A stretch of DNA of 61,307 bases from the NCBI GenBank assembly GCA_023416695.1, contig JAEZGY010000064.1:1-61307 (forward strand), in the 5' to 3' direction. Under the pieces are notes generated by a model. That model saw nothing but the letters and a program-made list of their open reading frames with translations, was not told the origin of the DNA and searched no databases. Origin of the DNA: Bacillota bacterium (GTDB lineage Bacteria > Bacillota > Clostridia > Lachnospirales > Lachnospiraceae). Position numbers and translations under genes: made by a program. Positions 1-61,307 of the stretch are shown piece after piece (position 1 is the stretch's first letter; every line of letters begins with the position of its first letter).

Positions 1-106
1 TCTCATTTAAAGTTGTAGTTCAATTATTGCAATGCTATAATAGTTGCTATCAACATAGAAGCTACACTTTACATATAGAGAGTTTAAGTAGAAGAAAGGA
101 TGTACA

Positions 107-1135
107 ATGATGGGAAAGAAGAATATTGATTGGGAAAATCTCGGTTTTGGGTATATTAATACGGATCAGAGATATGTTGCAAATTATCGTAATGGTGCTT
201 GGGAAGAAGGCGAACTTACTACGGATGAGCAAGTAGTGATTAGCGAATGTGCTGGTGTCCTTCAATATGCCCAGACTATTTTTGAAGGGTTAAAGGCATA
301 TACTACCGAAGATGGTCGTGTTGTAACCTTCCGTCCTGATCTTAATGCAAAGCGTATGGCTGATTCTGCTAGGAGATTGGAGATGCCAGCGTTTCCAGAG
401 GACAAATTTGTTGAAGCTGTGGTTGAAGTAGTAAAGGCGAATAAAGACTATGTGCCACCTTATGGTTCTGGTGCAACTCTTTATATTCGTCCCTATATGT
501 TTGGAAGTAGTCCTGTTATAGGGGTAAAGCCTGCTGATGAATATCAATTCAGAGTATTTACCACTCCGGTTGGACCATATTTTAAAGGTGGGGTAAAACC
601 TCTTACTCTTTGTGTAAGCGATTTTGATCGTGCAGCTCCTCGTGGTACTGGAGACATTAAGGCTGGGCTTAATTATGCCATGAGCTTACATGCCATTCAA
701 ACCGCTCACCGCAATGGATTTGATGAAAATATGTACTTAGATGCAGCTACTAGAACAAAGGTTGAGGAAACTGGTGGAGCTAACTTTCTATTTGTATCTA
801 AGGATAACAAAATCATTATTCCACAGTCAGAGAGTATTTTACCATCTATTACACGCCGCTCTTTAGCTATAGTAGCCAAGGATTACTTAGGGCTAGAAGT
901 GGAAGAGAGAGAAGTATTCTTAAGTGAGATAGATGATTTTGCAGAGTGTGGCTTATGTGGAACTGCTGCAGTTATCTCTCCAGTTGGTAAGGTTGTTGAT
1001 CACGGTAAGGAAATCTGTTTCTCAAGTGGTATGACTAAGATGGGACCTATTACTAAGAAGCTGTATGATACTTTAACGGGAATTCAGATGGGAAGAATTA
1101 AAGCCCCTGAAGGTTGGATTAAAGTAATTGAATAA
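107..1135 (+). CDS. ilvE: Branched-chain amino acid aminotransferase (class IV aminotransferase)
   Basis: 342-aa ORF with strong full-length resemblance to IlvE (GFGYINTDQRY..., YIRPYMFGS, PYFKGG). RBS AAAGGA lies upstream. Confidence 0.85.
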   Translation: MMGKKNIDWENLGFGYINTDQRYVANYRNGAWEEGELTTDEQVVISECAGVLQYAQTIFEGLKAYTTEDGRVVTFRPDLNAKRMADSARRLEMPAFPEDKFVEAVVEVVKANKDYVPPYGSGATLYIRPYMFGSSPVIGVKPADEYQFRVFTTPVGPYFKGGVKPLTLCVSDFDRAAPRGTGDIKAGLNYAMSLHAIQTAHRNGFDENMYLDAATRTKVEETGGANFLFVSKDNKIIIPQSESILPSITRRSLAIVAKDYLGLEVEEREVFLSEIDDFAECGLCGTAAVISPVGKVVDHGKEICFSSGMTKMGPITKKLYDTLTGIQMGRIKAPEGWIKVIE

Positions 1136-1231
1136 AATATAAAGTAGATAAGAAGATTGTCATAGCAATGTGTATCCGTAAAGTATAGCTTATGGGTGAG
1201 GGTACGCTGTGACAATTTTTTTTGTGTATAT

Positions 1232-1283
1232 TTTTACAAAAGAATTTATAATATTTTACATTCACAAGCATATGGATTTTACA
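1232..1283 (+). promoter_or_regulatory. Three direct TTTACA hexamers at 22-23-bp spacing (Pho-box-like) upstream of pstS copy 1
   Basis: TTTACA at 1233, 1255 and 1278, read directly. PhoP boxes in Firmicutes are TT(A/T/C)ACA direct repeats on one helix face. Confidence 0.35.
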
Positions 1284-1348
1284 TAGTGAGTTTATGATAC
1301 AGACATAGGTTAAGAAACCTGAAATACATAAATATGGAGGAGTAGTTT

Positions 1349-2281
1349 ATGAAGAAGAATATTAGTCTTTTATTAACAGTGAAACGAATGAAAAAGGGGA
1401 TTGCGATGCTTGGAACCTTTGCACTGGTTATCAGTAGTTTGACAGCATGCACAAAGGAGAGTAGTACAAAGGACAATACATCTAGTAAGTTCGACCCTAC
1501 CCATGCAATTACGGTAATATCCAGGGAAGATGGTTCTGGAACAAGAGGAGCATTTATTGAATTATTTGGCATTGAAGAAAAGAATGCAGACGGAACCAAA
1601 GTAGACCATACCACAGAGGATTCAACTATAACCAATAATACAGTAACCATGATGACTACAGTAGCTAATTCTATATACTCTGTTGGCTATGTATCACTAG
1701 GTTCCCTAGATGATACGATAAAAGCAGTAAAGATTGATGGAGTAGAAGCAAGTGCAGAACATGTTAAAGCTGGTACCTACAAAATTGTTAGACCTTTTAA
1801 TATTGTCACAAAATCTGAGATAAGTGAGGTCTCAAAAGATTTTATCAATTTTATACTAAGTACAGAGGGCCAAAAGGTAGTAGCAGACAACGGTTACATT
1901 GCACTAGATCAGGGATCAACCTTTACTAGTAGTAAGGTAGCTGGCAAAGTAATTGTTGCAGGTTCTTCCAGTGTATCCCCAGTAATGGAGAAGCTAAAGG
2001 AAGCTTATATGGAAATCAATCCTTCTGCTACAGTAGAAGTACAAACAAGTGATTCCACTACAGGGGTAACCCAAACAATTGACGGAACATGTGACATCGG
2101 TATGGCTTCTAGAGAATTAAAGGATAGTGAAAAAGAGAAAGGTGTTACGAGTACTGTAATAGCTAAGGATGGAATTGCAGTTATTGTGAATAATAGTTCT
2201 CCCGTAACAGACTTAACTAAGGCTCAAGTAAAAAGCATCTTTACAGGTGAATTCCTTAATTGGGATGAAGTAATCAAATAG
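1349..2281 (+). CDS. pstS: Phosphate ABC transporter substrate-binding lipoprotein, PstS family (copy 1)
   Basis: Signal peptide with lipobox (LTAC). Motifs SREDGSGTRGAF and VAGSSSVSPVMEKL are typical of PstS. GGAGGA RBS. A paralog lies at 6244. Confidence 0.75.
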   Translation: MKKNISLLLTVKRMKKGIAMLGTFALVISSLTACTKESSTKDNTSSKFDPTHAITVISREDGSGTRGAFIELFGIEEKNADGTKVDHTTEDSTITNNTVTMMTTVANSIYSVGYVSLGSLDDTIKAVKIDGVEASAEHVKAGTYKIVRPFNIVTKSEISEVSKDFINFILSTEGQKVVADNGYIALDQGSTFTSSKVAGKVIVAGSSSVSPVMEKLKEAYMEINPSATVEVQTSDSTTGVTQTIDGTCDIGMASRELKDSEKEKGVTSTVIAKDGIAVIVNNSSPVTDLTKAQVKSIFTGEFLNWDEVIK

Positions 2282-2350
2282 GTTGTGCTAAATAAATAAA
2301 TAATATAGTGCCCCCTAGTAAAGTAAAGTAATTTACTTTCTAAGTATACC

Positions 2351-2383
2351 AATGACTCTATTTTGTGATAAAATAGAGTCATT
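2351..2383. terminator. Perfect 14-bp inverted repeat (AATGACTCTATTTT / AAAATAGAGTCATT, 5-nt loop) between pstS1 and xth
   Basis: Read directly. Followed by only a weak T-tract (cttatgtatt), so it could be a terminator or an operator. Confidence 0.4.
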
Positions 2384-2421
2384 CTTATGTATTAAATATA
2401 ATTAAGGATTGGAGAATACGA

Positions 2422-3174
2422 ATGAAATTAATATCATGGAATGTAAATGGAATACGCGCCTGTGTTGGTAAGGGCTTTCTTGATTATTTTAAACAGGTTG
2501 ATGCTGATATATTTTGTATACAGGAAAGTAAGGTTTCTGAAGGACAGGTAGTATTAGAACTTGATGGATATCACCAATATTGGAATTATGCAGAGAAAAA
2601 AGGGTACTCTGGTACTGCTATATTTACTAAGACAAAACCTCATTCTGTGTCCTATGGGATTGGGATTGAGGAACACGACCATGAGGGAAGGGTGATTACT
2701 GCAGAATTCGAAGAGTATTATGTAGTAACCGTGTATACCCCTAATTCTCAGGATGGGTTAAAACGTTTAGATTACCGCATGGAATGGGAGGATGCTTTCT
2801 TAACTTATTTAAAGGGTTTGGAAGAGAAGAAGCCTGTCATTTTCTGTGGGGATCTTAATGTGGCTCACAAGGAAATTGATCTAAAGAATCCCAAAACAAA
2901 TCGTAAGAATGCAGGCTTTTCTGATGAAGAAAGGGCAAAGATGACTGCACTACAAGAGGCAGGGTTTATCGATACCTTCCGATACTTCTATCCTGATTTA
3001 GAGGGTGCGTACTCTTGGTGGTCCTACCGTTTTAGCGCTCGTGCAAAGAATGCGGGATGGCGTATCGATTATTTTCTCGTATCTAAGCAGTTAGAGAATC
3101 GTTTAGTGAATGCTGCTATTCATACAGAGGTTATGGGAAGTGATCACTGCCCAGTAGAGCTTATTATACAGTAA
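2422..3174 (+). CDS. xth: Exodeoxyribonuclease III (AP endonuclease, Xth family)
   Basis: [13 protein letters not shown] start. Motifs DIFCIQE, YWWSYR and GSDHCP are typical of ExoIII. Confidence 0.85.
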
Positions 3175-3189
3175 TAAGGAGGATTAACC

Positions 3190-3372
3190 ATGAAGGGAAA
3201 GACCAATTGTGAATGTTGTCTTAATTACATTTATGATGAAGATTATGACTGTATGATATGTGATATGGATCTAGACGAAGATGAGATGGCTAAATACCTT
3301 ACATCCACCTTTGATCATTGTCCTTATTATAAGATAAATGATGAATATAGGATTGTTCGAAAACAAATGTAG
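3190..3372 (+). CDS. Small acidic Cys-rich protein (CxCC...CxxC, zinc-ribbon-like), function unknown
   Basis: 60-aa ORF. A strong AAGGAGGA RBS sits 15 nt after the xth stop, so it is translationally coupled. Seven Cys residues. Confidence 0.5.
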   Translation: MKGKTNCECCLNYIYDEDYDCMICDMDLDEDEMAKYLTSTFDHCPYYKINDEYRIVRKQM

Positions 3373-3456
3373 AGGATAAACATTTTCATTTTTATTCTTA
3401 TTGTGATACAATAGCCTTTAACATAAGGAGTATTAGGAGAGAAGGAGATGGTCAAT

Positions 3457-4290
3457 ATGTTTGTCGATTTACACAACCATAGTAACTACTCTGACGGAAC
3501 GATGTCACCCCAGGAAATCTTAAGGGCTGCCAAAAAAGCTCATGTATCGATACTAGCTATCACAGATCATGATGTGTTAGATGGCTCCCGTGAACTTTTA
3601 AAGCTCAGTGAAAAGGACAATATCCATGTTATTTCTGGTGTAGAGATTAATGCATTGGAGGGAAAGGATAATATCCATGTACTAGGGTATGGGGTGGATT
3701 TAGAGAATAAAGTTTTTTGTGAGAGGTTAGAGGAAAATAGACGGAAGTTAGATGAAATAAGCATCATAATGATAGGTAAGATGGAGGCGGCCGGCTGCTC
3801 AGTATCTATAGAAGAATTTAACAAACAGAGCTACAACCAAGAACTTGGCGGGTGGAAAGCTTTGTATTATCTAATGGACAAAGGAATTACTAGGAGCTTA
3901 ACAGAAGGCTTTGCTCTTTATGAGAAGTATGAGTGTGGTTACGATATTGTAGATTTTCCCAGTGTAAGAGAGGTTGTTCGTTGGATTCATCAAGCGGGAG
4001 GTATTGCTATTTTAGCTCATCCAGGAGTATCACTTCTAAAGGAGGATATGACGTTACCACAGTTTGGCATAAAACTTGAGGAGTATCTTAGTTTTGGTAT
4101 AGATGGTGTAGAATGCTATTATCCAAAGCATTCTAATGATATTACAAATATCTGCCTTGATATATGTAGAAAGCATGGACTTTCTATTACTTCAGGCTCA
4201 GACTGCCATGGAACATTTCAAAAATCTAGAATAGGGGAGCTAAGAATGAGACTAGAGTATTTACAACTTCCAGCTTGTCTACTGAAATAA
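3457..4290 (+). CDS. PHP-domain phosphoesterase (polymerase/histidinol-phosphatase family)
   Basis: FVDLHNHSNYSDG ... AITDHD ... AHPG are PHP metal-binding motifs. The start is moved to the second ATG (3457) for RBS spacing. Confidence 0.7.
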   Translation: MFVDLHNHSNYSDGTMSPQEILRAAKKAHVSILAITDHDVLDGSRELLKLSEKDNIHVISGVEINALEGKDNIHVLGYGVDLENKVFCERLEENRRKLDEISIIMIGKMEAAGCSVSIEEFNKQSYNQELGGWKALYYLMDKGITRSLTEGFALYEKYECGYDIVDFPSVREVVRWIHQAGGIAILAHPGVSLLKEDMTLPQFGIKLEEYLSFGIDGVECYYPKHSNDITNICLDICRKHGLSITSGSDCHGTFQKSRIGELRMRLEYLQLPACLLK

Positions 4291-4307
4291 AATTAAGGGA
4301 TGTTATT

Positions 4308-5096
4308 ATGAAGAATTTTAAAATAATACTAATACTTTTTGTAGTACAGACTTTCTATATGGCGACTATTCTGCTATCCTGTGTATGGGATAGTACTATG
4401 TTTATGGCCCTTAGGGTGCTCACGTACTTTACGTGGGGGTTTTCCCTTTATGTAGTCAGTCATAGTATTAGAAGATATGAACGATCTAAAAAGAATAGAA
4501 GAAGGAGTTTTATTATTTATGCCATAGGCTGTATTTCCGTCCTTACTGCTCAATTTATTTCTGCAGCAAAGCCATCTTTTATGATCGCCTTAATTTTCAC
4601 TATATTTTTATTTGTCATTTATTTGGTAGAACTTGTGCTTGTGTTTGATATTAGAAAAAGTATGGTAGATGAGATTATACTGGAATTAGAAAACAATCCA
4701 AATAAAGAGTTATTTGAAGGGAACACGAAGGAAAGACATATTAATAATCATAGTCTTTTGGTAACTGCTCTGTTCTTTGGATTATTGTTTACCTATCTTG
4801 GTGTCCCAATTCTATGTAGTCAAGACTATTTTCTGGGTACTAAGGCGTTGATTTTCCTATACGCTTGGGATATAGCCATCCTGCTTATGAGATTGTATGT
4901 AGTAAGAAAGGGATTTTCTATGTTTTTGAAGGAGATTCTATGCTTTCAAGTAAGTATGATGTGCCTATCCATTGGTATTTCAAGATTGGACTTAGCTATG
5001 GAGCAGACTATTTTTCAATTGTTTTGTATTCTCTTTATTACACCAATTATTTATGACATGGTAAGAGATATCAGAAGAGTATCTAAAGGGAAATAA
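4308..5096 (+). CDS. Polytopic membrane protein, function unknown
   Basis: Multiple hydrophobic helices. AAGGGA RBS 7 nt before ATG 4308. The ORF-track start at 4275 overlaps the PHP gene. Confidence 0.45.
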   Translation: MKNFKIILILFVVQTFYMATILLSCVWDSTMFMALRVLTYFTWGFSLYVVSHSIRRYERSKKNRRRSFIIYAIGCISVLTAQFISAAKPSFMIALIFTIFLFVIYLVELVLVFDIRKSMVDEIILELENNPNKELFEGNTKERHINNHSLLVTALFFGLLFTYLGVPILCSQDYFLGTKALIFLYAWDIAILLMRLYVVRKGFSMFLKEILCFQVSMMCLSIGISRLDLAMEQTIFQLFCILFITPIIYDMVRDIRRVSKGK

Positions 5097-5177
5097 CATG
5101 TAATTTACTTTTAATATGACGATATTATTGTAAAGAAATATACTTCTTTGTTAGTGAGAAGATTGGTGGTGAAGGCC

Positions 5178-6017
5178 ATGAAAAAACGTAAAGAAAAACA
5201 GAAAAGAGCAATGGTATGGTTTGTACTGTTCGTAATAATCTTGGCACTGGATTTGTATTTTGTAAAATCTTTTATAGAGGATAGTGTCGTTGCCAACACA
5301 GATGATTATTTATCAGAGGATGTTATGATTAATGAAGCCAACACAGATAATCTTAGTGGTAAGGATGCTACAGGCCAGAGTCAAGGAGCTATTGCGGGAA
5401 GTAATAATAAGGTGTTACTAGATGTACCTTATATTAATCAAACCAAGCATTATATCAATGCCTGTGAAAGTATTTCTACGGTTATGGCCTTACAGTATCT
5501 AGGGATTGATATTAGTGTAGATGATTTCATTAATAAATACTTGGATATAGGGGAAGTTCCATATCACGATAAGAATGGCGTATATATCGGTAGTAGTCCA
5601 TGGGAAGTGTTTCCTGGAAATCCAAGGGATGAAACTGGCTGGGGTTGTTATGCCCCTGTAATCGTAAACGCTCTAAACAAGTTTATAGATAAAGATACTT
5701 ATGATGTGCAGGAGTTATATAATGAAAGAATTACAACACTTTGCTCCGAGTATATTGATAATGGGATTCCAGTTATCTTTTGGGCTACCATAAACATGCA
5801 GGCGCCTTATAAGGGTTCGACCTGGAAACTGAAAGATAGTGAGGGAGATTTTACATGGATTCGGCCCATGCATTGTGTCCTTTTAGTAGGATATGATGAT
5901 GAATATTACTATTTTAATGATCCTTGGGAGAAAAAAGCTTGTAAGTATAAGAAGGCTATTGTGGAGAGAGCCTATAGAGGAATGTATCAGCAAGCGGTTG
6001 TTGTAACCAAAAAATAA
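5178..6017 (+). CDS. Membrane-anchored C39-like (papain-fold) peptidase domain protein, YvpB-like
   Basis: N-terminal TM anchor. Candidate catalytic Cys lies in YINQ...NACESISTVMALQYLG and His in RPMHCVLLVGYDD...NDPW, the pattern of the Peptidase_C39_2 family. The start is uncertain: the ORF-track start at 5148 is TTG, and 5178 is the first ATG. Confidence 0.5.
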   Translation: MKKRKEKQKRAMVWFVLFVIILALDLYFVKSFIEDSVVANTDDYLSEDVMINEANTDNLSGKDATGQSQGAIAGSNNKVLLDVPYINQTKHYINACESISTVMALQYLGIDISVDDFINKYLDIGEVPYHDKNGVYIGSSPWEVFPGNPRDETGWGCYAPVIVNALNKFIDKDTYDVQELYNERITTLCSEYIDNGIPVIFWATINMQAPYKGSTWKLKDSEGDFTWIRPMHCVLLVGYDDEYYYFNDPWEKKACKYKKAIVERAYRGMYQQAVVVTKK

Positions 6018-6040
6018 AGTCGTGAGAAATGAAATAGAAA

Positions 6041-6088
6041 GAGGACAGGATAAGCATAGCGTTTGCTTATCCTGTCCTCTTTGCATTT
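6041..6088 (+). terminator. Rho-independent terminator (GAGGACAGGATAAGC ... GCTTATCCTGTCCTC followed by TTTGCATTT)
   Basis: 15-bp stem read directly, placed after the peptidase gene. Confidence 0.6.
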
Positions 6089-6139
6089 AGAAATAACTGA
6101 ATCAAATAATATAGTATGCCAAATCTTGCCCTTTAGCAT

Positions 6140-6220
6140 TCATACTTACAATAATTTTACATAAATTTTACTTAGACTGACCTTTGTAATTTACATAATA
6201 ATATTACAGTTTACTTAGAC
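6140..6220 (+). promoter_or_regulatory. Array of TT(A/T/C)ACA hexamers at about 11-bp periodicity (Pho-box-like) upstream of pstS copy 2
   Basis: cTTACA 6145, TTTACA 6156, TTTTAC 6166, TTTACA 6190, ATTACA 6203, TTTACT 6210. The TTTACTTAGAC 11-mer occurs twice (6167 and 6210). Confidence 0.4.
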
Positions 6221-6243
6221 AAGGGCTAAGGGAGGATGAAATT

Positions 6244-7110
6244 ATGAAATGCAAATTACTTGCTTGCATTATGGTAGTCGGTCTAAGTGCAGTTATGCTT
6301 ACTAGTTGTTCTAAAAAAGAATTTCAAACTGCAACTGCTATCTCTACGGTTTCTAGGGAAGGCGGTTCTGGTACTAGAAGTGCTTTTTCTGATTTGTTTC
6401 AATTGATTGAGAAAAAAGACAATGGACATAAAACAGATTTAACTACAGAAGAGGCGATAATTGTAAATAAAACTGGTGTTATGATGGTTAACGTGGCAGG
6501 TGATCAGTATGCCATAGGATATATTTCACTTGGATCTTTAAATGATTCTGTCAAGGCTTTAGAAATAGATGGAGTAATGCCTTCTGTAGATAATATAAAG
6601 GATGGTAGCTACACCATTGCAAGACCATTTTATATAGCGGCAAAGGAAGGGCTATCTACTCAGGGGAAAGATTTTGTGAACTTTATTTTAAGTGAAGAAG
6701 GACAAAAAATTGTAGAGGAGAGTCACTACATCCCTTTTGTAGAGGATCCCAAGCCATACAAACCACAAGATGTTAAGGGTGAGTTGGTCATTGCAGGCTC
6801 CTCCTCTGTTACACCAGTTATGGAAAAATTAAAAGAAGCCTATGAAGAATTAAATAAAGACGTTACATTAGAAGTTCAACAAAATGACTCTACAACGGGA
6901 CTTCAGTCTTGCATCACAGGCATATGTGATATAGCAATGTCTTCTAGAGAATTAACAGACAATGAATTAAAGGAGTTAACTCCTGTTAAGATTGCCTTAG
7001 ATGGGATTGCTATTATTGTAAACAAAGGAAATCCAATAATGGGATTAACAAAGGATCAGGTAAGAGAAATCTTTACTGGGGAGGTGACAACATGGCAGGA
7101 AACGAACTAA
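6244..7110 (+). CDS. pstS: Phosphate ABC transporter substrate-binding lipoprotein PstS (copy 2)
   Basis: Lipobox LTSC. Domain pattern parallels the ORF at 1349 (SREGGSGTRSAF, AGSSSVTPVMEKLKEAY). It sits first in the pstSCAB-phoU operon. Confidence 0.8.
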   Translation: MKCKLLACIMVVGLSAVMLTSCSKKEFQTATAISTVSREGGSGTRSAFSDLFQLIEKKDNGHKTDLTTEEAIIVNKTGVMMVNVAGDQYAIGYISLGSLNDSVKALEIDGVMPSVDNIKDGSYTIARPFYIAAKEGLSTQGKDFVNFILSEEGQKIVEESHYIPFVEDPKPYKPQDVKGELVIAGSSSVTPVMEKLKEAYEELNKDVTLEVQQNDSTTGLQSCITGICDIAMSSRELTDNELKELTPVKIALDGIAIIVNKGNPIMGLTKDQVREIFTGEVTTWQETN

Positions 7111-8024
7111 CAATGAAGAAAATTACATCAAGTGAAAAAGAAGAAAAGAAGTTAAAAAGTTATAGAAGAAAAGCATTAAAGGAGAGACTGGCTAAGTATA
7201 TGTTTTTACTAGCAGCGTTAGTTAGTATACTTGCAGTTGGATTGATTTGTGTTTTTCTTATTGTAAATGGTATTCCAGCCATGAGAAAAATTGGACTCTT
7301 TGATTTCTTATTAGGAGAGAAGTGGAAGCCAAGTGATGTCCCAGCTTCTTACGGCATTTTCCCATTTATTCTTGGAAGTATTTATATTACGGCAGGAGCA
7401 GTACTTATTGGTGTACCTATTGGAATTTTAACCGCTGTGTTTATGGCTAAGTTTTGCCCAAAGAGGATTTATAGAGTAATGAAATCCGCCATAGATTTAC
7501 TGGCTGGGATTCCATCTATCGTATATGGGTTCTTTGGAATTATGATTATTGTGCCTTTTGTCAGCAATGTGTTTGGAGGCAATGGCAACAGTATACTAAC
7601 CGCATCCCTATTACTTGGAATTATGATACTCCCTACCATTGTTAGTGTTAGTGAGGCAGCAATTCGTGCAGTGCCTGACAGCTATTATGAGGGCGCATTA
7701 GCTCTTGGAGCAAGTCATGAAAGAAGTGTGTTCTTTGCGGTGTTACCTGCAGCAAAATCTGGTATACTTGCAGCAGTGATTTTAGGAATTGGAAGGGCTA
7801 TTGGAGAAACCATGGCAGTTATTATGGTAGCTGGTAATCAGACTAGAATGCCTAGTGGAATTCTAAATGGGATTCGAACCATGACTGCAAATATTGTCAT
7901 TGAAATGGGATATGCAGCTGATTTGCACAGAGAAGCCCTAATTGCAACAGCAGTAGTTTTGTTTGTATTCATTCTTATCATTAACTTAAGTTTCTCCCTA
8001 ATTAAAAGGAGGAGCAATCTATGA
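7092..8024 (+). CDS. pstC: Phosphate ABC transporter permease PstC
   Basis: Six-TM permease with the EAA-like loop region. GGGGAGGTG RBS before ATG 7092. Overlaps the pstS stop by 19 nt. Confidence 0.85.
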   Translation: MAGNELTMKKITSSEKEEKKLKSYRRKALKERLAKYMFLLAALVSILAVGLICVFLIVNGIPAMRKIGLFDFLLGEKWKPSDVPASYGIFPFILGSIYITAGAVLIGVPIGILTAVFMAKFCPKRIYRVMKSAIDLLAGIPSIVYGFFGIMIIVPFVSNVFGGNGNSILTASLLLGIMILPTIVSVSEAAIRAVPDSYYEGALALGASHERSVFFAVLPAAKSGILAAVILGIGRAIGETMAVIMVAGNQTRMPSGILNGIRTMTANIVIEMGYAADLHREALIATAVVLFVFILIINLSFSLIKRRSNL

Positions 8025-8881
8025 AGATAAAAGAAGTTAGTAGTAAAAAACAAAACAATACGCATATAGATTGGGTTTCTGTATTGCTTCGTGGAGGAGT
8101 AATATTTTCTGCAGCTGTTACGGTAACCGTGTTGGTGTTTATTATTTTATATATACTCATTCGAGGTGTGCCACATCTCTCACCAAAGCTGTTTGCATTA
8201 GAGTACAATTCAAGTAACTTATCCTTATTACCAGCTTTAATTAACACATTTCTTATTACTGGTATATCCTTATTGTTTGCTGTTCCTATTGGTATTTTCT
8301 CTGCCATCTATCTAGTTGAGTATGCTAAAAGAGGGAATAAGGTAGTAGGGATTATACGGATTACTTCAGAGACGTTATCTGGAATACCATCCATCGTGTA
8401 CGGTTTATTTGGAATGTTGTTTTTTGTAACTGCACTAAAGTGGAAGATTTCTATTTTGTCTGGTGCAGCCACTTTAGCAATTATGGTACTTCCTCTAATT
8501 ATGAGAACTACCGAAGAGGCACTAAAGGCTGTGCCAGATTCCTTTAGAGAGGGAAGTTTTGGTTTGGGGGCAGGACGTCTTAGAACAGTATTTCGCATAG
8601 TTCTTCCAGCCGCAGCCCCAGGTATCCTATCTGGTATTATTTTATCTGTGGGTCGTATAGTAGGAGAATCTGCAGCGCTTATCTTCACTGCGGGAAGTGT
8701 AGCCGAATTGCCTAAGAGTCTATTTGATTCAGGAAGAACCTTAGCTGTCCACCTATATAACTTATCCAGTGAAGGATTACATGTAGATGAGGCCTTTGCT
8801 ACAGCTGTAGTATTACTGGTTCTTGTAGTATTTATTAACTGGGGTTCAAGAAAATTAGCAAAGTGCCTGACAAAAGCCTAA
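8021..8881 (+). CDS. pstA: Phosphate ABC transporter permease PstA
   Basis: Permease paralog placed after pstC. GGAGGAG RBS. 4-nt overlap with pstC. Confidence 0.85.
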   Translation: MKIKEVSSKKQNNTHIDWVSVLLRGGVIFSAAVTVTVLVFIILYILIRGVPHLSPKLFALEYNSSNLSLLPALINTFLITGISLLFAVPIGIFSAIYLVEYAKRGNKVVGIIRITSETLSGIPSIVYGLFGMLFFVTALKWKISILSGAATLAIMVLPLIMRTTEEALKAVPDSFREGSFGLGAGRLRTVFRIVLPAAAPGILSGIILSVGRIVGESAALIFTAGSVAELPKSLFDSGRTLAVHLYNLSSEGLHVDEAFATAVVLLVLVVFINWGSRKLAKCLTKA

Positions 8882-8908
8882 GCTTAGTCATGATAGGAGA
8901 GAATGAGT

Positions 8909-9670
8909 ATGATGAAACAACAAAATAAGATCGAAATATCTGGTCTGGATTTATATTATAGTGATTTTCACGCCTTAAAGAATATTGATTTAAATATTAA
9001 AGCTGGAGAGATAACAGCATTTATTGGACCATCTGGTTGTGGTAAGTCTACCTTACTAAAATCCCTTAATCGTATGAATGATTTAGTAGAAGGATGTAAG
9101 ATTACTGGAAAGGTACTGTTAGATGGAGAAAATATATATGAAGGGATGGATTTAAACCTACTAAGAAAAAGAGTAGGTATGGTATTTCAAAAACCTAATC
9201 CATTTCCTATGAGTGTATATGATAATATAGCTTTTGGACCAAGAACTCATGGGATAAAAAACAAAACAGAATTAGATGAAATAGTGGAAACCTCTCTAAG
9301 AAATGCTGCTATTTGGGATGAGGTGAAGGATCGATTAAAGAAAAGTGCCCTAGGACTTTCTGGTGGGCAACAGCAACGTATTTGTATTGCAAGAGCGTTG
9401 GCTATACAACCAGAAGTGATTTTAATGGATGAACCAACTTCAGCCCTAGATCCAATTTCAACTTCTAAGATAGAAGACCTAGTATTAGAGCTGAAGAAAG
9501 ATTATACTATAGTTATGGTTACTCATAATATGCAGCAGGCTACTAGAGTATCTGATACAACTGTATTTTTCCTTATGGGAGAAATTGTGGAGTACGGAAA
9601 TACAGAGGATTTGTTTGCTATGCCAAAGAATAAGAAGACTGAAGATTATATTACAGGGAGGTTTGGTTGA
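8909..9670 (+). CDS. pstB: Phosphate import ATP-binding protein PstB
   Basis: Walker [10 protein letters not shown], signature LSGGQQQR, Walker [12 protein letters not shown]. The start is moved to 8909 for RBS spacing (the track gives 8903). Confidence 0.9.
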
Positions 9671-10320
9671 TGAGAAATCGTTTTGATCGACAATTGGAAT
9701 TATTAAACAGTGAGTTAACGCAAATGGGTTGTTTAATTGAGCAAGCTATCGAAATAGCGGTAAATGCTCTAGTCCATCAGGATGTAGAAAAGGCAAACCA
9801 GGCGATTAAGTTTGATGATGAAATAGACCGACAAGAAAGGGATATCGAGTCCCTATGCATGAAGCTTTTATTACAGCAACAACCAGTAGCAAAGGATTTA
9901 CGCCTGATTTCAGCAGCTCTTAAGATGATTACTGATATGGAGAGAATTGGGGATCATGCTCAGGACATTTCTGAAATCACTATTTTATTAGCAGGTAAAC
10001 CATATTTTAACAACCTAAAATATATTCAGGATATGGCAAAGGAAACTATCGTAATGGTAGTAAACAGTATTGAAGCCTTTGTTCAGAGTAATATTGATAT
10101 TGCTGAGGAAGTGATTGCCCATGATGATATCGTGGATGATTTATTTGATCAGTTAAAGCAAGAAATCATCAATGTTATAGGTAGCCATCCAGAACACGCA
10201 GAACAGGCAACTGATTTACTTATGATTGGTAAGTACTTCGAGCGAATCGGAGATCATGCTACCAATATTGCGGAGTGGGTTATTTTCTCCATCAACGGAA
10301 TACACGAGGACAAAAATTAA
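9667..10320 (+). CDS. phoU: Phosphate signalling complex protein PhoU
   Basis: Two PhoU repeats (E..D..I..ERIGDHA occurs twice). GGGAGG RBS. Confidence 0.85.
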
Positions 10321-10441
10321 TAATTACGCTTCACAGGGTGGCTTTCGTGTATCGAATTGCCACTTTGTTTTACTATATAGACTAATTATGTTAAAATACA
10401 AGCAAATGGTATGATGTTTGATATTGGAAGGAGCATTAGCT

Positions 10442-11116
10442 ATGTCATTGATATATATTGTTGAAGATGATACCAATATAAGAGAAATAGAAAGCTTTGC
10501 CTTAAAAAATAGTGGTTATATCACAGTGGAAATTGAGAAAGGTAAGGAATTATATAAAAAGCTTCAGGAGAGAATTCCTAGTCTTATTGTATTAGATATT
10601 ATGCTTCCAGATGAGGATGGGTTAGAAATTATTAGAAAACTACGCCAAATGCCAGAGACTAAAAGTATTCCAGTTCTTATGGTTACTGCCAAAACAACAG
10701 AACTAGATAAGGTTAAAGGGCTAGACATGGGGGCGGATGATTACTTAACGAAGCCATTTGGTATTATGGAATTTGTCTCTAGAGTTAAGGCTCTTCTAAG
10801 AAGAAGTGAGCAAACAGGCAATGAGGAGAATCTTAGTTTTCAGGAAATATATCTAGATGTTCTTAGACATCAGGTTTATGTAGAGGAAGTAGTATGTGAC
10901 CTAACTTATAAGGAATATAAACTATTAAAGCTATTTATGCAGAATGTAGGAAGAGTTTTAACAAGAGAGATGCTGATGGAGAAGGTCTGGGGTATAGATT
11001 TTGAAGGAGAGTCTAGAACCCTTGATATGCATATTAAGACACTAAGACAGAAACTAAAGGATGCAGGAGGGTATATTCATACCATTCGAAACGTTGGCTA
11101 TGTATTAGAAAAATAA
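10442..11116 (+). CDS. phoP: OmpR-family response regulator of the Pho regulon (PhoP/PhoB-like)
   Basis: Receiver domain (IYIVEDD...LDIMLPDEDG...KPF) plus a winged-helix C-terminus. GGAAGGAG RBS before ATG 10442. Adjacent to pst and phoR. Confidence 0.75.
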   Translation: MSLIYIVEDDTNIREIESFALKNSGYITVEIEKGKELYKKLQERIPSLIVLDIMLPDEDGLEIIRKLRQMPETKSIPVLMVTAKTTELDKVKGLDMGADDYLTKPFGIMEFVSRVKALLRRSEQTGNEENLSFQEIYLDVLRHQVYVEEVVCDLTYKEYKLLKLFMQNVGRVLTREMLMEKVWGIDFEGESRTLDMHIKTLRQKLKDAGGYIHTIRNVGYVLEK

Positions 11117-11134
11117 GAAACACAGGAGGATTGT

Positions 11135-12448
11135 ATGAAAAGAAGAATTAACATACAGCTTCTGATACTGGGAGCAATTGCAATTATCTGTACATTATGT
11201 CTATCTGTGACTGTGTTTTATGATCATTTCAAAACTCAGGTAAAAGAAGATTTAAGAAGTTATGCAGTATTTCTATCATTTATGGATACTGAGCAAATGG
11301 AAAAGTTGGCAGAAAAACAAGGGAATGTGGATAATCTAAGAATTACTGTGATTGAGAGTGATGGAACCGTAAGCTTTGATTCCCAGGTAGATATTAAAAG
11401 ACTAGACAATCATAAGGCTCGTCCTGAATTTGAGGAAGCTTCTAAAAATGGCAGTGGAAGTATTATTCGCAAATCTGATACCTTATCTCAAAGTGTGTTT
11501 TATTATGCTCTTCGTCTTGAAAATGGACAAATACTTCGCGTCTCTAAGGAAACTAGTAGCATATTCAGTGTTTTTTACCATATGATACCTGTGTTACTTT
11601 TAATGGGTGGATTGATTTTTATCTTATGTATGGTAATTGCCCGTTATTTAGCTCGTTCTATTATATCACCAATTAAACATTTGGCCATGAATCTCCAAAA
11701 TCCTAAAAAAGAAATGATCTATAAAGAGTTAGTCCCATTTACAGAGATGATACAAGAACAGCATAGAAATATCTTGAAAAATGCTAAGATGAGGCAGGAA
11801 TTTACAGCAAACGTATCCCATGAATTAAAAACACCACTTACGGCAATTTCGGGATATGCGGAATTGATTGAAAATGGGATGGCCAATGGACAGGATGTAA
11901 AACGCTTTTCTATGGAAATACATCGCAATGCCAATCGACTACTTACAATCATTAATGATACAATACGATTGTCAGAACTAGATGATAACGAATTGTCCGT
12001 GACCACTGAGCCAATTGACTTATATAATCTTGCGCTATCCTGTATCAAGACCTTGGCAATTAACGCTGAGAAAAATCAGGTGACTATAGAAGTAAAAGGA
12101 AGTCATAATATAATAGAAGCGAATAAGCAGATGATGGAAGAGTTGATTTTTAATCTCTGTGACAATGCCATTCGTTACAATAATATCGGTGGAATTGTAA
12201 CAGTAACGGTAGAAGATATAAAGGGGAGAACCTTACTTTCTGTAAAGGATACTGGTATAGGAATACCTAAAAAGCACCAAGAAAGAGTTTTTGAGCGATT
12301 TTATCGAGTAGATAAGAGTAGATCAAAGTCTACTGGAGGTACTGGTTTAGGATTAGCCATTGTAAAGCATATTGTGGCTCAACATAATGCCCAACTTAAT
12401 TTAATCAGTGAAGAAGGAAAAGGAACTGAGATAACCGTTTTGTTTTAA
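11135..12448 (+). CDS. phoR: Sensor histidine kinase PhoR-like (HisKA + HATPase_c)
   Basis: Two TM segments, an H-box (SHELKTPLTAISGYAELI), and N/G boxes (DNAIRYN, DTGIGIP, GGTGLGLAIVK). Confidence 0.8.
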   Translation: MKRRINIQLLILGAIAIICTLCLSVTVFYDHFKTQVKEDLRSYAVFLSFMDTEQMEKLAEKQGNVDNLRITVIESDGTVSFDSQVDIKRLDNHKARPEFEEASKNGSGSIIRKSDTLSQSVFYYALRLENGQILRVSKETSSIFSVFYHMIPVLLLMGGLIFILCMVIARYLARSIISPIKHLAMNLQNPKKEMIYKELVPFTEMIQEQHRNILKNAKMRQEFTANVSHELKTPLTAISGYAELIENGMANGQDVKRFSMEIHRNANRLLTIINDTIRLSELDDNELSVTTEPIDLYNLALSCIKTLAINAEKNQVTIEVKGSHNIIEANKQMMEELIFNLCDNAIRYNNIGGIVTVTVEDIKGRTLLSVKDTGIGIPKKHQERVFERFYRVDKSRSKSTGGTGLGLAIVKHIVAQHNAQLNLISEEGKGTEITVLF

Positions 12449-12493
12449 CAGGGCGGATATCTCATGCAATACCTTGTCACTGCAATTAAATGG

Positions 12494-12522
12494 TAAAATA
12501 TAGTTGAAAAATAAGGCAATAA
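12494..12522 (+). promoter_or_regulatory. SigA-type promoter TTGAAA-17-TATGAT upstream of pyk
   Basis: Read directly. Lies 70 nt upstream of the pyk ATG. Confidence 0.4.
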
Positions 12523-12590
12523 AGTGTATGATAGTTTCGATTTATAAAACATCTAGTGAGATAGGTAGATAAGAGAAAGGCAGGATAATA

Positions 12591-14027
12591 ATGCGCAAAA
12601 CTAAGATAGTATGTACCCTAGGTCCTTCAACAGATAGTGAAGATATGATAAGACGTTTAATGCAGGAGGGAATGGACGTAGCTAGATTCAATTTTTCCCA
12701 TGGTAGCCATGAGGAGCAGGGAAAGAGGCTTGCAATCATCAAAAAGCTTCGTCAAGAGTTAAACCTTCCAGTTGCTACTTTATTAGATACAAAGGGTCCT
12801 GAGATTCGTATTGGTACCTTTAAAAATAGTAGTATTAATCTAGAAAAAGGCCAACGTTTTACGTTGACTAATGAGGACATAGAGGGAAATAAAGATAGAG
12901 TTAGTGTTACATATAAGGATTTGGTAAATGATGTGAAGGTAGGCGATCGTATTCTGATTGACGATGGGCTTATTGCTATGAAAGTAGAAAAACTTACTGC
13001 TACTGATATTGTCTGTAGAGTACTTAACAATGGTAAAATATCCAACCGTAAGGGAATTAATGTTCCTGGTGTGGAAATAAACATGCCATTTATCAGTAAG
13101 AAGGATTATGATGATATATTATTTGGTATTGAACAAGGCTTTGATTTTATTGCTTGTTCCTTTACTCGTTCTGCCAATGATGTGAAAAAGGTTCGGGATA
13201 TTCTTAAGGTAAAAAAATGCTCTACAATTAATATTATCGCAAAAATAGAGAATCAGCAGGGAGTAGAAAATATTGATGAAATTTTAGAAGTAGCAGATGG
13301 TATTATGATCGCTCGTGGCGATATGGGTGTAGAAATACCACTAGAAAATGTTCCTGTTATTCAAAAAATGCTGATTGAGAAGGTATATAGAGCAGGGAAA
13401 CAGGTAATTACTGCAACACAGATGTTAGATTCTATGATGAAAAACCCTAGACCTACTAGAGCGGAGACTACAGATGTTGCCAATGCCATTTATCAAGGAA
13501 CCAGTGCTATTATGTTATCCGGAGAGACAGCTGCGGGTCAGTATCCAATTGAAGCATTACAAACTATGGTTCGTATCGCTATTCGTACAGAGGAAGATAT
13601 TGATTATAAACATGTATTTTACGAAGGACGTGGTATTGATAGAACAGATATCACCAATGCGATATCACATGCAACCTGTACAACAGCATCGGATTTATCT
13701 GCTAAAGCGATCATAACCGTAACAAAATCCGGACAGACTGCTCGAATGGTATCTAGATACCGCCCAGATTGTCAAATTATCGGATGTACCACAGAGAAGC
13801 ATGTATGTAGACAACTTAACATGTCTTGGGGAGTTCGGCCACTCCTTATAAATGAAGAGAGTGATATAGAAAGTCTTTTTGACCATGCACTAAGAGCTAG
13901 CTGGAATGCAGGTTATGTGGATGGAGGAGATGTAGTTGTATTAACTGCAGGTTCTCCGTTGGGACGTTCTGGTACTACAAATTTAATAAAAGCATGTGTA
14001 GCTAGTGGAGATTATAAGGTACAATAG
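12591..14027 (+). CDS. pyk: Pyruvate kinase
   Basis: MRKTKIVCTLGP start, with MVARGDLGVEIP-like and other PK signatures; 478 aa. Confidence 0.9.
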   Translation: MRKTKIVCTLGPSTDSEDMIRRLMQEGMDVARFNFSHGSHEEQGKRLAIIKKLRQELNLPVATLLDTKGPEIRIGTFKNSSINLEKGQRFTLTNEDIEGNKDRVSVTYKDLVNDVKVGDRILIDDGLIAMKVEKLTATDIVCRVLNNGKISNRKGINVPGVEINMPFISKKDYDDILFGIEQGFDFIACSFTRSANDVKKVRDILKVKKCSTINIIAKIENQQGVENIDEILEVADGIMIARGDMGVEIPLENVPVIQKMLIEKVYRAGKQVITATQMLDSMMKNPRPTRAETTDVANAIYQGTSAIMLSGETAAGQYPIEALQTMVRIAIRTEEDIDYKHVFYEGRGIDRTDITNAISHATCTTASDLSAKAIITVTKSGQTARMVSRYRPDCQIIGCTTEKHVCRQLNMSWGVRPLLINEESDIESLFDHALRASWNAGYVDGGDVVVLTAGSPLGRSGTTNLIKACVASGDYKVQ

Positions 14028-14029
14028 GT

Positions 14030-14196
14030 TAGGGAGGCAGCTCTAGTAAATTCCATGGAAGGCAAGCTCTCGCATGATTAATCACGTAGTGATACGTAAG
14101 ACCTGATGGCGAGGGATGTTCGATTGGTTTTATAATTACAGTGGGTAGTGTATTGAATTAGAACCTTAAGTAGGACACGCTCCGCTATAAGATAAA
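14030..14196 (+). ncRNA. Candidate structured non-coding segment downstream of pyk, ending in the terminator at 14197-14241 (possible sRNA or long 3' UTR)
   Basis: Internal palindromes: TGATTAATCA, CTCTCGC/GCGAGGG and ACGTA/TACGT. No ORF. The next gene's promoter (TTGTTA-15-TAAAAT) begins only after the terminator. Confidence 0.2.
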
Positions 14197-14241
14197 AAGA
14201 CAAAAAGATCGACAAAGGGATGTCGTCTTTTTGTCTTTTAT
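14197..14241 (+). terminator. Long imperfect hairpin terminator AAGACAAAAAGA-tCGACA-aaggga-TGTCG-TCTTTTTGTCTT plus T-tract
   Basis: Read directly. Confidence 0.6.
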
Positions 14242-14330
14242 TATCTTATCCGCAATGTAAGACTCTTTACGGGTTTCTTGTTACATGATATGATAATGTA
14301 AAATATTGATAAGATTGGAGAGTAACCAGA

Positions 14331-14930
14331 ATGCCAAGTAAATATTATGTAGTAAGAAAAGGAAGACAGACTGGTATTTTTTATTCTTGGCCGGAGTGTC
14401 AGAATCAGATAAACGGTTATAGTGGGGCAGAGTACAAAAGTTTTAAGACTGAGACTGAGGCAAAGGATTACCTGGCAGGAGGGGTTAAGAAAGATAATGC
14501 AGAGTGTGCGCTTAAGGATATGGCTGTGGCTTATGTAGATGGTAGCTATCATGTAGGGACTGGGGAGTATAGCTATGGAGCAGTCCTTATGTATAGAGGC
14601 AAGGAATACGAATATAGTGAAAAGGGACAAGATATGTCTGTGTCGGATATGCGTAATGTGGCTGGAGAAATCCTGGGAGCCAGAAAGATGATGGAATTTT
14701 GTGTGGAGCATGGCATTGCTAGGTTGGCTTTACATTACGACTATGAGGGCATAGAAAAATGGTGTACAGGTGCATGGCAAGCAAAAAAGCCTGGGACGAT
14801 TGCGTATAAACAGGCATATGACGGGATGAAAGATAAACTTTATGTTGAGTTTCATAAAGTTGTTGCTCACTCTGGGGTGGAACTTAATGAGAGAGTAGAT
14901 GTATTAGCGAAAAAGGCACTAGGTTTATAA
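14331..14930 (+). CDS. rnhA: Ribonuclease H1 with N-terminal hybrid-binding (caulimovirus-VI-like) domain
   Basis: N-terminal YYVVRKGRQTGIFYSWPECQNQINGYSGAEYKSF...EA is the RNase H1 hybrid-binding domain signature. This is followed by an RNase H fold (VDGSY...HSG...ERVDVLAK). Confidence 0.75.
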   Translation: MPSKYYVVRKGRQTGIFYSWPECQNQINGYSGAEYKSFKTETEAKDYLAGGVKKDNAECALKDMAVAYVDGSYHVGTGEYSYGAVLMYRGKEYEYSEKGQDMSVSDMRNVAGEILGARKMMEFCVEHGIARLALHYDYEGIEKWCTGAWQAKKPGTIAYKQAYDGMKDKLYVEFHKVVAHSGVELNERVDVLAKKALGL

Positions 14931-15006
14931 AGTTGAATAGAAAATATGGATATTTCTAATACTATTATTGTAGGTGTATACAAAAATAGTATAAGGAGTG
15001 GAGTAA

Positions 15007-15627
15007 ATGCCAGTGGATTTTCAAAATAGTGAGACCAAAGTAAACCTAATGAGAGCTTTTGCAGGTGAAAGTCAAGCAAGAATGCGATATATTTTAGCAG
15101 CAGAAGAGGCAAAAAAACAGAATCATCAAGTCGTAGAAAAGGTGTTCAAATTCACAGCTGCTCAAGAGGCAGAGCATGCTGAGGCTTTTTATAAGTTTTT
15201 AGAGCCAGCGGCCAAGTCTACGATTCATATAGATGGGGGCTATCCAGTAGACATTAGCAAGAGTATAGTAGAGTTACTTCGTATGGCCAATCATAATGAA
15301 ATGGAAGAGTATAATGATGTATATAAAACCTTTTCAGAGAAGGCAAAGGAAGAAGGTTTTACAAAGATTGCTGCCACTTTTAAGATGATTGCAGAGGTTG
15401 AAAGGATTCATGGAGAGAGATTTGGAAAATTGGCAGATTTAATGGAAAAGAACCAACTTTATGTTTCAGAGGTGCAGACTACCTGGGTTTGCTTAAATTG
15501 TGGCTATATTCATGAAGGAACCTCAGCCCCTGCCAGATGCCCAGTATGTGATGTGGATCAAGGTTATTTTATTCGATTTGAATTGTCCCCATATGAACCT
15601 ATTGGTAAAGTGGGAATTTCAGAATAA
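15007..15627 (+). CDS. rbr: Rubrerythrin (diiron ferritin-like domain + C-terminal rubredoxin-like CxxC...CxxC)
   Basis: Two E..EA/E..EH helices and a C-terminal CLNCG...CPVC. Confidence 0.9.
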   Translation: MPVDFQNSETKVNLMRAFAGESQARMRYILAAEEAKKQNHQVVEKVFKFTAAQEAEHAEAFYKFLEPAAKSTIHIDGGYPVDISKSIVELLRMANHNEMEEYNDVYKTFSEKAKEEGFTKIAATFKMIAEVERIHGERFGKLADLMEKNQLYVSEVQTTWVCLNCGYIHEGTSAPARCPVCDVDQGYFIRFELSPYEPIGKVGISE

Positions 15628-15715
15628 GAACAAATAGATAGGTAGTAAAGAGGCACATATGATATAGTAGAACTATATGGTATGTGCTTTATTAAAGAGG
15701 GAAAGGTGGAAGTTT

Positions 15716-16231
15716 ATGATACAGATTTATTATGGAGATGGGAAAGGAAAGACGACAGCAGCAATTGGACAGGCGATTCGAGCAGCAGGTGCTGGAATGC
15801 TTGTTACCATGGTGCAATTTTTGAAGGGAAGCCCAACTGCAGAGCTTGAGGTATTAAGTAGAATTCCTGAGATTACAGTATTACGTAACGAATTGGACCT
15901 TGGGTTTACGAATCAAATGAGTGAAAAGGAAAAAGAACAAGCGCTGATGATGCATAATGTGAATCTACTTACAGCCATTGATATGATCAATCAAAAGAAA
16001 TGTGATGTACTTATTTTGGATGAGTTACTTACCACCTATGACCTTGGCTTGGTTGACAGGAATATGGTGCATACCCTATTAGAGATGCGACCAAAGGATT
16101 TAGAGATCATTTTAACTGGGCATAAAGAAGTTTCTTACTTTACGGAGCAGGCAGATTATATCACCAATATGAAAAAAGAAAAACATCCATTTGATAAGGG
16201 CATTTCTGCAAGACGTGGAATTGAATATTAA
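15716..16231 (+). CDS. Cob(I)yrinic acid a,c-diamide adenosyltransferase (CobA/CobO/BtuR family)
   Basis: IQIYYGDGKGKTTAAIGQAIRAAGAGM P-loop is typical of the family. AAGAGGGAAAGGTGGA RBS before ATG 15716. The ORF-track start at 15677 lacks an RBS. Confidence 0.7.
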   Translation: MIQIYYGDGKGKTTAAIGQAIRAAGAGMLVTMVQFLKGSPTAELEVLSRIPEITVLRNELDLGFTNQMSEKEKEQALMMHNVNLLTAIDMINQKKCDVLILDELLTTYDLGLVDRNMVHTLLEMRPKDLEIILTGHKEVSYFTEQADYITNMKKEKHPFDKGISARRGIEY

Positions 16232-16336
16232 TTAAAATATCGTAGGTTTTTGTGGGTAAATTCAGTTGTTTATGATATAATAGAAAGAGAATATCTTAGC
16301 CTTTTGTACATTATACATAAATAGGGAGGCCAATGC

Positions 16337-16990
16337 ATGAAGAATAAATGTTATGATTTTAGACCGGATGTTTTAAGTATGATATTTACTGCTATTTTTG
16401 CGAGTATTACTGGTGCGTTAATGTTTCTTTCTATGGATTTTCAAGGAGGCCTAACTTTTGTATCCTTAACCCAAAGAAAGGGTTTTTTATTTACCCCAGC
16501 AGGTTTTCTAATTGTAATAGCCTGTATTGCGATTGTTGTACTAGCTCTTTGTTCTATAAGACACCAAGAGTGTACAGCGTATATGATGCTTCCTATTGGT
16601 GTGGCGGGAATTCTATTTGCATTACGCTTTGTATTAGTTCAAGGAGATATATTTTTATTTTTGGAGCTACCAGTTTCAGAGTTATGCATTGCTTTAGTAC
16701 GGGCGCTTTTGGGAGTTTTATCCATTGTATTATTATTTCTATTAGTTAGTAATGTAGTACCAAATAAACGATATTTGATGACTGTACTGGTAGTATGCAT
16801 AGCTTGGGATTTTGCAACGGAAGGTTATTTAAGTTCTCAGTTAGGAACTGGGCTACAAAACCTAGAGGACAGTAGTCATGTTAACATAATGTTAAGTCAG
16901 ATTGCCTATTATTTTTCAGCAATATTTTTTACTTTTAACATTAAGCCAGTGTATGAAGAGAATGGTCTTATTGTAAAAAAAATAAACTAA
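16337..16990 (+). CDS. Polytopic membrane protein, function unknown
   Basis: 217 aa, about 6 hydrophobic helices, GGGAGG RBS. Confidence 0.45.
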   Translation: MKNKCYDFRPDVLSMIFTAIFASITGALMFLSMDFQGGLTFVSLTQRKGFLFTPAGFLIVIACIAIVVLALCSIRHQECTAYMMLPIGVAGILFALRFVLVQGDIFLFLELPVSELCIALVRALLGVLSIVLLFLLVSNVVPNKRYLMTVLVVCIAWDFATEGYLSSQLGTGLQNLEDSSHVNIMLSQIAYYFSAIFFTFNIKPVYEENGLIVKKIN

Positions 16991-17031
16991 ATATGAATTT
17001 ATATTCATGATGGTGAATAAAAATAAATCAT

Positions 17032-17076
17032 AAACTGTAGAAAGTAGTGTATATTTTACTACAGTTTATTTTTTTA
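17032..17076 (+). terminator. Rho-independent terminator (AAACTGTAG ... CTACAGTTT + T9)
   Basis: 9-bp perfect stem, 18-nt loop and T-run, read directly. Confidence 0.65.
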
Positions 17077-17401
17077 CATAGGGATTAGTACCGTGATGGT
17101 AGGTAGTAAGGTCTCTTGTGACCTACCACAGAAGAAGAGTATCACAAGGAGTATTCTTTGCTGTCATAAAATATTGTTTTAATGTATTTGGTAAAAACAG
17201 TTTATTTCAGGGTATATATTGATACTAAAGTTATATTAAAACCCTTAAGTGAATAATTAGTAAAGTTGTTTAGTTATAAGTAAGACTCATTTGAGATTGG
17301 TTATTTATTAGTAAAAAAACTTAATGAGTAGCAAAAAAAGATACTTCTAATGGGGATAAAATAAAAATTAATAAATTTACTAAAAAATGAATAATTATAC
17401 T

Positions 17402-17430
17402 TGATTATTTTCCGAATTGCGTTATAATCT
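17402..17430 (+). promoter_or_regulatory. Consensus-like SigA promoter TTGATT-16/17-TATAAT, about 90 nt upstream of the amino-acid ABC operon
   Basis: Read directly. Confidence 0.45.
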
Positions 17431-17523
17431 AATTGTTCGGTACGACAAACTGAAATTGTAGTACTACATAGAAAGAAATCAGTATACATAATAGTAGTAA
17501 TGATATAGAAAGGGAGAGATAAT

Positions 17524-18246
17524 ATGAAAAAGAAATTAGTTAGTGTATTAATGATTGTAACAATGATAGCAGCTCTTGCTGGTTGTGGTGACAAATCAAA
17601 GCTTATTATGGCAACCAATGCAGAATTTCCACCTTATGAATATAAGGAAGGGGATAAAATTGTAGGTATCGACGCTGAGATCGCTGAGGCAATTGCAGAA
17701 GAATTGGGTATGGAATTAGAGATTGAGGATATTGCGTTTGATTCCATCATTCCAGAAGTAGTATCCGGAAAAGCAGATATGGGTGTTGCTGGTATGACAG
17801 TGACTGAGGATAGAAAAGAGAGCGTTAACTTTAGTGATCCTTATACAACAAGTACACAAGTAATTATTGTAAAGGAAGATAGTGATATTGCAACGGTAGA
17901 TGCTTTAACAGGAAAGACCATTGGTGTTCAACTAGGTACTACTGGTGATATCTATGCAACAGCTATGAAAACTGCAACTATTGAACGTTACAATAAGGGA
18001 GCGGATGCAGTTCTTGCTTTAACTCAGGGTAAGGTGGATGCGGTTATTATTGACCATGAACCTGCGAAGGTATTTGTTGAGAAGAATGAAGGAATTAAAA
18101 TTCTGGATGAAAAATTTGCTGTAGAGGATTATGCCATTGCTATTGCTAAGGATAATACAGAATTGTTAACTAAAGTAAATAAGGCATTAGCTACCTTAAA
18201 GGAATCTGGAAAGCTTCAAGAAATCATTGATAAGTACATTAAGTAA
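17524..18246 (+). CDS. Polar amino-acid ABC transporter substrate-binding lipoprotein (family 3 SBP)
   Basis: Lipobox LAGC. Family-3 SBP motifs GIDAEIAEAIAEELG and GVAGMTVTEDR. Confidence 0.8.
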   Translation: MKKKLVSVLMIVTMIAALAGCGDKSKLIMATNAEFPPYEYKEGDKIVGIDAEIAEAIAEELGMELEIEDIAFDSIIPEVVSGKADMGVAGMTVTEDRKESVNFSDPYTTSTQVIIVKEDSDIATVDALTGKTIGVQLGTTGDIYATAMKTATIERYNKGADAVLALTQGKVDAVIIDHEPAKVFVEKNEGIKILDEKFAVEDYAIAIAKDNTELLTKVNKALATLKESGKLQEIIDKYIK

Positions 18247-18275
18247 CATAAAAAAACACATAGTAGGTAAATCAT

Positions 18276-19010
18276 ATGTATTTGAATATTATAGACTCAT
18301 TTAATAAGATGTTAGATAACCTAGGGGATCAATTTTACCTAAATTTTATTAAGGATGATAAGTGGAAGTATCTTGTAGATGGCTTAAAGATTACTCTTTT
18401 AGTTACCTTCTTCGCAGTACTCCTTGGTATTGTTATAGGTTTTCTTGTGGCTAGTGTTCGTGCAACCTACGATAAGACAAAGCCAGGATTTCTCTTAAAG
18501 CTTCTCAATGGCATTTGTAAGGTGTACCTTACAGTAATTCGAGGAACCCCAGTAGTAGTTCAGCTGCTGATTATCTATTTTGTAATCTTTGGTTCTGTGA
18601 GAATTAGCAAGGTATTAGTTGCGGTTATTGCATTTGGTATCAACTCTGGTGCCTATGTGGCTGAGATTGTAAGAGGTGGCATTATGTCCATCGATGCAGG
18701 CCAATTTGAAGCCGGAAGAAGTATTGGCTTTACATATGCTCAAACCATGCGTTATATCATCATTCCACAGGCCATCCGTAATATTTTACCTTCCCTAGGG
18801 AATGAATTTATAGTACTCCTTAAGGAGACCTCTGTTGCTGGTTTCATTGCCTTAACGGATTTAACTAAGGGTGGAGATATTATTAGGAGTATCACATATT
18901 CTCCGTTTATGCCTCTTATTGCAGTAGCATTAATCTATTTAGTTTTTGTAATGTTATTTTCCTATTTGGTAGGAAGGCTTGAAAGGAGGTTAAACAATGG
19001 AAGACGTTAA
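18276..19010 (+). CDS. Amino-acid ABC transporter permease (His/Gln/Glu type)
   Basis: EAA loop ([26 protein letters not shown]). Five TM segments. Confidence 0.85.
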
Positions 19011-19767
19011 TATATCTTTTGACTCCTATATCAATGAGGAAGCTTTAATTGAGGTAAAAGAGTTAAGTAAGAAGTTTACCTCTACGGTAGCCTTGGATGA
19101 GGTTAATCTAACCATAAAAAAAGGTGAAGTAGTATGTATCATTGGACCTTCTGGCTCTGGTAAGAGTACCTTACTAAGATGCCTAAATCGTTTGGAGGAA
19201 GCGACCTCTGGTTCTGTTTGGTTTGAAGGTAAGAATCTACTTGATAAAAAAGTGAATATTAATACTCATCGTCAGAAGATGGGAATGGTATTCCAACATT
19301 TTAATTTATTTCCGAACATGACGATTCTTAAGAATTTGACCATTGGGCCAAAGAAGCTTCTTCACCTTACAGATGAGGAAGCCAATAAACGAGCTATGGA
19401 AATGTTAAAGCGGGTAGGTCTAGAAGACCGAGCAGATACGTATCCTGAATTACTTTCAGGTGGCCAGAAACAGAGAATTGCTATTGTGCGTGCCCTTTGC
19501 ATGAACCCTGATGTAATGTTATTTGACGAGCCAACTTCCGCCCTTGATCCGGAGATGGTAGGGGAAGTTCTTGAGGTAATGAGAGAGCTTGCAAAGGAAG
19601 ACATGACCATGGTAGTAGTTACTCATGAAATGGGCTTTGCCAAAGAGGTAGCCACTCGTGTGATCTTTATGGATCAGGGACAAATTATCGAAGAAAACAC
19701 ACCAAAGGAATTATTTGAACGTCCACAAAGTGAAAGACTACAAAGCTTTTTAGCAAAGGTATTATAA
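18997..19767 (+). CDS. Amino-acid ABC transporter ATP-binding protein (GlnQ-like)
   Basis: [29 protein letters not shown]; AAAGGAGG RBS. Confidence 0.9.
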
Positions 19768-19772
19768 AAGTA

Positions 19773-19808
19773 AAGAATCGCACCAAAGTGGTGCGATTCT
19801 TTTTTATT
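19773..19808 (+). terminator. Rho-independent terminator (AAGAATCGCACC ... GGTGCGATTCTT + T6)
   Basis: 12-bp stem, read directly. Confidence 0.7.
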
Positions 19809-19987
19809 ACATAGGAAATTGCTTCGCAATATCCTATGTAATAAAAAAGCTTTCTAAAAGACAGAAAGCTGGTAATCGCACTGCGGCGGTATGGATAATG
19901 TCGTTTACGCGACCTGCCGCAGGCGGAGAGTTTCGCAAGCGAAACTCTTTTTTTACGGTATAGGAGCTTTGCAAGCAAAACTCTTAT

Positions 19988-20428
19988 TTATTTTCCTTTA
20001 TACATTTGGCGATAGTGGAGGGGACGATATCCCATTCTTTCATATAAAGCCATTGCTTTTTCATTGTCCTCATCTACCTCTAGGCGGATTCTTACGACTT
20101 GATTCTTCGCCTTATTCTCAAGAAATCCAAAGAAAGCACTTCCTAAGCCTTTGTTTCTATATTCTGGCCTTACATAAAGTTCTTCAATCCATAATACCAT
20201 TCCACCTGCCTCTTGAGAGTAGGTTTTGGCTAACAGAGAATACCCAGCTGCTTTTCCGTGATACTCAAAGAGATAGCCTTCTGTATAGAGACTTAAGGTA
20301 GTTACTTCTTTAAAGGTCTGCTCTATATGACTCTCAGGGATTGGGTGTAGGACAGCATCACTGTGATAGAATTCTGTGGCCATGGCCATATAATCTATAA
20401 AATCATCTTTGGTTATTGGTCTAATCAT
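19988..20428 (-). CDS. GNAT family N-acetyltransferase
   Basis: Acetyl-CoA motif RNKGLGSAFF. AGGGGAAAT RBS before ATG 20428. The ORF-track N-terminal extension to 20596 has no RBS. Confidence 0.75.
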   Translation of the reverse strand: MIRPITKDDFIDYMAMATEFYHSDAVLHPIPESHIEQTFKEVTTLSLYTEGYLFEYHGKAAGYSLLAKTYSQEAGGMVLWIEELYVRPEYRNKGLGSAFFGFLENKAKNQVVRIRLEVDEDNEKAMALYERMGYRPLHYRQMYKGK

Positions 20429-20520
20429 TACTATTTCCCCTGTAGTTATTCCATTCAATTTAGTCACATTTTGTCTAATTATAGCATATAATATTTGGAA
20501 TAACAAATTAAAGTGATTAT

Positions 20521-21096
20521 ATGAGTTGTAAGGGTAATAAAGGTCACAGTAAATGTAATACAGAAGAGCGTGAAGAGAGACGGAGAAGGGTAGCAATTTC
20601 TACTGCAAACTTTTCGTCTACCTTTGTCAGTAGCACAACAAGCAAGTTCCATCCTCGGTTTATCAATGGCTGTAACATCGATGTTGATGAAGGTGGTTGT
20701 GGAATAGAGCTTAAAAGAAATTGGGTTTATCTGATATCCTATAGCTATACATTGGAAACAGAAAAGTGTGGCGTACTTGAAGTTACTCCAATGCTTAATA
20801 GAGAAAAAATAGAAGAGGGCATAAGTAGAGCTTCTAATGCACGAGAGGGCAAAGTGATGGTAAGTAATTCTTTCACATTAGCTACCGATTGTGCTACCAC
20901 ACTTACTTTTCGCTATTGTGCAATCGATGCAGAAACTGGAAAACGCCCTAGAGGGCAAGTATCCATAGTTTCGTTAGGCCGATTCTGTGGTGAAAGAGGC
21001 CGTGAGGAACATGAAACAGATTGCGACAAAGATGAGAGATGTTTCAGAGAAACTGAAGAACTACAGGATGATGGAAGATATTTAATGGAGTTATAA
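20521..21096 (+). CDS. Hypothetical Cys-rich protein (11 Cys), no recognisable family
   Basis: 191-aa ORF ending at a clean terminator. The start is uncertain and the RBS is weak. Divergent from the GNAT gene. Confidence 0.4.
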   Translation: MSCKGNKGHSKCNTEEREERRRRVAISTANFSSTFVSSTTSKFHPRFINGCNIDVDEGGCGIELKRNWVYLISYSYTLETEKCGVLEVTPMLNREKIEEGISRASNAREGKVMVSNSFTLATDCATTLTFRYCAIDAETGKRPRGQVSIVSLGRFCGERGREEHETDCDKDERCFRETEELQDDGRYLMEL

Positions 21097-21102
21097 AAAA
21101 GA

Positions 21103-21142
21103 AGGGTGTTGGCCAGATATTTGGTGCCAACACCCTTTGGCT
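21103..21142 (+). terminator. Hairpin AGGGTGTTGGC ... GCCAACACCCT followed by TTGGCTT
   Basis: 11-bp stem, read directly. Placed after the 20521 ORF. Confidence 0.5.
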
Positions 21143-21214
21143 TACAAAATACCTGTACAAATTTACTTCAAAGCTTCATACATATATAGTAATACCTATA
21201 AAGGAATGCTTTTA

Positions 21215-22345
21215 ATGAATCTGAAAAAGAAAATCTCCGAGAATTGGTTAACCTATATTATTGTATTAGCTTTTGCTGTGTTTACCATAGAATATTGGGA
21301 TAAAATGTGTCAGATAGTGGATTATCTACTAACACTATTGTCTCCTTTTATTATGGGAGGCTGTATCGCCTTTGTCATAAATCTTCCTATGAAATTCATA
21401 GAAAATAAGTTGTTTGTTAATCGTCATACAGGCAAAAGAAGAAAGGGTGGGAGAACCTTTAGTATTTTACTCACAATTTTTTTCTTGATTGGCATCATCG
21501 CAACAGCCTTATTCATTATTATACCTGAGCTCTTTAGCACAACAGGGGAACTAGTGTCTACTATCACCTTGTTTTCAAAAAAGCAAGAGAAGATTCTGAC
21601 GGATTTGTGGAAGCAATATCCCCAGTGGCAAGGGTTTATTGAACGAATAGATATCGACTGGAAAGTGATATTGGAGAAGATATGGGAGTTTTTAAAGTCT
21701 GGGGTAGGAGGAATTGTTGATTCTACTATTGGCGTGATTGGCTCTATCATCTTTCAAGTTACTAACTTTCTTATAGGCAGTGTATTTGCAATATACCTAT
21801 TATATAGCAAGGAAGTCATAGCATCTCAAGGGAAACAGATACTTTATGGATGTATGAAGAGGGAGAGGGTAGAAAGAATCTTATATGTCCTTTCCATTAC
21901 TCATGAGAGCTTCTCGAACTTTATTTCTGGGCAATGTATTGAGGCCTTAATACTTGGTTTCATGTTTTTTAGTACCATGCTAATCATTGGTCTTCCTTAT
22001 CCGCTATTGATAGGGGTGATTATCACTGTTACCGCAGTTGTGCCAGTCTTTGGATCATTTTTAGGCTTGGGCATTGGAATCTTTTTAATCCTAGCAACAA
22101 AACCGGTAGATGTTCTTGTATTTATTGTACTATTTTTTATCCTACAACAAATAGAGGAAAATCTAATATATCCTCATGTGGTTGGCAATTCTGTAGGGCT
22201 TCCATCCATTTGGGTTATGGTGGCAGTCACCTTAGGAGGAAGCTTAATGGGCATTATCGGAATGCTATTATTTTTACCATTGGCTTCTGTTATGTATCGT
22301 CTCATAAAGGAAAAAATCAAGGAGAAGACGCGACTTAAGGATTGA
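21215..22345 (+). CDS. AI-2E family transporter (UPF0118/PerM-like)
   Basis: Eight TM segments with a large central loop and length typical of AI-2E. AAAGGA RBS 9 nt before ATG 21215. Confidence 0.65.
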   Translation: MNLKKKISENWLTYIIVLAFAVFTIEYWDKMCQIVDYLLTLLSPFIMGGCIAFVINLPMKFIENKLFVNRHTGKRRKGGRTFSILLTIFFLIGIIATALFIIIPELFSTTGELVSTITLFSKKQEKILTDLWKQYPQWQGFIERIDIDWKVILEKIWEFLKSGVGGIVDSTIGVIGSIIFQVTNFLIGSVFAIYLLYSKEVIASQGKQILYGCMKRERVERILYVLSITHESFSNFISGQCIEALILGFMFFSTMLIIGLPYPLLIGVIITVTAVVPVFGSFLGLGIGIFLILATKPVDVLVFIVLFFILQQIEENLIYPHVVGNSVGLPSIWVMVAVTLGGSLMGIIGMLLFLPLASVMYRLIKEKIKEKTRLKD

Positions 22346-22381
22346 CAATCAGGAGTTCTTTTGCTATTGTAAGTATTGCAA

Positions 22382-22403
22382 AATAGTTAGAGTTCTAACT
22401 ATT
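22382..22403 (+). promoter_or_regulatory. Perfect 9-bp dyad AATAGTTAG-agtt-CTAACTATT about 35 nt upstream of the marR start (candidate autoregulatory operator)
   Basis: Read directly. Confidence 0.35.
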
Positions 22404-22435
22404 AGAATTCTAAATAATTTATAGCAGGAGGTATT

Positions 22436-22873
22436 ATGGGAAAGCACAGTTTAGGTATGATTCATCATATATCAAGAGTGTTGAAGCAAAGAATAGATGC
22501 TCAGGTGCAGCAATTTGGGCTTACGGGGCAGCAATCAAGAATGATTACCTTCATTGGCTATAGATCTTTGCAGGAGGACGTGTTTCAACGGACCATAGAA
22601 GAAGAATTTCATATTCGGCCATCTTCTGTCACCAGTATGCTGAAACTATTAGAGAAGAATGGTTATATTAGGAGGGAGACTGTACCCTCCGATGCTAGGC
22701 TTAAAAAACTAGTTTTGACAAAGGAAGGACAACTTCTTTGGCAGCGGATTGGTGATGTCATTGAGAGAGAAGATAAGAGAATACAAGAAAGATTAACTAC
22801 AGAGGAGCAACAAGAGTTATTTCGTTTGCTAAAAAAACTGGCAGAGACGGACAGGGAGGAAAAGAATGATTAA
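22436..22873 (+). CDS. MarR family transcriptional regulator
   Basis: Winged-helix pattern (LTGQQSRMITFIG...RRETVPSDARLKKLVLTKEG). Confidence 0.8.
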   Translation: MGKHSLGMIHHISRVLKQRIDAQVQQFGLTGQQSRMITFIGYRSLQEDVFQRTIEEEFHIRPSSVTSMLKLLEKNGYIRRETVPSDARLKKLVLTKEGQLLWQRIGDVIEREDKRIQERLTTEEQQELFRLLKKLAETDREEKND

Positions 22874-24605
22874 AAAGTTACTAGGACAGGTGAAGGAGTT
22901 TAAGAGAGACTCAATTTTGACACCGGTTTTTATTGTTTTTGAAGTAATATTGGAAGTATTACTTCCTTTACTAATGTCTAAAATAATTGACAATGGAGTT
23001 GGTAAAGGGAATTTAGGGTATGTATATAAGTTAGGAGCTATCATGTTTGGCATTTCGTTACTATCCCTATTTTTTGGAGCTATGGCAGGGAAAACGGGAG
23101 CTACAGCTTCTACAGGCTTTGCAAGAAACTTAAGGAAAGCAATGTTTCATAACATACAGAACTTTTCCTTTAGTAATATCGACAAGTATTCTACTGCAGG
23201 CTTAGTTACCCGTCTGACTACTGATGTAACTAATGTACAGAATGCTTATCAGATGATTATTCGTATGTTTGTACGAAGCCCTATTATGCTTATTTCAGCC
23301 ATGATTATGTGCTTTACTATAAACGCTAAGCTATCTCTTATATTCCTAGGTGCAGTATTGTTCTTAGGCTTTTGTTTGTACTACATCATGACTCACGCTC
23401 ATCCATTTTTTAGAAAAATGTTTCGTAAATATGATGATTTAAATAGTAGCTTACAGGAGAATCTCACAGGAATCCGAGTGGTGAAAGCTTATGTAAAAGA
23501 GGAATATGAGACAGAGAAATTTTGTCAGGCTAGTCAGAAGGTATATGATTATTCTGTGAAAGCAGAGCGTTTGATTATCTTAAATACCCCAATTATGCAG
23601 TTGACAGTATATGCTTGCATTATTCTCCTTTCCTGGCTTGGAGCAAAGATGGTAGTTGGAAGCTCTATGACGACTGGGGAATTAATGAGTTTGTTTACCT
23701 ATACTTCAAACATCTTAATTTCTCTTATGCTTATTTCTATGGTATTTGTTATGGTCATTATGGCCAAGAGCTCTGCGGAGCGTATTGTAGAGATACTGGA
23801 AGAGGAAAGCGATTTGAAAAATAAGGACAATGCCATTACAGAGGTGAAAGATGGTAGCATTGAATTTGACCATGTCTCCTTTAGCTATGTCCATGATAAG
23901 AACAACTATGCATTATGCGATATAAATCTTAAGATAAAGAGTGGAGAAACTATCGGTATTATTGGCGGAACGGGAAGCTCAAAATCTAGCTTTGTACAGT
24001 TGATTCCAAGACTATATGATGTGACAGAAGGTGCTGTTAGGGTAGCAGGAGTAGATGTTCGTGACTATGATCTCACAACCTTACGTAACCAGGTTGCTAT
24101 GGTGCTTCAAAAGAATGTACTTTTCTCGGGAAGCATTAAAGAAAACTTAAAATGGGGGAATCAAGAGGCAACAGATGAAGAAATCATTCATGTATGCAAA
24201 CTAGCACAAGCTCATGATTTTATTGAAACCTTTGAGAAGGGCTATGATACCCATATAGAGCAAGGGGGAACTAATGTATCAGGAGGGCAAAAGCAACGAC
24301 TTTGCATTGCTAGAGCACTGTTAAAAAAACCTAGGATTCTTATTCTAGATGACTCCACTAGTGCGGTAGATACTCGTACTGATGCACTGATACGAAAGGC
24401 TTTTCGTGAAGAAATCCCAGATACAACAAAGCTTATTATTGCCCAACGTATCTCTAGTATACAGGATGCGGATCATATTCTTGTCTTAAATGATGGTAAA
24501 ATCGATGGCTTTGGTACTCATAAAGAGTTATTAGAAAATAATACAATATACCAAGAAGTATATCATTCACAGATGAAGGGAGCTGACTTTGACGATGGAA
24601 AATAA
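22866..24605 (+). CDS. ABC exporter, fused TMD-NBD (heterodimeric multidrug-type, subunit 1)
   Basis: Six-TM domain plus NBD ([27 protein letters not shown]). Confidence 0.85.
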   Translation: MIKKLLGQVKEFKRDSILTPVFIVFEVILEVLLPLLMSKIIDNGVGKGNLGYVYKLGAIMFGISLLSLFFGAMAGKTGATASTGFARNLRKAMFHNIQNFSFSNIDKYSTAGLVTRLTTDVTNVQNAYQMIIRMFVRSPIMLISAMIMCFTINAKLSLIFLGAVLFLGFCLYYIMTHAHPFFRKMFRKYDDLNSSLQENLTGIRVVKAYVKEEYETEKFCQASQKVYDYSVKAERLIILNTPIMQLTVYACIILLSWLGAKMVVGSSMTTGELMSLFTYTSNILISLMLISMVFVMVIMAKSSAERIVEILEEESDLKNKDNAITEVKDGSIEFDHVSFSYVHDKNNYALCDINLKIKSGETIGIIGGTGSSKSSFVQLIPRLYDVTEGAVRVAGVDVRDYDLTTLRNQVAMVLQKNVLFSGSIKENLKWGNQEATDEEIIHVCKLAQAHDFIETFEKGYDTHIEQGGTNVSGGQKQRLCIARALLKKPRILILDDSTSAVDTRTDALIRKAFREEIPDTTKLIIAQRISSIQDADHILVLNDGKIDGFGTHKELLENNTIYQEVYHSQMKGADFDDGK

Positions 24606-26484
24606 ACATAAACGTGGTGGCACAGCTCCAAAAAAAACCTTTAAACGGCTGATTAGTTTAGTATTTTCAAAGTATCCTGCACATTGCATTATCGTGGTGG
24701 TGGCAATTATTATTAGTTCCTTAGCCAGTGTGGCGGGAAGTGTATTCTTAAAGACTTTAGTAGATAACTATATCAATCCATATATAGGCAGTCTAAACCC
24801 TGATTTTGCACCTCTTTTAAATGCCCTTTTTAAGATGGGAGGATTATTTTTAATTGGTGTATTTTGTACCTACTTATTTAACCGTCTTATGGTTTCTGTA
24901 ACCCAAGGGACCTTAAAGGGGATACGTAATGATCTGTTTGCTCATATGGAGACCTTACCAATTAAATTTTATGATACCCATGTACATGGGGATTTGATGA
25001 GTATTTATACTAATGACACAGATACCTTAAGACAGATGATTAGTCAGAGTATTCCTCAGCTAATCTCATCCTCTATTACAATTGTTACAGTGGCCATCTC
25101 TATGGTCATCCTTAGCATTCCTTTATCCTTAGTGGAGTTTGTGATTGTGGCTTTGATGATTATAATCACCAAGAAGTTAGCTGGAAAAAGTGGTTTCTAT
25201 TTTGTAAAGCAACAGAAAAATATAGGAATGGTCAATGGATACATTGAAGAAATGATGGAGGGACAGAAGGTAGTAAAGGTATTCTGTCACGAAGAAGAGA
25301 CGAAAAAGGATTTCGATTCTTGTAATGATCAGTTGTTTGAGAGTGCAAACAATGCCAATACCTTTGCCAATGTCTTGATGCCTATTATGGGAAATCTAGG
25401 GTATATCAGTTTTGTTCTAGTATCTGTGGTAGGTTCCTTTTTAGCTGTAAATGAAATACAGGGATTCTCCTTAGGTTCCCTAGCAGCCTTCTTACTATTA
25501 ACAAGAACCTTTGCACAGCCTATTTCACAAATTTCTCAACAGTTTAATGCCATTGTTATGGCTATGGCTGGGGCAGAGAGAATCTTTAAACTGTTAGATG
25601 AAGAGCCTGAGGTAGATGAAGGCTATGTTACTCTTGTAAATGTAACGATAGATAAGGAAGGTAAGGTCATCCCTTGTAAAGAGCACACAGGAATCTGGGC
25701 ATGGCAACATCCACATGAGAAAGATGGCACTGTAACTTATACTAGATTGTTAGGTGACGTAGTATTTGATGATGTGGACTTTGGTTATGATGACAATAAG
25801 CTTGTGTTGCACAACGTTTCTCTTTTTGCAAAGCCTGGTCAAAAGATTGCTTTTGTTGGCGCTACTGGTGCAGGAAAGACCACCATTACCAATCTAATCA
25901 ATCGATTCTATGACATTCAGGATGGAAAAATCCGATATGATGGCATCAATATCAATAAGATAAAGAAGGATGATTTACGTCGTTCCCTTGGAATTGTACT
26001 ACAGGATACCCATCTCTTTACTGGGACAGTGAAAGACAATATTAGATATGGCAAATTCGATGCTACAGACGAAAAGGTAATTGCAGCTGCAAAGCTAGCC
26101 AATGCTCATCAATTTATCATGCATTTACCAAAGGGATATGATACGATGCTTTCAGGTGATGGATCGAATCTATCTCAAGGTCAAAGACAACTTTTAGCCA
26201 TTGCTAGAGCTGCTGTTCAAGATCCACCTGTACTAATTTTAGATGAGGCAACCTCTAGTATTGACACACGTACTGAGTCCATTGTACAGGAAGGTATGGA
26301 TAAACTTATGGAGGGAAGGACAGTGTTTGTTATTGCTCATCGTCTCTCTACTGTTAAGAATTCTGATGTCATTATGGTACTAGAAAATGGTCGTATTATT
26401 GAACGAGGCAATCATGATGACCTAATTGAACAAAAGGGAAAATATTATCAGCTTTATACAGGAATATTTACTGAGGGGGCATGA
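24589..26484 (+). CDS. ABC exporter, fused TMD-NBD (subunit 2)
   Basis: GATGAGKTT, LSQGQRQL, ILDEATSSID. The start is either TTG 24589 or ATG 24595. Confidence 0.85.
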   Translation: MTMENKHKRGGTAPKKTFKRLISLVFSKYPAHCIIVVVAIIISSLASVAGSVFLKTLVDNYINPYIGSLNPDFAPLLNALFKMGGLFLIGVFCTYLFNRLMVSVTQGTLKGIRNDLFAHMETLPIKFYDTHVHGDLMSIYTNDTDTLRQMISQSIPQLISSSITIVTVAISMVILSIPLSLVEFVIVALMIIITKKLAGKSGFYFVKQQKNIGMVNGYIEEMMEGQKVVKVFCHEEETKKDFDSCNDQLFESANNANTFANVLMPIMGNLGYISFVLVSVVGSFLAVNEIQGFSLGSLAAFLLLTRTFAQPISQISQQFNAIVMAMAGAERIFKLLDEEPEVDEGYVTLVNVTIDKEGKVIPCKEHTGIWAWQHPHEKDGTVTYTRLLGDVVFDDVDFGYDDNKLVLHNVSLFAKPGQKIAFVGATGAGKTTITNLINRFYDIQDGKIRYDGININKIKKDDLRRSLGIVLQDTHLFTGTVKDNIRYGKFDATDEKVIAAAKLANAHQFIMHLPKGYDTMLSGDGSNLSQGQRQLLAIARAAVQDPPVLILDEATSSIDTRTESIVQEGMDKLMEGRTVFVIAHRLSTVKNSDVIMVLENGRIIERGNHDDLIEQKGKYYQLYTGIFTEGA

Positions 26485-26583
26485 AACTAAACTTGTATTA
26501 TATTTCTAAATGCCATATAATGGAATCTAGTTATTGAAACTACAACAAGTGGTTTTAAAAGTGAATAGAAAGGCAGATAGAAT

Positions 26584-27168
26584 ATGAATACAGGTAAAGT
26601 GGCAAAACTAATACGAACGATAACCTTAGCGCCTATTATGGCGCTATTGGCATTGACTGTTTTATTTAATTATACAGAAGATGTGTTTGGTAATACCTAT
26701 GAATATGTAATGGCAGTGTTTTTCTTGGTTATATTACCAATACTAGCATATCCACTGCAACCTCTAATTCCTTCTTATAAATCTAAGGGACGAGATGGTC
26801 AGAGACAATTGGCCATTGTAATGGCTGTCATTGGGTATATGGGAGGAATTACAGTTGCTCTTATAACTTCAGTTCCAGTAAAATTAAAGGTTATATACTT
26901 TACTTATTTTATTTCAGGTGTCTTAATCTTGGTGTTTAATAAGTTATTAAAGGTAAAAGCTAGTGGACATGCTTGTGGTGTTGTTGGGCCTATGGCAATT
27001 TTGGTATATTGTTTAGGGCCATGGGCTTTATTAGGGATACTGATTCTTTTTTTAGTATACTGGGCATCACTGAAGATGGAAAGACATACTGTTTCTCAGT
27101 TATGCTTCGGTTCTGTCATTCCAGTAGCAGCTCTTTTTATCTCTTATGAAATGTATCATATGGGCTAA
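26584..27168 (+). CDS. Small polytopic membrane protein, function unknown
   Basis: 194 aa, 4-5 TM segments. Convergent with the RT gene, overlapping its 3' end by 32 nt. Confidence 0.45.
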   Translation: MNTGKVAKLIRTITLAPIMALLALTVLFNYTEDVFGNTYEYVMAVFFLVILPILAYPLQPLIPSYKSKGRDGQRQLAIVMAVIGYMGGITVALITSVPVKLKVIYFTYFISGVLILVFNKLLKVKASGHACGVVGPMAILVYCLGPWALLGILILFLVYWASLKMERHTVSQLCFGSVIPVAALFISYEMYHMG

Positions 27169-28369
27169 TATTTTGGGATTCTTTAAAATATTCATTTACT
27201 AGACTTTTATAGCCCCATGCTTTTAACTCGTCATAGGAGATACGATAATTGCCTTTATAATGTCGTCCTGTGATTGTATAACGAATGTATTCCTGCATAT
27301 AAAGATCAATTTCATGAAGCCCTGTGCTGACAGTAAGATGAGGAAAAAACCAACGGTTCCAGGTAAACTCATCCTCTCCACCACTGCCATAGAACTTACG
27401 ATTCATGGCATTGATGAAGCCTATTGCAGCCTTATCAGGAGAAAGGTTTTTGCGCATTTGCCATAGTCTAAGTGCATTAGCCTTTCTTTTTATTTTCGCT
27501 TTTATTTTTCTTTTTGTCACGTCTGACAAATCAATTGCTCCATTGTAATAGGTAAACCCAAGAAAGCTCCATGGTTCTCCAGGTGAGGTAATGGCTACCT
27601 TATCGGGGTTAATCTGAAGTTTTAGTTTTAACAGATGTTCTTCAAAAATGGCGATGTAACTCTCTAGTTCTTCTTTTGTATCTGCAAAAAATAGAATATC
27701 ATCGGAATAACGAAAATACGGAATTTGTTTTTCAGCAAAGTAGTCATCTACTTTCTTAAGGTAGATATTAGCAAAAAAGGGGGAGATTGGTGTGCCAGCC
27801 ATTGCACCATGATGATCTATACAGACCTTTCCATTAACAGTAACACGGTCTTCCTTAAGAATATGAAAAAATAGGTTATACAGAGCCTCATCCCTCTCTT
27901 TTAGGAAACTTAACGAAGAGAGCAACTCATCAATATCGATGCTATTAAAGTAGTTATGTATATCAGCTTTATAGCAATATTTTTTACTAAAGGAGGTATT
28001 GTTTTTAAAATGTACCATGGCATTCCGAATTCCATAAAAGCGGCGAAAGGCGTAGCAGTTAGGACTTAACACATCATTATATACATAAAGCTGATGAGCA
28101 ATGAATTTGAGAATGATATTATCTTCTTTTTCAAAGGAGTAGACAATTCGCTTTTTTCGTGTGCCTGTCTTATTAATAGTTAACTTTCTTGGAAGGGTAG
28201 AAGGAAACATAGCAGATTTTATAAGTCCATCATAATGAAGATAACGCTTGTTATTTATAAATGTTATAATCTCTTGTTCTTCCTGTCTACTCAAATGTTG
28301 AAGTTGTTGTTTGTCCGACAGAAAGGCTTCCCAGTATGTTTTATCTGTAATTGTATCTAAAATAGACAT
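27137..28369 (-). CDS. Reverse transcriptase (RT fingers/palm motifs 1-7 plus thumb-like C-terminal extension), retron-like, not a group II intron or DGR RT
   Basis: RT motifs 1-5 are KRIVY, NAMVH (retron-type NAxxH), CYKADIHNYFNSI, AGTPISPFFANIYL and YFRYSDDILFF. Motifs 6/7 are INPDKV and SFLGF. A lysine-rich helix (KRKIKAKIKRKANALRL) and a GF..MNRKFYG motif follow. Strong AAGGAGG RBS. Confidence 0.85.
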   Translation of the reverse strand: MSILDTITDKTYWEAFLSDKQQLQHLSRQEEQEIITFINNKRYLHYDGLIKSAMFPSTLPRKLTINKTGTRKKRIVYSFEKEDNIILKFIAHQLYVYNDVLSPNCYAFRRFYGIRNAMVHFKNNTSFSKKYCYKADIHNYFNSIDIDELLSSLSFLKERDEALYNLFFHILKEDRVTVNGKVCIDHHGAMAGTPISPFFANIYLKKVDDYFAEKQIPYFRYSDDILFFADTKEELESYIAIFEEHLLKLKLQINPDKVAITSPGEPWSFLGFTYYNGAIDLSDVTKRKIKAKIKRKANALRLWQMRKNLSPDKAAIGFINAMNRKFYGSGGEDEFTWNRWFFPHLTVSTGLHEIDLYMQEYIRYTITGRHYKGNYRISYDELKAWGYKSLVNEYFKESQNISPYDTFHKR

Positions 28370-28407
28370 AGGTACCTCCTTTTTATCCTTTTAAAAAAGG
28401 ACATAAA

Positions 28408-28546
28408 AAAAGAAAGAGAAAGTGCTTTGAAGTGCAAAAGCTATGCTTTGCATACTAGACTGAACATGTCCCGGTTACCCGTAAAACCTCTTTAGAACAT
28501 GCTTCATCCTTCACGGGTACAGCGTTGCTGCATTTCTCTTTCTTTT
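28408..28546 (-). ncRNA. Candidate RT-associated structured ncRNA: a 111-nt core flanked by a perfect 14-bp inverted repeat (a1/a2-like)
   Basis: The repeat arms are AAAAGAAAGAGAAA (28408-28421) and its exact reverse complement TTTCTCTTTCTTTT (28533-28546). Internal hairpins include TACCCGT/ACGGGTA and TGCAAAGC-ata-GCTTTTGCA. No ORF. The segment ends 38 nt before the RT start. Confidence 0.35.
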
Positions 28547-28565
28547 AAACAATATTATATATTTC

Positions 28566-36255: not shown

Positions 36256-37134
36256 TTACATTGCAGCTTCTTCAAGAAGAGCTTTCGCAAAATCTACAAA
36301 TCCGTTTACGGAGATACTAACGCCTGAAACAGCATCAGTTTTACCATTTTCGTCCATTGTGATTTTATCGATAGACTGATTTTCAACAACGTGAGCAGCT
36401 AAAGACTTAGCTTGTTCTGCCCAAGTAGGACCATTTTCAGTCATTACATATTCACCATCTAAACATAACTGTGTTTTGGATTTTCCTTCTTCGTTGTAAC
36501 CTTCATAGGAAAGAGAAGTGATTTTTCCACCTTCTACATTCATAGTCATTTCGAATAAGAAACCGCCATCAGCTTCTTCAGACTTTTTACTATAGGAACC
36601 ATCTTTTAAAGTTGTAGTTTTAGTAGCAGCAGCTTCTTCAAAAAGTGCTTTCGCGAAATCAACAAATCCGTTAACAGAAATACTTACACCAGCAACAGCG
36701 TCAGTTTTACCGTTTTCGTCCATTGTGATTTTATCTACAGACTGATTTTCAACAACATGAGCAGCTAAAGCCTTAGCTTGTTCTGCCCAAGTAGGACCAT
36801 TTTCAGTCATTACATACTCACCATCTAAGCATAACTGAGTCTTGGATTTACCTTCTTCGTTATAACCTTCGTAGTTAAGAGCAGTGATTTTACCAGCTTC
36901 AACAGTCATAGTCATTTCGAACAAGAAACCGCCATCAGCTTCTTCAGACTTTTTACTATAAGTACCATCATTTAAAGTAGCTGCCTCTGTGGATGGGCTA
37001 GCTGTTGGTGTTGTAGTAGCTTGAGCTGGGGTTTGAGTTGCAGTAGAATCTGTTTTGTTGCTTGAACAACCAGTTAAAACTGCTAAAGATAGAGCTGCTA
37101 CAGCAGTTGCACGAACTAATTTGTTTAGTCTCAT
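36256..37134 (-). CDS. Lipoprotein with two tandem FMN-binding domains (PplA-like extracytoplasmic flavoprotein)
   Basis: Lipobox LTGC, T/P/S-rich linker, then two ~110-aa repeats (DGTYS...GKIT.L.YEGYNEEGKSKT...DAV.GVSISVNGF) with the FMN_bind signature. GGAGGA RBS before ATG 37134. Confidence 0.65.
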   Translation of the reverse strand: MRLNKLVRATAVAALSLAVLTGCSSNKTDSTATQTPAQATTTPTASPSTEAATLNDGTYSKKSEEADGGFLFEMTMTVEAGKITALNYEGYNEEGKSKTQLCLDGEYVMTENGPTWAEQAKALAAHVVENQSVDKITMDENGKTDAVAGVSISVNGFVDFAKALFEEAAATKTTTLKDGSYSKKSEEADGGFLFEMTMNVEGGKITSLSYEGYNEEGKSKTQLCLDGEYVMTENGPTWAEQAKSLAAHVVENQSIDKITMDENGKTDAVSGVSISVNGFVDFAKALLEEAAM

Positions 37135-37295
37135 TATGAATTTCCTCCGCTTGTATGTTAGTATTATATGTGCTTGATTATTATAACAAGGGTGAAAATA
37201 TCTGTCAATTCTTTCACAATTAATTAAATATAACAAAAAATTATAAATATTAGCAAAATAATAAATATATTTTATAGTTATTTCAAAGTTTAAAT

Positions 37296-37332
37296 TCTAT
37301 TTTACTAAGTCTTTGACTCATAGTAAAATAGA
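37296..37332 (+). promoter_or_regulatory. Perfect 12-bp dyad TCTATTTTACTA-N13-TAGTAAAATAGA overlapping a TTTACT-17-TAAAAT promoter upstream of sbcD
   Basis: Read directly. It is not a Cheo/LexA box. Confidence 0.35.
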
Positions 37333-37363
37333 GCATAAGGGTAAAAAAGAGAGGAGAAACAGG

Positions 37364-38497
37364 ATGAAGTTTTTGCATTTATCAGATTTGCATATAGGGA
37401 AAAGAGTAAATGAGTTTTCTATGATTGAAGACCAAAGACATATATTAGAGCAGATATTAGAGATAGTTAAGAAAGAAAGTCCAGAAGCCGTAGTAATAGC
37501 TGGGGATGTTTACGATAAAAGTATACCAAGTATTGAAGGAGTAACCTTATTTGATTATTTTCTAACGAGACTTAGCAAATGTAATACAACGGTGATGTTA
37601 GTAAGTGGCAATCATGATTCTGCAGACCGGCTAAACTATGGTGGTAAAATCATGGAAAACAATAAAATCTACATTGCTGGTGTGTTTGGAGGTAAGGTAA
37701 AGCAAGTGGACCTTACAGATCAGTGGGGGGAAATAACCTTTCATTTACTGCCGTTTATTAAGCCTGCAATGGTTACGCCATTTTATGAAGAGGTTGAGAC
37801 CTATGAAGAAGCAGTAGAAGCTATTATAGGGGCAACTCCTGTAGATACTACAAAACGCAATGTATTAGTTGCCCATCAGTTTATTGTTTCTGGAGGAGAA
37901 AGTCCTTTAAGAAGCGAGTCAGAACTGGAATCCCTAGGAGGGTTAGACCAAATCGATGCTAGTGTATTTAAGGATTTCGACTATGTAGCCCTAGGACATC
38001 TTCATGGTCCACAAAGAATCGGTAGAGATACGGTACGCTACGCTGGCTCACCGTTAAAATATAGCTTTAGTGAGGTAAATCAAAAGAAATCAGTCACTTT
38101 GGTTACCATGGATGAAAAAGGTAAAGTGAGCTTCGAATTATTACCATTAAAGCCACTACATGACATGAGAGAGATTGAGGGTAAGATCGAAGAGTTAGTA
38201 GATTTTAAATATCATAGTATGGATTACATTCACGCCACCCTTACCAATGAAGAAAATCTAGTGGATCCTATGGGAAGGTTAAGAACGGTATATCCTAATA
38301 TTATGAAACTAGATTTTAAAAATAGTAGAACAGCGGTAAGGGATAATGCTAAGATGGCGGCCCAGGATGTTAAATCTAAATCCCCTTTACAGCTATTTGA
38401 TGAGTTTTATGAAATGCAGAACAATCAACCAATGAATGAAAAGGAATTAGAAATCATGACAAAGCTTCTTTTGGGATTGGCAGGTGAGAAGGAATGA
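37364..38497 (+). CDS. sbcD: Exonuclease SbcD (Mre11-like nuclease)
   Basis: MKFLHLSDLHIG, GDVYD and GNHD are calcineurin-like phosphoesterase motifs. AGAGGAGAAA RBS before ATG 37364. Confidence 0.85.
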   Translation: MKFLHLSDLHIGKRVNEFSMIEDQRHILEQILEIVKKESPEAVVIAGDVYDKSIPSIEGVTLFDYFLTRLSKCNTTVMLVSGNHDSADRLNYGGKIMENNKIYIAGVFGGKVKQVDLTDQWGEITFHLLPFIKPAMVTPFYEEVETYEEAVEAIIGATPVDTTKRNVLVAHQFIVSGGESPLRSESELESLGGLDQIDASVFKDFDYVALGHLHGPQRIGRDTVRYAGSPLKYSFSEVNQKKSVTLVTMDEKGKVSFELLPLKPLHDMREIEGKIEELVDFKYHSMDYIHATLTNEENLVDPMGRLRTVYPNIMKLDFKNSRTAVRDNAKMAAQDVKSKSPLQLFDEFYEMQNNQPMNEKELEIMTKLLLGLAGEKE

Positions 38498-41400
38498 AAC
38501 CAACAAAACTTGTAATGAGTGCCTTTGGGCCTTTTAAAAATGAGATTACCATAGATTTCACAAAGCTAGGTGGACAAGGGCTTTTTCTTGTGAGTGGAGA
38601 TACTGGTTCTGGGAAAACGACTATTTTCGATGCTATTAGTTTTGCTCTCTTTGGTTCCCCTTCAGGAGAAAAGAGAAACGAAGAAAATAATATGGCACTT
38701 CGAAGCCAGTATGCAGAAAAGACGACTAAAACCTTTGTGGAGTTAACCTTTTTGCATAAAGGAAAGGAGTATTTTATTAGGAGAAATCCTCAGTATATGA
38801 GGCCGAGCCTAAGGGGGACTGGTGAAACGCTAGAAAGCCAAGGGGCAGAGTTTGTTTATCCAGATGGAAGAAAAATAGTGGATTTTCGCAAGGTAACCAG
38901 TGCCGTTGAGGAGCTATTAGGTATTAATTGGGCGCAATATAAGCAGATTGCAATGATTGCCCAAGGGGAGTTCTTAGAGCTTCTAGTGGCAGATAGTGAT
39001 AAGAGGTCTGGCATTCTCAGAAAAATCTTTAATACCGGCATCTACGTTAACATTCAGGAACGGCTTGGAATTATGACAAATCGATTACGAGGGGAATGTG
39101 AGGAAATTACCAATCGTATTTTTCAGCATTTTCATGATGTACAATGCCCAAAAGACAATGGGCATTACGAATCGATTCAGGAGTTACTAAAAAATAAATG
39201 TATCTATGACACAGAAAAGCTCATAGCAATTATATCGGAGCTAGTAAGGGAGAGAAAAGAGGAACATAGTAAGTTAGCTGTGGAGTATAAGGGTTTAGAG
39301 GTAAAGCTATCAGACTGTAGAAAACGCTTAGCTCAGCTAGAGCAAATAAACAGCATGTTTACTACCTTACAGCAAGCTAAGGAGGAAGATAATAGGTTAA
39401 GTAGTAAGGCATCTATGATGGAAGAAAAGAATGAGAGGTATAAGAAGGGAACCATTGCTTTTCTCTACATCAAACCGTTAGAGGATGCTTACGTCAACCT
39501 GGCAAAGGAAGAGGAACGACTGAGTGCTAAACTTACCGAACTTAAGAAAGAGGAAGCAAGTCTAATAGATCTTTTGTCTTCTCTTTCCATCGAAAAAGAA
39601 AGTAATGAGAAGAATCAGCCGAGAATAGAAGAGTTAGCAGCGCTCTTAGTAAAACGTAACGAGGAAGCTACCAAATATAAGCAGATTGGAAGCCTAGAAC
39701 AGGAGAGGGTACGGATTAGTGAAGAGGTATCTTTACTAGACAAGGACCTTAAGAGAGAAAGACAACTTAAAAGTGACTTAGAGGAAAGTAAAATAATAGG
39801 CAAAGAAAAGCTTATGAGCCTAAAAGATATTGAGGTAAAAAAAGCCACAATAGAAGCAACATTAGAGCAAAAGGGGATCAGAAAGCAAACACTTACTACT
39901 CTAACCATACAGTTTAAGCAGATTATAAATGAGCAAGGGGAACTGGAAGAGTTAAAGAAGATTCTTCTTCAAAAAATGGAGTATTATAATAGTAAAAGCC
40001 AGGCCTATAATGAAGCAGAGCAACTCTATATGAAGGAATTAGCTGGTATTATGGCATCAAAGTTACAGGAGAATATGCCATGTCCTGTTTGTGGTTCCAC
40101 TTCTCATCCAAGTAAAACCCCACTAACAAGTGGTGCATACACAGAGGAAGAACTAAAAAGTTTGAAACTTGAGGTTGAGGCCGCCCATGAGGCAATGCTA
40201 AGAGCAAGTGAGAATTGTAGCAGTAAAACCAATACCTTAGAGTACAAGAAAGAAATGCTTAGGCAAGGTGTAAAGGAATTTAAAGAACTTGTAGAGCCAA
40301 CATTTGAGCACTCTTATGTGGAGCAATTAGAAAGAGTAAAAATCCAGCTTGAAGAAGAGATTTCTACCTTAAATAGAAGTTTTTTAGAGGCGACTGAGTC
40401 AGTAAAGCAAAAAGCTTTATTAGAGAGTGAGCAACAGTCTATAGAGGAGAAACTTACAACTCTTACTATTACAATTGAAGAAAAAGAAAAAGAGAATAGT
40501 ACCCTAAAGCAGCAGTTAAGTGCCAATGAAGCTAGTCTTAAGACCTTAAAAAATGAGGTTACTGTTGGGACTATGGATGAGCTTAAGGCTATCATCCATA
40601 AAGAGAAGGAAGAGTATGATAGTTTAAAGGAGCGCTTAGAAGTTTCTATTAGGAATCATCAAGAAGCGACTTTAAAGTTACAGCGTATAGAAGCCGTTCT
40701 ACATGATAACAGGGAGCAACAGACTGAATTAGAGAAAAAGGTTCATAAAGCTAAGCAAATCTATGAGACAAGCCTAATAGAGAGAGGTTTTACATCAGAA
40801 CAAGCTTATAAGATGGCGCTTATATCCGAGCAAGAGCTTAAGATCATGGAAGAGGAGATTACCTCTTATCGTGATCAGTGTATTAAGGTAAAACAGTCTA
40901 TAGAAGAACTTACAAAAGCTTTAGAAGGTAAGGAGCCTACGGATATCACTCTTATAAAGGAAGAAGAGCAAAGTATTATGGAAGAGAGTGAGAAGCTTTC
41001 TGAGCAGTTGGAGGAGATACGTTTTACAACGAATCAGAATGTGGAGATTCTCAATAAAGTAGTGTTAGCTTATAAACAGCACAAGGATAAAGCCGATGAG
41101 TTTGCTGTGTACGAACGATTAAGTAAAACTGCTAATGGCAATCTATCCGGAAAAGCAAAGATTGCCTTTGAACAGTATGTACAGGCCTTCTACTTTGATC
41201 AGATTCTAACTGCAGCCAATGACCGACTTAGAATTATGACAAATAGTCAATATGAGCTTATGAGGAAGGATGAAGCAACAAATTTAAGAAAAAATACTGG
41301 TTTAGACATTGAGGTAATGGATCATTATTCTGGTAAGGCTCGTTCTGTCAAAACTCTTTCTGGTGGAGAGTCCTTTAAAGCTGCTTTGTCTTTAGCATTA

Positions 41401-41649
41401 GGCTTAAGTGATATTATACAAAGTTTTGCAGGTGGAATTGAAGTAGACGCCATGTTTGTAGATGAGGGCTTTGGCTCCCTAGATTCCAATTCCTTAGAGC
41501 AAGCATTGTCCGCTCTAAATGCCTTAACCATAGGTAATCGCCTAGTAGGAATCATATCTCATGTAAACGAACTAAAGGAGAGAATCGACAAGAAAATACT
41601 TTTGGAAAAGAAAAGAGATGGAAGTATTCTAAAGCTAGATGTCTCTTAA
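38494..41649 (+). CDS. sbcC: Exonuclease SbcC (Rad50-like SMC ATPase)
   Basis: Walker A GDTGSGKTT, long coiled coil with a CPVCGS zinc hook, signature LSGGES, Walker B MFVDEGFGSLD. Confidence 0.85.
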   Translation: MKPTKLVMSAFGPFKNEITIDFTKLGGQGLFLVSGDTGSGKTTIFDAISFALFGSPSGEKRNEENNMALRSQYAEKTTKTFVELTFLHKGKEYFIRRNPQYMRPSLRGTGETLESQGAEFVYPDGRKIVDFRKVTSAVEELLGINWAQYKQIAMIAQGEFLELLVADSDKRSGILRKIFNTGIYVNIQERLGIMTNRLRGECEEITNRIFQHFHDVQCPKDNGHYESIQELLKNKCIYDTEKLIAIISELVRERKEEHSKLAVEYKGLEVKLSDCRKRLAQLEQINSMFTTLQQAKEEDNRLSSKASMMEEKNERYKKGTIAFLYIKPLEDAYVNLAKEEERLSAKLTELKKEEASLIDLLSSLSIEKESNEKNQPRIEELAALLVKRNEEATKYKQIGSLEQERVRISEEVSLLDKDLKRERQLKSDLEESKIIGKEKLMSLKDIEVKKATIEATLEQKGIRKQTLTTLTIQFKQIINEQGELEELKKILLQKMEYYNSKSQAYNEAEQLYMKELAGIMASKLQENMPCPVCGSTSHPSKTPLTSGAYTEEELKSLKLEVEAAHEAMLRASENCSSKTNTLEYKKEMLRQGVKEFKELVEPTFEHSYVEQLERVKIQLEEEISTLNRSFLEATESVKQKALLESEQQSIEEKLTTLTITIEEKEKENSTLKQQLSANEASLKTLKNEVTVGTMDELKAIIHKEKEEYDSLKERLEVSIRNHQEATLKLQRIEAVLHDNREQQTELEKKVHKAKQIYETSLIERGFTSEQAYKMALISEQELKIMEEEITSYRDQCIKVKQSIEELTKALEGKEPTDITLIKEEEQSIMEESEKLSEQLEEIRFTTNQNVEILNKVVLAYKQHKDKADEFAVYERLSKTANGNLSGKAKIAFEQYVQAFYFDQILTAANDRLRIMTNSQYELMRKDEATNLRKNTGLDIEVMDHYSGKARSVKTLSGGESFKAALSLALGLSDIIQSFAGGIEVDAMFVDEGFGSLDSNSLEQALSALNALTIGNRLVGIISHVNELKERIDKKILLEKKRDGSILKLDVS

Positions 41650-42614
41650 AGAGTGGTGCCACAAATGAAATTTAGTGCTCGTAATAGATAGAACCATCCC
41701 GTTAAAGTCAAGGCTCCTAGAGAAGTTGTAGCAACGATGATACTAGAAGTTAATACTCCGTCATTTTCCATGTTTTGTGCCATAATATAGCAGCTGACAG
41801 TAGTAGGGGAAGCTAGCATAATGAGCAGTGTAACTAATTTTTCTTCTCGAAATCCCATCATGCATGCAATTGGTATAAAGACAGCAGGAAGCATTACTAA
41901 CTTAATTACTGAGGCAAACAAGGTTGGCTTTAGCTTAGCTAAGGCCTTCCTGCCTTCAAAGCCTGCACCTAAGGCAAGTAGAGCAAGAGGGGTTGCCAAA
42001 GAGGCTATACTTGATAGAGTTTTATTTAGTATGTAAGGAAGTCTTATTTTGAGAAGGGAAAAAATAATTCCTGCTACGATTGCTAATATAATAGGATTCT
42101 TAATAATATTTACCACAGCAGTCTTTAGTTTCTCCCTTTTACATTTTTTCATGGATTCGTCATTGGATTCAAAGGTGAGAACAATAACGGAATAGATATT
42201 AAATAAAGGGACAGTGCCTATAATCATTAATGGTGCCATTCCAGAATCACCATATATATTTTGGATAAAGGCTACACCCAATACGGCAGCGCTGCTTCGA
42301 AAAGAAGCTTGCACAAAGGCCCCTGTCATACTGCTATCTTTGATAAAGAATTTGGTTAGTCCCCAAATAACAATAAAGCAAATGGTGGTTGCAACTACGC
42401 AAAATAAAACGAAATTGGTGTCCCATTTTGCGGTAATATCGGTATTGCCAAGGTCCATTAATAACATTATAGGTAGGGTGATTTTAAAGTTTAGGGTGTT
42501 GGCATTGTTTATAAATTCTTGTCCTAATATTTTTAAATGTTTTAGAGAATAGCCGAATACCATCATTAGAAAGATTGGGAGCGTGGCATTAAGGCTAAAT
42601 AGTAGGTTATTCAT
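41646..42614 (-). CDS. AEC family transporter (auxin-efflux-carrier/malate-permease-like)
   Basis: Ten-TM protein with a duplicated 5-TM architecture. AAAGGAGAG RBS before ATG 42614. Confidence 0.7.
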   Translation of the reverse strand: MNNLLFSLNATLPIFLMMVFGYSLKHLKILGQEFINNANTLNFKITLPIMLLMDLGNTDITAKWDTNFVLFCVVATTICFIVIWGLTKFFIKDSSMTGAFVQASFRSSAAVLGVAFIQNIYGDSGMAPLMIIGTVPLFNIYSVIVLTFESNDESMKKCKREKLKTAVVNIIKNPIILAIVAGIIFSLLKIRLPYILNKTLSSIASLATPLALLALGAGFEGRKALAKLKPTLFASVIKLVMLPAVFIPIACMMGFREEKLVTLLIMLASPTTVSCYIMAQNMENDGVLTSSIIVATTSLGALTLTGWFYLLRALNFICGTTL

Positions 42615-42804
42615 ATGTACTCTCCTTTCTTTGCACAATGGATTGTAATCCAAATGGAGAAGGAAGTCAAATTGAAGGTGCAAATTGGAGGAAGATTCTT
42701 AATCTTACAATTCAATTAAATTTTATTTAAGATGTAAAAAATGTATGAAAAGTATGGTATAATCCTAAAATATTGATAATAAATCCAAGTAAAGGAGAAT
42801 TTCC

Positions 42805-43818
42805 ATGGCAATTTTAGTGACTGGAGGAGCTGGATATATAGGTAGCCATACCTGCATCGAGCTGATAGAAGCTGGCTATGAAGTGGTTATTGTGGACAAC
42901 CTATGTAACTCCTGTGAGTTAGCGGTAAAAAGAGTAGAAGAGATTACTGGTAAGAAAGTGAGTTTCTATGCAGTAGATATAGCAGATAAGGAACATATGA
43001 ATGAGATCTTTGAGAAGGAATCCATCCAAAGTGTAATTCATTTTGCAGGGTTGAAGGCAGTAGGAGAATCTGTAGAAAAACCCCTACAATATTACAGAAA
43101 CAATATTACCGGAACCCTTGTGTTACTAGAGGTGATGAGTAACCATAATGTGAAGGATATTGTCTTTAGTTCCTCGGCTACTGTATATGGAAATCCTAAG
43201 ACAGTTCCAATCAAAGAGGACTTCTCCCTATCTGTAACTAACCCATATGGTAGAACAAAGTTGATGATAGAGGAGATTCTACAGGATTTATATGTATCCG
43301 ATAAAGAGTGGAATATCATACTTCTTCGTTATTTCAACCCAATTGGTGCTCATAAAAGTGGCTTACTTGGGGAAGATCCAAAGGGGATTCCAAACAATCT
43401 TCTTCCTTACATTGCACAGGTTGCAGTTGGGAAATTAGAAGAACTTGGCGTTTACGGGGATGATTATGATACAGTAGATGGTACTGGAGTAAGGGATTAC
43501 ATTCATGTTGTAGACTTGGCAAAAGGCCATGTGAAAGCCATTAAGAGATTAGATGATAAGGCAGGGGTTTCAATCTATAACTTAGGTACTGGTAACGGTT
43601 ATAGCGTACTTCAGGTATTACATGCATTTGAGAAGGCTTGTGGCAAAGAATTAAAGTATGTTATTAAACCAAGAAGAGCAGGCGATATTGCTACCTGTTA
43701 TGCAGATCCATCTAAGGCTAAGGAAGAATTGGGATGGGAAGCACTTAAGAGCATTGATGAGATGTGTGAGGATTCCTGGAGATGGCAAAGTATGAATCCT
43801 AATGGTTATCATCAGTAA
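42805..43818 (+). CDS. galE: UDP-glucose 4-epimerase
   Basis: GGAGYIGSH Rossmann motif, YGNPK and YxxxK catalytic motifs; full-length GalE-like. Confidence 0.9.
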   Translation: MAILVTGGAGYIGSHTCIELIEAGYEVVIVDNLCNSCELAVKRVEEITGKKVSFYAVDIADKEHMNEIFEKESIQSVIHFAGLKAVGESVEKPLQYYRNNITGTLVLLEVMSNHNVKDIVFSSSATVYGNPKTVPIKEDFSLSVTNPYGRTKLMIEEILQDLYVSDKEWNIILLRYFNPIGAHKSGLLGEDPKGIPNNLLPYIAQVAVGKLEELGVYGDDYDTVDGTGVRDYIHVVDLAKGHVKAIKRLDDKAGVSIYNLGTGNGYSVLQVLHAFEKACGKELKYVIKPRRAGDIATCYADPSKAKEELGWEALKSIDEMCEDSWRWQSMNPNGYHQ

Positions 43819-44034
43819 ATTACCAATGATTATTATGTGACAAAAGAGAGTCGGCTTATCAGTCGACTTCTTTACTGTATAGAAAATTGCTTTTAAGTTT
43901 TGATACAGCAAGCTTTTCTATATGACATACTGAATATTATAAGGGATAGTAAGTTGTTATTTTCTAAATATTAGGTTATAATAAAAAAGGAAATTCCTTG
44001 GAAGAAATGAGTAATACATAGTAGGAGGATGCTT

Positions 44035-45243
44035 ATGAGAAGCAACAACTTAGGTGATCAGATAAAAGATACTGTGCAGGATGCAATGGATGCAATGGAT
44101 TTTAGAAATTTGAATCAAAAAATCCAAAGTAGTGTTTCTGGTGCTGTTAATGATGTGAAGCGAGCGGTTGGATCTTATCAGAATAAGAATGCTGCTGGTC
44201 CTATAAAAAACCAGCGTAAGCAGTATTTTCATGAGCAGTTTTATAATCATAGCAATTACCAGCATAAAACGGACAACGTACAGAGAACTAGCACAACATG
44301 TTCTATCAATAAGCCAGTGGGTAAAGTATCTGGTATTGTCATGATTGTTCTTGGAGCTGTGGGAATGTTTGTTTTTGGTATAGCATCCTTAGTGCTGTAT
44401 TTCGTAGCTGAGCTTGTAAATACATTTTTTGTTTTTGGCCCACTAATTGCAATAACACTTTCTCTTTTTGTAGTAACACTTGGCGTGTTAATCAAAGGAA
44501 TATCAGTAAAGAGTAGGACAAAACGTTTTCTATATTATCAAGATAAATTAAAGAACAATAATTATTTTGAGATTAAAGAAGTGGCAACTGGCCTCGGTAA
44601 ATCGGAAAAGTACGTAGCAAAGGATCTTGAGCGTATGATTCAACTGAGAATGTTTCCACAGGGACACCTTGATAAAAAGCGAACCTGTTTTATTGGCGAT
44701 GATACTACCTATGAGCAATACCGTAAGGCGGAAATCAGCTATGAGGAGAGAAGAAAACAGGAGGAAGAGCAAAAGTTTAGAGAGGCTAATGCGTCAGAGG
44801 CGGAGAAGGCAGTTCTTCAGGCAAAGGCTTTGGGGGCAGATTATGCCACTCAAATACATGAGGCCAACGAGGTAATCACTGGGGAAGTTATGAGTCAGAA
44901 GCTAGACCGATTAGAGTTAATCATAAAGAAAATCTTTGAACATGTAGTAAAACATCCAGAACAGCTTTCAGAGATTCGTAAGTTTATGGATTATTACCTT
45001 CCAATTACGTTAAAGCTTGTGAACGTGTATAAGGATTTCGAGTACCAACCGATTCAGAGTGCTAACATAAACAGTAGTAGAAATGAAATTGAGAATTCCC
45101 TCGATACCATCAATAATGCGTTTGAGTCACTATTTGATGGTTTATATGAGAATGTTGCCATGGAAGTGGCTACGGATATCAATGTTTTAAATACTTTATT
45201 GGCCCAAGAAGGCTTGACGGGAAAAGATTTTCATGTAAAATAA
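44035..45243 (+). CDS. XpaC-like (5-bromo-4-chloroindolyl phosphate hydrolysis family) membrane protein, extended form
   Basis: Two central TM helices and a C-terminal helical region. It is placed immediately upstream of a TelA homolog, as in the xpaC-yaaN pair. AGGAGG RBS before ATG 44035. Confidence 0.45.
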   Translation: MRSNNLGDQIKDTVQDAMDAMDFRNLNQKIQSSVSGAVNDVKRAVGSYQNKNAAGPIKNQRKQYFHEQFYNHSNYQHKTDNVQRTSTTCSINKPVGKVSGIVMIVLGAVGMFVFGIASLVLYFVAELVNTFFVFGPLIAITLSLFVVTLGVLIKGISVKSRTKRFLYYQDKLKNNNYFEIKEVATGLGKSEKYVAKDLERMIQLRMFPQGHLDKKRTCFIGDDTTYEQYRKAEISYEERRKQEEEQKFREANASEAEKAVLQAKALGADYATQIHEANEVITGEVMSQKLDRLELIIKKIFEHVVKHPEQLSEIRKFMDYYLPITLKLVNVYKDFEYQPIQSANINSSRNEIENSLDTINNAFESLFDGLYENVAMEVATDINVLNTLLAQEGLTGKDFHVK

Positions 45244-45290
45244 ATTATTCCGACATAGGATAGAGTCGGAAGTAGAATGGAGGAAGTTTT

Positions 45291-46448
45291 GTGAATAATG
45301 AGGAGAAAGTATTAGAAAAGGAAACCCCAACATTAACCTTTGACCCATTTGGTGCAGAGGCTAAACCGTTAGATATTGTTGAAGTATCTAAAGAAGAGAA
45401 ACCTCAGGTTTTTGATGAAAGTACCTTAACAGCGGAAGAGAAGAAGATGGTGGATGAGTTTTCCACTCAAATTGATTTGACAAACTCGAATATGGTGATG
45501 CAGTTTGGTGCTGGAGCCCAGAAGAAGGTAGCTGATTTTTCAGAAAGTGCATTGAATAGCGTTAAAACCAAGGACCTTGGTGAAATTGGTAGTATGTTAA
45601 CAGATGTGGTTGTAGAATTAAAGGGATTTGATGTTAACGAAGAGGAAAAGGGTGGAATCCTTGGATTTTTTAAACGCAACACCAATAAAATAACCTCTTT
45701 AAAGACAAAATATGAGAAAGCAGAAGTTAATGTAAATAAGATTTGTCAGGCATTAGAAGGCCATCAGATACAATTACTTAAAGATGTTGCTACCTTGGAT
45801 AAGATGTATGAGCTTAATAGAACTTATTTTAAAGAGCTTTCTATGTATATCTTGGCAGGTAAGAAAAAATTAGCGTTAGCTGTAGAACAGGAACTACCTG
45901 CACTTCAGAAGAAGGCGCAAGAAAGTGGCCTTCCTGAGGATGCACAGACTGCCAATGATTTTGCCAATCTATGTAATCGCTTTGAAAAGAAGATTCATGA
46001 TTTGGAACTGACTAGAATGATTTCTATTCAGATGGCTCCACAGATTCGTTTAGTACAGAGTAATGATACTCTCATGACAGAAAAGATACAATCTACCATT
46101 GTTAACACGATTCCATTATGGAAGAGTCAGATGGTATTGGCCCTTGGAATTACCCATTCTCAAGAAGCTGCTAAGGCACAACGCCAAGTAACTGATATGA
46201 CCAATGAGCTGTTAAAGAAGAATGCAGAGACCTTGAAGATGGCAACGGTAGAAACAGCGAAGGAATCCGAACGTGGTATTGTTGATATTGAAACCCTTCG
46301 TATTACCAATGAATCTCTGATTTCTACTTTGGATGAAGTAATCAAAATTCAAGATGAAGGCCGTCAGAAGAGAAGAGAAGCCGAAGTGGAATTAAACCGC
46401 ATTGAAACTGAGTTAAAGAACAAGTTATTAACAATGAACAAGAGATAG
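45291..46448 (+). CDS. TelA-like toxic anion resistance protein
   Basis: Helical, 385 aa. LTFDPF near the N-terminus is typical of the TelA/YaaN family. GTG start with GGAGGAAG RBS. Confidence 0.65.
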   Translation: MNNEEKVLEKETPTLTFDPFGAEAKPLDIVEVSKEEKPQVFDESTLTAEEKKMVDEFSTQIDLTNSNMVMQFGAGAQKKVADFSESALNSVKTKDLGEIGSMLTDVVVELKGFDVNEEEKGGILGFFKRNTNKITSLKTKYEKAEVNVNKICQALEGHQIQLLKDVATLDKMYELNRTYFKELSMYILAGKKKLALAVEQELPALQKKAQESGLPEDAQTANDFANLCNRFEKKIHDLELTRMISIQMAPQIRLVQSNDTLMTEKIQSTIVNTIPLWKSQMVLALGITHSQEAAKAQRQVTDMTNELLKKNAETLKMATVETAKESERGIVDIETLRITNESLISTLDEVIKIQDEGRQKRREAEVELNRIETELKNKLLTMNKR

Positions 46449-46496
46449 TATTCCTTACAGAGTTTTAGCGTGTAGTGTTTGGAAAGGAGGAGTATA

Positions 46497-47135
46497 GTGT
46501 GGTATGACAGAAGCCGGTCCTATGTACTAGGCTCAGAGTATGCATTTCGCTCTTTTCAAAAGCAAGACTATACGGTGAGAAAGGGTTCCTATGAACGCCT
46601 AATCAATCACTATTATGGGAAGAATTCCTTGTTTAAAAGGACGTTACCTCACGCAGGGAATTATGGTTTGCTGGAGTTAAATGAAGCTACTAAGGATTTG
46701 GAGATTCCTCTTCATCACCTCCTTGATGAGATGGGAGGAGATAGTGACGGGAATGCACAGGATTTTGTAGAATCCTATAATAAGTTATTGGAAAGCTTTG
46801 ATTCTCTCAATAACAACAGCTTTATCAATCGAAAGAATTGGCTGACCTCCCTTACGGATACCTATCGTAATGAACTTCACCGTGCAGGCTTTGTGATTTT
46901 AGAGGATGGTACCTTGACTGAGAAAACTGATGAGGAGCAAGCAGTTCTTGATGAGGAATCCTTTAATGAACTCTTTCAGGGAGAGAATTGCTATGGCAAC
47001 TTGTTACTTGATTGTACAGTAAAGATTGGCTATGAAGCCTTATCTACTTTGAGTCGATCACCAAAGCTTTATAGTCCTAGTGGAAGCTTTATCTATACCA
47101 TTAACACTGGAACCTTATATAATGATGTTATTTAA
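46497..47135 (+). CDS. Hypothetical protein, third gene of the XpaC-TelA cluster
   Basis: In-frame GTG start 6 nt after AAAGGAGG. The ORF-track start is a TTG that sits in the RBS itself. Confidence 0.4.
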   Translation: MWYDRSRSYVLGSEYAFRSFQKQDYTVRKGSYERLINHYYGKNSLFKRTLPHAGNYGLLELNEATKDLEIPLHHLLDEMGGDSDGNAQDFVESYNKLLESFDSLNNNSFINRKNWLTSLTDTYRNELHRAGFVILEDGTLTEKTDEEQAVLDEESFNELFQGENCYGNLLLDCTVKIGYEALSTLSRSPKLYSPSGSFIYTINTGTLYNDVI

Positions 47136-47139
47136 TAAA

Positions 47140-47182
47140 AAGAGCCTCGTAGCTAGTGTATATGCTACGAAGCTCTTTCTTG
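47140..47182. terminator. Bidirectional terminator (AAGAGCCTCGTAGC ... GCTACGAAGCTCTT)
   Basis: 14-bp stem, read directly, between convergent genes. Confidence 0.6.
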
Positions 47183-47192
47183 TTATGATATC

Positions 47193-48710
47193 CTAACAAT
47201 CTACATGATCAACAGAATCGAATTCGTCCTGAATCTCTTTACTAGGACTTTTATCCAGTAAACTTACCACTACAATTAGAAGGGAAGCAAAGATAAAGGC
47301 TGGTAGTAGTTCGTAAATAGCAAAAATACCACCTAACTTACTAATAAATAATGACCAAATGATAGAGAGGCAGCCGCCACCAACCATACCACTGATGGCA
47401 CCCTTTAAGGTAGTTCGTCTCCAAAATAGGGAGAATAAAACTAAAGGACCGAATGCAGCTCCAAACCCTGCCCAAGCATAGGACACTAAAGTAAAGACAG
47501 AGCTATTTTCATCCCAAGCAATAAGGACAGAGAAAACGGCAACGATCATAATGGTAACTTTAGAAATAATTAGCACCTGCTTATCAGTTGCATTTTTCTT
47601 TACAATTTTCTTGAATAGGTTTGTTCCTACAGAGGAAGAAACTAATAATAACTGAGAGTCTGAAGTACTCATGGTAGCTGCCAAAATACCGGATAACACA
47701 ACCCCTGCAAAAATAGGGTATAGAAGGGTATTTGTCATTAAAATAAAGATTGTCTCAGCATTTGTACTGTCTAGAGAGGTAAATACATTTTGAAGAGACA
47801 GGGATTTACCCACTAGACCTATTAGGATTGCTACAATGAGGGAGATGACCACCCAAGTCATAGCAATGATTCTTGACTTCGTTATCTCTTTGGAGTTACG
47901 AATGGCCATAAAGCGGATGAGAATATGAGGAACTCCAAAATAGCCTAAGCCCCAGGCAAGTCCAGAGAAAATATTCATTACCCCATAAGCTTGTTTTGTA
48001 CCAGTGGCTACATCATAGGAGTTTGCCACATCTAAATAGCCAGGGAGGTCTTTAAAAGAGCTTACAACATTTCCAACCCCACCAGCTTTCATAAGTCCAG
48101 CAATTAGTATAATAATGATGGATGCAAACATTAAGATTCCCTGTAAGAAGTCACTTGTGCTGGCAGCCATAAACCCTCCGATAAAGGTATAGCAAGTGAT
48201 AATTAAACCACACACAATCATGGCTCCATGGTAATCAATACCTAGTGTACTGCTAAATAGCTTACCACAGGCAGCGAAACCACTAGCTGTATATACCGTA
48301 AAGAACAGTATAATCATTAGGGAGGATATGGTCATCAGTATGTTTTTCTTATCACGAAACCGATTACTAAAGAAATCTGGAATCGTAATGGAGTTATTAC
48401 AGACTTGAGAGTACTTACGTAGTCTTTTAGCAACAAGCTTCCAATTTAGATAGGTACCAATTATAAGGCCCAATGCCGTCCAACCTGCACTACTGATTCC
48501 ACTTATATAAGCAGCACCAGGCAATCCCATTAATAACCAACTACTCATATCAGAGGCTTCTGCACTCATAGCTGTTACCCAAGGACCTAAGCTTCTGCCA
48601 CCGATAAAGTAGTCATCGGAGCTCTTGTTCTTTTTGTTATAGTAAATGCCTATGCCTATTACTAAAGCTAAATATAGACTCATTGCAAATAGTTTTAATG
48701 CAAAATCCAA
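47193..48710 (-). CDS. putP: Sodium:solute symporter (SSS family), PutP-like proline permease
   Basis: 13-TM SSS pattern. TTG start 7 nt after AAGGAGG. Confidence 0.8.
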   Translation of the reverse strand: MDFALKLFAMSLYLALVIGIGIYYNKKNKSSDDYFIGGRSLGPWVTAMSAEASDMSSWLLMGLPGAAYISGISSAGWTALGLIIGTYLNWKLVAKRLRKYSQVCNNSITIPDFFSNRFRDKKNILMTISSLMIILFFTVYTASGFAACGKLFSSTLGIDYHGAMIVCGLIITCYTFIGGFMAASTSDFLQGILMFASIIIILIAGLMKAGGVGNVVSSFKDLPGYLDVANSYDVATGTKQAYGVMNIFSGLAWGLGYFGVPHILIRFMAIRNSKEITKSRIIAMTWVVISLIVAILIGLVGKSLSLQNVFTSLDSTNAETIFILMTNTLLYPIFAGVVLSGILAATMSTSDSQLLLVSSSVGTNLFKKIVKKNATDKQVLIISKVTIMIVAVFSVLIAWDENSSVFTLVSYAWAGFGAAFGPLVLFSLFWRRTTLKGAISGMVGGGCLSIIWSLFISKLGGIFAIYELLPAFIFASLLIVVVSLLDKSPSKEIQDEFDSVDHVDC

Positions 48711-48735
48711 TGTTTTACCTCCTTAAAATTAAATT

Positions 48736-48783
48736 TAAAGCCTATTGTGTTTAAATATTTAATTCTAAACACAATAGGCTTTA
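48736..48783 (-). promoter_or_regulatory. Perfect 18-bp inverted repeat (12-nt loop) in the putP 5' leader, followed by a U-rich stretch and the RBS
   Basis: TAAAGCCTATTGTGTTTA and its reverse complement TAAACACAATAGGCTTTA, read directly. Confidence 0.35.
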
Positions 48784-48862
48784 TTCTACTATAAATTATG
48801 TAAAATTTCAAGGAATTGACTACATTTATCTAATGAATTAATACAATTTATCTCATGCAGAG

Positions 48863-48901
48863 CTAATAAAAAAGAAGTCCTAGACCGTGCTAAGACTTCT
48901 T
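48863..48901 (-). terminator. Terminator of the ABC-2 operon (AAGAAGTC ... GACTTCTT + U-tract on minus)
   Basis: Read directly. Confidence 0.5.
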
Positions 48902-48907
48902 TCTCTA

Positions 48908-49696
48908 TTATGATAAATTCAAATGATTCTTACAAATCTTATTCACAAGAGCAATACTAACTAGGACAAACCCTATATTAAGTAGTGCGGATAATCCATA
49001 GAAGGAAGAAGGTAGTTGTGAAGCAGCTAAATCATAATCGGTTATCTTATAGTATATCAGGGATATAATGGATGATAATATGCTATTTATGATGGTAATA
49101 ATAAAGTAGGATAGAATACTTCCTGCAATCTTATGTCTTGGCATCATTACTTGTCCAAAAGCTACAGCTAGATAGATAAAGCATATCGTAGATAGAACAC
49201 CAACGATATAGTTCACTATGAAGATGACAAATTGAAGAATTTCTCCATCAAATAGAAGATCAAAAATATTGTACCCCATTAGATTCCAAAGTTCTTTTAA
49301 TGTATCAAGAGTAGAGGTGTTAAATAGCATAATTGCAACAGAAGCACCAATGACTACCATACTACCTATTATCCATGTCATACCCACAATAATCTTTGAA
49401 ATAATCAGCTTAAGTGGGGATACTGGTAAGGTAAACATGAGATAGCCTTCATCTGTAAACAAATTCTTATAAAATCGGAATAGAATAAATATTAAGGTAG
49501 CAAAGTATAGTCCAATACAGGATAACACGATGGTAACGGTAAACATTCCAGATAATACACTTAACACAACATTACGAGAAAAGTCTAAGGCATAAAGTAA
49601 CCTATTAATGAATGCTAATCCTATTACAATGAGATATAGAATTAAATATAGCTTATAGGTGGCACGATATTCGTATTTTAATAATTTCTTTAACAT
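48908..49696 (-). CDS. ABC-2 type exporter permease
   Basis: Six-TM protein, translationally coupled (8-nt overlap) to the upstream ATPase. Confidence 0.6.
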   Translation of the reverse strand: MLKKLLKYEYRATYKLYLILYLIVIGLAFINRLLYALDFSRNVVLSVLSGMFTVTIVLSCIGLYFATLIFILFRFYKNLFTDEGYLMFTLPVSPLKLIISKIIVGMTWIIGSMVVIGASVAIMLFNTSTLDTLKELWNLMGYNIFDLLFDGEILQFVIFIVNYIVGVLSTICFIYLAVAFGQVMMPRHKIAGSILSYFIITIINSILSSIISLIYYKITDYDLAASQLPSSFYGLSALLNIGFVLVSIALVNKICKNHLNLS

Positions 49697-50388
49697 CTAA
49701 ACACCTCCCTGAAGTACGCATCAATGGTTTTACCTTCTTGCTTACGAATCTGTTCAGCAGGTGCATATAATCTGATATTACCATTTTGTATAAAGATGGC
49801 ATCATCAAGAATAGTCTCAATGTCTTGAATTAGGTGTGTGGAAATTAGAATAGTTGAATTGCGGTTATAGTTAGTTAAGATAGTGTTCAGTATGTAATCT
49901 CTTGCAGCAGGATCAACTCCTCCAATCGGTTCATCCAAGCAGTAGAGCTGTGCTTCACGGCTCATAACAAGAATTAATTGTACCTTTTCCTTGTTACCTT
50001 TGGATAAGGTCTTTAGGTTGGAGTCTGGATTTAAATTTAATCGGTATAGCATCTCTCCAGCTTTGTTACGGTCAAAATCTGAATAGAAATCATTGAAAAA
50101 GTCTACGATGCTTCGTATGGTTAAATTATCAGGTAAGTAGGTACGCTCTGGTAGGTAGCTAACTGCTAAACGACTCTGTTCCCCAGGCTTTACTCCATTA
50201 ATAAGAAGTGTTCCAGTATCAGGTACTAATAAACCATTAATCAATTTAAGAAACGTGGATTTGCCACTTCCATTAGGACCTAGAAGTCCAATAATACGGC
50301 CACGGTTAAAAGTCAAATTCACATTATTCAGTGCCATAAAGCCACTATAAGACTTGGTTAGGCCGCGACATTCTAAAATGGGTTCCAT
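49690..50388 (-). CDS. ABC transporter ATP-binding protein
   Basis: GPNGSGKST, LSKGNKEK, CLDEP; AAGGAG RBS. Confidence 0.85.
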   Translation of the reverse strand: MEPILECRGLTKSYSGFMALNNVNLTFNRGRIIGLLGPNGSGKSTFLKLINGLLVPDTGTLLINGVKPGEQSRLAVSYLPERTYLPDNLTIRSIVDFFNDFYSDFDRNKAGEMLYRLNLNPDSNLKTLSKGNKEKVQLILVMSREAQLYCLDEPIGGVDPAARDYILNTILTNYNRNSTILISTHLIQDIETILDDAIFIQNGNIRLYAPAEQIRKQEGKTIDAYFREVFRC

Positions 50389-50644
50389 AGTTTACTCCTT
50401 TTCTTTATAGATTTACTCCTTGTGTGCTGTAATAAATATACAACCAAAAAAATTATATCATAAGGAACCATCCTTTTCTACAAACTTATATTAAGGTTTC
50501 TTAAGAATTTCTAACAAATTTATCTAAATATTGAATTATAATAAAGTTATGAGGGGCAAGTTAGAATAAACCTTGCGTGAAATTAAAAATGGTTTACAAT
50601 AGAGATTAATAGAAGTATTAAGCAATATGTATTAGGAGGGTATC

Positions 50645-51400
50645 ATGGCTATAGTTGAGATACAGGGTGTTAAAATTGGCAAAGGTATGCCTAAAATCTG
50701 TGTTCCACTGGTAGGAGAGACCAATCAGGAGTTAATAGCTCAAGCTATGAAAGCAAGTCAGTGTGATTGTGACTTGGTAGAGTTAAGAATTGACCACTAT
50801 GAGGAGATAAAAAAAACAGATCGTGTCATAGAGGTACTACATAGGATAAGAGAATGTGTTAGTGTCCCTATCATGTTTACCTTTCGGACCTATGAGGAGG
50901 GTGGAAAAGTGTGTATTTCTAATGAAGATTACACTAATCTATATCAGAATGTAATTGAGGATGGAGCAGTAGATCTTGTGGATTTACAGCTTCTTTTAGG
51001 GGAAGAGATGGTATGCCCTCTTATAGAAATGGCCAAACAAAAGGGAATTAAAGTAGTACTAAGTAATCATGATTTTAAGAAAACCCCTGATACCAAGGAA
51101 ATGATAGAAAGGCTACTTAGAATGCAGGAGTTTGGAGCTGACATTGTAAAGATTGCAGTAATGCCAGAGGAAAAGCAGGATGTATTACGGTTAATGGAAG
51201 CTGTTATGTATGTTAATGAGAACTCAAATATTACTCCTGTAGTGGGTATAAGTATGGGAGAAATGGGGATGCCAAGTCGTATCTTAGGTCACTGGTTTGG
51301 CTCAGCCATAACCTTTGGAGTAGTCGATAAGTCCTCGGCACCAGGTCAGCTTTCTATTAAGGAACTACGTCAATTATTGGAGTTACAAAAGGATAATTAA
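50645..51400 (+). CDS. aroD: 3-dehydroquinate dehydratase, type I
   Basis: PKICVPLVG...ELRIDHY...KIAVMP is the AroD type I pattern. Confidence 0.8.
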   Translation: MAIVEIQGVKIGKGMPKICVPLVGETNQELIAQAMKASQCDCDLVELRIDHYEEIKKTDRVIEVLHRIRECVSVPIMFTFRTYEEGGKVCISNEDYTNLYQNVIEDGAVDLVDLQLLLGEEMVCPLIEMAKQKGIKVVLSNHDFKKTPDTKEMIERLLRMQEFGADIVKIAVMPEEKQDVLRLMEAVMYVNENSNITPVVGISMGEMGMPSRILGHWFGSAITFGVVDKSSAPGQLSIKELRQLLELQKDN

Positions 51401-51407
51401 GGGTAGA

Positions 51408-51436
51408 GAAAAAGCGCTTTTACAGCGCTTTTTTTA
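51408..51436. terminator. Bidirectional terminator AAAGCGCT-tttac-AGCGCTTT flanked by A and T runs
   Basis: Read directly. Confidence 0.6.
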
Positions 51437-51932
51437 ATATTTCTTCAATCTCACAAATATATAAGTAATGGAAATCCTTTTCTGGATAAAATTTATCGAT
51501 AATACTTTGATCTAAAAAGCTATCCTCGGTATAGCGTTGCTTAAATAATTTCTTTACCTTAATGACAAGGTTCCCCTCTTCAAAATAAGGGTAGCCATCC
51601 TTACTTACAATAGTCAATCCCGCCTTACTTATTTTATCCTCATTCCTACCGGATACTGTTCCTAGGTAGCCAAGTTCCTTTTTATAATCATCTGGGAAAA
51701 AGGTTAGAGTAAAGCCATCCGCTGCGTCAACAAACTCTCTAGTAAAACGCTGTGGTCTAATCACTACATATGCTACAGGTTTACCCCACATAATGCCAAA
51801 CCCACCCCAGGAAGCAGTCATGGTGTTTACTTTGTCGTTATTCTGGGCAGTGACAAGCATCCAGTCACTACCGATTAATTGGAAGGTGTTTTCCGTTACT
51901 TCTTGAGGCTTTATAACTTGATAAGTGTTCAT
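51420..51932 (-). CDS. Flavin reductase-like (FMN-binding split-barrel) protein
   Basis: LIGSDWMLVTA...NTMTASWGGFG motif. AAGGAGGA RBS before ATG 51932. The track start is a TTG inside the RBS. Confidence 0.7.
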   Translation of the reverse strand: MNTYQVIKPQEVTENTFQLIGSDWMLVTAQNNDKVNTMTASWGGFGIMWGKPVAYVVIRPQRFTREFVDAADGFTLTFFPDDYKKELGYLGTVSGRNEDKISKAGLTIVSKDGYPYFEEGNLVIKVKKLFKQRYTEDSFLDQSIIDKFYPEKDFHYLYICEIEEILKKAL

Positions 51933-52133
51933 TTTATATCCTCCTTGTTTCAAAGGGATTCCCCATATTCTATTGTATGATATTAGGTAAGGGAAGAACC
52001 CTAGTTATTTATTTTATTATATGTAACCTAAATTATCCTGTCAAATAGGAGGGAGAATGTGCTATAATTCACTTTTGTTTACCTATATAATATGATATAC
52101 TGAGAGGGATTTGTAAGAAAGAGGTTATAAACT

Positions 52134-52796
52134 ATGAATCAGACGATTAATTATCAAAAGAAACTAGATCAATTAATAGATGGTTTTCAAAAAGAAAATA
52201 GAGTTCCTACGTTATTACTTCATAGCTGCTGTGGTCCATGTAGTAGTTACTGTTTGGAATATCTTTCTCAATATTTTAATATTACCATCTTTTTTTATAA
52301 TCCTAATATTTCTCCAGCATCAGAGTATGAGCGAAGAGCAAATGAGCAGCAAAGGTTAATTGAAGAGCTTGATGCGTTGCACCCTATAAAATTTCGCCTT
52401 GGCAATTATGATGCTGACCGTTTTTATGCTATGGCAAAGGGATTAGAAAAGGAACCAGAGGGTGGAAAGAGATGCTTTGGCTGTTATGAATTACGGCTAA
52501 GAGAAGCAGCTATTGCTTGTAAGGAGTTAGGCATTGATTATTTTACCACTACTTTATCTATCAGTCCTCATAAAAATGCTGTAAAGCTAAATGAGATTGG
52601 TGAAGCAGTAGGAAAGGAATATGGTGTCACCTATTTGCCATCGGATTTTAAAAAGAAGAATGGTTATAAGCGTTCCGTGGAACTGTCAAAGGAACATCAT
52701 TTATATCGTCAGGATTACTGTGGTTGTGTGTATTCCAAGCTGGAGGCCGAGCAAAGAATAAAGGAACAAGAGATTACTAAAGGTGTAAAGGAGTAG
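52134..52796 (+). CDS. queH: Epoxyqueuosine reductase QueH (DUF208)
   Basis: LLLHSCCGPCSSY and CFGCYELR cysteine clusters. Confidence 0.8.
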   Translation: MNQTINYQKKLDQLIDGFQKENRVPTLLLHSCCGPCSSYCLEYLSQYFNITIFFYNPNISPASEYERRANEQQRLIEELDALHPIKFRLGNYDADRFYAMAKGLEKEPEGGKRCFGCYELRLREAAIACKELGIDYFTTTLSISPHKNAVKLNEIGEAVGKEYGVTYLPSDFKKKNGYKRSVELSKEHHLYRQDYCGCVYSKLEAEQRIKEQEITKGVKE

Positions 52797-52800
52797 GAAG

Positions 52801-53013
52801 ATGACCTGTAAGCATTGTGGAAGTCAAAATTGTATGTTGATTCAGGAAAGTGAATCACAAAGTAAAGGATTTGGTGTTTGCAAAAGTCTGTGTGGATATT
52901 TTGTATTAGGACCAATTGGATTGCTATGTGGTTTATGTGGGATGGGAAAAGGAAAAACAACAACGAAACATTACTGGATCTGTAATAGTTGTGGCCACAA
53001 ATTTAGAGCCTAA
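52801..53013 (+). CDS. Small split zinc-ribbon protein with a central hydrophobic GxxxG segment
   Basis: CKHCGS...(hydrophobic LGPIGLLCGLCGMG)...CNSCGH. Starts 5 nt after queH. Confidence 0.45.
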   Translation: MTCKHCGSQNCMLIQESESQSKGFGVCKSLCGYFVLGPIGLLCGLCGMGKGKTTTKHYWICNSCGHKFRA

Positions 53014-53053
53014 GATACTAGAAAGTATTACTTGGTTGTAAGAGGAGTAGGCT

Positions 53054-53476
53054 ATGAAAGAAGAATCTCATGATAGAAAACAGATACAACATCATAACCA
53101 TAACCATAGCCAGATGGATAGATGGATTCGTTTCATGGAACTTGGAGCGAAAACTGGTTGTCATCAGATGCCGGAGAGAAGCTTTACAGTAAAAGGCTAT
53201 CAGTTCCCAATATGCGCGAGATGCTGTGGAGTATTTCTAGGCTATTTTGTGGCGCCCATAGCATATGTAAAGCTGGGGGTTCATAGATTAAAGAACTTTG
53301 CTTTTGCTGGCTTACTACTTATGTTTTTAGATTGGTTGTTGCAAGCGATTCACATTAAGGAGTCTAATAATAGTAGAAGGCTAATAACTGGTATAGCAGG
53401 TGGTTTTGGTAGCATGGTGATTTTCTTAAAGTTATTAGGTGTTGTTGTCTATAGAATCAAAAAATGGGTCCATTAA
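53054..53476 (+). CDS. DUF2085 family membrane protein
   Basis: CHQMPERSF...FPICARCCG motif. Confidence 0.65.
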   Translation: MKEESHDRKQIQHHNHNHSQMDRWIRFMELGAKTGCHQMPERSFTVKGYQFPICARCCGVFLGYFVAPIAYVKLGVHRLKNFAFAGLLLMFLDWLLQAIHIKESNNSRRLITGIAGGFGSMVIFLKLLGVVVYRIKKWVH

Positions 53477-53538
53477 TATAAAAAGGGAGTGCCTCTTTCT
53501 AGCTGCAAAGTAGTTAGAAGTGGCACTCTCTTTATTAA

Positions 53539-55521
53539 TTACAGTTCAGTATTTTCAATGACATCCTGTTTTTCTACAACTTCCTCAGATTTTATAGCGA
53601 CTCCTAATTTATCTAAGGTGATAAATTTTAAAAGACTATCCAAAATGGTACTATTGCCACCGTCTTTGTTATCTCCCATATTTACAACAGTTTTTGGAAC
53701 TAGATCGATATGGCTATTCTTAATGGCATCTGATAATTTATCTGTAACTTCCTGAATCACTCGGTATTCAGCACCACCATAAGCTTTTACCTGTGCATCA
53801 ATCGCTTGAGCTCTTGCTAGACCAACGCTAGATTCCTTGGAAGCCTCTGCATTACCTTCAAGTTTAATCTTTTCTGCATTTGCTTTTGCAATGGAAACAA
53901 TCTGGTTAGCTTCTTGTTCTGCCCTCTTAGCCAAAGCAGCACCGCTATTGCCTTCAATTTCAATTTGAATCTTAGATTTTGTAAGGGATCCCTGTTGCTC
54001 GGCAACGGCTTGTGCTTCACGAAGGGACTTTTCACTTTCTGCAGCAGATTGTTGTTTCTGGTAAGTTACTTTCTTTTCTTCTGCAATTTGTCGTTCACGA
54101 AGCTGGGTTAGAATGTTTTCAATCTGTGTATCTCCAGAGACTGTCTTTGGTGTACCAATCAATACTTCTTCTAGTTGAAGGTTATATTTTTGGAATTTAT
54201 CCTTCATTTCCTTAACAGCTTTTTCACGAATGTCACTACGTTCTTGAATCAACTCTATTAATGTTTTCGTCTGAGCAACATCCTTAAAATATGCACTTAC
54301 TAATGGATCAAGGGATTGATTTACTAGCATACTGATGTCACCAAATCTTTGTATTACCCATGGAGCTTGCTTGTAATCGATATGCATAACTACGGACAAA
54401 GGAAGGGATGGCTCAAAAGCATCCTTTGTTATTATGTCAACCTCAGTAAGGTTTTCATCGTACTTATGAGCACCAATCTCAGATTTGTTCCATTTGAGAA
54501 TGATGTTAGTAGTAGGAACTAAGACAACTTTACCAGCATCTGTATTAAAAGCATACTTACCTGGCATCAAAGGCTTTTCAAGAACACCCTTGCAGCCTTC
54601 ACCAACTAACTCTCCATGTCTGTAATCACTTCCTGTTGTATCAACACCTGCGGCGCCAAAGAAAGATACTACAACGCCAACAAAACCAATGGGAACCACT
54701 GTTTTAGGTCTAAGCTCTATGGTTGCAAATAAGCGATTGATATAGTAGGTACCATCTATTAATACTTGCAACTGTTTACCGCGTTTTCCGCCAAGCTCTA
54801 GGAATTTTTCAGGATCTTGGAAGCTTGCATGTTCTGGTCCCATATCAGGAGCAATAATCTCACCATTGGCTAAGGATTGACCATCATGAACAGTCACAAT
54901 ACCCATCATATCACTTTCCTGTCCGCTATTGCCCATAATGACGATTGGACGAAATGCATCTCGTGCCCCTAAAGTTGCTTGCATTGTGGCTAAAGCCTGC
55001 CTCTCGCTGGCATTCCCCATACCAATGGTTTTAATATCTGTCGGTGTTATAATAACAAACTGAGCTAAGTTGATTGCATAGGTACCTTCTCTTAAGATCC
55101 CTCTTTGAGGTCCTCTTTGGCCACCATTTTGTATAAATCCTTTTACATCCTGAAAGTTATTGGCTTCCTTTACTACTTTACCTAGGGTTTGAACTGGGTT
55201 TAATGGCTCACCATCTCTTGCAAAGATGTATGCAATCTGGCCTTGTGGAATAGTAATTAGCGGATACTTATGAACCTTAAACATGAGAGCTGATTTAAGA
55301 TGCATACCACCACGTAGTACATTTGGTTGATATCCTGCTTCTTTGTTTAGAGCAATAATGGAATCTTTTAAAGAACCTTTAAAGCTCCACCATTTCTCAA
55401 CCACTGCTACTTCATTGGAAGCGATAACACGTAAACCTAAGATTACGAAGATGAATAAATATAATACTAATAATCCTCCTAGTACTAATAAAATAATAGG
55501 TAAAGCTTCTTCGAAACTCAT
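53539..55521 (-). CDS. Flotillin-like SPFH (band 7) domain protein
   Basis: N-terminal TM, SPFH domain, and a long EA/AQ-rich coiled-coil C-terminus. Confidence 0.8.
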   Translation of the reverse strand: MSFEEALPIILLVLGGLLVLYLFIFVILGLRVIASNEVAVVEKWWSFKGSLKDSIIALNKEAGYQPNVLRGGMHLKSALMFKVHKYPLITIPQGQIAYIFARDGEPLNPVQTLGKVVKEANNFQDVKGFIQNGGQRGPQRGILREGTYAINLAQFVIITPTDIKTIGMGNASERQALATMQATLGARDAFRPIVIMGNSGQESDMMGIVTVHDGQSLANGEIIAPDMGPEHASFQDPEKFLELGGKRGKQLQVLIDGTYYINRLFATIELRPKTVVPIGFVGVVVSFFGAAGVDTTGSDYRHGELVGEGCKGVLEKPLMPGKYAFNTDAGKVVLVPTTNIILKWNKSEIGAHKYDENLTEVDIITKDAFEPSLPLSVVMHIDYKQAPWVIQRFGDISMLVNQSLDPLVSAYFKDVAQTKTLIELIQERSDIREKAVKEMKDKFQKYNLQLEEVLIGTPKTVSGDTQIENILTQLRERQIAEEKKVTYQKQQSAAESEKSLREAQAVAEQQGSLTKSKIQIEIEGNSGAALAKRAEQEANQIVSIAKANAEKIKLEGNAEASKESSVGLARAQAIDAQVKAYGGAEYRVIQEVTDKLSDAIKNSHIDLVPKTVVNMGDNKDGGNSTILDSLLKFITLDKLGVAIKSEEVVEKQDVIENTEL

Positions 55522-55718
55522 TTTAATTTCCTTCTTTCTATGTATTATTTACATACTATCTCACAAAACTTTTTTCATAGGTACAATAATTTTATAATTT
55601 ACATAGCGTAATTATACCTTAAATTTACAAAGTATACCATTAATTTTTGATTATAAATGGTGGTATAGGAGTTAGTAATTATTAGCCTAGATAGAGGGAT
55701 TAGTACATAAATTCAATG

Positions 55719-55775
55719 TTGACATACAATAAACGGAAGGGTATAATGATGTAATACAAATGATAATTATTCTCA
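55719..55775 (+). promoter_or_regulatory. Consensus SigA promoter (TTGACA-17-TATAAT) with overlapping Fur boxes (TGATAATtATTcTCA at 55761-55775, ATAATGATgtAAT at 55742) upstream of feoAB
   Basis: Read directly. 13/14 match to the 7-1-7 Fur consensus TGATAATnATTATCA. Confidence 0.5.
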
Positions 55776-55844
55776 ATAAGAAATAATAAAGGAAATCTAC
55801 ATAACAAAGATAAAACGAAGTATATGTGAAAGAGGGCTTAACCG

Positions 55845-56066
55845 ATGACAGTTAGAGACGGAAAAAAAGGGAGCAGTTATTTGGTTCAGAACATGAACTT
55901 GGAAAATGAGATTGCCTATCGATTACAAGCATTAGGGCTTACAGAGGGAACGAAAATAACTATTTTGAATAATAAACGACGTGGAGCAGTAATATTTAGA
56001 GTAAGAGGAACTAGACTGGCTGTTGGAAAAGCAATTGCTATGGCCATTGAAATACAGGAGGCGTAA
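55845..56066 (+). CDS. feoA: Ferrous iron transport protein FeoA
   Basis: 73-aa SH3-like protein immediately upstream of feoB. Confidence 0.8.
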   Translation: MTVRDGKKGSSYLVQNMNLENEIAYRLQALGLTEGTKITILNNKRRGAVIFRVRGTRLAVGKAIAMAIEIQEA

Positions 56067-56071
56067 GAGGC

Positions 56072-61307: not shown

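Follow-up and report, generated by a model that had tools for sequence, protein, structure and literature searches.

We found that the reverse transcriptase (RT) encoded in the window, the 61,307-nt stretch of DNA analyzed here, is by its profile scores a clear full-length member of UG26, a Class 2 UG/Abi RT group, and that its gene stands with a structured RNA, the Rfam motif RT-5, and a gene for a small nuclease-fold protein. The cassette has the order accessory-RNA-RT, lies on one strand, and is kept in dozens of diverged lineages of gut Clostridia (Table 1). By analogy with related systems, we consider it most likely, at a probability of about 0.6, that the three parts form a defense-type cassette whose own RNA is reverse-transcribed into DNA.

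Table 1. Features of the UG26 cassette, listed in the direction of transcription of the RT gene.
Feature	Positions (nt)	Strand	Description
Sigma-70-like site	29202..29174	-	TTGTCA-17-TATAAT, upstream of the accessory ORF
Sigma-70-like site	29150..29122	-	TTTACT-17-TATAAT with TG, upstream of the accessory ORF
Accessory ORF	28566..29093	-	175 aa
Accessory C-terminal domain	28569-28904		aa 64-175; predicted restriction-endonuclease-like alpha-beta3-alpha-beta-alpha fold
Structured ncRNA	28399..28549	-	Rfam RT-5, extended at both ends; core 28419-28522
P1 5' strand	28533..28546	-	AAAAGAAAGAGAAA, all purine; pairs with 28408-28421
P2 hairpin	28519..28531	-	GCAGC-AAC-GCUGU; compensatory changes in 5 of 5 pairs; 96% paired
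Pseudoknot 5' strand	28513..28518	-	ACCCGU; pairs with ACGGGU, 28477-28482, in the P5 loop
P3-P4-P5 stacked hairpin	28457..28509	-	apical loop 28477-28484 bears the pseudoknot 3' strand
P6 hairpin	28433..28452	-	conserved GCAnnGCU loop; 7 pairs, all with compensatory changes
J6/1	28422..28431	-	UUCAAAGCAC, single-stranded
P1 3' strand	28408..28421	-	UUUCUCUUUCUUUU, all pyrimidine; runs on into three U, 28405-28407
UG26 RT ORF	27137..28369	-	410 aa, ATG start
RT N-terminal helical extension	28178-28369	-	aa 1-64
RT fingers/palm	27551-28177	-	aa 65-273
RT basic thumb-like C-terminal region	27140-27550	-	aa 274-410
Catalytic YSDD	27698..27709	-	aa 221-224

Against the PADLOC profiles, the RT matched RT_UG26 at E 1.1e-154 and 513 bits, with aa 1-399 aligned to profile positions 1-397 of 398. 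The runners-up were a generic RT model (115 bits) and the closest relatives besides UG26, UG4 (112 bits) and UG27 (107 bits); UG17 (98 bits; 98-102 across loci) and Drt9 (72 bits; 72-92 across loci) scored lower, and the retron RT profiles reached 55-64 bits. RT_UG26 was again the top PADLOC match at divergent RT loci. Pfam RVT_1, spanning the fingers/palm at E 2.3e-24, was the sole Pfam domain, and the C-terminal 137 aa gave no family match. The RVT_1 and RT_UG26 matches, together with 2,329 homologues at E<=1e-10, indicate that this is a real gene rather than a chance ORF; its ribosome-binding site, AGGAGG, lies at 28375-28380. Mestre et al. 2022 (PMC9226505) characterize Class 2 by intact catalytic RT motifs and no other known domain, and this RT has both properties. 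The same paper introduced the UG26 group (PADLOC model PDLC03764).

The sequence-only reading had placed this RT in no known class. As far as it put the enzyme outside the retron, group II intron/G2L, DGR and classical Abi RTs, our searches agree, since the NCBIfam models all scored far under their cut-offs: the top match, TIGR04416 (group II RT/maturase), reached 110 bits against 300, retron_St85_RT 71.5 bits against 235, and Drt2 52 bits against 390. The wider claim does not stand, because the RT belongs to UG26 by 513 bits versus 115 for the next model. Its membership is clear, and its accessory is predicted to be of the Vsr-like fold type reported for UG26, although the group has so far only been named. 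A literature search found no experimental work on UG26, with Mestre 2022 alone treating the group, and DRT11, which we considered as a newer name for it, refers to work on UG5. UG26 is a catalogued yet functionally uncharacterized family.

The same reading had described an RT of mixed signature. Its ORF coordinates and every peptide it quoted were found in the translation, with YAFRRFYGIRNAMVHF at aa 106-121, AGTPISPFFANIYL at aa 191-204, YFRYSDDILFF at aa 218-228, and QINPDKVAITSPGEPWSFLGFTY, VTKRKIKAKIKRKANALRLWQMRK and GFINAMNRKFYG (the last at aa 317-328) also present; the apparent mixture arose because a single sequence was read. Among 65 homologues, YSDD was invariant (65/65), as were FLGF, the C-terminal motifs and the other palm motifs; the RT retains all catalytic residues. 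NAxxH, taken as a retron-type signature, proved to be a one-sequence coincidence: position 116 is D in 49 homologues and N in 8, and at position 120, 36 homologues carry R, 15 carry K and 5 carry H. The invariant FLG does occupy the place of VTG at motif 7, but there is nothing odd in this, as it is the usual group-II-like form of that motif. The C-terminal extension is basic as described (24 K+R versus 14 D+E), although it measures 137 aa (274-410) rather than ~110, and the helix at aa 283-310 is strongly basic (11 K+R versus 1 D+E). GFINAMNRKFYG had been likened to the RGWxNYY motif of maturases, a comparison undercut by a Pfam search that gave no GIIM match at E<=1. Conserved tyrosines lie near the C-terminus, in EYY at 393-395.

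We then compared the predicted RT structure with solved ones using Foldseek. Superposed as a whole chain, it matched GsI-IIC RT with TM 0.70-0.76 and G2L4 with 0.71. DRT9 structures (0.57-0.63) and DRT2 (0.55) were both significant matches, and retron RTs were also significant, at TM 0.42-0.45. The proposed parallel between the C-terminal extension and the thumb/X domain is consistent with this result, since the whole chain fits GsI-IIC RT and G2L4 far better than retron RTs. The predicted fold, basic C-terminal region included, is nearest to those of group II intron and G2L RTs.

The RNA sits in the 196-nt spacer upstream of the RT. Rfam RF03026 matched it at 56.4 bits (gathering score 45.7) over all 104 model positions (1-104; 28419-28522, minus strand), a covariance model built here scored it at 135 bits, and its folding beat that of shuffled sequences (z = -3.2). 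The RNA was found in 46 of 46 evaluable dereplicated RT lineages, at a median of ~40 nt before the RT start. Across the alignment, 96.4% of cells were paired, compared to 45-53% in slid controls, and compensatory changes were present in 43 of 49 pairs. G-U pairs, one of them invariant and others frequent, assign the RNA to the RT strand. Between loci whose RT proteins share 55-58% identity, the spacer DNA was 71-84% identical. RT ORFs are often prolonged through the RNA, which is an annotation artifact. At one decayed locus, the RNA was kept and the RT was gone.

The conserved element is ~150 nt long, compared to the 104-nt Rfam model, with P1, P2 and a covarying pseudoknot newly added. The fold is closed by P1, a near-invariant purine/pyrimidine helix of 14 pairs, 98% paired, 10 of them with compensatory changes that are almost all A-U to G-C; the Rfam model does not reach its 5' strand. 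In P2, the 5' arm and the loop (28524-28531) are likewise beyond the Rfam match, whose 5' end (28522) falls within the 3' arm. The pseudoknot, which was not included in the RNA model used to build the alignment, showed compensatory change in 6 of 6 pairs and pairing in 96% of cells (for example, C-G:32 versus U-A:31, and G-C:37 versus A-U:26). Length varies only at the P4/P5 junction, which measures 5 nt in this RNA and as much as 58 nt at other loci. In J6/1, UUCAAA did not vary among the first ten loci and was close to invariant across all 64 distinct sequences, making this segment a candidate template or RT contact. We also considered a DRT2-style endless ORF in concatenated cDNA and rejected it: shuffled controls contained stop-free frames at much the same frequency (median 150 versus 129 nt), their strand and frame vary among homologues, and the RNA of the window is open for at most 93 nt.

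The accessory protein is predicted to contain the PD-(D/E)xK core fold alpha-beta-beta-beta-alpha-beta and to match the Vsr repair endonuclease in its fold. Its N-terminus bears a conserved MGF(L/F)D(N/K)LLK motif followed by a disordered S/T/N-rich linker. Among 73 sequences, the canonical D on beta2 and (D/E)xK on beta3 are not conserved: position 109 is S in 30, D in 21 and T in 18, while no acid is conserved on beta3 (119-125), where K120 occurs in 48 of 73. Conservation was limited to E78 in helix 1 (69/73). Sequence kinship to YcjD/Vsr was rejected, with hhalign probabilities below 1% against E. coli YcjD and Vsr, and there was no PADLOC, PHROG, NCBIfam or PDB sequence match and no credible Pfam match. 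A Pfam 'Ribonuclease' match (E 0.0075) was discarded as spurious because it fell in the low-complexity linker and was seen in only 2 of 13 members. Among 52 lineages, the accessory was the only recurrent neighbor; it was present in 34 of 42 (~81%), with a median gap of 25 nt to the RNA that follows it, and absent in 8. The RNA followed every accessory-family member looked up.

The two sigma-70-like sites (29122..29202) match the consensus and are probably the promoter of the whole cassette. A consensus scan found no comparable site in the accessory-RNA spacer, and there was no terminator-like site anywhere in 26900-29400. Within the window, the flanks of the cassette encode GNAT, AI-2E transporter, MarR, two ABC exporter, MoxR and transglutaminase proteins; they held no defense or mobility genes, the lone PADLOC match being a trivial MarR/CARF HTH. 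The cassette is abundant in gut Lachnospiraceae and Oscillospiraceae. In gut metagenomes, the family greatly exceeds the 35 representatives of the 2022 set (PMC9226505): among the homologues listed, at least 120 had at least 53% identity. Its distribution is patchy, in unrelated chromosomal contexts and with decayed copies. No UG26 relatives were found in IMG/VR, none among INPHARED phages (best match 28% identity and partial), and none among PLSDB plasmids, which carried other RT families only; a phage or plasmid origin was rejected on this basis. In one lineage, an extra non-specific endonuclease gene overlaps the RT stop codon, and this gene is a possible effector.

In DRT2, DRT9 and DRT10, which are Class 2 UG RT systems, the adjacent ncRNA serves as both scaffold and template (PMC12632851, PMC12483538), and by analogy we infer the same role for RT-5. 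UG17 (DRT10) and Drt9 also rank among the next-best PADLOC matches of this RT, and structures of DRT9 and DRT2 among its significant Foldseek matches, in keeping with the analogy. The entire cassette would be expressed as one transcript, and the RT would bind the RT-5 element as a scaffold and make cDNA from a short, fixed stretch of it, probably over and over. The template would most likely be the single-stranded UUCAAAG beside P6 or the U/C-rich P1 3' strand, and the primer might be a conserved tyrosine such as Y394/Y395 or an RNA 3' end. The cDNA product, with or through the accessory, would then halt growth or phage replication. Several observations weigh against this explanation. The defense association of UG26 was judged inconclusive, and UG4 and UG27 were predicted to be non-defense groups, by Mestre et al. 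2022 (PMC9226505); the flanks are housekeeping genes, and no members were found on the phages, plasmids or IMG/VR contigs searched. The accessory has no conserved canonical nuclease triad and is not found in 8 of 42 lineages, and in structure the RT comes closest to group II intron/G2L enzymes rather than DRTs. The endless ORF is unsupported, and in silico analysis identified neither a template nor a primer or product.

We considered whether RT-5 could instead be an msr/msd of a retron-like system, with P1 as the a1/a2 repeats, the G after its 5' strand priming through its 2'-OH, and branched msDNA restraining the accessory. The layout invites this comparison: a long inverted repeat (P1) closes the RNA, which lies immediately upstream of the RT, a near-invariant UG follows the P1 5' strand, and RNA, RT and small effector are arranged as in tripartite retrons. 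Retron RT structures, too, are significant Foldseek matches. RT-5 was described by Weinberg et al. 2017 only as being near RT genes, perhaps retrons, with the speculation that many RT motifs function in retrons. However, the RNA has no long msd-type hairpin, and the family does not carry the retron RT signature, as NAxxH is unconserved and FLG invariably replaces VTG. TM scores to retron RTs are low relative to those to group II RTs, the NCBIfam retron model fell far below its cut-off, and the PADLOC retron profiles scored far below UG26. We therefore regard a retron as unlikely.

It is similarly improbable that RT-5 is a cis-acting leader. By likeness to group II intron RTs, which bind domain IVa, the RT or another factor would bind the RNA and thereby govern how the RT mRNA is translated or how stable it is, and no template would be involved. 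The RNA lies in the 5' untranslated region near the start of the RT and probably shares its transcript, which agrees with such a role. The distance to the start codon, however, ranges from -3 to 318 nt, and at one locus (L013) two genes and 2.5 kb separate the RNA from the RT, while the decayed locus holds the RNA without any RT. We found no conserved terminator/antiterminator or ribosome-binding-site-sequestering hairpin, and a ~150-nt pseudoknotted fold with near-invariant blocks exceeds the usual needs of autoregulation. All characterized Class 2 relatives, moreover, use their RNA as a template.

A third alternative, which we rate slightly lower still, is that a group-II-like RT was domesticated for host DNA repair or damage tolerance in the manner of G2L4, with the Vsr-fold accessory as its repair partner and no role in defense. 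The structural matches to GsI-IIC and G2L4 RTs, the Vsr-like fold of the accessory, and the chromosomal setting of the cassette, amid housekeeping genes and off mobile elements, are all compatible with this idea. Set against it, the sequence of the RT points to UG26 and to no G2L group, the catalytic residues of the accessory are unconserved, and the strict association with a structured RNA would be left unexplained; the patchy distribution, unrelated contexts and decayed copies are also unlike those of core repair genes. Finally, the proposal that the RT is a former maturase and the RNA a leftover domain of a degenerate group II intron, suggested by the top NCBIfam match and the nearest solved structures, is close to refuted by the sub-threshold TIGR04416 score, the lack of a GIIM match, the lack of any intron RNA family in 26500-29600 at E<=10 or window-wide at gathering score, the restriction of conserved RNA to one side of the gene, and the strong purifying and compensatory selection on that RNA in 46 of 46 lineages.

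The favored reading, a defense-type cassette that copies RT-5 into DNA, can be taken a step further, albeit tentatively and with the odds against this added detail. The cassette may be a distinct, unnamed defense-associated RT system with a template fixed across the family (UUCAAAG or the U/C-rich P1 strand), so that one and the same DNA, short or repetitive (a purine-rich repeat, for instance), would be produced by every member. A nuclease-fold partner with a degenerate catalytic site would then sense or bind this product. If true, the Class 2 RTs would gain a fourth product type as well as a new effector logic, and gut Clostridia would have yielded their first system of this kind. The Class 2 UG RTs studied so far have each revealed unexpected DNA synthesis, with a new gene made by DRT2, poly-dA by DRT9 and telomerase-like products by DRT10. 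Our results tie the orphan Rfam motif RT-5 to one RT family, and indicate that the UG26 RT is no lone enzyme but belongs to a constant unit of three parts, whose pseudoknotted RNA is conserved unusually well. Because the cassette is compact (~2.2 kb), with defined helices and specific residues and segments, its product and function are directly testable.

Compared with UG26 as published, the locus shares the full-length profile match, the lack of another known domain, the Firmicutes-type genomes and, at times, a neighbor of putative Vsr-type nuclease fold. A YcjD/Vsr-like (COG2852) protein, cluster 1531, was reported beside 9 of the 35 UG26 representatives (PMC9226505), whereas here the accessory occurs at ~81% and RT-5 is constant. 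The accessory differs from the Vsr, DUF559 (YcjD) and VRR-NUC nucleases in its added conserved N-terminal peptide and disordered linker, in having no detectable sequence relation to them, and in its unconserved catalytic acid and (D/E)xK. The RT resembles group II intron/G2L RTs in overall fold, including the N-terminal extension and thumb-like region, and in its FLG motif 7 and YxDD palm, but has a dedicated small RNA in place of intron RNA and no maturase domain match.

Like DRT9, DRT10 and DRT2, UG26 has an adjacent conserved structured ncRNA, although its RT matches the UG26 profile best rather than those of Drt9, UG17 or Drt2. DRT2 (UG2) consists of an RT and an ncRNA from which rolling-circle cDNA creates the neo gene; UG26 shares an upstream stem-closed ncRNA, a single RT without an extra domain and a TM of 0.55, but its RNA has no conserved endless frame on either strand. 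In DRT9 (UG28), also an RT with an ncRNA, poly-dA is made by tyrosine priming from a conserved U-tract (PMC12483538). UG26 is similar in having a strongly conserved ncRNA with a U-rich tract directly upstream and C-terminal tyrosines in the RT, and differs in its low Drt9 profile score and in that its U/C tract is paired within P1 rather than placed in a loop. DRT10 (UG17) combines an RT, an ncRNA and a SLATT protein for protein-primed, telomerase-like synthesis of tandem repeats (PMC12632851). Both DRT10 and UG26 are three-part systems with a Class 2 UG RT of comparable length (about 410-456 aa) and an RNA in which a large closing stem bears smaller stem-loops. The partner in DRT10 is a SLATT membrane protein and in UG26 a soluble nuclease-fold protein, with the order RNA-SLATT-RT in the former and partner-RNA-RT in the latter, and the candidate templates of UG26 are conserved, in contrast to the poorly conserved template loop of DRT10.

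Judged from its sequence, the minus-strand open reading frame singled out by the sequence-only reading encodes a genuine reverse transcriptase (RT); its coordinates were as first stated, and all quoted peptides were found in the translation. Pfam RVT_1 matched aa 65-273 (E 2.3e-24), and 2329 relatives were present in the protein database at E<=1e-10. Across 65 homologues, the YSDD palm motif and 90-odd further positions were invariant, and the set of motifs that were invariant or nearly so comprised YSDD, FLG(F), GFIxAMNxKFYG and TGRHYKGNYRI...WGY.SLV.EYY. The gene had been taken for a mixture of retron-type and other signatures. The motifs are indeed present, but this interpretation over-read a single sequence, since the retron-type NAxxH was unconserved in the homologues: position 116 was D in 49 and N in 8, and position 120 was R/K in 51 and H in 5. 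G-V-K-D-A-I-R-R is instead the family motif, in an ordinary motif 2a region.

The enzyme had also been said not to fit cleanly into the retron, G2L, DGR or Abi classes. The PADLOC RT_UG26 profile matched along the full length of the protein (E 1.1e-154, 513 bits), compared to 98-115 bits for the next profiles, while the NCBIfam group II intron RT, retron, Drt2-5 and AbiA models all scored far under their cut-offs. On this profile evidence, the gene adds a member to UG26, a family already known but uncharacterised. UG26 is one 'unknown group' among the UG/Abi RTs, placed in Class 2 (RTs without another known domain); its 35 representatives included 9 with a YcjD/Vsr-like neighbour, association with defence was inconclusive, and no associated RNA was reported (Mestre et al. 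2022, PMC9226505). Our literature search found no other paper treating UG26. Named hosts in genome records with RT relatives were Acetatifactor, other Lachnospiraceae, Oscillospiraceae and unclassified Bacillota MAGs.

Lying between the RT and the upstream ORF, the 196-nt spacer is more stably folded than shuffled sequence (z = -3.2). It holds the sole Rfam match of the entire window, RF03026 'RT-5 RNA' at 28419-28522 (minus strand), which scored 56.4 bits where the gathering cut-off is 45.7. RT-1 to RT-19 were described only as motifs near RT genes, perhaps acting in retrons (Weinberg et al. 2017). We compared 11 genome and 80 metagenome loci with RT relatives. Spacer DNA was 71-84% identical between loci with RT protein identity of only 55-58%. 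A covariance model from ten loci detected the element in 86 loci, on the same strand as the RT, and in 46/46 lineages (dereplicated at 90% RT identity and counted only with enough upstream DNA), at a median of about 40 nt upstream of the RT start.

Features of the UG26 cassette and its upstream region in the window
Feature	Position	Strand	Remarks
UG26 RT ORF	27137..28369	-	410 aa, ATG start, AGGAGG site before ATG
P1, 14-bp closing helix	28546-28533 with 28421-28408	-	
P2, hairpin	28531-28519	-	
PK, pseudoknot	28518-28513 with 28482-28477	-	second strand is apical loop of P3-P4-P5
P3-P4-P5 stack	28509-28457	-	
P6, hairpin	28452-28433	-	
J6/1, single-stranded	28431-28422	-	UUCAAAGCAC
Accessory ORF	28566-29093	-	175 aa, upstream of RNA
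Promoter-like sites	29202-29174, 29150-29122	-	consensus matches, upstream of accessory ORF

Standard pairs filled 96.4% of cells in 69 distinct rows, compared to 45-53% when partners were slid by 1-3 columns. Compensatory changes occurred in 43 of the 49 pairs, and the observed values were reached by no shuffle. All six pseudoknot pairs covaried (for example, C-G in 32 versus U-A in 31), though the pseudoknot was absent from the model used to build the alignment. G-U pairs, one of them invariant and others frequent, fix the strand of the RNA. The nested structure in Rfam lacks P1, P2 and the pseudoknot. P1 has strictly homopurine and homopyrimidine strands of almost invariant sequence, its compensatory changes are nearly all of the A-U to G-C type, and more U follows on the pyrimidine strand; the constraint on P1 exceeds what pairing needs. 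UUCAAAG in J6/1 was invariant, or at least nearly so. We consider the RNA to be a functional partner of the RT, with a probability of about 0.85; a purely cis-regulatory leader is the less well supported account of this element. Many loci have a stop-free frame crossing the RNA (L006:5809-7215 and L024:3677-5263; database proteins P0028, 462 aa, and P0100, 437 aa), so ORF callers add 20-120 aa to the N-terminus of the RT, masking the non-coding RNA in annotations.

In 34/42 evaluable lineages, a homologue of the accessory protein occupied the same position and strand, with a median of 25 nt between its end and the RNA. This protein was the sole recurrent neighbour of the RT across 52 lineages, the remainder being local housekeeping synteny. 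Three of three divergent accessory proteins examined were followed by the RNA (124-133 bits), and both such loci run through PADLOC (2/2) carried an RT with UG26 as top match. Three-part composition, order and conservation are shown by the analysis, as are the RNA structure and the intact polymerase site. The accessory protein evolves fast (24-31% identity between loci with RTs about 56% identical), and its family numbers 119 representatives at 90% identity and 520 at 50%. Searches of the family against Pfam, PADLOC, PHROG and NCBIfam gave no match, and profile comparison with E. coli YcjD and Vsr was not significant; of the canonical active site, the helix-1 glutamate E78 alone is conserved. 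The N-terminus (aa 1-9, 29067-29093, minus strand) is a conserved peptide, MGF(L/F)D(N/K)LLK, with conservation of at least 90% at M1, G2, F3 and L7, followed by a disordered linker to the domain. This peptide may resemble the N-terminal amphipathic helix of PspA/Vipp1.

Several loci depart from this arrangement. At L092:1835-5026 and L093 (Logan SRR31228076, SRR31239416), a cassette variant has a fourth gene; the order in L092 is a 145-aa accessory ORF, RT-5 RNA (2324-2477), RT (2571-3866) and a 387-aa ORF. The last overlaps the RT stop by 4 nt, has a PF13930 non-specific DNA/RNA endonuclease domain, and is possibly a lineage-specific effector. A decayed locus (L096:3001-3876 and L097; 6 contigs) has a truncated accessory ORF (107 aa) and then an intact RT-5 RNA (124 bits, 3333-3485), with the RT gone and only 76- and 115-aa ORFs left; here the RNA may outlast the enzyme or be used in trans. 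In another decayed copy, from a Lachnospiraceae MAG (L010:5792-6451), the RT survives only as fragments (aa 124-147, 188-217 and 293-396). At L013:767-5215, accessory ORF and RNA (767-1506) lie 2.5 kb apart from the RT (3992-5215), separated by a Fur-like 123-aa ORF and a 678-aa Fe-S/hydrogenase-like ORF. This gap reflects insertion, rearrangement or misassembly and, if real, argues that the RNA need not sit in the RT leader.

Because promoter-like sites precede the accessory ORF, with no comparable site in the accessory-RNA spacer and no terminator-like site in the cassette region, accessory ORF, RNA and RT probably form one transcript. The cassette runs in the opposite orientation to its neighbours, and at 27-29 kb the GC skew falls to about zero. 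The neighbours in the window (GNAT, AI-2E transporter, MarR, two ABC exporters, membrane protein, lipoprotein-like ORF, MoxR, transglutaminase) include no defence or mobility genes, and no UG26 relatives were found in IMG/VR, sequenced phages or plasmids. The RT gene and a convergent membrane-protein ORF (26584-27168) overlap at their 3' ends by 32 nt (27137-27168); at L011, a 92%-identical RT fragment is flanked by the same neighbour (90% identity). A perfect TTGACA-17-TATAAT promoter at 29196-29224 (plus strand) points towards the lipoprotein-like ORF (29285-29920) and stands back to back with the cassette promoter-like sites; 29001-30000 has 28.5% GC. Also adjoining the cassette is an operon-like trio (30038-34598, plus strand) encoding a MoxR-type AAA+ ATPase, a 395-aa membrane protein with no Pfam match, and an 801-aa transglutaminase-like membrane protein.

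An AlphaFold2 model of the RT, built on the homologue alignment, was confident (mean pLDDT 91). It superposed best on the GsI-IIC group II intron RT (TM 0.70-0.76) and G2L4 (0.71), lower on DRT9 (0.57-0.63) and DRT2 (0.55), and last on retron RTs (0.42-0.45); PDB sequence searches ranked the relatives in the same order. The 137 aa after the RT domain, which begin with a very basic helix, carry a net charge of about +10, bearing out the basic extension and helix described previously but not its size of ~110 aa. Since the best superpositions were on GsI-IIC RT and G2L4, this region is predicted to be thumb-type, of a group-II-like kind, in line with the original suspicion. A Pfam search gave no match to a maturase domain. 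A retron-like msDNA system is less well supported than an RNA-partnered UG26 enzyme, as is a G2L-like repair enzyme. The same holds for an intron remnant.

The value of this locus is a clean definition of the three-part UG26 unit, tying an orphan Rfam motif, RT-5, to its enzyme. How the cassette works we infer from its Class 2 relatives: the RT-5 element would serve the RT as both scaffold and template, and the accessory protein would be an effector or sensor. We lean slightly towards the RNA being the template, and give even odds that the system is anti-phage. One candidate template is UUCAAAG just 3' of P6, with P6 as boundary element; another is the U/C-rich P1 strand plus the U tail. The nearly invariant Y394/Y395, which are Y394 and F395 in the window protein, are candidate protein primers. 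A DRT2-type endless ORF in the RT-5 RNA was unsupported by an in-silico reading-frame test. Each of the characterised Class 2 relatives binds a structured ncRNA next to it and repeatedly copies a short segment of that RNA: DRT2 by rolling circle, DRT9 by tyrosine-primed synthesis of poly-dA from a U-tract, and DRT10 by making tandem repeats from an A-B-A' template beside a boundary hairpin, with a C-terminal serine or tyrosine as primer (PMC12483538, PMC12632851).

What the first reader, a model, noticed from the sequence alone, without database searches (positions are those of the whole stretch)
28408..28546. Perfect 14-bp inverted repeat enclosing a 111-nt hairpin-rich, ORF-free core directly 5' of the RT gene
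AAAAGAAAGAGAAA (28408-28421) and TTTCTCTTTCTTTT (28533-28546) are exact reverse complements; I read this from the sequence base by base. On the RT-sense transcript they would pair as a 14-bp a1/a2-type stem, closing a 111-nt core.

The core contains a 7-bp stem with a 30-nt internal loop (TACCCGT / ACGGGTA). It also has an 8-bp hairpin with one bulged A (TGCAAAGC-ata-GCTTTTGCA) and duplicated CATGTTC and GCACT motifs.

All six frames of the core have stops. A G lies 2 nt after a1 (a1-TGCAGC), where retrons place the branching G near the a1 boundary.

One caution: the repeat arms are homopurine/homopyrimidine and low in complexity, so a chance explanation is possible. An exact 14-mer reverse complement at this spacing is still unlikely by chance.
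Basis: seen in the sequence. Interest (0 to 1): 0.7.

Follow-up and report, generated by a model that had tools for sequence, protein, structure and literature searches.

The report
Closing stem of UG26 reverse-transcriptase RNA
The 14-bp inverted repeat is real: it is the conserved closing stem of a structured non-coding RNA (Rfam RT-5) that sits upstream of an unstudied bacterial reverse transcriptase (group UG26), which is not a retron.

Summary
AAAAGAAAGAGAAA (28408-28421) and TTTCTCTTTCTTTT (28533-28546) are exact reverse complements enclosing 111 nt.

As an isolated repeat it is only mildly improbable: 10 of 100 simulated windows contained one. Comparative data settle the question. A covariance model that includes this stem finds one full-length copy directly upstream of the RT, on the same strand, in 83 related loci. 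Two further loci keep only a remnant and one has none. The stem (P1) is 97% paired across the family and carries coordinated base changes.

The core matches Rfam RT-5 (RF03026) at 56.4 bits against a cut-off of 45.7. The Rfam model lacks P1 and the 5' half of hairpin P2.

The retron reading fails. The RT is a class 2 UG/Abi enzyme of group UG26 (PADLOC E = 1e-154), and the proposed branching G is base-paired in P2.

A 175-aa protein with a Vsr/restriction-endonuclease-like fold lies upstream in about 89% of assessable loci.

The most likely mechanism is inferred, not shown. The RNA would scaffold the RT and supply an internal template, the invariant 10-11-nt UUCAAAG-containing strand framed by P4 and P1, as in DRT9 and DRT10. 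A DRT2-style "neo" reading frame is not supported.

This is a new member of a known kind whose function has not been characterised.

The parts
28533..28546 (-). On the RNA it reads AAAAGAAAGAGAAA, a near-invariant polypurine strand.
   Evidence: The 5' strand is 97% purine across 63 distinct homologues.
28408..28421 (-). On the RNA it reads UUUCUCUUUCUUUU, a polypyrimidine strand that runs on into a U-run ending at 28405.
   Evidence: The strand is 98% pyrimidine. P1 has 15 pairs, is 97.1% paired, and 13 pairs carry compensatory changes.
28519..28531 (-). P2, a small hairpin (GCAGC-AAC-GCUGU). Its 5' half lies outside the Rfam RT-5 model.
   Evidence: Helix 2 is 98.8% paired and 4 of 4 pairs covary. 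The Rfam hit begins at 28522.
28513..28518 (-). Pseudoknot, 5' strand (ACCCGU).
   Evidence: Mutual-information peaks. Helix 4 has 6 of 6 pairs with compensatory changes and is 98.4% paired.
28457..28509 (-). P3, a three-part long hairpin. Its apical loop carries the pseudoknot 3' strand ACGGGU (28477-28482).
   Evidence: Rfam consensus structure. Helices 5-7 are 94-99% paired and covary.
28433..28452 (-). P4 hairpin (UGCAAAGC-AUA-GCUUUUGCA). It is the proposed 5' boundary or anchor of the template.
   Evidence: Helix 8 is 98% paired and 6 of 7 pairs covary. The boundary role is inferred by analogy with SL5 of DRT10.
28422..28432 (-). J4/1, the single-stranded segment CUUCAAAGCAC between P4 and P1. 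UUCAAA is invariant. This is the candidate template. In this window GCACUU-CAAA-GCACUU forms a 6-nt A-B-A' repeat.
   Evidence: The segment is 10-11 nt long in 61 of 63 sequences and UUCAAA is invariant in 62 of 63. The A-B-A' test was inconclusive. The template role is an inference.
28419..28522 (-). Match to Rfam RF03026 (RT-5 RNA), covering the full model (positions 1-104).
   Evidence: 56.4 bits against a gathering score of 45.7.
28554..28559 (-). Possible -10 box (TATAAT), 7 nt upstream of P1. AT-rich TAnnnT elements recur at this position in homologues.
   Evidence: Alignment. The consensus promoter scan did not call it because there is no good -35 element. Weak evidence.
27137..28369 (-). 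Reverse transcriptase of 410 aa, UG/Abi class 2, group UG26. The YSDD active site is present.
   Evidence: PADLOC RT_UG26 E = 1.1e-154. Pfam finds only RVT_1. AlphaFold2 model pLDDT 90.5.
28566..29093 (-). Conserved accessory gene of 175 aa. It has an N-terminal MGFxDxLLK helix, a disordered linker and a C-terminal Vsr/restriction-endonuclease-like fold.

Best explanation
The inverted repeat is P1, the closing helix of an RNA of about 140 nt. In the RT-sense orientation the order is: P1, hairpin P2, a pseudoknot to the P3 loop, P3, P4, a single strand J4/1, then the return strand of P1. This RNA is the dedicated non-coding RNA of a class 2 UG/Abi reverse transcriptase of group UG26. Its core is the Rfam RT-5 motif.

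Shown:
- The RNA structure, its conservation and its covariation.
- Its fixed position and strand, directly upstream of the RT.
- The class of the RT.
- A frequently co-encoded protein with a Vsr-like fold.

Inferred, by analogy with characterised class 2 systems (DRT2, DRT9, DRT10):
- The RNA binds the RT as a scaffold.
- The RT copies a short internal template rather than the whole RNA.
- The best candidate template is J4/1, (C)UUCAAAGNNN. It is the only extended single strand, it has a fixed length of 10-11 nt, and it is framed by P4 (5' boundary) and P1 (3' anchor).
- Repeated copying with realignment would give repetitive cDNA. In this window the predicted product is (TTTGAAGTGC)n.
- The cDNA, possibly together with the accessory protein, would act in anti-phage defence.

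P1 would hold the two ends of the RNA together and anchor the 3' side of the template. Its strict purine-5'/pyrimidine-3' asymmetry suggests that the helix is recognised by sequence or by strand.
For: The Rfam RT-5 hit is above the gathering score.

All 9 genome loci with upstream sequence carry RT-5 upstream of the RT. The extended covariance model finds one full-length hit per locus, always directly upstream on the same strand, in 83 loci.

RNAalifold predicted P1 independently from a MAFFT alignment.

Covariation is strong:
- 96.6% of cells are paired, against 82% in shuffles and about 50% when partners are slid.
- The pseudoknot emerged from mutual information that was independent of the model.
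- Conserved G-U pairs place the structure on the RT-sense strand.

The RT matches RT_UG26 at E = 1e-154. The next-best models are other class 2 groups: UG4, UG27 and UG17 (= DRT10).

J4/1 is 10-11 nt long in 61 of 63 sequences and UUCAAA is invariant.

Literature:
- Class 2 UG RTs depend on cis-encoded ncRNAs.
- DRT10 ncRNAs have a large central stem decorated with small hairpins, and the template lies 3' of a boundary hairpin (10.1101/2025.10.16.682844).
- Authors predict that further class 2 members also template repeats (10.64898/2026.04.29.721553).

Decayed loci lose the RNA and the RT together (L010).
Against: No transcript ends, cDNA or phenotype are known for any UG26 system.

Defence association was 'inconclusive' in Mestre 2022. 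Here the immediate neighbours are housekeeping genes.

The A-B-A' microhomology expected for DRT10-type realignment is inconsistent:
- At least 3 nt are repeated in only 14 of 40 distinct sequences, and 11 of 40 have none.
- Direct repeats are not enriched over shuffles.
- In this window the upstream copy A overlaps the last 3 bp of P4.

UUCAAA is invariant, whereas DRT10 template loops vary. It could be a protein-contact motif rather than a template.

The accessory protein is not a SLATT protein. It has no invariant acidic residues in its C-terminal nuclease-like domain, so its role is open.

One locus (L013) has the RT without any ncRNA.
Confidence: 0.6

Rival explanations
1. DRT2-like rolling-circle reverse transcription. 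The whole P1-enclosed loop (about 107-111 nt) would be the template. P1 brings its ends together, and the nascent cDNA jumps between the short repeats AAA(U)GC at the 5' end and AAAGC at the 3' end of the loop, giving long concatemers.
For: A closing stem that brings the two loop ends together is the DRT2 layout. The motifs GAGAAA|UGC and UUCAAA|GC at the two ends of the loop are both conserved. Some homologues carry an identical AAAGCA or AAAGU at both ends.
Against: No conserved stop-free frame exists in the concatemer on either strand; only 9-13 of 63 sequences have one. Unit length is not biased towards multiples of 3. In this window all six frames contain stops. The loop is almost entirely tightly structured scaffold, including a pseudoknot, and would have to be unwound in every round.
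Confidence: 0.12
2. Retron-like msr-msd. P1 acts as the a1/a2 stem, a G at its boundary primes from its 2'-OH, and a single-copy msDNA is made from the 3' half of the RNA.
For: There is a terminal inverted repeat, the ncRNA lies directly upstream of the RT, and a template strand adjoins the stem, so the geometry is compatible. Weinberg et al. 2017 speculated that RT motifs may belong to retrons.
Against: The RT is UG26, not the retron clade, and its fold is less similar to retron RTs. The boundary nucleotide is variable and the conserved G is paired in P2. There is no msd-type long variable hairpin. None of the four local proteins scanned, the accessory included, matches a PADLOC retron effector.
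Confidence: 0.07
3. Cis-acting 5' leader of the RT mRNA. The structure, in which P1 is followed by a U-run, would attenuate transcription or be bound by the RT to autoregulate its own synthesis, without serving as a template.
For: It lies 32-106 nt upstream of the RT start on the same strand. A U-run follows P1. Strong promoters lie only upstream of the accessory gene, so the RNA is probably co-transcribed with the RT.
Against: The terminator scan found none; the stem next to the U-run is A-U-rich. An invariant pseudoknotted architecture of about 140 nt with a fixed single strand is more than attenuation would need. All characterised class 2 UG ncRNAs act as templates.
Confidence: 0.08
4. A chance low-complexity repeat, or a DNA-level element such as a recombination site or MITE terminus.
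For: The arms are homopurine and homopyrimidine. 10 of 100 simulated windows contain such a repeat.
Against: The repeat is conserved with coordinated changes in more than 80 loci whose RTs are only 42-58% identical. G-U pairs fit only the RT-sense RNA. There is a single copy per locus.
Confidence: 0.01

Closest known systems
Rfam RF03026, RT-5 RNA (Weinberg et al. 2017, NAR 45:10811)
   Same: The sequence at 28419-28522 matches the full model above the gathering score. It has the same P3 and P4 helices and the same position next to an RT gene.
   Different: The Rfam model starts inside the 3' half of P2 and ends at the first nucleotides of the pyrimidine strand. No function or RT class was assigned; the authors only speculated about retrons.
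UG26, a class 2 UG/Abi reverse transcriptase group (Mestre et al. 2022, NAR 50:6084)
   Same: The RT matches the UG26 profile over its full length and has no fused domain. A neighbouring protein with a Vsr/PD-(D/E)xK-like fold agrees with the reported YcjD-like association.
   Different: The paper describes no ncRNA for UG26. It found the accessory protein in 9 of 35 members and called defence 'inconclusive'. Here the ncRNA is near-universal and the accessory protein is present in about 89% of assessable loci.
DRT10 (UG17) and DRT9 (UG28) RT-ncRNA systems
   Same: They are class 2 RTs with a cis-encoded structured ncRNA. The RNA has a large closing stem decorated with hairpins, and a short single strand framed by two stems near its 3' end. 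UG17 is among the nearest profile matches.
   Different: The RNA family is different. The J4/1 sequence UUCAAA is invariant, unlike the variable DRT10 loop, and it is not a DRT9-type U-tract. A-B-A' microhomology is inconsistent. The accessory protein has a Vsr-like fold and is not a SLATT protein. The gene order is accessory-ncRNA-RT. No product or priming residue is known.
DRT2 (UG2) ncRNA and the neo gene
   Same: It is a class 2 RT with an upstream ncRNA. A stem brings together the ends of a looped region, and short repeats lie at both ends of the loop.
   Different: No never-ending reading frame is conserved in the concatemer. The loop is highly structured.
Retron msr-msd
   Same: Both have a terminal inverted repeat (like a1/a2) closing an RNA upstream of its RT.
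   Different: The RT clade differs, there is no conserved unpaired branching G, no msd-type hairpin and no retron effector.

Membership tests
Rfam RT-5 (RF03026) | Covariance-model score at or above the curated gathering score | tested here: met
   56.4 bits against 45.7, covering the full model 1-104. Nine orthologous loci score 49.5-57.2 bits.
Rfam RT-5 (RF03026) | Located next to a reverse transcriptase gene | tested here: met
   It ends 49 nt upstream of the RT start on the same strand.
UG26 class 2 UG/Abi RT | Full-length match to the group profile, better than to any other RT group | tested here: met
   PADLOC RT_UG26 E = 1.1e-154, residues 1-399 on profile positions 1-397 of 398. The next-best model is at 1e-33.
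UG26 class 2 UG/Abi RT | RT domain only, with no fused accessory domain (the class 2 trait) | tested here: met
   Pfam finds only RVT_1 in the 410-aa protein. The AlphaFold2 model aligns over its full length (TMq 0.73) with a group II intron RT, which has fingers, palm and thumb.
UG26 class 2 UG/Abi RT | Reported association with a YcjD/Vsr-like PD-(D/E)xK protein | tested here: met
UG26 class 2 UG/Abi RT | Anti-phage defence function | not testable with these tools
   The literature calls it inconclusive. Neighbouring genes are housekeeping genes.
Retron | RT belongs to the retron clade | tested here: not met
   Retron RT profiles score only E = 1e-15 to 1e-18, against 1e-154 for UG26. NCBIfam retron_St85_RT scores 71.5 bits against a cut-off of 235.
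Retron | Terminal a1/a2 inverted repeat closing the ncRNA | tested here: met
   P1 is conserved and covaries.
Retron | Conserved branching G at the end of the 5' arm, free to prime | tested here: not met
   The position after P1 is U 44, C 10, A 7, G 2. The next G is paired in P2, which is 98.8% paired.
Retron | Production of msDNA with a 2'-5' branch | not testable with these tools
   This needs an experiment.
DRT9/DRT10-type class 2 template ncRNA | Short single-stranded template framed by two anchoring stems | tested here: met
   J4/1 is 10-11 nt long in 61 of 63 sequences and lies between P4 and P1. This is an architectural match only; the template role is not shown.
DRT9/DRT10-type class 2 template ncRNA | A-B-A' microhomology or a homopolymeric template that allows realignment | tested here: inconclusive
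   This window has a 6-nt repeat. At least 3 nt are repeated in 14 of 40 sequences and none in 11 of 40; permutation P is about 0.001 without correction for phylogeny. There is no excess over shuffles.
DRT9/DRT10-type class 2 template ncRNA | Protein-primed repetitive cDNA | not testable with these tools
   A conserved YY lies near the C-terminus and is only a candidate priming site.
DRT10 | SLATT effector in the operon | tested here: not met
   The four proteins scanned at this locus (RT, accessory and the two flanking ORFs) give no SLATT match, and the accessory protein has a different fold.
DRT2 | Stop-free reading frame across the concatemerised template (neo) | tested here: not met
   An open frame occurs in 9-13 of 63 sequences, with no length bias towards multiples of 3.

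The most novel reading that the evidence does not exclude
The UG26 RT, the extended RT-5 RNA and the Vsr-fold protein together form a new type of defence-associated RT system. It would make a product distinct from those of DRT2, DRT9 and DRT10, for example a 10-11-nt tandem repeat with an invariant TTTGAA core templated by J4/1. It would also have two features without precedent in known class 2 systems. The first is a sequence-invariant polypurine-polypyrimidine closing helix that the RT reads in a strand-specific way. The second is a nuclease-fold partner, apparently without catalytic residues, that binds or processes the cDNA.
Probability: 0.3. Interest if true: 0.65.

Novelty: new member of a known kind. 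Interest (0 to 1): 0.45.

Why it matters
UG26 is one of the class 2 UG/Abi reverse transcriptase groups with no assigned function, no described ncRNA and no known product.

This analysis does three things:
- It ties UG26 to an orphan Rfam motif, RT-5, which has had no known function since 2017.
- It extends that motif with the closing helix P1, the 5' half of hairpin P2 and a pseudoknot.
- It defines a compact three-part cassette (accessory protein, ncRNA, RT) that is common in gut Firmicutes.

Together these give experimenters exact RNA boundaries, a candidate template and specific mutants to test. The question is whether the 'two anchors frame a template' logic of DRT2, DRT3, DRT9 and DRT10 extends to another group. 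The finding is a useful lead rather than a surprise, because authors in the field already predicted that other class 2 members use ncRNA templates.

Tried and rejected
- **Neo-like gene.** I concatenated the P1-enclosed loop, and also the AAA-to-AAA unit, for 63 homologues. No stop-free frame is conserved. Rejected.
- **A-B-A' template repeat.** A permutation test is nominally significant, but the pattern is absent in a quarter of the sequences. A general search for direct repeats found no more than in shuffles. Left as inconclusive.
- **Coding potential.** All six frames of the core contain stops. An ORF runs through the RNA in L004 but is not conserved.
- **Intrinsic terminator or own promoter.** The scan found no terminator and no full sigma-70 promoter at the RNA. 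Only a -10-like box is present.
- **RT identity from solved structures.** Sequence search and Foldseek show only generic RT similarity. They do not separate the candidate mechanisms.
- **Sequence family for the accessory protein.** PADLOC, Pfam, NCBIfam and PDB sequence searches were all negative. Only fold comparison gave an answer.
- **Defence-island context.** A PADLOC and Pfam scan of 133 flanking ORFs found housekeeping genes. The only PADLOC hits were generic ABC-ATPase matches.
- **Mobile-element context.** No close relatives were found in IMG/VR, INPHARED phages or PLSDB plasmids. The RT-5 model does not hit the distant viral relatives, which are probably UG27-like.
- **Literature.** Searches for 'RT-5 motif', 'RF03026' and for DRT11-14 found nothing on UG26.

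Full report
**1. The observation**

Reading the window and an exact k-mer search confirm the repeat. AAAAGAAAGAGAAA occupies 28408-28421 and its exact reverse complement TTTCTCTTTCTTTT occupies 28533-28546, enclosing 111 nt.

- TACCCGT (28476-28482) and ACGGGTA (28513-28519).
- The hairpin at 28433-28452.
- The duplicated CAUGUUC and GCAC(UU).
- Stops in all six frames of the core.

The region lies between a 175-aa ORF (28566-29093) and a 410-aa ORF (27137-28369), both on the minus strand.

As a bare statistic the repeat is weak. Ten of 100 order-2 Markov simulations of the window contained a perfect 14-mer inverted repeat at 20-300-nt spacing, and the window has two others. The minus-strand RNA folds with the repeat as its closing stem (-54.1 kcal/mol, z = -3.9).

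**2. What the surroundings are**

The 410-aa protein is a reverse transcriptase.
- Pfam finds only RVT_1.
- It matches PADLOC's RT_UG26 profile end to end (E = 1.1e-154). The next-best models are other RT groups: UG4, UG27 and UG17, the last being DRT10. Retron models are far behind.
- NCBIfam gives only sub-threshold generic hits.

UG26 is a class 2 UG/Abi group. Mestre et al. 2022 described no ncRNA for it, called defence association inconclusive, and reported an occasional YcjD/Vsr-like neighbour.

Rfam places the core of the finding (28419-28522, minus strand) in RF03026 'RT-5 RNA' at 56.4 bits against a gathering score of 45.7. RT-5 is one of 19 RT-associated motifs from Weinberg et al. 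2017. No function is known for it, and the authors only speculated about retrons. The Rfam model begins in the 3' half of a small hairpin and ends at the first nucleotides of the pyrimidine arm.

**3. Comparative test**

Eleven genome loci and 80 metagenome loci encode RTs 42-58% identical to this one. They come from Lachnospiraceae, Acetatifactor, Oscillospiraceae and gut metagenomes.

All nine genome loci with upstream sequence carry RT-5 32-106 nt upstream of the RT. Printing their flanks shows the purine and pyrimidine arms in every one, with coordinated differences. One example is AGAGAGGGAAA paired with UUUCCCUCUCU.

RNAalifold, run on a plain MAFFT alignment, predicted the terminal stem independently.

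I then built a covariance model that includes the stem. It finds one hit per locus, always directly upstream of the RT on its strand: 83 full-length hits and 2 truncated ones (L057, L043).

The exceptions are informative.
- L010 retains only the 3' end of the RNA next to a truncated RT.
- L013 has an RT but no RNA.

Pair counts on 66 distinct sequences:
- 96.6% of cells are paired, against 82% in shuffles and about 50% when partners are slid.
- 45 of 50 pairs show changes on both sides.

For P1 alone:
- 97.1% paired (93.9% Watson-Crick).
- 92.4% (maximum 93.6%) in column shuffles.
- About 75% when slid by one position.
- At least eight distinct compensatory variants.

Mutual information, which does not depend on the model, revealed a pseudoknot. 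ACCCGU (28513-28518) pairs with ACGGGU (28477-28482) in the P3 apical loop. All six pairs are compensatory and 98.4% are paired. Conserved G-U pairs fit only the RT-sense strand.

**4. Anatomy**

In the RT-sense orientation the elements are:

| Element | Window coordinates | Note |
|---|---|---|
| Possible -10 box | 28554-28559 | TATAAT |
| P1, 5' strand | 28533-28546 | Polypurine |
| P2 | 28519-28531 | Small hairpin |
| Pseudoknot, 5' strand | 28513-28518 | ACCCGU |
| P3 | 28457-28509 | Three-part hairpin |
| P4 | 28433-28452 | Hairpin |
| J4/1 | 28422-28432 | Single strand CUUCAAAGCAC |
| P1, 3' strand | 28408-28421 | Polypyrimidine, running into a U-run |
| RT 5' leader | 28370-28404 | Contains a good ribosome-binding site |

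Two features stand out.
- P1 is almost invariant in sequence and strictly asymmetric. Its 5' strand is 97% purine and its 3' strand 98% pyrimidine, and nearly all changes are A-U to G-C exchanges.
- J4/1 is the only extended single strand. It is 10-11 nt long in 61 of 63 sequences and UUCAAA is invariant.

**5. A third component**

The 175-aa ORF has a homologue immediately upstream of the RNA, on the same strand, in 73 other loci. That is about 89% of the loci that can be assessed. About nine loci have only the RNA and the RT, preceded by unrelated housekeeping genes.

The protein belongs to no sequence family. Its parts are:
- A conserved N-terminal MGFxDxLLK helix.
- A disordered linker.
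- A C-terminal domain of about 100 aa, modelled at pLDDT above 90.

**6. Mechanism**

*Shown.* This is a conserved, pseudoknotted RNA of about 140 nt, closed by P1, dedicated to a class 2 UG RT.

*Inferred.* Characterised class 2 systems use their cis-encoded ncRNA as scaffold and internal template for iterative cDNA synthesis. [quoted passage not shown] Applied here:
- P4 would be the 5' boundary.
- P1 would be the 3' anchor.
- J4/1 would be the template.

In this window GCACUU-CAAA-GCACUU forms a 6-nt A-B-A' repeat. It would support telomerase-like realignment and a (TTTGAAGTGC)n product.

Across the family this signal is inconsistent. I therefore put the template assignment at about 0.4-0.5, and the overall identification at about 0.9.

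**7. Rivals**

- *DRT2-like rolling circle.* It is disfavoured because no stop-free frame is conserved in the concatemer. A non-coding concatemer is not excluded.
- *Retron.* It fails on the RT clade and on the branching G.
- *Cis-regulatory leader.* It is possible. The promoters found lie upstream of the accessory gene and no terminator was detected. It does not explain the elaborate invariant architecture.
- *Chance.* It is excluded by conservation.

**8. Context**

Flanking genes in the window and in other loci are housekeeping genes and differ from locus to locus. No close relatives occur in virus, phage or plasmid collections.

The cassette therefore behaves as a self-contained chromosomal module in gut Firmicutes. 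Defence is inferred only from family membership.

**9. Verdict**

It is a new member of known kinds, Rfam RT-5 and UG26. Three refinements follow from this analysis:
- The link between RT-5 and UG26.
- The extension of the motif by P1, the 5' half of P2 and the pseudoknot.
- A near-universal partner protein with a Vsr-like fold.

The biochemical output remains unknown.

Noticed in passing
window 28566-29093 (-): The accessory protein starts with a conserved MGFxDxLLK amphipathic helix; M1, G2 and D5 are invariant. From memory this resembles the membrane-binding N-terminus of PspA/Vipp1. The C-terminal nuclease-like fold has no invariant acidic residues.
   Followed up: partly
window 19799-19849 and 48736-48783: There are two other perfect 14-15-bp inverted repeats with short spacers (21-22 nt at 19799-19849, 20 nt at 48736-48783). 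They may be terminators or operators.
   Followed up: no
window 26584-27168 (+): A 194-aa hydrophobic ORF converges on the RT gene and overlaps its 3' end by 32 nt. It has homologues in only 2 other loci, so it is not part of the system.
   Followed up: partly
L013 2150-2520: A UG26 RT (55% identical) follows a rubrerythrin-like gene directly, with no ncRNA and no accessory gene. This is the only intact-looking RT without the RNA. The record is a co-assembly, so it could be an artefact.
   Followed up: partly
L010 2740-2860: This is a decayed locus. Only the last 30 nt or so of the ncRNA (UGAAAGCUGUUUCUCUCUCUUUUU) survive, next to an RT with an internal deletion. RNA and RT appear to decay together.
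   Followed up: partly
L018, L008, L063, L066, L068, L059, L061, L021, L016: About nine loci carry the ncRNA and the RT but no accessory gene. The upstream genes are unrelated: fucose isomerase, tRNA synthetases, TrkH and PfkB.
   Followed up: yes
window 28405-28421 and 28533-28546: The strict purine-5'/pyrimidine-3' asymmetry and near-invariant sequence of P1 go beyond what base pairing requires. From memory it resembles a retroviral polypurine tract. No explanation was tested.
   Followed up: no
L004 2760-3000: In this homologue an AUG at the P1/P2 junction opens an ORF that reads through the entire ncRNA. In the window the same frame stops after 9 codons. The ORF is not conserved.
   Followed up: partly
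L092-L118 (IMG/VR): Viral contigs carry only distant RT relatives (22-33% identical, mostly 22-27%, probably UG27-like). They have no RT-5-like RNA.
   Followed up: partly
L006 5342-5587: A T-box leader (RF00230, 99.6 bits) lies downstream of the UG26 cassette in this locus. It is unrelated to the finding.
   Followed up: no
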